Assembly: GCF_003704095.1 (NCBI RefSeq)
Contig: NW_020847220.1
Coordinates: 1 to 64,000, forward strand
Direction: 5' to 3'
Length of the DNA stretch: 64,000 nucleotides
Source of the DNA: Pocillopora damicornis
Taxonomy: Eukaryota
Shown: positions 1-64,000 of the stretch, one piece after another
Layout: every line of letters begins with the position of its first letter
How positions within the stretch are numbered: the stretch's first letter is position 1
The notes under the pieces: model-generated
The model's input: the letters and a program-made list of their open reading frames with translations, nothing else
Told to the model about the DNA's origin: nothing
Databases searched by the model: none
Position numbers and translations under genes: made by a program

Positions 1-629
1 CAATCTCATCACTAAGTAACCCGCTGTTATCTTGTTTAAGTATTAGCGAGTTTAAAAATGATTTATCTCGGCACTATGAGGTATGCCGTCTGAACGGCAG
101 ATGCATAAAATGAAATCTAATCTCACTCTCTGCTTCAAAAAACCAAGCCTGGAGAATTCTTTGCAATAAATCTCTTGCTCACGGCTTGGGAAAATATATT
201 ATTTTTAGCGTTCATAATATTGGAAGCAGAGGGAGAGACTAATGGCCAATTTTTGCGGCAAGCGTCATGCTAAAACCAGGTCTTTGTTATCAGTGTAGCT
301 ATTGGAAAACATCAGATAGTGAAATACGTGTTACTCCGTTGGGGACAAAGAAAGTGTATGGTCAAATAAAATCCAACGCAAATAAAATCATATCTCTCAA
401 CACTTTTAGCGATGTTGAATTGCAGTATTTACGGTCGTTTTTGAAAAATATTTCGGGGAATTAAATTCCATAGCTTCTGTCGATTAAATCAATCTGCAAA
501 AAACAGAAAAAGTTCATGACACGCGACTAATGCTTTCTTTGATTGTTTTTTTGTTGTAACTTAACTCGTCATTCAGTTCTGCAGCTGGTTTGTTATCATT
601 CTCTCTCACGGGTAAAACTGTCACAATCT

Positions 630-1664
630 TTACACTGAGACTTTCTCACCAACTCCAGCGGGTGAAGTTATGTTTATCAGTTTCATGGCTTGGCGCCCAG
701 AGTCAACGTCTTCAGTGCAGCAGCAAATTCCATCCATTGCCTTTCTGTAGTTTGCGCTCTGTGCAGCGTACAACAGCGGATTTATGAAAGAATTGAAAAA
801 TATTAATAACCGGACAATTCTATGAGCGAGAAACAATTGTACGAAATCTTGCTTAATTTGAACGTCTGTGATCGCAGTAACATACATAAAGAAGCACGCA
901 AACGGCAAACAGAGCGCGCAAAAAGCCGCTGCTAAAGAGACAAGAAGCTTTAAAAGTCTTTTCATACTGTTCTTTTCAGCTTCGTCTATCGCTGGGTCTG
1001 ACAAATCCCACTTGAGCACTTTAAGAATCGAGAGATAGCAAAATGAAATCAAAATGGAGGGAAATACGATCATGACGAGACAGTGAGCAATAATGTAGGC
1101 CTTAACAGTCGACTCGTGTTCCAGTGTCCATGGACGAGTGCATGGATACCTCGAGCTGGGATCCTTCTTGTACATTGTCCACAAACTGTCGGGGAAACTC
1201 AAGATGAATGACAGTACCCAAATCACGACTATGACCAACTTCGTGTTCTTAGACGAAATGTTCCAACTGCTACTTTTAAAAGGTTTGACAATTGCTACAT
1301 ATCGCTCCACGGCAATAACGCATAGAGTCAACACGGACGCGTCGAATGTGATGCAAACGACGGCATTTCCAGTAAAAAGTTTGCAGACGATGTCACCCAG
1401 TGTGGAGTTTATCCTCAAAGAGTTTAAAGCAAAGTCATAGATACCAGGACAAAGAAGTAATGTTAATAGATCGGCCACAGCTAAATTTAGCAGAAGATAA
1501 TTTGTTGTCGTGCGCATCGAAGGCGTTTTGCGAACGATAGCGATCACCACGCCATTTCCTACCACGCCGAAAAACACCATGAACGAGTATAACGTGGCAA
1601 AAACGATGTCTTGTGAAGTTGTTTTTGAAGGTCCATGGGATCTATTTGAATAACTTTCATCCAT
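630..1664 (-). CDS. Class A (rhodopsin-like) GPCR, peptide-receptor-like, uninterrupted CDS (~344 aa)
   Basis: Seven hydrophobic segments; GNxxV in TM1, NLAVADL in TM2, ERY at the end of TM3, ECL2 Cys (YPCTRPW), CLP in TM6, NPLLY in TM7. First ATG is at 1664 (MDESYSNR, N-glycosylation sequon NRS); the ORF track starts at a GTG. Confidence 0.93.
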   Translation of the reverse strand: MDESYSNRSHGPSKTTSQDIVFATLYSFMVFFGVVGNGVVIAIVRKTPSMRTTTNYLLLNLAVADLLTLLLCPGIYDFALNSLRINSTLGDIVCKLFTGNAVVCITFDASVLTLCVIAVERYVAIVKPFKSSSWNISSKNTKLVIVVIWVLSFILSFPDSLWTMYKKDPSSRYPCTRPWTLEHESTVKAYIIAHCLVMIVFPSILISFCYLSILKVLKWDLSDPAIDEAEKNSMKRLLKLLVSLAAAFCALCLPFACFFMYVTAITDVQIKQDFVQLFLAHRIVRLLIFFNSFINPLLYAAQSANYRKAMDGICCCTEDVDSGRQAMKLINITSPAGVGEKVSV

Positions 1665-2547
1665 CGTAAAAGAGACTGAAAAAGATCGGAAAATCACAAA
1701 CCGCGTTCTTTGATGATCCACTGAGACTACACACCCCGAAGAATCACTTAAAACTACGAGAAAAAGCGGTCATTTGAAGAAAATTTCTTCGCCCCCTGTT
1801 CCGTCCTAGCGATGAATGAATAAACAGTTTTGAGCGAAGTCCTAAAGGACTAAAATGTTAATAGATGGCCGCAGTCGATGAGCCGGTGATTTCCATGACA
1901 GGTGTCCATAAAAACAATTAAGTAGCAAGGCAACATTAAAAATCAATAGTTACGCTTTTGTTCGGTGTTTTTTTATCCTGATGAGAGTTCGTGCGGCCGA
2001 ACGCCCCGTGGAAAAAACTCGAGAGCATGAATATTTCCATTGTTTGTATTACAAAATGAATCCCCTGATTAATTACAAGGCAATGAGCCAAAATCGTAGT
2101 CGTCGAAACCATCATTGTCAACCCAACAATTATTTTTTTGAGAGAGAAAGGAGTGTGAAAAGTCCATTAAAAAGTCAATTGGCCCTTTTTCATTCTTCCG
2201 ACATCTTAGAACAAATTTCCGCCAAATAATCTGAAAAGTAATCAAAAACTACAGGAAAGTATATTATCGAACTATTCAACGATTGCACTCTTCAGGGTGG
2301 CATTATTTAGTGCCACTGATAACACATGCGGACCTTGAGCCTTTGAGGTCCACTTTCAGGTATTTGAACAGCTTTTTGCCAGACAGAAAGGTGTTAAAGA
2401 AACGTCGCTTAAAATAAGCATTTTCTTTCTGTAGCGGACCACCGGAAAACAAATTAGATAAATCCCTCAATTCCTGGTGAACATAGTTTGCCTTTTACTG
2501 AGTTAATTGGTTATGGAATTACAAACTCAAATGTTTTCTGTGCCAAA

Positions 2548-2565
2548 CTACTTTAAAGAAATAAA

Positions 2566-2610
<45 letters not shown>

Positions 2611-2736
2611 TATAGCAGGTAATTTAGTGTTAACAACTGGGTTTAAAACGTAAATTAGCCACCGTAAAGGGTAAAAAAGCTGACGTTTCGAGCGTTAGCC
2701 CTTCGTCAGAGCGATCTGATCTACTTTAAAGAAATA
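2548..2736 (-). mobile_element. Penelope-like (PLE)-derived short element with minimal type I hammerhead ribozyme motif
   Basis: Minus strand ~2712-2679 reads GCT-CTGACGA-AGGGCTAACGCTC-GAAAC-GTC-AGC (CUGANGA/GAAA core, GUC triplet). Flanked by a 16-bp direct repeat CTACTTTAAAGAAATA (2548-2563, 2721-2736). Confidence 0.8.
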
Positions 2737-3343
2737 CAAATTATGTAAGTTTACTCGCACCTTTTGAATGCAAATTAGAAGGGTAACACGGTTGACTGGT
2801 AAGATAGATTCGTAAATTCGTGGAATATATTTTAGCAGTTTTTGCATTTAATTCTGGATAACCTTGAGTTCTAATCTTAACCAAAGAATGCGGTACTGTG
2901 ATTCTCTTTTCTTCCAAAAGATTAGAGGCCCCAATTTTTTCCTATAGTGCTATCACTTATCTATCTTGGATTTTGCAAAATGAATATGAAGATAAAATGA
3001 TAGATCTTCTTTTTGATTACCAATGCGCGAAAATATCGCTATAACCTTCGTTAAATTGTTATTCCTGTCAGTATTTTGTTTCCTTAATGCGTTATCGACC
3101 CGCTTCATCTAGATCCACAGGGAAGTAGTTTCGAAATTTCGATGCGCATTGTATTGTAGTTTTATTTGAAGTTTTAAAATGAACGAAATGAAGCTGCTTT
3201 CTCTCGATGACGTCTTCAAGATTCCAGTGCACGCTTTAATCCACATAAATTCGCCCAAACTCAAGTAAAAAGAAAAGAAATCTTGGAAGAATATTTTTAA
3301 AACGTCTTTACTTGGCCTTTTTTTACATTCAATCCTGACCCAG

Positions 3344-3550
3344 TTAACCCTTTACACCCTTTACACATCAGTATGTATATTCTCCATACTGTTCTTTATA
3401 CATTTCCTATGGTGCTGACAAGGAGAATTAGCCAAACGATTCAGAGCTTCTGTAGTTGTTGATCATTTCCATTTTTGTCATGGCCTTAGTTTGTGATTCA
3501 GAGGTGATATTGTAAGAAGAAATTAGATGCCAGACACTTTTGGGGGTTAA
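3344..3550. mobile_element. piggyBac-like MITE (TTAA-CCC...GGG-TTAA); diverged copies near 22795-22995, 25000-25201, 46390-46575
   Basis: TTAACCC and GGGTTAA ends; shared internal words (attctccatactgttct, gagaatttg, gatcatttcc, gaagaaatt) across the copies. Confidence 0.65.
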
Positions 3551-4942
3551 GCCAGCGTTTGTACGACGCTAACGCGTTATTGAGGCACAGCGTGTATTAA
3601 AAGAGTTGTGCAAATTTTTGTCATTTTCTTCAGGTTCATCTTTTTACTACGTATCATCCGAGACCCACAGGTGGTTGGTCAAAACGGCACAATTTTTCCC
3701 GCTGGTCCAGGTCCCATCCTGTCAGATTGACTTCTAGGTTGGCCAGAGAAACTTCCTTAAGAGAAGCCTTTACGAGTAGGATTCCTCTAATATTTTATTA
3801 TTTTCTCTCGAAGGGTCCACGTAAAGTCGTCAGCATTAACAAATTTCGTTAATGATCAGTCTTGCAGCTATAAAAACAAAATTTCAGCTCCATGACAAAG
3901 GGAGTCTGTCAAGGAATATTTTCCACCCTCATTGAAAGGTAAAAATTTTTTTAAGGAGGAAGCTTCTGGTATAGAAGATTTCGGATAATCTGATTTTCTT
4001 TGACTGAAAAATTCAGCCTCAGTCAAAAATCACTGTAGAGATTTAAAAGCACATTCTCGGGTCCGAGTTGTTTATAATTACGTAGGCTTCAACATATTCA
4101 GACTGTGAGTAAAGAACTTTGCCAATGCGAGCCCTTGTGTGCACGCATGCATGCATCTACCAGTTTACTCAAAATTTCTCGTGGAGGAACTTAAGGCTGG
4201 TTCAGTCACTCGTACGACGCAAATGTAAACGACGTTCCCACGTCGAACGCAAAAGCAAGGAAGGTAAAAAACACAGATGCAGTGGAAGTATTATTGCAAG
4301 ATGACGGGCGAGACTGTGACCTTTGTCACAGTCTGCATTTCATACTTTTCCCTTACAGACCGCTGAAGAGACGAAAAAATTGTCTCCAGAAGTCGAAGAG
4401 TAGCGCTAAGAGCGTGTGCGTTAGGCCAATCTTTCGATGAAGAGAACGTCAAGTAAATTTTCTTAGTTCGTGAGTCACAACTTAGCAACTGAGAGTTTTA
4501 CTTTGGCAAAGCAAGCACGCTTCAGCTCTTATAGGCATCATATTCAACTATGTAAGTCAACCTAACACATATGTCTTGCTGTATTATTATTAATGTGATT
4601 TGTTCGTAAGCAACGCACTGCTAACATTTATTTTCGCATACTGCCTCTGATTCGTCATAATTCGACGCAGCCATGGTGACGTGTGATTTCAACTCTTGGC
4701 TAATTTACTTACTCTACTGTAAATTGAGGTGCGAAGCAGCCGGTGTGCCACTTCAGTAATTCATTAAGGTGTCGTTTTCTTTTTAAATTTAGAGACATAA
4801 AACTTCAAAAAGAGAGAAAACAATCGTAAAAAAAAAAAACAATCGGACAACAGTCCAAAAATTCGACTTGTGATCTCAACACGATTATTTTTGAAGGCAG
4901 TGCCGTGGCGCACGAAAACCCATAACTTGAAAGGCAAAAGAA

Positions 4943-6043
4943 ATGGAAAGCAACATCACAAAAGAACATTCTCATCATCATCCGGCGGAGGCTTCCACCA
5001 CAACTCAGGACGTTATTTTTGCAGTGTTGTACTCAATTATTGCCGTTCTGGGTGTAATCGGTAACGCTATGGTAATTACCATAGTGCGAAAAACGCCATC
5101 AATGCACACAACGACCAACTACCTCCTCCTGAACTTAGCCGTGGCCGATTTATTGACATTGCTCCTCTGTCCTGGTTCGTACGATTTCGCTCTGGCGCAC
5201 GTTGACTTAGAAGGATTCATTGGGGATTTCATCTGCAAACTGTTTGCGGGAAATGCAATTGTTCCGATCACTATCAACGTCGCCGTTCTTACGGTTTGTA
5301 CGATCGCAGTTGAAAGGTATCTAGCGCTTCTCAAACCTTTCCGCTCTAATCTAAGGATAGACAAAGATAAAGTGAAATATGTGATAACAGTGCTGTGGTT
5401 GTTTGCCTTAATCTCGTGCATACCAGATATTCAAGCCAATACGTACGACATCTCGTCCACCAAATATCCTTGCACGCGTCCCTGGAGTCTAGATAGTTAT
5501 TTCCTTCACAAACCTTTTATCATATTTACTTGTGTTGGGTTTGGAATCATAAGCTCCTTGACACTCTTCTTCTGTTATTTTTCAATCCTCCGTGGAATAT
5601 ATTTCACAAAAACAGTTTTCTCGGAATCAACGGTAACGGAGGCTGAACGACAAGCAAAGAAACAACTCGCTCGCCTTCTTATCTGGTTGACATTTGTATT
5701 CGCTACCTGCTCTCTACCATTTGCAGTTTACTTCATGTTTCTTAGCTTCGTTAATGTCAAAACTATAAAGGAAAAGTACGACATATTGTATTTATTTCAC
5801 AGAATTTCCAGGTTTTTACTTTTCTCGAATTCGTTTTTAAATCCTTTATTGTATGCTCTACAAAGCTCAAATTTTCGAGATGGATTCAAATTAATTTTTA
5901 GTTTAAAACTCCTCCGCTGTAAGCTTTTAGCAAATAGGAGAAAGTCGGCAAAAAGCTCTAGCTCGACAGGCGTTGTCTTGAGTAAAGAAACAATTTTATT
6001 TAGGAATAAACCGGTGATTAAGACAGATGGTACAAAATGTTAA
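4943..6043 (+). CDS. Class A GPCR, paralog of the 630-1664 gene (366 aa)
   Basis: 7TM; GNAMV, NLAVADL, ERY, YPCTRPW, NPLLY. TM1-TM3 closely resemble those of the left GPCR. Possible 5'UTR intron 4552-4792. Confidence 0.95.
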   Translation: MESNITKEHSHHHPAEASTTTQDVIFAVLYSIIAVLGVIGNAMVITIVRKTPSMHTTTNYLLLNLAVADLLTLLLCPGSYDFALAHVDLEGFIGDFICKLFAGNAIVPITINVAVLTVCTIAVERYLALLKPFRSNLRIDKDKVKYVITVLWLFALISCIPDIQANTYDISSTKYPCTRPWSLDSYFLHKPFIIFTCVGFGIISSLTLFFCYFSILRGIYFTKTVFSESTVTEAERQAKKQLARLLIWLTFVFATCSLPFAVYFMFLSFVNVKTIKEKYDILYLFHRISRFLLFSNSFLNPLLYALQSSNFRDGFKLIFSLKLLRCKLLANRRKSAKSSSSTGVVLSKETILFRNKPVIKTDGTKC

Positions 6044-8038
6044 AATTGCTGTGTTCATTTGCGGTAAAACCGAGTCTCAAAAGATTTACAGCTTATTTGA
6101 AAACTGCGGAGGCCGGTAACAAGTAAAATAAATAAAAATGACAATTTTCGCGCGCTGTACAAATAGTTTTAAATTAAATTTTACCCAAGTTATTACTAAA
6201 CCTATGAAATATCAAGTAATTTGTATATCATTGACGACAACACTTCGTTACAGCTGAACTTTGAGGTAACTAAAATGAAGGGGTTTTAAAAAACCGCTCA
6301 TCACAACCACATCACATCATTTCCTAATTTATTCCAAGGTGACTTCTTGACAATTCAAACACGAAAAGCTGGTTCTTCAATCCGGCTTTGAAGGTAAAGA
6401 TGTTTCCAAACTGGGCGAGCTGACAAAGAAAAATTCATGTTTTCTTTCGTACATAATAGAAATGCAACGCTAGGTTGACCAAGAACCACGTAATCAAGTT
6501 TACCATTAGAGTATAATAAAATTTATGTTGCTGTCGTTATTTGTGTGGCCATCTGCAACGTCAATCGGTACGTTCTGAAAGGCGCAAAATAACATATTAT
6601 ATGTATGGATGGATTTTGGCCATGGAAGGCATTTCCAGAGAGATTCACAAACGGACAAAAAAGTTTTTGAAAAGTAGTAACTACGGAGAGAAATCGTTTA
6701 ACTGGGCCCGAAGGGGCAAATATGATACAAGTTATGTTTACCCTACGATTCCTTTAGTAGAAGATATTGGTATTAAAAACAGCCAATGTATTAGCTGGCG
6801 AAACTATGGTTTTCCTCTTGATTGGCATTAGCTACTTTTCCCTATTGATGGTTCACGTAAAAACGCCCTTCAATTTGTTTTTATGCCCATAACTTCAATA
6901 GGCTTGATGACATCCTTTTTTTTACTTAAAAATGATGGGAGAATCAGAACTACTCTAAATCTCGCGAAAATTGATTTAGAAGGAGATCTGAAGCCTCTAA
7001 TACAGCGTTCTTGGTATAGAAATAATGACAATATAATAAGAACTGATGGCAACATAATTTTTTCTAGAATGTGGTATTTATTCGTGAAAACAGCTGGAAT
7101 TACTACATTGGGCTTAGATCGTTTGCCTTCCTAATAGCAAACTAATTTGCCAAATAAAGCAAACAAAACATATTTAAGAACGCAATACATTCTGTCGCGA
7201 GTGAGAGAGGAGGAAAAACGTTTGAGTGCTTGATGAAGAACTGAGCCCTAAACCTATGAACTGCGCACTCCCACGTCCTGTCATTAAGCGATAGAGATCT
7301 CAGAGGTGTATTAAGGCCACTTGTTTAGTTCATATGTATAACAAGCGTCCTTCATATTTTTTGAAGGAAGAAATGATCAAGCTAAGAAACCTATTCCTCA
7401 TGTAAGCCTTATTCTTTGGGTAGTCTCAGTGAAGCTATTTCCGAATTCGCCGGTAGATCAGTAGATGGCCAATCTTGTTCCGCGAATTTTTTTCAGGGGG
7501 ATAACCCAAGGGACTTCTGCTCATTTTTTTTACAAAAACTTCGCCATGCACGAGGTATATGTATTACTATTAAAGAGATTAAGCCAGATGTTTAAAGTAA
7601 AAATTTAAATTTGTTGCCGTTGGAATAAAAGCCATGTTTAAACCTACTTCATGTATCATCAAGAGACTGGTTTGGGAAGAAGCTTCTTATGGGAGATGTT
7701 CAGAACCTTTTTAGATTCTCCTTTGTTTTTTTCTTTCGTCGTAAACTGTACTCAAAAAACTAAATTCGGGTGGCCAAAACGTTTATAGGACACAGACCCC
7801 AAACTGAAAAAAGAAAATGTTCTGACGGTGCTAATGCCACTAACTAAACTGTCCGTCATTTTTAGTTTGATTTTAATTAAAAATGTTACTTCTCATACAA
7901 AACATTTTAGACTATTAGTTCACCACGAAGCGTTAATTTGCAACGATTAAGTATACAATTTTAAAGTAATTGCTTAAGTGAGGTTGAATCCCTGAAGGTT
8001 TTGTAAGCACGCGATGAGAGAGTTTCAGCTTTTGTATA

Positions 8039-9081
8039 TCAGACAGGTAGAAATGGATTTCTGTTACTTCCGAGGCTGACCATGCTTTCTCTCCAAAGGC
8101 GATTGTAATCTTCGGAAATACTTTCTTGGCTTTTGTTTTCGATATTTATTTCTTTGAGTCCAGCAGGGAAGGTCGTAGTTATTCGACATGATGAAGTCTT
8201 AAGAGAAGAAAGAAGGAACGATATACGTCACGGTTGAAAGTTTAACTCCCCAAAGTGATAATGTGACTTGAAACTAATTTGTGCTTTCAATATCAATACA
8301 CTATTATGCAAAAGGATGATAAGAAAAAGAAGAACATACCAGCCATGAGATATCATTTGATCTTTTAATTGACAAAGTAAGAAATGTGTGGTAGACATGC
8401 AGTAGAGAGAATTACTGTTGCGATCTCGGGAGCGAAAAGGTGAAAAAGTATGTGCTAAACAAAAATGCAAATACGACATTTGGTAAGCGGCTTATTTCTA
8501 CATCGATCATCGATCGTCGATTTTTTTAGTTTTTTTCCCAAACAAAAATCACTCACAACTTATTTTTCACTGGTAAAGATTAAAATTTGTACAAACTGCT
8601 CCGAAGCCGTTTTTTGTTGCCAAGTCCTTTTTGCACAAATTTATCATGTCCCTTCATTCATATCACTAGGTTAGAAAAATACGCAATCACCAAGATAGAG
8701 CCACCATAAAAAAAGTATAGTATTTGATACATTCTTCCCTCTAAGCAGGTTATGCACTATCTGCCGCATCAGCAAAAAAAAAAAAAAAATACAAAAACAA
8801 AAACAGACTCATCGAAGAAGCAAACAATGGTCGATTAAAGGGGATTCTAGTCAATAAAAATTTCTTATGGGTACCTTTTTGTTTTCCTCTCGATTTTCCT
8901 CCTGAGTGGGTTTTCTGTCGTAAAAAGGATCAAATGCTTTAAAATCGAGCGCCTTGGACAATGAACTACAGCCATAAATTACCACGAAAACAGCAACAGC
9001 CAAAAATCCCGCGAGCAAGCTTGTTGCTTCAAAAGCGCTTTTGTACTGAAGTTCAAAGGTGATGGTAACAGAACAGGACAT
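8039..9081 (-). CDS. Small single-pass membrane protein, paralog A (2 exons: 9081-8875, 8197-8039; 121 aa)
   Basis: ATG at 9081; hydrophobic stretch LLAGFLAVAVFVVIYG; phase-0 donor AAG|GTACC; acceptor ttctttcttctcttaag; exon 2 TSSCRITTTFPAGLKEINIENKSQESISEDYNRL...NPFLPV*. Both exons align with paralog B. Confidence 0.7.
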
Positions 9082-9264
9082 ATTTTTTCTCAGTTCTACG
9101 GCTGGCGAGTGAAACTGAATTCTTTTCTTGAGTTTTATTAACTAAGTTTCCAACTTAAGTCTTTCATTCAAATGTATGCTTCTCTTTTTCAGAATTAGGA
9201 TTCTGACAAAAAATACTGTTCTTATTTGGCTTTATCAGTCAATTTCCTAAACTATCTTCAATAT

Positions 9265-9303
9265 GATTGGCTGATTTGAAGACATCTGCGAGTTGGTTGT
9301 TTG
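9265..9303 (-). promoter_or_regulatory. Conserved CCAAT-containing upstream block of paralog A
   Basis: GATTGGCTGATTTGAAGACA (20 bp) is identical to 13661-13680 and lies the same distance (184 bp) upstream of the ATG. Confidence 0.6.
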
Positions 9304-12097
9304 ACCTGAGAATAAAATCGCGTGTTTTATGAGCGAAATACGGTCAAAAGTAACTAAAACAATAATCAATGAATTTTCCACTTAACTAGGAAAAAAAGCG
9401 GTGTAAGAAATGAAAGTTATTCGAATGGAACTCGACACGATACAAGACTTCTCTCATTTCAAGCTCTTTTCCGTTTCAAAAGCACCACCAACGCAAACTT
9501 GAATCAACACTCCACGCGCTATTACGGACTATTTTTAGTACACAAAGGTGTATTTTTAGGAAAATGTTTCTAAATTTAGAGCCAGTTTCTGAAAACCCTT
9601 ACCGTGCATTTTTTAGCGCCTTCTCTTTATTTATCCAAGTTATAACCTAATTGGCTGGGGAATTTTCAGTATTCAAAAAATGTAAATAATCTCGATTATT
9701 TCGGGAAGACATCTTATAAAATCGATATCGTGTTTTCTACTTTGGAAGGCGATGGGACAGTTGGAGACAATTTCCTGTATTTACAAAGATCAATAATGGG
9801 GATAATACAAAATGTTAAATTTGCCATAAATTGATCACTAATATCAACTTTTTACAAAGGCGAAATCGCTTGGAGCGATAATATTCTGTACAGCTCAAAA
9901 ATAAAACATCAAACGAAAAGATGAAAATCAAACATTTGCATAAACCAGTCAGGAGAGCAGACCTAACATATATGACATGATTTGCTTAATTGTGCAACTA
10001 AGCTTTTAATCTTTTCTGTTAAAGCCTGCTCCCATTTTTACTCCAATGTAGTAAAATAAATTATCATGTCAAACTATCATTTGCTGCTCAAAAATTTTGT
10101 AAAAAAACATCAGTGTTTACAAACAGAAGTTTGTTCTTCCATGCGACCTTGGCTTTGTCAAAAGCGATTAAAAATGCTCTGTTCATGTTGATAGCTTTCA
10201 GAGACGTGACGTTGCGTAGAAACACGGGTAAACAGTTAGTTGGCCGCAGGGGACTGGGGAAGACAGATGCGATAAGGCCTTTCTTACGAATATAGTTTTT
10301 ATTTCTCGCAAACGACTGCCAGCGGAGGTTTTACCGCAAATTGGAGTGGATCAATTTCTCTCGTATTTTGCCTACTATTTTTTCTTAAATTCTACGTCGA
10401 ACAAGAAAAGAGGAAACATTTATTCACAGAAAGATCGATCGTTTAACATCACACAATTCGTTGAAACAGCGATAGTCAATTTTTGTGAGTTGCCGTTCAT
10501 TTAAACCGCATCGGGTTTTTTCTAAAACATCAACGTCTCGGTAATTTCATCGTTATCCTGAAATAATTGCTTAGGGTTATTAGTTTAAGAGCTAGATATG
10601 CTGGATATGTCAAGAGAGACTAATACTTTGTAGTCGATCGTTATCTGAAAGTTTGGCCAAACTAAACCCATGCACCTAATACATGATCAGCTTGTTCAGC
10701 TTTGGTAAAAAATTATTATTTCATGAACTTGACGTTCCATATGGTTCATGCGTGTTGCATGTTTTCGACTGTACAATTGATGTACGGTAGAAAGAGTGGT
10801 ATCCAGCCGCAAGAAACGGAATGTATAGATGAATAATAATCTGTTGACAGATCACGAGAGCTGTGGTAAAAAAAGGAAAAATAAAGTCCTCGCACAGGTA
10901 GAGTATCGTACGTTTGCACATTTTCCTTCAAGGCTGGCTATAAGCCAATAATCAATTCAACAGTGTCTTTATTGCACATCTGATCGGTCGGTTGCGAGAA
11001 TAAAAAAGTACAATTTTGGATTTCTTTTCAGCATAATAATTACAGGGTTCATAACTTCTTAATTAAACGGCATACGTGTTATAGTTATTTCCGTTTCCAC
11101 AGCGGTAAGCTTGGTATTCCTCTACTATTGTAACAAATTTGAAATTTACGAGACATGTGGTAACAATTTTATACTTTCTATTTGCTGTTCGGTAAATTTA
11201 AAGATGCAAACATCGGCTAAATATCATCTAAATTACTCACGGACATCTGTCTCGAAAAGAATTTATGAAATTCTAAGCCTGGTGCCTCGACGGTAAATGG
11301 AAAAAAAAGAAGAATATTAATTTTTGGCTTCCACTTAATTTGTTATTACTTTCTGTGTGATTATTTTGAGATGTGATGCAACGTTAAAAAGCGTCATACC
11401 GTGTTCTCAAAGGCTATCGACATCGAAAACAATGACAATCAACAACTTTTTTACGAAGCATGTTCGCGGCAGGAGAGTATCACCCACTCACAAGATAATG
11501 CGACTCAGTTTGCCTCTAAAGATAGGAAAGTGCGATGACATTCTTTGGGCCATTTAACAAGATCGTAAGATAAAATTAAACCACAAATCGCACTTTCGTT
11601 TCATTTTCTCTCGATAGTATCGCTGCGTAATTGAATTTGGGTCCTGATTCTTAAACACCACAGGAGTTTCAACTGACGTGAATACTTTTTCTGATACTTC
11701 TCCACCACGTCGTGTTCATGTGGATTATCTTACCCAAACAAACCAAACGTCGGAAACTATAGATTATAAAATCTGACTACTATGCCTTCGATTCTTAAGT
11801 TATAAGGCCAATCTAGTGATTGAAACTGACTACCATGCCTTCGAGTCTAAAGTTAAAAGACTAATCTAAAAATTGAATCAGTATTCGACTATGGTTTCCA
11901 GGATGCATCAGCAATAGAGAGGATTTACTGTTTGATAAAGTCCCCTCGACCTAATCGAGGAACAATAGTAAATCTTCTGTCGGATCAAATCTTACATCAA
12001 ATATTTTACAAATCTTTGATTAGTTTACAAGAAAGTTACTCTCACTTAGCTTAAGAAATCTAAAGAGTTCTGAATATCTGAAGTTTTTCACATGTTA

Positions 12098-13477
12098 TTA
12101 AAGCAATTTGCTTAAAATACTGAACTTCTTTTTTTCGTAATAAGGCAGCACGGACAACTTTTCCACAGAGAACTTCTTCGTTTCTTCTTGACTTTTTGGA
12201 TGGTCATGATAGTGCTCAGCGAGTGTGTGTTCTTGGGAAATTCTCCTCTGTTCGTCATTAAAAATATTAATTTCCTGAAGCTCTGTATCGTCAGCTGTCA
12301 TAATTCCAAACCATGGTGAATTCTTAAAAAGTAAGAGAGAAAGTCGGCATTTAAAACTCAGAAAGATGACCATATGGAAGCTAAGCAAAATGGTTTTTCT
12401 TTTGATGGAGCAGCGACACGACTGATTAATAAATTCCGCCACAAGGAAATGAGTGAAGCGTTGAGAAATTTACATTAGTCAGGTAACCTTTAAACAGCAA
12501 CATGCCAAATAGGAAGGAAAGACTGGATAGATAAATTCAACAGGCTAAAATGAAGAAGCAATCAAGCCGGAGTGCTGGTGAGCATGCGTGTTTGTTCAAC
12601 CCCCGACTCAGGTACCGCACAGAAGGAGGAGCTGGGGACCTTGCCCCCCCTCCCCCCCAATTTGTTTTGAAAAAAAAAGGTGTCCTGCTTAGCATCCCCC
12701 CATCCCCCTGCCTTGTTGGCTGTAGCTTATGCGTTCGTCTTTAGCCTCCCACTAAAAATTCAAGTTTGTGGCCCGGACCCTGAGTCTATCGTACATTTGA
12801 ATAGGATTTACTTGGAAATGACCAGTTTTGTAACTTTCATATTACAGGTATCATTCGTCCATAGAAAACGGACTAAAGCTTAAAATAGAATAAAGATATC
12901 CTTGCAGTAAACTAAACTTGATCCGAGGGAAATTAATCCGCAGAATTCTTTCACTGGAAGTTTCTAGAGCCGCCTGTGGCCTAATTATCCCTCGCAATTG
13001 AGTTATCAGTTACTTCGCCGCTCAAAATCAATACATTAACCCGCAAACAAGTGATAAGAACAGACAGTGGGTTTACTCTCGATATAATACTAAAATCTCG
13101 TAGTTTTTATACCTGGAAATGTGTGGTTCCAAGAACAGTGTATTATTGCACAGATTTTGGAAGTTTCTTGATGGACGCTTCACAAGACTCTTGTAAGCTC
13201 TTAGTAAGAATGTGAACTTTCTCAGAAGAAGAAAAAAACGAGCTGCGTAACTTTTCAAGTTAACACTTACGTTCCCACTTTTTTCCTCATTCTCCACAGG
13301 AATCGGTTTTGAGCAACAAGCACTTGTATTAAGGCGTTTATCCATGAACAGCCTAGTACGCCTACGATGTCGCTGCTTTACCGCAAAGATGACCACAAAC
13401 ACTAAAATAGCGATCAACGCTGGTGTTTCCAAAGCGTCTTTGAGGTTGATCTCAAAGTTGAAAACGAAAGAAAACAT
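12098..13477 (-). CDS. Small single-pass membrane protein, paralog B (2 exons: 13477-13271, 12322-12098; 143 aa)
   Basis: TM ALIAILVFVVIFAV followed by basic KQRHRRR; phase-0 donor AAC|GTAAGT; acceptor ctctcttactttttaag; exon 2 NSPWFGIMTADDTELQEINIFNDEQRRISQEH...SKLL*. Coding exon 1 is 207 nt, as in paralog A. Confidence 0.72.
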
Positions 13478-13660
13478 TTTGGTTTAAATTGTAACACTTT
13501 TCTTGTATAAATGGACACTAATCTTGAACTGTTATGTTTGATTCACGCGTTCTTGTTTCAGGCCGGCCTAGATTGTCCCTTTGTCACGAATTATCACTCT
13601 GACAAAGGACAACTGCTTATCTGACCGTGTCGTTTATTTTCTCCCAAAATACGACAATGC

Positions 13661-13699
13661 GATTGGCTGATTTGAAGACACCTGAAAGATAGTTGTTTG
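13661..13699 (-). promoter_or_regulatory. Conserved CCAAT-containing upstream block of paralog B
   Basis: Matches 9265-9303. Confidence 0.6.
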
Positions 13700-16600
13700 C
13701 CAAGCGGGACAAATAATTAAGTATTAGTCGTGGAGTGCATTGTGAAAAAAACCACCTTTCTACAGGCTGGAAACGTTTTACATTTGTTAGAAAATGTGTT
13801 TATGCCAGTGTTTGGTGAAAAAAAGTCACGGTACTGGCTTAGATCTCGTTAGATTCCCTTAGTTCACGCTTAATTTTCCAGCATTATCATTAGAACTGTT
13901 TCCTACATCCCACGCATTTCACCAGCTAAGTTTAGAGCTGTCAAGCGTGATATTTTTAGCACAATATTACCGAATTTAGACCAAAATTTGACAGTTCTTG
14001 GTCAGCACTTTTTATTTTAGGCCCAATTGTTTCAGTTTAGGCGCCGATTGGTTAAAATTTGGGGAAATATGTCTTTAAAATGGCAGTTTCAGATTCGAAT
14101 GACTAAGAACGAGTTATTTTGACAAGACTTAAGAAAATTCACTTCAGGCGCAACAAGAATATCGGACAAAATGAACAGAGTATGCATTCAATTCACAGAG
14201 ACGCATTGAACAATGTATTCCAAAGGTAGAGAGAAAGCCCGGTCGTGAAAGAGAATCAACCTGAACGTGATGGGAAAAAACAATGAGATAAATGGATTCG
14301 ATTTTATAAGAACCACGCAATCGTTATTTAAATTCAAATGAAGTAAACAAGCAAATGAAACATGACACAGCCATGATGAGGACGCGTGGTCGATGCCTAT
14401 TCAAGCAAATCCGATTTACTCTCATTTCCTATTTCATTTAAAATTAAATACGCAACCATAAAATGTAGGCATATCGAGGCTTTAGGGTTTAATAAAGTGT
14501 GGTATTTGGTAAGTTGCTTCGGCGCGTTCGCTTGCAAGCATTTTAATAGGGTAGAGTTTCATCACAGAATGGAAAGTTAGTAAAAGTGATGTTGTGATAG
14601 TCAAAAAGCAATTTTACGTGAACGGCGAATGAACAGAAGTAGACAGATTATTTATAACTCGAATTACAATAGCGCAAACAATGATTAAAAAATAAAACCC
14701 AGGGATCTCACGGGAATCGAGACCGTAAATGTTACAGTTTTGTAAATCTATCGAACACTACTTTGGCTGTTTGACCTGTGACAGTTCAAAATGTTGTATT
14801 CCATAGCCTCCAAATTTTTACATTTCAGGTTTAAATATTGTTTCCACTTCAATATGCTTTGCCGTTAATCATTCGCACCTCAAAGAAAAATAAGTATAAC
14901 CCTCCTCCCTAAACATAGAAATCATTCACAACACTTAACAAACCGCGGAAGAAAGTAAAACCCAATATTATTAATTATCAAAACATTTTGGAATTTCTCA
15001 GATTGTCAGATCTATTTTTTAAATCAATGTTGTGCGTCTAGCAAAACTTCATTTGGCACAGCGGTAAAATAAATTACCAATTCAAATATCACATTGTCAT
15101 GGAATTACGTGTTCAAAGCAGACAAGAGGGTCTAACACAAATTAAACACCCTTTGCTTATGTAATAAACGCTTAGTAGCTATAGCCGTTTGGTTTTTTAT
15201 TCGTCTGATACACAAAGTTTAGATCAATCATTTTTAAAAGAGCGCTGGTTTTTATCGAAAAAAATGTACTGTGTGTTTGTTAAAGAAGGGAATTAGTCCG
15301 TGGTACTTGACCTTCATTAGGAAACTGTGAGTAGCGTGGGTAGAGAGCATGTAGTGAACCCTTAAAGGATTCTTCAGAAGTCCACTTAGTCGTCTATTTT
15401 GAGAGGAGTACCAAAGGGATGTATAAATTCAGCAATTGAGTTTATTTGGTGCAGATCAATGATGACCATAATACGATGTACACTTTCAAATTATCACTAA
15501 ATTGCTTTCATTTAGTAATAAATGTTTCTGAGAAACAAAACCTCAGGTAAAAAACTTAACACTGATAAGCACAAAACAAGTACTTGCCAGTACTCTGAAA
15601 GTGTATGCAGCACCTTTGTTGATTGCAACTGAGATAATTTTAAAAGACTGCATGTGGCTACTGATATAACATAATTTTTGTAGCGTTGAAGAGGATTAGA
15701 AAAACACTTTCAGGAGCTTAGTGACCAAAGGTTGAGTGAATAAGGAGGAAGCAATCGGTTTATGCTGGATTACCCGATGAAAATCCTCACAATGTGACAT
15801 TTTCACAGATAGACTATTTTTAGCAAGGTTTTTTTCCCTTCCGCCTTGTTCATATTAGTATCAAGCGAGGAACTGGTTGGGAAATGTTTAAACATACGGC
15901 CCTGCTGCAAAAAGATAAAATAAATTCTGTTTGCGATAATTATCATTCGCCTTTCCTTGAGGTCATTCTGACTATGAGAATTTTATTTATTTATTTCACC
16001 CCATTTCTCTCCCCCTCCCTCTTGTAACCCCCCTTCCCTCCCCTCCAACTTATCTTTAGTACTACGACTTTAATAATTCTGGTGCTTTCGAAGACAAGTG
16101 TTTGATACGGCTGCTTGTCTCGCAGTCTATTTTTTTTTGCTTTCGTCAGCATATTTACTTACCTCGGCCTACTTATAAACAAATCGCGTAACGGTGTGTT
16201 CCATCATTTTGTTCATAAGCTGTATTAACCAATCACAGAACAAAATGTAGCTTAACGCAAACGGGTTTCCTGCGCTTGGTTTGACCATGTGCATAATCAC
16301 ATATTTAAGGTCTTGGATTTAAAACCCACTTCACTACGTAAAATATATAATACTGTCAAGATTACACACATAAACACAATAAGACTGTTTATAAAACCAA
16401 TACTCGGAAAACAGTCGAGTTGTTTGTGTTGTTTGTGTGTGGTAAGAATTTCAGGGATCCTTATCAGCCAGGATTCTCATACGTTGTGTTCCAGGTTTGT
16501 TCTAAAAGAAAAAAGAAAGTTCTAAAATAAATATTTTTGTTCTTCCTACAGATTAACTTAATAACTTAACTTGTATAACTTAATGAAATTCAAGCAATTA

Positions 16601-16986
16601 ATTTAGAAACTCGGTGTACTCGTCGGGGGGGAGGTTATTAAGAAGTAAAATGCCACTCAGTATCTCGCTTCTAATAATTTAGAGTTTTTTTCTTAACAGG
16701 GAAGATTCTACTGTATTTAGTTTACTTACCAAATGAAAACTCAGAGGTGTTACGAGGATGTGCGTTCTTGTATTTCTCTAAGAGCTCATGCTTTAAGAGT
16801 CCATTGAGATCCGGGTTTTCCTGCATGATATTCGTTATTTGATAACTTCAAAATATTTCTTTTACGTTCGCTGAATTCATCTCATAGATATCACTAAAAA
16901 ACTGTTACACTTATTACTCTTGATCAGGGAAATTTTGTTTTCGGTTCAAGTTCTTGTAATGTTTTCTAAAGTTGTCCATATCATCA

Positions 16987-19900
16987 TTAAATATGCTGTA
17001 AAAAGATAAGCAGGACGTTACTCATCCGCTTGTAGGTGGAAATTGATTTATCGACCCGTGTTGCTGATGTTGCGAGTTATTCACTTTACTTACTCGTGAG
17101 CGTTAATATCAACAAAAAGATAGAATTCGCACCCAAGCAAAGCCATGTAATAATCCCTCTGTATCACAAAACGTTTCATCATCTTTACTTATAATCATCT
17201 AAAATAAATGTATGTCATTCCCGTAAAGAAAACCAAGTATTTTTCATCAAGACTACCTCGCATGCAGACCCAAATGTCTCTCGCCTGGGCGCCCCTTTTA
17301 AGGATGTGGACGAGGAAATAGACTTACAAAACAAGTTTACTTTGATTTAAATGTATTTCACAAACCTTATCCTGATCTCTATCATTTTCTTTCATATATT
17401 TGGCACTTCCCGAAGCATGTGGGGGTTTCAGCGCCCTCTGAGCCTGATTCAACGCCTTCACATCGATTCCCACCAAGGGCTTACGATTAACAGGCTCCAG
17501 GACTTGACGAGGCGGAAGCTCCATCTGAGAATTCACCGGAACCGAGGGTCGGGGTGCGGCAGATGACAGGCTCACCTTTTTACCAGTGAGCAGCTGTTTG
17601 TAGAAAGTCTAAACAACGTAATAAAGTTCTCTGTGAGTGTAACTCGAAAAAGAAAAAAGTTTTGTCGTTGGCAAAAAGGGAAAGGAGATTATAATATGAT
17701 ATGATGTGGTTTCATTTACTCTGGAAACGAGCACAAATAGTGAAAGAGCAGAGATCAATAAGGTGATTGAAATCCTCACATCTCCAGCCTAAAACAATTA
17801 GCGTCCTGTAAAGGGATAGAAAATAATGCCTTCGATTTTCTTCGTCGAAGTGTTCGATTCTTTTAGTATCTTTGCTAGTTCGTGTCTTGAATTACATGTT
17901 GACTTAATCTTACCTTACTAAGAGCCCGCACCGAGCGGGGAGAGTTGACATCAGCCTTTGCGAACTCCATCAGGACGTGGAACATTTTGTCTTCGTCCTC
18001 AATTTCCACCGGGGGATCTAATGGTAAAGACAGCGTGCCTCATTCAAATGATTTTGAACTGAGCTGCTTAGCAATAACCCTATGTGCCTTTTGGCGCCAA
18101 GCGCCAACAACTCAGCTTGACCGTGTACGAATACCTCGATAAAAGGCAGGCTGTATGCACTTCTTTGAGCAATGACCTTTTTTTTTTGCTTGCGTTCTGT
18201 AACTAACAATTTGGATACGTCTATTTTCTACGAACGATTGACTGAATTTTGCTGATGTATTCTCTTGACAAACAATTTACCTTACAGCAACGCTGACGCA
18301 CTCACCATGAGATGGAGGATTTATGTAAGGGTGAGCCAACAACTGAGGGATGGTATAGCGCTCCTTGGGATTCCGGAGAAGACAGCCCTAAAAATACAAG
18401 GAAAGGCAAGCAGTCATACAGGAGACAGCTGAGCAGGTGTTTTTTGTTTTTTTTTTCCATTCTTAAGCCCCCGCCTCGCGCGTCACTCATTCTAGCTTCA
18501 GCTCGTTGGGAAAAGTGGTCTTTCTTTTGACATCTATAGACGAGGGGAATTATTTTTCATATCATAACAAATGAGTCAACAAACCTTCATGACATCAAGC
18601 AAGTTCTTGTCTTTGATCTCCGGAAACTCGATGACGTGTGAAGGATCCATGATACATTGCAACTTGATGATATGATTAGTTATGTGTTGGAAAGGAGTCC
18701 TACCATACACCATCATGTGGAGGATACAGCCTAAAGACCAAACATCGCTTGGTCGGCCGATCTAGGGAGGGACGTGAATTCAGGTCATTATAAAAAGGTT
18801 ATGACAACGTCGAAGGTTGAAGCCGTGTACTGGATATCAGATCACGACAAGAGCTAAAGCCCTCAGTAACTAACAGTACATAATAAAAGGTAAGAGGTCC
18901 AGCTTGGATACGAGGCTTGAGAGGTCACCTATGACGTTTACAGCAAGCGGTTACCTGCAAAATTTGAACCTCTTACCGTCTGCTTTCAACTACATGCATT
19001 TGTGTGCCAAAGCGAAGGTATTTGCATCAACCGTGAATAGACATTTTAACACTTGTCCACAGCTGATTTGAGAATTAAAGCAAAAGTGAGTGATTTCTAA
19101 TTTTGTTTCTGCCGTTTGCCACGATAAACATCTTTGCCGACTCCCATAGCCACCCAAGCTTATCCGGGTTGGTTTTACAAGGGACTGGGACTAATTACTA
19201 ATTCCTCACGAATTGGGTGCTAGTCTGTTGCAGATCACCTTTCCCCCTGGCATTTTGACTGGTCTCCCTGACAGTTTTCCAGCACTCATGCTCTTGGCCC
19301 CAGTTTTTCAAAGGGTAGATAAGGATATTCACTGGATAAATCTCTAGTCAGTGGATTGCACTGTATGTTTTGTTAATACTTATCCACTGGATGGCGATTT
19401 ATCCGTGGGATGGCGTTATTCGCCCTTTGAACAACCGGGCCCTGGGTTAAGAAAAGAGGTGTATAAATACAATCTCTTGCCAAAGAACACGACAAAATGA
19501 CTCTAGCGGCTAGCCATTTGACTACGGCGTCTCCCACCAGTAACATATACGTACACGCTGCGCGCAAAAGATGCAAATTGCAGGTGCGTCATGGCTGTAA
19601 CAGGGGTCGGGGCGAGGGGACTGATATCCAGCAATCTTTACCAAACTAAGTTTGGCCAATAAAGAATTCATCATTTGCGTGAACGAAGAAGCAGGTAACA
19701 TCGGTGTACCTTTTTCTTTCGAATTCCCTTTAAGTCACCCGCAGGCGTACCAACAATTTATATCCTTACCTTCATTCTGGGTTTTGCATTTCCCGCACTG
19801 TCAAACCGAGGCGCGTGAGAGATATCTTGAAAAGCTTCTGGAGACATAAAGTTTAATGTCCCAACCTGTGTTTCAAGTTCAACACTTGTTTTATCTCCCT

Positions 19901-22900
19901 GAAAGAAACAAGTGAAGGCTAGGTTGGATATGAAAAGCACGTAGACTCAGGCTTTTTTGACTCAGGCTTTTTTGACTCGGGCATAAAACTAGGACGTCTG
20001 TCAAGAAGTCTACTTTTCGATTTCCAACAAAAAAAAAACCCCGGGAAATTGTGAGTTATCTGGTCTTTTCCATTTCCTAATTTCAGAAATTTAATAGCGA
20101 GTTCTCAACCCGGGCACGCAGAAGAGCTAGGAGCTGAGAGCTTTCATTAAACTACCACCTTTAAAAACTGACGCTTCAGGAACAGTATTATGAGTCTTTC
20201 TGAAAAGGACTGAGCTAAAACTCCATGATTTTCCACGAGCTTTTCACGGACCTTTCTGTATTTTTTACGACCTAAAAATTAGAAGTTGGTACTAAAGTAA
20301 TGTGAAAACGATCATGACACGAGGAAGCATTTCTCTTTGTTGTTCTCAAAAATGTAATATTAAGTGATTTTTCATGACTTGACAGGCTTATAAAATGATG
20401 TGGTAGACTTCATTGACTTTTTCTTTGCCATGACCCTGAGAACATAACGGAAGTTTTTAGAGAGCAGGCTTTCAAATAATCAGAGACAGGACGTGGCCGT
20501 TCAACTTACTTGAAGAGAATTGGCAATCCCGAAATCGATAAGTTTTAGGCGTCCTTCGACCAACAAGAAGTTGGCAGGCTTTAGGTCTCTGTGAATGATG
20601 CGTGCCTCGTGAATCACGTGAACAGCTTCCAGCATCTGTCGCCAAAATACCTGAAGCTCACTCTCGGTAATCTTTGTGCGATTCTTTCTCAAGAAGCCCG
20701 CCAAGTCAATACTTCCGCATTCCATCACCAAAATTAGGGAACTCCTTTCTTGGCTCAGTTCCCTTAAAGAATAAATAAAGAAAAGTAATCATTGGATACT
20801 CTGTTCTCCTAAGATTGAGTATTTTTTTGATAATCTGCATTTTGTGACTAACGCCCTTCCCTTGAGAAGCGCACAGTAAGAGTAGGGACTGATGCAGTTG
20901 TTTGGGACTAAATGACCCTAAGCGTAAAAAGAGTACATGTATTAGCAGAAGAATATCATACTCACCAGTCAAATAATTTAATTATGTTATCATTGCCCTG
21001 CAATCTTTCCAACAATTGCACCTCGTTGATATAGCTGCGAACAATGAAATCATCGGCCTCTTCTAAATTCACGTACTTTATAGCACATATTCTTTTCCCG
21101 TCGAAGGCTTGGAAGACCTGGAAGCGTATCAATGAAAAAATGACAGATTAAAAAAGTTAAATAGTTTGAACTCAGGAGTAACAGTTGATCGAGTAATGCG
21201 ATTGCCCAGATGAAAGTAAACTTGAACTTGGTGGTAGTAACTGAAGATTCAAAAACCTGAGCAGAAGTCATCATTAAGGAATTCGAAAGGTTGTCATTCG
21301 TAATTCCTAGCCTTGACTTAAAAAAAATTGTGGCAGTTGTCCACATTCTTACACTCCTACCGGTCTAAAATGCTAACATTATACACAAAAAAATCGATGA
21401 TCCATTTTAAGAACAGTGGAAAAAAGTGAATTACAAGCTTGATCCAAGTTGGAAATGAAGGCGAAAATCGGTCTCAAGGCGGCGCTTAAAGCTGCAATAA
21501 ACATGTCGGAGAAAAAAAATTATTACAAAAACCAGAAAACTTACCTTACTGGAGCCGCCTTTACCAATAGTTCCTAGTCTCTGGTACACTTTGCCTTTCA
21601 CCATGATTGTTTCCTGCGAAGACTGGACAGGGACGGCTGCTGGCCTTGAGAACTGCATTTCTTGGGGGTAGCCTGAGGCATGACTAGCACCTAAGAGCTG
21701 ACCAGGCATCGAGTGTAATGGGCCACTGTGATTAACTCGTGCAGTACTGTGTTGCGACAGAGAGCCACTTGTTACAGTGGATTGTGCAACTGAATTAGTA
21801 CTTTGGTGACGAATGGTGACTGAGCTATTAATACCTTGGTTTGACTCAGATGACAAACCTTGCAGCGTTGGTATTTGATGAAGCATGGGCTGGTGACCTG
21901 AGTTGGACACATCTCCTTGCCGCTGATTGCTGCTGTTATTCAGCATCGCTGGCTGAGGGTTTGTAGTAAATGAATGAGATCCTGCTGGCTGCTTGTTATA
22001 CGGTAGGTTTTCTAGTGCTTGCGGCGCAAAAATCCCCTGTGTTTCCACTGTGTTATTCCTGAAACAATCTTCAGATTGTTCACCCGATGTTTCTTTCTGA
22101 AATCCACAAGCAGATGGAAGGTTCTGTTCCCCACCCGTGTCTTTCTGTGAACTTGAGGACGCAGAATGAACACTGCTTCTCGCCAGATGAAATCCATGTA
22201 TCTGGTTACTGGGAGCTGCCTCAAGTTCACAATTCTGTTGAGGCACCTCCACAGTACAGTCCAGTTCAGTTATACCGTTCAACTCATCACCAGGTTCACT
22301 CAATGCTGGTAGGGGTCTCTTCACTCTCATTGGAAGACCAAAGTTTATTCCTAAACCTCCTCCACCGCGTCTTGCCTTAGGGCGGCGAACTGATAGATTC
22401 ATACATCCCGCAAGACTGTCAGTACCTAGAATGCAAGTACATGAGTGAGATTTCCCCAACAAATTTTCTATTGGTAAGCTTTCCTTTGTACAATAAATTA
22501 AAGATACAAGTATTTGAAAAATTTGCAAAGGAGGGAAAGGTTGCGGAATGGTTTAAATGACTTGACAAGGAGACATGTCGAGAGAAGCATAAAGGATTTA
22601 AGGCAAAATCTACTCCAAAAACTGAAGACCTATAGATGCTGCTTACACAGGAAATCCGAGGAAATGCAAGACATTTTTATCTGTTAATCACATGCATCTT
22701 GAAACAAGATATAAATGTAACTGATAAAATTAATACATAAGTAAATATATCAGTTTTTGTCTCACAATCATTAACTATTCATTGTGAATTCTATCAATCC
22801 CAAGATCTTGGGGTCAATTCTCCACATGGTCTTCTGTACATTTCTAATAATTGTAGTCCTGAGAATTTGGTTTTGCCTCAAATATTATGCTCTACTTGAT

Positions 22901-25636
22901 ATTTTTCTTTCTTTTCAACACCTCCTTGAGTGAAAATGTATTGATCTTGCTGGAAGAAATTCCTTTTTAGGTCAATTGTGAGAGTGAAAAAGTTAAGAAG
23001 GATTAGCTGCATGCAGTGTTGTATATCTTGTTGATTGACCTGATTTGAAGTCAGGAGTAGATTTCACAGACGGTTTCTGGGTGGACATGCTCCCATGCTG
23101 CCTGTAGGTGGATGACTGAAAAGGGATGCTGTCGGCCTCATCGCTGCTACTGCTGCTGTTACTTTTTCTGAAACTGAGAGGTTTCTTGCCACAACTCTCC
23201 AGAACACTTGGTAATTTGAATGAAATCACAGCACTGGTATTGTCAGAAACTTTTGCTGTGCCAGCATCTGTGAGCTGTGTGGAACTGCATGTTGAACTTT
23301 CATCTCCTTATAAGTTTGAGAAGAAGACAAAAAGATTAGTTTGACTACCAAACCAAACAAGATCAACTTTAGCCATATAAACACCTGGTCAATAAAACTA
23401 CTCCAATATGACATGCCCAGCTCTTGTAACATTCATAACATTGAAAGTTCCTGCGGTTGCTGATCCCAATAGTTATTTCTTGTTTGCTGTATTAAATGGT
23501 GTTTGAGATGTGAATAATTGCAAAATTAAGAAAAAAAAAATGGATGAGTAAACTAACAAGCCAGCAGCCAGTACATTTCAAGAGCTATTCCAAATGCTGG
23601 TGGCCTATTTTCAGCATGGAAGAATGACATTGTGTTACTGGTACCTGTTTTTTAGAAACCAGTTACTCAAAATCTTTTTTTTAAACCATGAACCAGGAAT
23701 CAAGAATCAGGAATCAGGTTTCTAAGCCAAGACCTACTGTGCTATGATTCCTGAAATTTAGCTTTTAAAATATGGTTTAAACCCTTACTGTTACTTGGAC
23801 CTGAGCATATTGAACAAACTTGTTTAATCTGACAACCCAACATTAGGAACAAACTTTCATGGCCTATTGGTAATTGTCAGTAGTAAATTTTTACATCAAG
23901 GCAACTAGTAGCATCAGAATCACTAAGAAAAATTGGCAGTTTGAAGGGAACTTATCATTTATCTACACTGACAATTGAGAAAACAGAGGAGCATTGCAAT
24001 CTACTAAATGAAGGTTTTGACACAAAATTTTATACTTCATATTCTCTCTAAACCTGATATAAAATTAAACATATTTCACACTACAGTGATCATTAGTAAT
24101 ATCAATATTAGGATAGAGTGATTTATTAAAACTCTGCAAACATTAAGAACCCATTCATTCCCAAAGTCTAAATTCAATACTTTATGCTGTCTATGTACAC
24201 TTGTTTCATATAAATGCCTTCAATAACACTCTTCTCTAAAAGCTACAACATAGCAATCAAACTTTACCTGTACTCAAAGGTGACATATCTACTGATGATT
24301 CACTACTCTTCTGGTTGGCTCTGTAATGTGTAAAACCTGTCAGTTCCTCAGACTCCTCAAGCAGCACCTTCCTCCCTGCTACAAAGTTATCATAAGCTTT
24401 TAAAAGCAACTCCTTAGGTTCTGCACCAGAATCTTTTCCTTTCCGTAGCAGGCTTCTGCATTTGCTTCTGTTTCCTACAAAAATTGCACAAATCATCAGG
24501 ATCAGGTCTGTCCTCTAAGAAGAATCACAGAGTTGCAGAAGGTTGTTGTTACAGATAGCCATTGTCAGCAGCTCTTTGAGGCTTTCATGAAGCAAAGTTT
24601 TTCAAGTTGCATAGAGAAAAACAAGTTAGACACCTCTGTCACCCAGGCTCAGCTAGAACACAATGGGGATTACAGTGATTGCTATGTGTGAGTATTTCTG
24701 ACTCCTTTGGGAGTTTCCTGTGTTTTCAAAGGGAAAGGGGGTGCACCATGGTGCACAGTGTGCTCTTCATATATTCTTGAGATTGAAAAAGATAACTTTG
24801 AAATTACATATGTAGTTGGATTCAAACCTGTTAAAAGCTCAAACTGTGCCCATGCAACAAAAACAATAGCAAAGTGTTTTGCATTGTTTCGTGCCAACTG
24901 GAACGAGCTTCGAGCATCATCTTCTGATATTTTCCTGTAAGTAACATAAGAACATAACTACAGTCACAACTCTAAAAATGTGTCTGCTTTAACCTTCTGT
25001 AACCCTTTCCAATCTGACATCAATATACATGTTCTCTATACTGTTCCCTGTGCATTCTTTTGGTTCTAAGATGGAGAATTTGTAAAACCATTAAGAGCTT
25101 CATTAGTTGCTGATCATTTCCTGTATTCTCATGACTTAAAACTTTATTTCAGGGGTGATATCCTGAGGAGAATTTAGAACCATGTCACTCTTAGGGATTA
25201 ATGGGTAAAACAGCTCATAACACATGTTTTTAAGATACCAGCATTTTCTTAGGGAAGTGATGCAATGTAGTTGAATTCCTAGAAAAAAACAATTGACTGT
25301 TCTTGAGGTGGTATTAGCAGCCAATTTTTTTCCTTGAAATTGGGAAATGTTCAGCTGGTTCTTTGAAGAAATAATCATGCGATCTCTTTCCAACACTTAC
25401 ATTTGCAGTTTTGCAAAATTCACAAGAATACGAGCATAGGAGATGTTTTTCTTATTTTCTTCTGCTGGGATTTGACTAACAGCTCTTTCGTAGAGGTACA
25501 ACAAGTGCCTACAGTTCTCATCTGTAAGATCTGCTGCCAGTCTTGATTGTCTTGGAGCCAAAAACTCTAGCCAGTCCTCAGGTCTGTTACCATTACTTTT
25601 TATTTTCTGAATAGCTGTGGTCTCAGCATCCATCAT
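16987..25636 (-). CDS. TTK: Dual-specificity kinase TTK/Mps1. Exons 25636-25401, 24934-24828, 24474-24268, 23306-23040, 22425-21545, 21117-20966, 20762-20510, 19898-19770, 18761-18585, 18387-18306, 18017-17914, 17608-17366; last exon uncertain (16995-16987, or read-through to 17324)
   Basis: N-terminal TPR-like region ([29 protein letters not shown]); kinase motifs [62 protein letters not shown]; all GT-AG phases are consistent. Confidence 0.93.
19296..19443. mobile_element. ~150-bp MITE inserted in a degraded SINE-like repeat (~19160-19505) in a TTK intron
   Basis: Imperfect terminal inverted repeats ggccccagtttttcaaag / ctttgaacaaccgggcc. The flanks resemble the reverse complement of the repeat at ~25990-26270. 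Confidence 0.6.
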
Positions 25637-25989
25637 TGTAAATAGCTCTTGATTTCAGTGATGAACAGGTTAACAACAGACTGCAGCCACATCAAGACAG
25701 TTGCTAACAACAAGCTGACAAAGTAAAATAATTGATGTTACTCATCATACAGCCATATAGTATAGGTAGTTCAATGTAAAATTTGTCATTAATTATTATT
25801 AATTATATCAATTCATGGCTAGGCTATGTGAGAGCAATTCATTGTGTTAAAAAAAGGTACAGGGTGCAATTTTCAAGCGATACTGCTAATTTCAAACCAT
25901 TTGATCTGTTCCTTAAATTTGGAAGAAATACTATCAAAAACTCTTAAGAAGTACATACAATGTGGGAAAAAGGTGTGAGATAAAGTGAC

Positions 25990-26270
25990 CTATTTGACTA
26001 AGTGTGCTGAACTGTGGCTGAGCAGATCTGGGATTAAGTCCTGCCTGGGTCTTTCTGTTTGTCTTCTTAGATAAAAACACTCTCTTGGTGCCTCTCTCCA
26101 CCAAGGAGTACAAATGCATACCTGCACTCTGTTGGGGAAACTTGAAAAAACAATGGGAGATAACTCTGCACTGGACTGGCACACTGCTCGGCAAGAAGCG
26201 GTGATACTTTGAGTTGCTTCATGCTACTTAAAAATTGCTATAGGTTCCTCCTGGATGAGCCTTCTAGCAA
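25990..26270 (+). mobile_element. Degraded SINE-like repeat in the TTK 5'UTR intron
   Basis: Body words (tgcctctctccaccaaggagtacaaatg, gttgcttcatgctac) typical of cnidarian tRNA-derived SINEs. Recognised from memory, not by search. Confidence 0.45.
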
Positions 26271-26759
26271 TTTGTAAACCTTTCAAGTTTTCAAATTGCA
26301 CAGAATGTAAATAATTTGATCGTAGAATTCAAAAGAATTAAGGTTTCATTCTCTCCGTCTAGGTAGTAAGCTCACATGAATTCAGAAACATACCTGCATA
26401 CATCATGCAGTTTCTCCTGGTGTACATGCACGATGTTAGCGTTTATTAATGTCCATTCGAGGAAAAGTTAGGAGGAAACCTGCCTTCCTTTTCGTTTAAT
26501 AATAGAAGTATCAACGATTGTTCGAGTTGGTCATTTGTGTATGCTGGAAATATTTCACGGAGTTCTTATCCTAACGGTGAGTCAACAAACCGATACAATA
26601 TCTTGCTCTTCCATAATTGTCAACAATTATTCGTCAACTTAACTTAATTCCTTCAATCTTTTTCGTTATTATTTGTATAAAATTTAAAACTGGACATATT
26701 TAGATATAAAAAAGCCTCTTTGATGAAATTTTTACCCATAAAACCGTATTTATTTTGAG

Positions 26760-27000
26760 AAACTTACCACTACCATGCAGACACAACCGAACCTTCACCA
26801 TGTTAGTTGATGTTATTTGGGTGATTCACGTGAAGCCGTCTTCGAAAAATTCTGTCATTTGATTGGTTTGCTTAATAAAAACTCGCTAGCGATTGGTCAC
26901 TGTGAATTTGAAAGCCAAGGCGCGAGTACAGCGCAGAATTGATTGTCAGCGGTCTTGATATGTAATTAAAAACACGGCGGACGAAATGAGGTTGGAAGTG
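26760..27000. promoter_or_regulatory. Bidirectional promoter TTK / POLG2
   Basis: Putative non-coding TTK exon donor near 26766; two ATTGG (CCAAT) boxes at ~26862 and ~26892; TTCGAA (26841) and TTTGAA (26907) CHR-like words; GGCGCG E2F-like site at ~26919. Confidence 0.55.
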
Positions 27001-27138
27001 GCTTAATTGTAGTTCAAATATGCTTCATATCTGATGGGATTTCTGTGTCACAACGTCTTTTGTGTAACATGGTAACATCGAATGAATTTAGAACTAGAAC
27101 TGTGGGATTGCATTTTGCCTTAAAGAGAAGGGATCTCA

Positions 27139-30100
27139 ATGTCTCGCAGCTTAGTCGAGAAGGTCATAAGGTTGTGCGAGAGTCGTGGATTTTCAGTGGA
27201 GTCGCGCATTGAAAGTGCGCCCACTAGTCATTACAGATACCAGTTTGGACCACTTGGTACGGAGCTGAGGCGTAACTTGAGAAATGCTTGGTGGTATGAT
27301 GTAGTTAGATCAAAGGGAAATGTTTATGGTTTTGAATCAGCGTGTGAACTAGGAACTGGTGGGTTAGGGGACAAAACTCATGTTACTAATAAGGAAGAAT
27401 CAACAGCTACGACTGAAGGAGAAAAGCCAAGGGGAGATGATTTTGATCCATTAAATAACAATTTTCTTCAATATATGACTCATTTACTTGGAATCATTCC
27501 TGGAATTGAAGTACCTTTTGGCACGGCGTGGAACAGAAAATACTTTGAAAGTCCAAATAATGATCATTATATTTTCAGGTATTTGAGTCTTAAATACTTA
27601 GAATGACTATGCTGTTTTGAGAGTCTGATTGATCTATAGTTAGATTTATCAAACTTTAAACCAAGTTTCTCTTTAAATTTGCCAAAATGCAGCTGAAACC
27701 AGCCACATGAATCTGATACACGAAGACAGTAACTAACTGACTAACCTGTCAGTTTCAATGGTTTAGAGTTACAACATTTGACAGAAAAACGACATTTTAT
27801 CCAAATCCAGTAATTGGCTAGTTTGAAAGTGATGAGCAGGTTCAAATTTGTGCCCTGAGAGTTTAATTTTTGACAATATTGGGTATATTGTTCAAATAAT
27901 TATAAGCTAATTTTTTGGTTTCTTCGTGGTGTATGCTTAAACAATTATTCACCTCAGTGTTGGTGAAAGTGGTGAATATTTACCTCCACTTTGGTGTTTC
28001 ATTGTTAATTAAAATGGCTGTTATATTTACACTGATGTTTAGCCCCCGAAAGATCCAGCATTTTGTTTTTTTTTTTCAGCACTTGTCATTACAAAGTTTG
28101 CTAATTAATAAATTTATGTAAATGTGTATATTTGTATACTCTTAACAAAAGATTTTCACCATAGATCACTAAACAGAAATTGTCTCTTTATTTACAGTTC
28201 TGATTTTAAAAATTTCTGTGATGTATTGATCTTTGAGAACAAAAAATAAAAACAGTTCACATGTCTTGTAAAGTGTACTAGTAGCCCTTGTTGTTATGAG
28301 AATTTGGCTTACTGTGGCTCCCTACAGGGGAGTCCATCTATCCCTGATTTATTAAATACTTAACTATTGAGTACCAAGGCAATAGGAGTAGGAGAGATGA
28401 GGAATGAGTTATGGTTGTTTGAATATTCTTGAGAAAAGAGATCATTAATACTATTAATATTATTCTTTATCAATACAGGTAATACCTCTCTCCTTCTAAA
28501 TGAAAGAACAGAATATCATTTTTCTTGGCACAGAATTACCTCTCTACACCCATAATGGAACAATTTGTAATGGTATTTCTTTCTATTGGTCTTTGTGCAG
28601 GTCTTTTGAGAGGGAGATCATGTCCCTTGAATTCTTTTGTGCTGAAAATAGAGTAAAAGATTGGACAAATCATTGGAAAAGACAGAGACTTGTGTGGTGG
28701 AGAAAATTTGCAAACATTCGGTCTAATTACAGTCTTAATGAAGAACAGATAGAACTAGAATCTGGCCCACACAGTAAAACCTTTATAAAGGTATCCAATC
28801 ATGCTCATTTGAGGTCACATTACTCTTTAAAACTGTGATGTTCACATTTTGCACTAATGTCTTGGACTAACAGTTCTGTTTGTGACAGAAACTTATGTGA
28901 TGTTTTCTTGCCATGTTCCAATGTCGGAAAAAGGGTGTGATAAAGATAATGATTTTGATGAAAATTTATATTTTACTTTTGTTGTAATAATTGCATGTAA
29001 CATGGTCAAGAAAAGCGAAAAGTTATTGATAAGGATGTCTGTCAAGTAGAATCAAAATATACACAGGAAATGAAATGGTCATGAGTGCATAAAATGATTT
29101 AAGGGACAGTCAGGTGATGTTTTAAAGTTTTTACTGTTGCATGAGCTACAAGCAAGTGAAATTTGGAAAATTTAAGAAGTTTTTGGGAGGCTGTATGTTA
29201 CAAAGTGCACAAGCAGCTTAACAACCTACCTATCTTACACTGCCTTGGACATCCTGTAAGGCCAAATTAATCAGAACATTTGCAGATTATAGGGCTTTTT
29301 AAAGGTTGAATGGTTGAAGTGCAAATGGTTGTGTATTTTTATTATTTCACGAGTGTCACTTACTACTCTCTTTTCTTCCAGTATATGTTTCCATGGGGCC
29401 AAGAATCAGTTGACTCTATTACTGTAAGATCAGACCTACACAAGTGCATAGGAACAGATGAGTTCAGAGGACTACCATTCAACAAGAAATCAATACCTCA
29501 TGTAATACAGGTCAAAACTGATCTTAATAGAGGTAAATTTTTGTTTGTAACAGTCCTTGGTTTGCAATACTTCTGTTACCCTTTTCTTGTTTTTGGCTTC
29601 TGTTAGTCTCTCTTGAGTTCTTTTGCATTCCCACCCTTCCCCCAAAAAAGAAAAAAAAAATATATATATATATATATGTTATTATATAATAATAATGATG
29701 ATGATGTGAGTAGACCAAGGGCTGTCCCTCCACCACAATTGCCTTTGTGGATCCTAGATGGTAACCCTAAAACTTGCATAACATTTTTGTTCAGGAAGGA
29801 AGATCCACTCTGCAAGCAAGATCAAACACAAGTAGTGTTCTTGCTAATTGTATCTGTCGTTTGTCATGTATGTGTATCAAACATTTCTATTCAGGAGAAT
29901 GGATTTCATAATTTCATATTGTTGCACCATAATTTTTTCAATTTTAAGGATTTCTTGCTTCTCTGGTGGATGCATACTCAGAAAAGGAGAGATCTGATTC
30001 CAGTGGCAAAGTTAGTCTCTGCACAGTTCTTCATTTGCATCCTCAGTTGGCCCCTATCAAAGTTGCTGTTCTTTCCCAATACCCTCAACATAATGAGCTC

Positions 30101-30885
30101 TGTGAAATAGCTCAGCAGTTGTCATCAGAGCTTCGAGAGGCGGGTGAGTTAAAAATTGTACCACAGTCGAACCTGTATTAAGCTGTCAGTTGTCAAAGTC
30201 CCGAATTTGTTTCCGCCTAGTCACCATAGTTTTTTCATCTCTTAAACAGTTACCTCTATTAAGCGGTCTTGGTCCCTTTTATCGTCCTCCACCTGAATCT
30301 GAAGTTAAACAAACAGTTTATTTCGGATTAGTTACGTCACAAATAGACGCGCAAAGAAGTTAATTTCCTAGTCGAGAATTTGTTTGACTTGCATTGCGAC
30401 TGGATTTCGTAAAACCAAGAGTGAATTAATCTCCAGACAATCAGACTTCCCAAGGCGCGGAATAACTCTTGTGACCAAGTATCTATTGATTTTAATTCAA
30501 CATCTGTGTAAGAAGGAAGAACATTTCTCGACCACTTACAAAGCGAATTGGAGCAAAGCCAATACGATCCCCGATAACTTTCGGGCCTGTTCCAACTCCA
30601 ACTCGAAAAGTGCTCTATAAATGACATTGCTAAATAGGAGAATAGTAACCCAATGGTTTTTCTTCATTTAAAGGTATTACCACACAATGTTCCCTTCACT
30701 CCAATGCAGATGAGTGTTATGCATATCAGGATGAGATTGGGACCCCATACTGTATAACAATACTTGATACCATACTCGCAAATGGCGTTGTGGCGTTCAG
30801 AAGTAGAAACACCACTCTTCAGGAGTACGTACACATATCGGAGGCATTACTCACTGTTAAATCACACCTTGGATTGAATGAATAA
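27139..30885 (+). CDS. POLG2: Mitochondrial DNA polymerase gamma accessory subunit. Exons 27139-27578, 28601-28790, 29382-29532, 29949-30143, 30674-30885; 395 aa
   Basis: GlyRS-like fold motifs FGPLGTELRRNL..WW, WKRQRLVWWRKF, YMFPWGQE, LHLHPQLAPIKVAV, DEIGTPYCIT, RSRNTTLQE; spliced length 1188 nt stays in frame. Confidence 0.92.
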
Positions 30886-31929
30886 ATAAATAAATAGAAC
30901 CATCACGCGTTACTGTGTCAATTTGCTTGACTTAGTCGTAATTAACTCTGTTGCCTTTTTTGAGGTTACCTCAATGTTCCTAAATTTAGCGGGTACTTGA
31001 TATTCCTAAACTGTCATAAATCCCGGTGAACGTGGAATTCTTGAATGATAGAAATGTAGTATGGAAATGGACTTATTGTCGACAGAAGAAAAAATTAGAG
31101 GCGCCGATCTGCATGGCCTGTAAAGCCGAATTATACCGTAAAGCCTTGTAAGAAACAACGAACTGTTTGTTTGCGTTTACACGAACCGTTTAACTGTGGA
31201 GTTAAGAATTCTGAATATGATTTTCTTCACCAATGGTTAGGAGGTAGGGCTGACTTTCCCTTCAGAAGGATGGGTTGTCGGGCAGAGTGTGTAATTTCCG
31301 CATCGCTTACTTGTGTGGTTCGGTTTATTTTCCACAGACCCTTAATTTTTACGTAAATGGTTTGATAAAAGACTGGTTGTTTTTTCTTCTCGGATGGGTG
31401 TACTGTAGAAGGTTTTCCTGAAGAATGGGGGTCATTTTTGTGCAATCTTGCGCATGGGGAGGCATCCCATTTGGTCCCATTTGACACATAGACGTAACAT
31501 TTATACGGCAATTATTTTTCCGATCGCAAAATCTCGCAAAGGCGCGCTCTAGAATAAACCCAGACGAAGCGGGGGTCACGCGCGATGGGGTAATGAAAAT
31601 GCGTGCCTTTCTCGCGCTTGAATCACTTTCCTCGAAGGCGCCTCGATCCTCGAAAACACGAAAAACGATGGCTATTCTGCAGAAATGGTGGTCATTGATT
31701 TCTTGTCTGAGGCTGGTGTCTCAGTTTTTTCTTTCCCTTATTTTGTAGCTTTTCTTTAATAACTCGCGAGCGCGCGACGCATTCTTTAGCGAATTCAAGG
31801 TATATGCTGCATGGTAGAACGACGTATAGTCACTTTGTAAAATTTCTTCAGGTAGGCCATATTGTTGTGTCAATTTGTGGAACTGTTATGTAAGACGTAT
31901 CACTGTCAACTGGTACAATAGGTACATCC

Positions 31930-32421
31930 ATCTACACTGTCTACAGTGGATACAACTATCTAAACTGTCTACAGAAGGTACAACTATCTACACTGTCTAC
32001 AGTAGGTACAACTATCTACACTGTCTACAGTAGGTACAACTATCTTAACTGTCTACTGTAGCTACAACTTTCTACACTGTCTTCAGTAGGTACAGCTATC
32101 TACACTGTCTACAGTAGGTACAGCTATCTACACTGTCTACAGTAGGTACAGTTTTCTACACTATGTACAGTAGATACAACTATCTACACTGTCTACAGAA
32201 GGTACAACTATCTACACTGTCTTCAGTAGGTACAGCTATCTACACTGTCTACAGTAGGTAGAGCTATCTACACTGTGTACAATAGGTACAATTATCTACA
32301 CTGTCTACAGCAGGTACAACTATCTACACTGTCAACAGTAGGTACAACTATCTACACTGTCTACAATAAGTACAGTAGAATACAATAGCTACAACTATAT
32401 ACGCTGCCTACAGTAGGTACA
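31930..32421 (+). repeat. 28-bp minisatellite CAACTATCTACACTGTCTACAGTAGGTA
   Basis: Direct tandem array with period 28; internal palindrome ACTGT-CT-ACAGT. Confidence 0.95.
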
Positions 32422-33421
32422 GGTGTAGGTATAGGCCCCCAAGCCAGATTGAGAATAACTCCTATAGCGTGATTCGAACCCGCGACCTCGATGACCTCTC
32501 TTGCACTCGTTGCGCGCCTACGATTGCCGCTCGACCATCTCGAAACTACATGTTTAATAAGTATGAATTGTCGGTGTAGTGAGTTTTGAAATACCAGGTT
32601 GGGGCGGAGGGTGAGGAACTTTGTGTTACTGAGAGTGCAATCAAGCGTTTCCGGTCGAGAATAAAGGAAGTAAGTCAAACAAAGAACTGACAAAAGCGAT
32701 CTACACGAGGAATATTAGCATATGTTGTAATGGCGGACGGCTTCGTTCGCTGAAGCTCTTGAATATGATTCCTCTTGCTGCGCTTAAAAATCACGTAATC
32801 ATGTAGGCGAATAAGCGCACTTAACGTATTTTAATCCATGGACCAGGTTAAAAGGTACGATGGTCTTTAGCTCTTTATCGAGAACACTGTCCTATATTTT
32901 CTATTGCATACTTTTTGTGTACAAATTACCCCTTTTAGGTTGGGGAATCTTATCTGGCCTTTTTTTTCTCCTATGAATCCCTCAATAAAGAAGATAGTAC
33001 AACCCTTATATGACAACAAAATTTGCATTATCATTAAAAAGCTCCTTCAGTTTATGCAAGGATGAAGAGGCGTTCGAGATTTTAACTGAATAAATCTGCA
33101 ATTTACTGAACTGATGGCTTAAGAGTACCATTATTTATAAAAAAACATCTCGATCCGTATCAGAGAGTGTTGCCGTACAGAAGCAGAGAGAGGAAGTGGT
33201 CGGTAGACTTCACATTTTTCTCGCAGATTATTTATGACCAAAAATTTCCTTCCAAATTTCCAAATTTCCTTTGTAAAAGTAACCGAGATACTTATGTATT
33301 TAACCATCTTCCATTTTAAGAAAAACATAAAAAGTTTTTTTTTTGATCGTAAAAGATACTCCCGGAAAAAATTGAGAGAAAATAGCAAACTAGAAAATAG
33401 CGGCATTGTTGTGTGATCTTT

Positions 33422-34320
33422 GCTAGACAGTGTAGATAGTTGTACCTATTGTAGACAGTGTAGATAGTTGTACCTATTGTAGACAATGGAGATAGTAATA
33501 CCTACTGTACACGGTGTAAACAGTTGTACCTACTGTAGACAGTGTAGAGAGTTGTACCTACTGTACACAGTTTAGAAAGCTGTACCTACTGTAGACAGTG
33601 TAGAGAGTTGTACCTATTGTACGCGGTGTAGGTAGTTGTACTTACTGTAGTTGTACTTATTGTTGACGGTGTAGATAGCTGTACCTACTGTAGACAATGT
33701 AGATAGTTGTACCAACTGTAGACAGTGTAGATAGTTGTACCTACTGTTGACGGTGTAGATAGTAGTACCTGTTGTGACAGTGTAGGTAATTGTACCTACT
33801 GTAGACAGTATAGATAGTTATACCCGCTGTAGACAGTTTAGATAGTTGTGCCTACTGTAGACAGTGTACGTAGTTGTACCTACTGTAGACAGTGTAGATA
33901 GTTGTACCTATTTTAGAAAGTGTAGATAGTTGTATCTACTGTAGACAGTGTGGATAGTTGTACCTACTGTAGACAGTGTAGATAGCTGTACCCGCTGTAG
34001 ACAGTGTGTACCTACTTTACACAGTACAGATAGTTATACCTACTGTACACAGGGTAGATAGTTGTACTTACAATAGACAGGGTAGAGGGTTGTACCTACT
34101 GCATACAATGCAGATAAAAGTACCTACTGTAGTTAGTCTAGACAGCTGTACTTACTGCAGGTAGTGTAGATAGTAGTACCTACTATAGACACTGTAGACA
34201 GTGTGGATAGGTGTACTTACTGTAGACAGTGTAGACAGTTGTACCTACAGTAGACAGTGTAGATAGTTGTATCTACTGTAGACAGTGTAGATAGTTTTAC
34301 CTACTGCAAATGGTGTAGAT
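33422..34320 (-). repeat. Same 28-bp minisatellite, inverted, followed by an internal copy of the terminal sequence (to ~34410)
   Basis: TAGACAGTGTAGATAGTTGTACCTACTG repeats; 34320-34410 matches 44535-44615. Confidence 0.95.
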
Positions 34321-34403
34321 GGATGTACCTACTGTTCTAGTTAACACAGTGATATGTCTTGCATAACAGTTCCACAAAGTGACACAACAGTATAGCCTAC
34401 TGA

Positions 34404-34698
34404 AGAAATGTAAAATGGTTTCCGTGTTTACACAGCCTGGTGTAAACACGCGGGAGGTTGAGAGAACACGAGATAAGCGTAGGAAACCACGACGCGAAGC
34501 GGAGTGGTTTCCAGCTTATCGAGTGTTCTCCCAACCTCCCAAGTGTTTACATCAAGCTATGTAAACACGGAAACCATTTTACATTTCTTTTATAAAATAA
34601 CTAATGAAAGAGGAACGAAAGCCGTGTTTACATACGCTCATGTAAAATGGTTTTATGGCCAATGAGAGCGCGCGTACTATTTGAATCATTTTATAAAT
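34404..34698. mobile_element. Hairpin (palindromic) non-autonomous element
   Basis: ~90-bp imperfect arms 34404-34588 (agaaatgtaaaatggtttccgtgtttaca...tgtaaacacggaaaccattttacatttct) around a GCGAAGC centre, plus a unique 3' tail. Confidence 0.75.
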
Positions 34699-34699
34699 T

Positions 34700-35280
34700 G
34701 TGTTCTTAAATGACCTTGATATTAAGCTAGGTTCCACTCCCGCATGCCACTCTTAAGTTATTAGTTGTGACCTGCTAGAATGACTGTAAATGTTTTGCAC
34801 ACATAAAAGCTAAACTGTGCAAGGCCAACAATTGTCTAAACGTGCTGAGAGCATTTAGAAAAGAACGCTACAGCCAAACAGAAATTGATTATCTCTTCTA
34901 TAGACAGATGCTATAAGTTGCGCTTTACATCTACGCAGATAAATATTAGATCATTACTGAAAAAACAAGATAAAGCGATTCTTAAAATAGTTAAGCAGCG
35001 TGATAACCACCGTCTGAAGGTTTGCTTACCGCAGGAAAAGAACAACCTCAGACGTAAAAGCTGCCAATGGCCTAAGATAAACCCTGAACGTTATAAGAAC
35101 ACATTTGTAAATAGATTAATTTTTAAACACAACCTTTTATGATATTTCATGCCAGATATATTGTATCTAGTTTGATGTTTTTATTCTTTTATTCTATCGT
35201 AATTTTTGGCTGAACCTTGAATCTTTTTATCCTGTAACATTAGATATATATTTTTATCTAATGTTCAATAAAGACACTTA
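34700..35280 (+). pseudogene. 5'-truncated non-LTR retrotransposon (CR1/L2-group-like) ORF2 C-terminal relic
   Basis: Frameshifted translation HIKAKLCKANNCLNVLRAFRKERYSQTEIDYLF / DRCYK...NLRRK...PKINPERYKNTFVNRLIFK resembles the post-RT C-terminus of CR1-group LINEs; T-rich 3'UTR and AATAAA follow. Confidence 0.65.
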
Positions 35281-35740
35281 GAAACCTAGACCTATAGAAA
35301 ATATAGGTCAGTGTTCTCAATCAAGAGCTGAAGACCATCGTACCTTTTAACCTGGTCCATGGATTAAAATACATTAAGCGCGCTTATTCGCCTTTATGAC
35401 TACGTGATTTTTATGCGCAGTAAAAGATGTGCAATACATTACTGAGGAGTCATATTCAAGAGCTTCAGCAAACGAAGCCGTCCGCCATTACAACATATGC
35501 TAATATTCCTCGTGTAGATCGCTTTTATCAGTTCTTTGTTCGACTTGTTTCCTTTATTCTTGATCGGAAACGCTTGATTGCACTCTCAGTAAGACAAAGT
35601 TCCTCACCCTCCCCCCCAACCTGGTATTTCAAAACTCACTACACTGACAATTCATACATAATAAGTATGTAGTTTCGAGATGGTCAAGCGGCAATCGTAG
35701 GCGCGCAACGAGTGCAAGAGAGGTCATCGAGGTCGCGGGT

Positions 35741-35840
35741 NNNNNNNNNNNNNNNNNNNNNNNNNNNNNNNNNNNNNNNNNNNNNNNNNNNNNNNNNNNN
35801 NNNNNNNNNNNNNNNNNNNNNNNNNNNNNNNNNNNNNNNN
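35741..35840. other. Assembly gap (100 N)
   Basis: Run of N. Confidence 1.
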
Positions 35841-36132
35841 ACAACAGGTACAACTATCTAAAATGTCTACTGTAGGTACAGCTGTCTACACTGCCTACAG
35901 TAGGTACAACTATCTACACTGTCTGCAGTAGGTACAACTATCTACACAGTCCACGGTGGGTACAACTATCTACACAGTCTACAGTAGGTACAACTATCTA
36001 CACTGTCAACAGTAGATACATCTATCTACACAGTCTACAATAGGTACAGCTATCTACACTGTGTACAACAGGTACAACTATCTACACTTTCTACAGTAGG
36101 AACAGCTATCTACACTGTCTACAATAGGTACA
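35841..36132 (+). repeat. 28-bp minisatellite array
   Basis: Same unit as 31930-32421. Confidence 0.95.
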
Positions 36133-38452
36133 AGGAAAAAGAGTAAAATAAGATATAAATCATGATAATAAGGAGAAAAAACAGCAAAAACAAAATGCAA
36201 ATTCCGCGGGGAGGAGTTCCTCGGCCCCCAAGCCAGTTTGAGAGTAACTCCTTGTCCGCCAGCTCCAAATCATACTCGGGGAGAAGTTATTCGGCCCCCA
36301 AGCCATATTGAGAATAACTCCTATAGCGTGATTCGAACCCGCGACCTCGATGACCTCTCATGCATAAATTGTCGGTGTATTGAGTTTTAAAATACCAGGT
36401 TGGGGGGGAGGGTGAGGAGCTTTGTGTTACTGACAGTGCAATCGAGCGTTTCCGGTCAAGAATAAAGGAAAGGAATCTAACAAAGAACTGACAAAAGTGA
36501 TCTACACAAGGAATATTAGCATGTTGTAATGGCGGACGGCTTAGTTTGCTGAAGCTCGTTAATGTGATTCCTCAGTATTACATCGCACATCTTTTACTGC
36601 GCATAAAAATCACGTAAGTATATGGGCGAATAAGCGCGCTTAATGTTTTTTTATCCATGGATCAGGTTAAAAAGTACGATGGTCTTTAGCTCTAGATTGA
36701 GAACACTAACCTATATTTTCTGTTGTATAATTTTGGTGTACAAATTATCCTTTTTAGATTGGAGAATCTTATCTGGCCTTTCAGTTTTGGCTCCTATGAA
36801 TCCCTCAATAAAGAAGATTGCAGTCCTTTTATAATAACAAAATTTGCATTATCACTAAAAAGCTCTTTCAGTTTATGCAAGGATGAAAAGGCGTTCGAGA
36901 CTTAAACTGAATAAATCTGCAACGTACTAAACTGATGACGTAAGGGTACCATGGTCTATAAAAACACGGGTCGATTCGTATCAGAAAGTTATGCCGCACA
37001 GAAACAATGAGAGGAAGCTGTCGGTAGACTTCACATTTTTCTCGCAGATTATTTCTGACCAATAATACAAATTTTCTTCGTAAAAGTAACCGATGTACTT
37101 ATGCATTTAACCATCTTCCATTTAAAAGCGGGATTGACGCAAGCGTAGTCAGCATATTTATCCCTGACACTTCTCATTGTAGTCCGAAATTTATTTACGA
37201 AATCATTGTCTGAGAGAAAGGAGGTGTAAAGTTTCCAATAACCTGGACCACAAGTAAGAAGAGGGTACTTTTGCCCAAACCTCCTCCCCTCAGTCTAACG
37301 ACCAACAGGAAGGCCTGAAGGGTGTCAGGAGCCATAGACGGCGATAGGGAACTTAACTACTTGATTTAGTTTACAAACACACTCAGTAATCAAGGTGAGC
37401 TACTAGAACCAGTTTTAACTGATGCTAACTAAAAACTTTACTTGACCTGAACAAACACTATCAGCATATCAAACAAAAGCAACGTTTCAAGGGTCAAGAA
37501 CGACATTTTTCCTTTAATTCCATGTTTTGAATCTTGCCTCTAGTCAAAAGATGGTATTGGAGTTATTTATCACTGAAACTTCTCGTTGTCGTCCGAAATT
37601 TTTTTTACGAAATCATCATCTGAGAAAAAGGAGGTGTAAAGTTTCAAATAACTTGGACCACAAGAGGTAAAAAAAATACATAAAACGGTTAAGGAATGAA
37701 AACTATTTCTATTTCAAGGAAAAAGAGTCTTTGCTGGCGACTTCTGAACAACAGAATATATCACAGGATTCAGAATATAACTAACAATTAACAGAATGAC
37801 GCGAAAAAAAAAACTGCTCTGAAAGAAAAATAAGGGAAAAGGAAAAAAGAAGATAAAAAGGATGATAATAAGGGGAAAAAGAAGAAAAAGCAGCAAGAAC
37901 AAAATGCAAATTCCGCGGGGAGGAGTTCTTCGGCCCCCAAGCCAGTTTGAGAGTTACTCCTTGTCCGCCAGCTACAAATCAAATGCATTTCAACGGTCGA
38001 TCAGCAGCATGTACGCAGCAACACACGTTTATAAAGAGCGGAAACTGTGAATTTCTTTGAGGGCCGGTTTACCATCGGAAACTACATCCCAACGTCAGAG
38101 TTCGGCACGTAGACATACTTAGAAAACGTTTACCTCCTTCTAACTTGTATTGCCTATCGAAGGATGATGAGCTTGAAATGGATAATACGATTAAAAGGAT
38201 GAAAAGAGGTAAAAAAAAGAGGTAAAACGGTTAAAGAAAAACAAATCCATTTCTATTTCAAGGAAAAGGAGTCTTTGCCTGCGACTTCTGAGCAACAGAA
38301 AACACTACAGGATTCAGAATATAACTAACAATAAAAAAAAGTGGCCTAAAAAAAAAAAAAACCGCTCGAAAAAAAAATAAGGAAAAAAGAAGATAATAAT
38401 GTTGATAATAAGGAGAAAAAAAAGAAAAAACAGCAAAAACAAAATGCAAATT

Positions 38453-38657
38453 CCGCGGGGAGGAGTTACTCGGCCCCCAAGCCAGTTTGAGAGTAACTCC
38501 TTGTCCGCCAGCTCCAAATCATACTCGGGGAGAAGTTATTCGGCCCCCAAGCCAGATTGAGAATAACTCCTATAGTGTGATTCGAACCCGCGACCTCGAT
38601 GACCTCTCATGCACTCGTTGCGCGCCTACGATTGCCGCTCGACCATCTCGAAACTAC
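38453..38657 (-). ncRNA. Putative Pol III unit: tRNA-like head plus two pseudoknot-like hairpin repeats (full copy)
   Basis: Minus strand: A-box TGGTCGAGCGG, B-box GGTTCGAATC, two GGAGT..TC-[GGC-TTGGGG-GCC]-GA..AACTYC-TCCCC units, then T-runs. Confidence 0.5.
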
Positions 38658-39579
38658 ATATTATATTAGCATAAATTGTCGGTGTAGTGAGTTTTCAAAT
38701 ACCAGGCTGGGGGGGAGGGTGAGGAGCTTTGTGTTACTGACAGTGCAATCAAGCGTTTCCGGTCAAGAATAAAGGAAATGAATCAAACAAAGAACTGACA
38801 AAAGCGATCTACACGAGGAATATTAGCATATGTTGTAATGGCGGACGGCTTCGTTTGCTGAAGCTCGTTAATGTGATTCCTCAGTATTGCATCGTACATC
38901 GTTTTCTCCGCATAAAAATCACGTGGTCATATAGGCGAATAACCACGCTTATTGTATTGTAATCCACGGACCAGGTAAAAAGGCTCGATGGTCTTTAGCT
39001 CTTGATTGAGAACACTAAGTTATATTTTCTATTACATAATTTTGGTGTACAAATTATCTCTTTTAGATTGGGGAGTCTATTTTGTCTTTTTGGCTCCTAT
39101 GAATCCCTCAATAAAGAAGAAAGTAGTCCTCTTTCGAGAACGAAATTTGCATTATCACCAAAAAGCTCTTTCAGTTCATGCTATCCTTGTATGAACTGAA
39201 AGAGCTTTTTGGTGATAATGCAAATTATCGACATCTTCACGTCAGAGTTCGGCACGTAGACATACTGAGAAAACGTTTACCTCCTTCTAACTTGCATTGC
39301 CTATCGAAGGATGACGAGCTTGAAATGGATAATACATAAGAAACGTCAAAGGAAGAAAAGAGGTAAAAAAATACATAAAACGGTTAAAGAAAGGAAAAAA
39401 CCATTTCTATTTTAAGGAAAAAAGTCTTTGCCGGCGACGTCTGAGCAACAGAAAACACTACAGGATTCAGAATATAACTAACAATTAACAAAGTGGCCCG
39501 AAAAAGAAGGGAAAAGAAGACAAAAATGATGATAATAAGGAGAAAAAGTAAAAATAACAGGAAGAATAAAATGCAAATT

Positions 39580-39784
39580 CCGCGGGGAGGAGTTACTCGG
39601 CCCCCAAGCCAGCTTGAGAGTAACTCCTTGTCCGCTAGCTCCAAATCATACTCGGGGAGAAGTTATTCGGCCCCCAAGCCAGATTGAGAATAACTCCTAT
39701 AGCGTGATTCGAACCCGCGACCTCGATGACCTCTCATGCACTCATTGCGCGCCTACGATTGCCGCTCGACCATCTCGAAACTAC
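39580..39784 (-). ncRNA. Putative Pol III unit (full copy)
   Basis: Near-identical to 38453-38657. Confidence 0.5.
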
Positions 39785-41245
39785 ATATTATAGTACCATA
39801 AATTGTCGGTGTATTGAGTTTTAAAAAACCAGGCTGGGGGGGAGGGTGAGGAACTCTGTCTTACTGAGAGTGTAATCGAGCGTTTCCGGTCAAGAATAAA
39901 GGAAATGAATCATACAATGAACTGACAAAAGCGATCTACATGAAAAATATTAGCATACGTTGTAATGGCGGACGGCTTCGTTTGCTGAGGCTCGTTTATG
40001 TGATTCCTTAGTATTGCATTGCACATCTTTTATTGCGCATACAAACCACGTAATGATTGAGGCGAATAAGCGCACTTATTGTATTTTGATCCATGGCCCA
40101 GTTTAAAAGGCTCGATGGTATTTAGCTCTTGATTGAGAACACTAACCTACATTTTCTACTGCATAAGTTGGTCTACAAATTATCCCTTTTAGATTGGAGA
40201 ATCTCATCTGGCCTTTTTGGCTCCTATGAATCCCTCAATAAAGAAGATTGCAGTCTTTTTAAAATAAAAAAATTTGCATTATCATTAAAAAGCTCTTTCA
40301 GTCCATGCAAGGATAAAAAGGCGTTCGAGACTTCAACGGAATAAATCTGTAACTTACTGAACTGATGGCTTAAGAGTACGATGGCTTAAGAAGAGGGTAC
40401 CTTTGCACAAACCTCCTCCTCTCAGTCTAACGACCAGCAGGAGGGCCTTGAAGGGTGCCAGAAGCCATAGTCGGCGACAGGGAACTTAACGTCGTGATTT
40501 AGTTGTCAAACACGTACACTCAGCGATAAATGTGAGCTACTAAAACCATTTGTATCGGGTTAAGCCATAACAAATCGTAAAGCTGATGGTAGTTAAAACT
40601 ATACTTGATCTGAAGAAGCAACATCGGCATAACAGGGTTTCGTTGCATACGATTTCGGACGATTACCGACACTTGACATTATGCATGACTACGGAAAGTT
40701 AAGCTGATGTCGGAGATATGCTCCAGCGCGGATCCTCACGCAGTTACGAGCCTATTTTAGTATTCTTTACATGGTGAATTTCACCGCAGTTTACGATCAG
40801 ATATCCAAGGTCAGAGTTCGGCGGATAGACGTTCTAAGAAAAGGTTTTGCTTCAACTTGCATTGCATATCGATTTGAAAACTGAAATGGATGATACAGAA
40901 ATAACGTAGAAGAAAATAAATAGGGGAAAATAGACAACACAGTTGCAGAAACAAAACGATTTCCAGTTTGAGGAGAAAAAGTTTTTGCCGGCGATGTCTG
41001 CTGTGTGGAAGGCTTATGTAAGACGTATCATTGTGTAACAACAGCGACAACTTTCTACAATGGGTACCACTATCTACACTGTCTACAGTAGGTACAACTA
41101 TATACACTGTTTACAGTAGGTAGCACTGTCTACAGTGTGTACAACTATCTACACTGTCTACAGTTAAGGTACAACTATCTACACTGTCTACTGTGGGTTC
41201 TAGGTTCATTTGGTCATGGGTTCAAATCCCGTACTGGCCTGAATT

Positions 41246-41345
41246 NNNNNNNNNNNNNNNNNNNNNNNNNNNNNNNNNNNNNNNNNNNNNNNNNNNNNNN
41301 NNNNNNNNNNNNNNNNNNNNNNNNNNNNNNNNNNNNNNNNNNNNN
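41246..41345. other. Assembly gap (100 N)
   Basis: Run of N. Confidence 1.
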
Positions 41346-42804
41346 CTTCCTTTGACGTTTCTTATGTATTATCCATTTCAAGCTCGTCATCCTTCGATAA
41401 GCAATGAAAGTTAGAAGGAGGTAAAATGTTTTCTCAGTATGTCTACGTGCCGAACTCTGACGTTAAGATGTCGATGTCCGATCGTAAACTGCAGTGAAGT
41501 TCTCTTTGTCGAGAATAAAATAAAGAAACAGGCTGGTAAGTCTTTGAGGATCCGTGCTGGAGCACATCTTCGACATCAGCCTACCTTTCCGTAATCATGT
41601 GAAATGTCATGTATCGGTAATTGTCCGAAATCGTATGTAACGAACTCATTCAAAATTGGACAGAGCCCCATGATATTAAAACAAGAGAGAAAATAGCTCC
41701 AATACCATCTCTTGACTAGAAGCAAGGTTCGAAACATGGAATATAAGGAAATATGTTGTTCTTGAGGTTTGAAATTTTGCTTTTGTATGCTATGCCGCTA
41801 TTGTTCAGTTTGTTCAGGTAAAGTAAAGTTTTTAGTTAGCATCAACTTCACGACTTGTCATGGCCTAACCAGATAGATACAACTGGTTCTAGTAGCTCAC
41901 CTTGATTACTGAGTGTGTTTGTAAGCTAAATCAAGTGGTCAAGTTCCCTATCGCCGTCTATGGCTCCAGACAGCCTTCAGGCCTTCCTGTTGGTCACTAG
42001 AGGGGAAGAGGTTTTGGCAAAGGTACCCTCTTCTAACTTGTGGTCTAAGTTATTGGAATGTTTACACCTCCTTTCTCACAGATTATGATTTGGTAATGAT
42101 AAATTTCGGACGACAATCAGAAGTGTCAGTGATAAATATTCTGATTACTCTTGCGTCAATCCCGCTTTAAAATGGAAGATGGTGATATACATAAGTATCT
42201 CGGTTACTTTTACAAAGGAAATTTGAATTTTTGGTCACAAATAATCTACGAGAAAAATGTGGAGTCTACCGACCACTTCCTCTCTTTGCTTCTGCACGGC
42301 ATAACTCTCTAATACGAAAAGAGCCGTTTTTTTAATCATGATACTCTTAAGCCATCGGTTCATTAAGTTGCAGATTTATTCTGTTGAAGTCTTGAACGCC
42401 ATTTTATCCTTGCTTTTATCCTTTTATCCTGTAGAAAATATAGGTCAGTGTTATAAATCAAGAGCTGAAGACCATCGTACTTTTTAACCTGGTCCATGGA
42501 TTAAAATACATTAAGCGCGCTTATTCGCCTTTATGATTACGTGATTTTATGCGCAGTAAAAGATGTGCAATACAATTCTGAGGAGTCATATTCAAGAGCT
42601 TCAGCAAACGAAGCCGTCCGCCATTACAACATATGCTAATATTCCTCGTGTAGATCGCTTTTGTCAGTTCTTTGTTTGACTTACTTCCTTTATTCTTGAC
42701 CGGAAACGCTTGATTGCACTCTCAGTAAGACAAAGTTCCTCACCCTCCCCCCCAGCCTGGTATTTCACAACTCACTACACCGACAATTCATACATAATAA
42801 ATAT

Positions 42805-43008
42805 GTAGTTTCGAGATGGTCGAGCGGCAATCGTAGGCGCGCAACGAGTGCAAGAGAAGTCATCGAGGTCGCGGGTTCGAGTCACGCTATAGGAGTTATT
42901 CTCAATCTGGCTTGGGGGCCGAATAACTTCTCCCCGAGTATGATTTGGAGCTTGCGGACAAGGAGTAACTCTCAAACTGGCTTGGGGGCCGAGGAACTCC
43001 TCCCCGCG
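42805..43008 (+). ncRNA. Putative Pol III unit (full copy, + strand)
   Basis: A-box at 42817, B-box GGTTCGAGTC at 42874, hairpin units 42892-42936 and 42962-43006, T-rich terminator-like tract from ~43017. Confidence 0.5.
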
Positions 43009-43876
43009 AAACTGCGTTTTTGTTTTTGCTGTTTTTCTTCTACTTTTTCTCCTTATCATCATCATTTTTATCTTCTTTTTTCCTTTTCCCTTCTTCTGTT
43101 TCAGAGCAGTTTTCTTTCTCGGGCCACGTTGTTAATTGTTAGTTGTATTTGAAATCTTGTGGAGTTTTCTGTTACTCAGAAGTCGCCGGCAAAGATTCTT
43201 TTTCCTTGAAATAGAAGTGGTTTTGTTTTTCTTTAACCGTTTTATGTATTATTTTTACCTCTTTTCTTCCTTTGACGTTTCTTATGTATTATCCATTCCA
43301 AGCTAGGCGATACAAGTTAGAAGGAGGTAAATGTTTTCTCAGTATGTCTACCTGCTGAACTCTGACGTTGGGATGTCGTTGTCTGATCGTAAACTGGCCT
43401 CCAAACGCATCGTCGAATTCCCGTGGAGGTCTCGTGGCAAAGAGTTCCTCTCAATTTGGCGGGAAAGGTCATTCCGAATTTACAATGCAGTAAAGGAAAT
43501 CCAAAAATTTATGAGAAAAAGAAGAAAGAAAATTGGGCAAAGCAAACTAAGGAAAAAAGAAAACCTTAGCTTCGATTTCTTCGGCCCGGGCTCTCTCACG
43601 ACTATTCGGCTGTTTGATGAATACTTTACGTATTAAACCCTATGCAAAATGTGCCATAAATTCTCTTTTGTTATGTAATGGAAGACTCGATGCAAACAAA
43701 ATGTGCAGATCGAGAGGCCTTTCCTATTGTGACAAATACCAAAACCGAAGAAGATAAATGCTCAGAAACAAAAAAAGAAAAAGGAAAGATAACAATGATG
43801 ATAAGAAGAGGTAAAAATAGAAAAGTCAGCAAAAACGCATTTTTCTGTGAACGTATTTTATTAAAGCTTTACCGAA

Positions 43877-44535
43877 TGTAGACAGTGTAGATAGCTGTAC
43901 CTACTGTAGACAGTGTAGAAAGCTGTACCTACTGTAGATAGTATAGATATTTGTACCTATTGTAGACAGTGTAGATAGTTTTACCTATTGTAGACAGTGC
44001 AGATAGCTGTAGCTACTGTAGACAGTGTAGACAGCTGCATCCACTGTAGACAGTGTGGATAGTTATACCTATTGTACACAGTGTAGAAAGCTGTACCTAC
44101 TGTGGACAGTGTAGAAAGCTGTACCTACTGTAGACAGTGTAGATATTTGTACCTATTGTTGACAGTGTAGATAGTTGTACCTACTATTGACAGTGAAGAT
44201 AGTTGTTCCTATTGTGGACAGTGTAGATAGTTGTATCTACTGTAGACAGTGTAGATAGTTGTACCTACTGTAGACAGTGTAGATAGCTGTACCCGCTGAA
44301 GACAATGAAGATAGTTGTACCCATTGTAGACAGTGTAGATAGCTGTACCTACTTTAGACAGTGTAGACACCTGTACCTACTGTAGGCAGTGTAGATAGTT
44401 GTAGCTATTGTACACAGTGAAGAGGGTTGTACTTATAGCAGATGGTGTAGATAGTTGTACCTACTGTAGACAGTGTAGGTAGTTGTGTCTACTGTAGACA
44501 GTGTAGATAGTTTTATCTACTGTAGACAGTGTAGA
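43877..44535 (-). repeat. 28-bp minisatellite of the right inverted terminus
   Basis: Tandem TAGACAGTGTAGATAGYTGTACCTACTG. Confidence 0.95.
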
Positions 44536-44756
44536 TGGACGTACCTACTGTTCTAGTTAACACAGTGATATGTCTTACATAACAGTTCCACAAAGTGACC
44601 CAACAATATAGCCTACATGAATAAATTTTACTAAGTGACCATATGTTGTTCAACCATGCAGTATGTATCGAATTCAATGATAATTCATTGATGTTGCATG
44701 AAGCAAATTCCTTTTCATACCTTCGCAGATGCTCGCGGGCGCGACATCGAGCCAAG

Positions 44757-47700
44757 ATGGCTGCCGAGAAGTGTGCGAAGATTGTGCAGAGACTCTCAAA
44801 TACGTCAGGCGAAGAGTTAATGATAACTTTACAAGATCTTAGTGCCCTTCTTAACAGCTCATCTTTTGGTACTCGTGAGATAGCGCCTCATATCCCAGCT
44901 CGTTCGTTGTTTGGCTGTTTCAGTACAACCAACGAAGAGCAAATTTCACTGTGCAAAGGGATATTGAACAAATTACTATCTGTAGAGAAGGCAGACGCAA
45001 TTATAACTCAGTACCACGATTTCGTCATCGAAGGTTTGAATCATCCACAGTTTGAGGTCCGCGAGTTTTGCTTGGGTGAGCTGGAAAGATGCTCTGCAAC
45101 TGTTAACGGCCTTCTCGCTATTTTGGACAATGTGGATATCCTGGTTTACACCACTCGTGCGCTGAGCAACGAGAGCCTTGCTTGCGTCAAGTTGGCCTCA
45201 AATACGCTTATCAACACTGCAAAACATGAATCCGGCCTGGAGATTTTGTTTGAACATCAGATTCAGAGTGAAATCGAGGAGCTTCTAACGAAAAAAGATG
45301 TTATCCGGTTCAGAGTGTATGAGCTTTTTGTGGCTATCCAACGTCTCTCCGAAAAAGCGTTTAAATTATGCAGAAAATCAGGTGTTTTGGAGAAATTGGC
45401 AAAAGAGCTTGATGGAGATGATATTTTGCTCAGATTGAACAGCATTGAGCTTTTGACGCAACTTGCAGATTCAGGAACAAATGGGCTCATGTTTGTTGAA
45501 GAAAGTGGCATAGCAAATAAGCTGAACAATTTATTGATTACTGCTGAAGTAGATCCACTGATCTCTTTGATGTTACCAAGTAAGATTTTATTTTTAGTAT
45601 AGACAGTTCAAACACAGAAAGTCAATTAAAATGATTTAAATGTTCAGATTTTATAGAAGGGTAAGCTTCTAAAGAAACTGTAGGGTAGTGTCAGTAGACA
45701 GTAGTACTGGATAATCTGGTTTTATCAAATGAGTTCATAATGTAAACACTTGAGCCGTCAGCTTTAGAATCTGTTCACAGTGGTCAATATTCAATAAACA
45801 CAATCTGAACTAAGTTGATAAAACCAAAATATCTTCTTCCTAGTTTTTGAAATAATGATGCAGAAATTCCAACCCTTCTGATTTGATTGGTAGTCTCCCA
45901 ATTTGATGTGTTGCCCCTCTCCTGATTTATCATAAAATTCTTATAACAAAGAAAAAATTGCTTCTCTTATAAGTATCTTTTGCAATCTGAGAGTAAAATG
46001 TTATGTAACATACTTTCCTATACAATTTTTTTGTTTGCAGATGACTTAGGCATAAATTAAATAAAATAATACTCCCTATTTCCCCTCAAAAGGGGTTGGA
46101 ATATCTGTGAATAATAATGATACCAACAACAATAATGATACTTTCTGTTCTTATATGGTGCTGCCTCCAATATAATTGCCCAAATAGTACTTAACAAATA
46201 TTCAATAACATTAAAAATGATGGTAAGAATGCTAGGAAAGGGCAATGTTGAATCTTCAAAGTGATCAGCTAAAAAACTGGAAGTCACATTTAGAAAATTA
46301 AATGTCTAAACAAGCATTTTCACAGCTCAGTATAGGCTGCCCCTTTTGCTGTCTGAACTTACAGGCAAATTGTCATCAGGTAAAGGTCCTAAGATCTCAT
46401 TGGTGATTCTCCTTATTGTCAGCCATACAATTCTTATGATATAATTTCTGAGAATTTGCTGTTGGATCAACTATCAATCCAGTATCAATCCCCTAATTTA
46501 CATTTTTCTTTCTTCATATCACTTGTCTGCTTGATATTGCCATATATTGTAGGAAGAAATTCTGTCTTGGTCACTCGTGTAATACATTTTCTTGATCTTG
46601 AAATCTTACAGGTATTATCAGATTCTTTGGTTATCTGGCTCAGTCCAGACCAGCAGAAGTGATTCAGCAGTATCCAGCCTTTTTGGAAAATGTCATCTCC
46701 TTCCTAACAGCTGCAGATCCATCTCTTAAACTGATTGCCATAGAAACAGTTGGTGCTGTGTCACATTCAGAAGCAGGTCTGCAAGTAGTATTTGATGACA
46801 AGAGCCGCATTCATGAGATCATGAAAGTCTTGTGCACAAACATCACTTCTTCCCAAGCTGATGTGAAGGCTCGTTCCTTGGAAACTCTGGCCTTGATTTT
46901 TCACTCCACTCAAGTTCCTTCTGAGGATTTGTCAGCTTTGACAAGATTGCTCTTTATTGCTATGACATCTAATCCACTTCAGGAACTGATGGAAATTTCT
47001 AAACAACCTTTTCAAGATGTTCACTATGCTGTGTTGAAAGTGTTTAGAAGTCTTGCCAAATACCGATGGGCACAAGAAAACATGACCACTTGCCCAGGTA
47101 AAAACAAAGAAGACTAAGCTTATTAAATAAATAGTATCTTGTAATCATAAAGCTGGAAACCTATTCTGGACACAAACTTTGGTTTAGAACAGAAATAGAT
47201 GATGAGATGAATGTGCTTATCCTGCTACATATGCTTGCACAAGGTGAAACTCTTTGCATGTCCCTACTTGTGAAGCGTGGATGTGCATCATCTGAAATGT
47301 GAATCCTAATGAAAATATCACAAAGCATATGATGGACTGCAGACAGTTTGCAGTGTCTTGTAAAAAAAAACCTCTTTGAAGACATTCTTCCACCAAACCA
47401 CAGAAATCACAGCTCCACTTAGGCTTATTGTTCCAAGGACAGTATTCAGAGTACCCTCTTGGAGATGGTAGCTTAAACAAGTTAAGATAGTTTAGGTTAA
47501 CAATTTCCATCTCACCTTGAGAGAGCTTGCACCCAAACCTGCCTATTCATGGTACATTGTGGATAAATAACGAGGATTTGTCCCCCCCAAAGTGGCCTAA
47601 AACTTTAGGGCTTATAATATATAGATTTTTTTCTTGCAGGTTTCCTTGAATACCTTTTAGACAGGAAGACAGAAACAGACAAGACTGGCAAGGAACTGAA

Positions 47701-47848
47701 GTATGAGTTTATAGCAGAACTTGTTCATTCTCCATTCTCTAAGGAAGTGTTTGACAAGCCCATTCATTTACGACTGCGGGAATATGAACGTGAGGGGCCA
47801 TTCTATGTTCAAGCCGAGGCAGCTGTAGCATTTGAAGGAGCAGACTGA
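44757..47848 (+). CDS. PSMD5: 26S proteasome assembly chaperone S5b. Exons 44757-45579, 46612-47097, 47640-47848; 505 aa
   Basis: ARM/HEAT-like helical protein with GLNHP, DVIRFRVYEL, DDILLRLNSIELL, IIRFFGYLA, SKQPF, PGFLEYLLDR..E, REGPFYV...AVAFEGAD*. Kozak-like AAGATGG; phases consistent. Confidence 0.92.
45658..45830. mobile_element. Degenerate copy of the PLE-derived element family seen at 2548 and 55344
   Basis: aagggtaagcttctaaagaaactgt... and cagtggtcaat...gttgataaaaccaaa match that family; hammerhead core lost. Confidence 0.5.
47369..47472 (-). pseudogene. Diverged duplicate of exon 12 of the Rab-RCC1-ROCO gene inside PSMD5 intron 2
   Basis: 47369-47452 vs 49954-50037: 73/84 identical by manual count; TLNTVLGTISLSGAVISVVWWKNVFKE vs TLNTVLGTIGLGGAVLSGVRWKNVFKE, donor GAG|GTTT retained. 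Confidence 0.8.
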
Positions 47849-49459
47849 AACTACTTTGCTGTGGTTGTAGTTCATGTTTGGTCACCGTAATTGTACTGTA
47901 ATCTACAAAAATTAGTTACATTTGGATCAAGTTAGTTCAAATTATTCCAACCATAACACTAAGGGTTTTTCTTAAAGAGTGTTAGAAGGTGTTTTAGACT
48001 GTGCTAGTCATAAAGTAATGCTAGTAATTCGAGTTCTCCTGTCTTTTCCATTCTGATGTATGGAAGGAACTTTGGCAAAGGAAACTTTGACCTCTCATGT
48101 ATTTTAAACCCAAAAAAGGCTATTGCCTAGATTATTTAGGTAAAGGATGCGAAGGAATTCTTTTTGTTTATTAATTTTTGAAAATGTGATAATTGAATAA
48201 AGACAAATTGTAGCCTGAACAAAGTAGCCTGTGTACATACAAGTCCTTTATTGGACGAGGAGAGTAAATTTGCACATGGTATAGTGTCTGCATCAAAGTG
48301 GGGAAAGCTTACTAAGCGTTTCACAGTAGAAATTAGAGATCTTTATTAGTTTTGATAAAAATGCATTTTTACTATTTCAACTTAATGTTCGTTAAAAGGG
48401 AACTTTGTAATTTCTGATTTTATCTATTGAAAATTTTTCATGGCTTTCTAACAACCGATGATGATGTTCCCGTTAACTTGAAGAATGTAGAATTTATATT
48501 GCAGCTCATAGCATTAAGAACACACCTAAAAACTTTCCCATGCTTTGCCTATAAATTACTTGTTTTTTGTGAATACATTACATTGATAGTTTTTGCTCAT
48601 TTCTCAATTAATAAAAATCAGAACAACCAGCTTAACCGTGTAGCTAGTGTTTCCCTTTTTTTTCTCCAAGGAAAGAAGGAGTGAAGTTACGAAAAGAAAC
48701 CTGAGATAGCCTACCCTTATTCTAATCTTTTTGGAGCTTGGTGTACACGAGTATACAAAAATATATTAATATCGTATATTTGAACTTGTCCCAGCGAGCT
48801 ATAGTTCACCTGTGCCCTCTAATCAGCTAGTCCTAGTCATAAATTGTTTACAAGGAGCTATCATTAAATTGTATCGGCGCTTAAGGGCTCTCGATTATTG
48901 CTCCTCTGAAAGGGTTTACGGTTTTGAGGTCGAAAAACATAAAAGAATCTTTGGTTGAATTTGCACGGTTTACCTAGTAGGGCAAGTTACATTCAAGTTT
49001 CAGTTCTTGTGCAGGAATGTCCAGTTCTTCTGTTCTTGACCACAAAATGGACCAATTGGGTTATCACACACTGTTTACGAATCGTGGGATGCATTCTTAA
49101 CATATAGAAGACGACTCAAAAAGAAGTTCTGGAGTAATAGAGCTGTAGAAAGGCGTGAAAAGTTTCGTCTTAAATTATATTTCTTACAGCTTAGCTGCAA
49201 TTGAACTGATCGCAGAAAATAAAGCTTGAAAATATCAATTTAGGATTGTTGTGCCTCCGAGTCCTACCACTACGTTCTGGACGCTATTACCAACTGAGCC
49301 ATAAAGCCACAATTTTAGGATAGAACTTTACTTTCTGTAATTACCTTCACTGCAAGTTTTCGGTAACATCCAATTCGACATTCATCATCGATATTCACAA
49401 GTTAAACATAAGTTACTTCATACATTATCATGACGTAGTTGACTTGATTAATCGTTGTC

Positions 49460-52400
49460 TCACGGCATGATGTGAAAGACTTTGGTGTCTTTGCTGTTCT
49501 TTCTGTGCTTTTCACATACCCAAATGACGCCAAACCCTTCGCGATATTCCTGTCGCAACCCGCCGAAGTTGTCTTTGGTTCCTAGCTTTAACAGAACTTC
49601 TCGCAAGTATTCATAATGTTCACCACCCAGTTGATAGCCGCGGAATGCACCTGATACGCCAGTTAGCCCTTTGGGTTGCGGAATGGAACCCGATGATTCC
49701 TCAACAGTCTTGAGGAAACCGTCCATCTGTGTGTAAGATAGGTAACGTAGGCTTTTGGATTTTGGTATATTGGAACACATTTCTTTAAACGTCGTAAAAA
49801 TAAAACATAGAAAAACATCACAACGAACAAATAATCACACCAACTGAAGCGGAGAAGACGCGAGTAACGAGTAACGTTTGCTTAACGAGGTATATATATG
49901 TGATGAAGAAGTTTCGTAGATGTCGTTGATTTTAAAAGTCAATGCATATCACAAACCTCTTTGAAGACATTCTTCCATCGAACTCCAGAAAGCACAGCTC
50001 CACCAAGGCCTATTGTGCCCAGGACAGTGTTCAGAGTTTCTTCCACATCAAAGAGGGTTGCAGCGATGCTCGCCACAGAGGAAATGTTGATGAGAAGCTG
50101 AAAAGAGGAAAATATTGGCGAACTATGGTTAACGTTGAAAAAGAGACAAGAGTGAATTTAGAATTCCAAGAATTAACGCTATAACACTCCGAATCAATTC
50201 GTGTCGATGTTGCCCACAAACGGTCTGCAAGAAATTTACCTGCAAAGAAAAGCGCAAAAAATTAACGCTTTTCTTGATGAGATCAGCAGCTACCATACTC
50301 TCTAGTCTGTATCCTTCATGCTTGCTGGAGTCCAGAAAATGTACCCCACTACCGTCTCCGTTTCCTTCACAAAGCAGAAACAACCGATATTTTGGCTGAC
50401 CAAAGGTGAGAAGCTTTTTTATCGCGTTCAATTTCAAAACAGAGGAGCGATTCCGGAATTCTGGCAGAAGGCAAATGGTTCGTGGAACATCGTACTACGG
50501 AAAGTGATACAGACATGTCAGAAAACGAGAAAGAGAAAAGTGTTCCTATGTCAAGTTCGTGCCACATTCAAATTAAACAAACCGCCACAGAAACTGTCGA
50601 GGCCGAGAGTAGACAGTAATATGGCGATTTCATATTTTGGGCGCAAACGAAATCAAGTGTGGAGACAACAGCAGCTCTGTTTTCAAAACATGCAGATTAA
50701 CATCACAATTCAAAATCTGAAACACCTCCACGACACCAGCAAGCTCTAATAGAGAGCATGAATTACAGAGAGATAAGATTGGAATTCCTTAGCTAGGGAA
50801 CACAGTCAAATTGTCTATAAAATATACTTACATGAAAGTACCAAGTCTTTTGTCTATTATCCCTGCTAAAATGGTTATGATTCTTTGATTACCCGCTTCC
50901 CTCCTAGTGACTGTCCTCCTCAGTTCTAATGGGCAAAAGCCTTATGTTCGTACTTTCTCTTCGGCAATTCAAGACGAAGACTTAGCAAAAATCTGTCATA
51001 TTGATCACCAGTGCTAAACGCTATTCTTACATTTTTCATGTCCATGAAGACTTTTGTCAAGTCGTTAATCCTTTCTCTGATCTCTCTCAGCAGTTTTGCT
51101 TCATGTTTGTCAACGCGATCACCAAGGTACTTCATCAGGGGACGCGTCAGAGTGTTAGGATCATTAAGCTTACGGTACGGGTCACCTGCTTTGTTAAAAA
51201 CAAGTTGATGAGTGAAAAACTCAGAACGAGTTTGAGTGTTTAATAATTTGATTTTGGCGTCTTTCTTCTCCATCCATAATGAACTTTGCAAGTTGAACCA
51301 AGTTTTATTTCTTTCCAACGCAACAACGATCCATAGTTGAATTTTGTTCACTTTTCGCCCTTGAAACATGCACAAAAACAAGGTCCAAGGCCATCCTCAA
51401 CAGGCCAACAGTATCCTTTATATGTTTTTTTCTGGAAATCTACAGGAAAAAGACCCCCTATGCTTTAAGTTGTGGACGTGATTATGATTCAAATTTCAGC
51501 TCTGGAGGTCACGCAAGACTAGTAAACTCACACAGGTCAGGGTAAGTGAGTATTGGTCTCTAAGTTTCTACCTACCGGTTCCATTTAAAGAATGCCATTC
51601 CAAAACTGGAATCAACTGCGTATCTTTGAATCCATTTAACATGTCACTGATGGTAGATTTTTTGTCATAACATCTTTCACAATGACACCTGTCCACGCCA
51701 CGTGCTGTTTCCTCTTGTAGAAAGGACAAATCAAAATAATGTTGCTGACAGGCACTACAAGACACCTTGATCTCACAAAAGCCAGGTAAATTCGCAAGGC
51801 ATGTTTTCATGAAACGTACTGTTGCTTCTGCACCTGCCCTGCAGACATCTTGGCTGTGTGCCCGCACTGTCACTCTTACCTCCATGACAGTTTTGTTGAC
51901 AAAACAAGGCCCGCAGTCAATACGACAGTCATACTGATCGTCCACGTAGATAACCAGAGAATATTTCCCCACAATCACTTGACTATATTCTTGCAGAATG
52001 TTTGCAACGAGGTCATGGAAATTGGAATAGACAAGATAAGGCGGCACCTTAAACACCAAATGTCTGTAGATGGTGTATTTGGACTCCTCTACCGGAGGCC
52101 AATTCTTTTCTGTGATAGATTTTGAAGTCAGGTGCGGAATAATGTAAACTGCACCTCCATCTCTTGTCTCAACAGCCACTCGCTTTTCAATTAAAAAGTT
52201 GACAATGTGTTGTTTTGTCGAGTCTGGGGAATTAAAACGGATGAAAAAGACGTTCATGAGAACCCCAAGGAGTTACAAGAACACTTAAAATATCTCTAGA
52301 GACAACTTTGTATTATAGAAATACTAATTCTGGGAGTGTCTGGTGCCTCGAAAAAGGCTTTATGCTTATTAACATAAATAGTTAATTCCTCCTCCCACGC

Positions 52401-64000: not shown

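Follow-up and report, generated by a model that had tools for sequence, protein, structure and literature searches.

A compact module of 45-46 nt, built of a long stem (P1), a 3-bp hairpin nested within it and a loop able to pair with the tail that follows the stem, is very probably a real RNA structure kept by selection. Two such modules lie one behind the other in a unit of the coral Pocillopora damicornis that, judging by its sequence, is likely to be an RNA polymerase III (Pol III) gene for an RNA of ~215 nt. The full module also recurs in eight settings with unrelated flanks, named A/B/C, D, E, F, G, H, I and J, where A/B/C comprises the gene of the coral unit and two homologous families and is counted as one setting. 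The motif fitted no known class in the membership tests run and appears to be new. The window, that is, the whole stretch of 64,000 bp analysed (contig NW_020847220.1), is animal DNA with a GC content of ~38% and contains spliced genes and a proteasome assembly gene at 44757 (Pfam PF10508). It has almost no repeats outside a cluster at 31791-44675.

The initial annotation had described at 42805 a small RNA unit with an A-box, a B-box, two modules and a T-run, in three full copies and in partial ones at ~32433, 35669, 36200 and 37910. Every part was present in the unit at 42805-43021 and all the copies were recovered. The features of the unit, its copies and the surrounding cluster are as follows.

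42716-42724, plus strand: upstream element common to the related genes, possibly a PSE-like external promoter element (putative role)
42805-42813, plus strand: 5′ strand of the predicted terminal stem and presumed RNA start; family C carries another terminal stem that likewise pairs
42817-42827, plus strand: A-box
42874-42883, plus strand: B-box, predicted to base-pair, as RNA, with the linker at 42941-42949
42891-42935, plus strand: module 1 (72.4 bits), reading from its 5′ end A, P1 5′ strand (42892-42901), a 7-nt bulge, the 3-bp hairpin with UUGGGG loop (42909-42920), P1 3′ strand (42921-42930), U and CCCC
42961-43005, plus strand: module 2 (63.5 bits), laid out as module 1, with two stem mismatches in this copy
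42909 and 42979, plus strand: module cores
43007-43015, plus strand: 3′ strand of the predicted terminal stem
43017-43021, plus strand: T5 run, presumed Pol III terminator
38441-38657, minus strand: full copy, intact
39568-39784, minus strand: full copy, intact
36190-36365, minus strand: copy with B-box and both modules, the A-box region being deleted (58 nt)
37900-37981, minus strand: partial copy, decayed module 2 only
32434-32549, minus strand: partial copy, truncated within module 1 and fused to minisatellite
35669-35740, plus strand: 5′ part of a copy, ended by an assembly gap
31791-44675, no strand assigned: repeat cluster of 12.9 kb holding all unit copies
31914-32374, 33424-34335, 35846-36133, 41050-41198 and 43870-44551: five arrays of a 28-bp minisatellite

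All the parts were found in each of three copies, at 42805 (plus), 38657-38441 (minus) and 39784-39568 (minus). A 27-nt core pattern gave nine exact matches in the window as against 0.02 in shuffles, and one match with three mismatches at 61074. The 10-bp stem ascribed to each module was complete (10/10) in the 38453 and 39580 copies and reduced to 8/10 in module 2 of the copy at 42805, and the compensatory change from U-A to C-G between the modules was present as claimed. An eleventh pair, A-U, can be added to the drawing of P1. Folding also predicted two pairings absent from the initial annotation, namely the terminal stem formed by 42805-42813 and 43007-43015 and a helix between the B-box sequence and the linker that separates the modules, which would place module 1 at the tip of a long arm. 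The folding of the whole RNA was weakly better than that of shuffles, with z of −1.0 to −2.0 for the window copies and of −2.7 to +0.5 over seven copies. The unit had been called tRNA-headed, which was borne out for the promoter boxes and not for a tRNA fold, as ARAGORN found no tRNA genes in the window and Rfam likewise no cloverleaf. Because folding pairs the B-box with the linker and the 5′ end with the segment before the T-run, the head probably serves as a promoter without folding as a tRNA. The calls of ARAGORN under relaxed settings (59 in 13.5 kb) were discarded as noise.

The evidence for the module as an RNA structure comes from a scan of metagenome contigs (42 of 64 parts covered) in which 17 core bases were fixed and both strands of P1 were left free. 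Core matches were found at 121 loci at least, 37 of them with the full module. P1 formed at least 9 of its 10 pairs at 31 of 38 loci under 47% GC, many of these 31 being near-duplicates, and at 1 of 83 loci above it; since the scan did not select for pairing, this is an unbiased test. Furthermore, in an alignment of 30 of 31 distinct modules, which were picked for at least 8 of 10 pairs and include one misaligned row, both sides had changed in 8 of the 11 P1 pairs, the P1 positions were 96% paired as against 40-62% in slid controls, and the covariation score was matched by none of 500 shuffles. The claim of covarying modules was upheld, the covariation of P1 across unrelated loci far exceeding shared ancestry within the window. 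One P1 position carried G-U in 13 of the 30 rows, which indicates that the RNA strand is that of the A- and B-boxes; the opposite strand was rejected because these pairs would turn into A-C, and a likeness of that strand to the twister loop was rejected because its parts stand in the wrong order.

The A and G at the base of P1 were invariant in 30 of 30 rows even though they lie outside the search pattern, and the G that follows them was kept opposite U, C or G. The pattern fixed the 3-bp hairpin, the loop, the CCCC and the 11-nt spacing, so the constancy of these parts is not independent evidence. The hairpin showed zero compensatory changes. A copy outside the search pattern (L132:4881-4932) has the loop UUAGGG with the tail CCCU, so that the pseudoknot is changed on both sides, and in three other unforced copies, found in flanks, this pairing is broken. 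A covariance model trained on the 30 modules gave at least 33 bits at 37 of the 121 loci and at most 25.6 bits at the remaining 84. Settings H, I and J, which were outside the training set, scored 33-40.5 bits, as compared with a best background of 25.6. Viral contigs contained 55 core, 77 loose-pattern and 17 B-box-plus-core matches, with no module among them (best 20.7 bits) and no match to the UUAGGG variant. Prokaryote genomes gave 11 core matches and no module (best 21.8 bits), and phage records gave only two 24-nt B-box matches.

Families B and C have the layout of the coral unit, with A-box, B-box, two modules and T-run, and in family B the T-run begins 1 nt after the module. Between families A, B and C the modules are 80-96% identical, 17 of the 45 module positions having been chosen by the search, and the B-box is 93-100% identical, as compared with 52-73% for the heads (shuffled 48%) and 40-55% for the flanks (shuffled 42-45%). 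The distance of the 9-nt upstream element from the A-box that follows it is exactly 70 nt in five copies of B and C and 92 nt in the three window copies; in L154, where there is a deletion, the distance is 23 nt. A B-box upstream of the module was found in A/B/C, G and H, with a chance of 2-4% for each, and in none of D, E, F, I and J (5 of the 8 settings). Of 15 representatives, 7 have the module enclosed by an outer stem.

Family H (L072 780-1030 on the minus strand, L126 and L166) lies in GC-rich DNA, and its host is presumably an alga. Its gene of ~240 nt has a USE-like box, a TATA box, a B-box, a terminal stem and one module, and the USE-like box stands 24 nt before the TATA box, which is the Pol III spacing reported for Arabidopsis in sections of PMC8287931. 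Two variants are 93% identical in the RNA versus 52-59% in the flanks; the family looks like a selected single gene and offers the cleanest example of a module gene for experiments. Family D (L059, L094, L143 and relatives) carries a single module at the tip of a hairpin of ~116 nt, which is 91-93% identical versus 74-78% for the flanks, has no B-box and also appears in two RNA-type runs. In setting I (L111 1-1227) a BTB-domain gene ends in a stop codon ~50 nt before the module begins. L111 was noted as a compact element with the module in its 3′ region and two close-packed genes, one with the BTB domain and the other of a family found on 8-12 kb contigs, in which 18 homologues carry one Pfam accession; the element had no atlas match and no relative among the viral contigs, and our impression is of a Polinton-like element or small DNA virus. 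In family G (L172 1-60 and 166-215) a module with a B-box is found ~130 nt before (TTGGGG)10 at the end of the contig. The module loops read TTGGGG or TTAGGG, both of them telomere repeat units. Coral loops do not follow the animal telomere repeat, a template region was searched for and not found, and the likeness may be a coincidence.

The copies in the window all sit in a cluster built from units of 1.2-2 kb, both tandem and inverted, with two assembly gaps inside. The outer inverted arms of the cluster consist of the minisatellite and ~120 unique bases, and long inverted arms with tandem subrepeats are a foldback feature; the unit copies between inverted 28-bp minisatellite arms look like a foldback element, with no flush target-site duplication at the outer ends of the cluster. 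The unit had been taken for transposon-borne and SINE-like, and neither description was substantiated. The reading frames of the cluster of at least 72 aa had zero Pfam matches and the outer inverted arms no duplication, while a target-site duplication of at least 6 nt was found at none of the three full copies, which share flanks of 0.3-1 kb. Related loci elsewhere also have long flanks in common. The 131 reading frames of the cluster and 16 loci contained no transposase and one reverse transcriptase fragment, on the strand opposite to the modules, so that a LINE link through a same-strand reverse transcriptase near the modules was not found there. A spread of the copies through DNA-level duplication of kilobase units within a foldback-like repeat fits best, and several of the window copies are decaying. 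A Penelope-like (Naiad) carrier was also considered, for which excerpts of PMC8557442 describe a similar tandem and inverted layout, and was rejected, the copies being variable at either end and lacking a protein nearby.

Some further observations were made in passing. A near-perfect palindrome of 89 nt (39141-39229), to which several miRNA models matched below threshold, looks like the junction of an inverted duplication. A different B-box-like sequence at 41200-41245, between minisatellite and assembly gap, may be the head of some other repeat derived from a small RNA. At 34410-34690 a short element that contains inverted repeats starts exactly at the end of a truncated foldback arm, and two intronless, divergent reading frames at 630-1769 and 4931-6043 resemble rhodopsin-type receptors and are ordinary. 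The one reverse transcriptase fragment, at L070 2615-3136, ~1.2 kb from the modules and on the opposite strand, is probably an unrelated neighbour.

The earlier view of the unit as a structured Pol III RNA was upheld for the structure by covariation, whereas the Pol III gene is probable from the promoter boxes. Transcription is expected to run from ~42805 to the T-run. Between 14 and 26% of the words of a 971-nt stretch were contained in 15 RNA or probable RNA runs, part of the stretch being in runs labelled coral metagenome. Contigs were placed on the unit for 4 of the 23 listed runs; they numbered 80-92 in three RNA-type runs, of which one is marked as likely DNA, and 9 in the fourth. These contigs, which carry neither RNA ends nor strand, extend ~300 nt past the T-run, and in RNA-type runs the unit is joined to the same 28-bp minisatellite at other points. 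A rise in contig depth over the modules was rejected as a sign of an RNA 5′ end, as contigs have neither ends nor levels and three runs place the rise differently.

At the Rfam gathering score no family matched the window or 20 related loci, and searches by E-value returned only hairpin noise off the module or weak matches far below threshold. No published description of the module was found in the open full-text literature, and sections of PMC5786205, PMC2655684, PMC8557442 and PMC11773456 hold none. The core 12-mer occurred in one paper only of the full-text search, by chance in a plant miRNA precursor. The sequence may already be listed, without its structure, as a SINE consensus in Repbase, Dfam or SINEBase. 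The module is short and self-contained, and compact folds that covary this much across distant eukaryotes rarely remain uncatalogued. Depending on its function, it could represent a cellular xrRNA family, a ribozyme of a new class or, outside bilaterians, a class of Pol III RNA that had been missing. Excerpts of a 2021 review describe xrRNAs as characterised only in viruses and list cellular ones as an open question (PMC8374639).

We tentatively suggest, as a possible function, that the module is a ring-forming pseudoknot which would stall 5′-3′ exonucleases on a Pol III RNA, like the xrRNAs of plant viruses. The loop GGGG would pair with the CCCC directly after P1 and thereby close a loop that counts 14 nt besides the closing pair, a size taken from the secondary structure alone. 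The 5′ strand of P1 would have to thread this loop because it pairs with 8-11 of its nucleotides, and the resulting ring around the 5′ strand would be expected to halt XRN1/2 a few nucleotides 5′ of the conserved A-G-G, so that fragments of ~130 and 60 nt would remain as stable products. In sections of the same review (PMC8374639), rings of 15-16 nt and tandem copies are reported, and one plant-virus class combines a stem-loop with a pseudoknot and lacks the three-way junction. In the module the apical loop may pair with the 3′ tail; its P1 covaries, and its pseudoknot shows one compensatory change and was mostly fixed by the search pattern. The position of the L111 module, ~50 nt after a stop codon, speaks for such a barrier. 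Against it, the coral gene has almost nothing 3′ of module 2 to protect, the module matches none of the Rfam models of xrRNA families, and on geometric grounds a P1 with all its 11 pairs could hardly form together with the pseudoknot. The outer stem in 7 of 15 representatives also fits a displayed domain as well.

A displayed domain is what one alternative proposes, in that the module would be a knob to which a protein binds, displayed by a stable Pol III RNA that resembles vault RNA or adenovirus VA RNA in build, with a terminal stem, long arms and one or two knobs; its partner would be a conserved host protein or a reverse transcriptase mobilising the RNA. The terminal stem, which differs and yet pairs in A, C and H, and the placement of modules at arm tips are explained by a knob as well as by an exonuclease barrier. 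The internal boxes and upstream element match the vault promoter layout in sections of PMC7058938, and both modules are kept in three diverged coral-type families with heads near random identity. We consider a knob slightly less likely than an exonuclease barrier. It names no partner, vault genes are conserved chiefly in the boxes according to the same sections whereas here the modules are conserved, and mobilisation would have to be squared with the lack of retroposed copies with target-site duplication and with the opposite-strand fragment as the one reverse transcriptase in the reading frames searched.

A small self-cleaving ribozyme of a new class, cutting beside the conserved A before P1, is improbable in our judgement. 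Equally improbable is the wider reading in which such a natural ribozyme class of ~46 nt would be common to corals, a eukaryote resembling an alga, the chromosome end of a protist-like organism and an element resembling a virus, and would define an old, unrecognised class of eukaryotic Pol III RNAs. The size and nested pseudoknot would suit cleavage, as would the A and G at the P1 base, invariant outside the search pattern, and the patchy distribution in eukaryote repeats; Schistosoma has Pol III repeats with hammerheads (sections of PMC6765202), and twister, which can do without its outer stem, cuts at an NA site within an internal loop (sections of PMC11662667). But few unpaired nucleotides besides the U are conserved, two cuts make little sense in a terminated 215-nt RNA, where they would destroy the conserved terminal-stem fold and release a piece of 70-78 nt without promoter, and no HDV, twister, pistol or hammerhead core was found. 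For the last three, neither Rfam on either strand nor core-motif patterns (0 of 13 settings, either strand) gave a match. Slightly less probable still is a unit that now lacks any RNA function, the coral copies being dead or passive remnants of a SINE or another repeat, or the pairing acting in single-stranded DNA. Several copies, including that at 42805, are indeed decayed or broken, all are within the rearranged cluster, and in two RNA-type runs the likeness starts at 42811-42814 after foreign sequence, as retrocopies might; two copies are intact, however, the modules and B-box are much better kept than head and flanks across families, the G-U pairs favour one strand, and family H resembles a selected single gene.

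HDV-like ribozymes, among which the tRNA-adjacent theta ribozymes belong, have a P1.1 that joins loop pyrimidines to the G after P1, and a P4 and J4/2 with the catalytic C. The HDV-type fold that had been suggested for the module was not confirmed. The order P1, P3, loop, P3′, P1′ and pseudoknot, with P1 and P3 nested and P3′ leading directly into P1′, the 3-bp P3 and the G-U-rich pair near the P1 base are alike, but P1 is longer, and P2 (helix names as in sections of PMC4035085) was absent in 15 of 15 representatives, none of which beat shuffles (lowest p 0.09). The polarity of P1.1 is inverted, as the loop has no C and supplies G whereas the tail, UCCCC, supplies C; P4 and J4/2 are missing, and family B, with 1 nt between module and T-run, has no room for them. 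Unlike vault RNAs, in which the B-box lies near the 3′ end, the coral RNA has ~215 nt, a B-box ~130 nt before its end, modules as its most conserved part and no Rfam match. With vault RNA genes it shares the internal A/B boxes and an upstream element (of presumed promoter role), the small multigene cluster and a predicted terminal stem before the T-run (sections of PMC7058938).

Like the coral unit, tRNA-derived SINEs join a head with A- and B-box to a body unrelated to it (sections of PMC5786205); the coral unit differs from them by its long shared flanks and conserved upstream element, with no target-site duplication or LINE-like tail found. A Pol III promoter combined with a compact structured motif in tandem repeats recalls the SINE-like hammerhead repeats of Schistosoma (sections of PMC6765202), but the coral unit has no hammerhead core, its terminator is right after the modules, and its repeat unit of 1.2-2 kb is mostly outside the predicted transcript. 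In twister, too, pairing links the apical loop to the 3′ strand of an internal loop, an A is conserved on the 5′ side and the outer stem is optional (sections of PMC11662667), whereas the module has one pseudoknot instead of two and its linker on the other side of the hairpin. From plant-virus xrRNAs the module is set apart by its place in cellular DNA, its P1 of 10-11 bp, its 3-bp hairpin with a 6-nt loop, its frequent position under an outer stem, the lack of an Rfam match and a nuclease resistance that is a prediction. It resembles the xrRNAs of Luteoviridae and Tombusviridae as a bulged stem-loop without three-way junction in which the 3′ tail is predicted to pair with the apical loop, and xrRNAs more widely in its predicted closed loop (14 nt and the closing pair, compared with 15-16) and in its tandem copies, as in flaviviruses (sections of PMC8374639).
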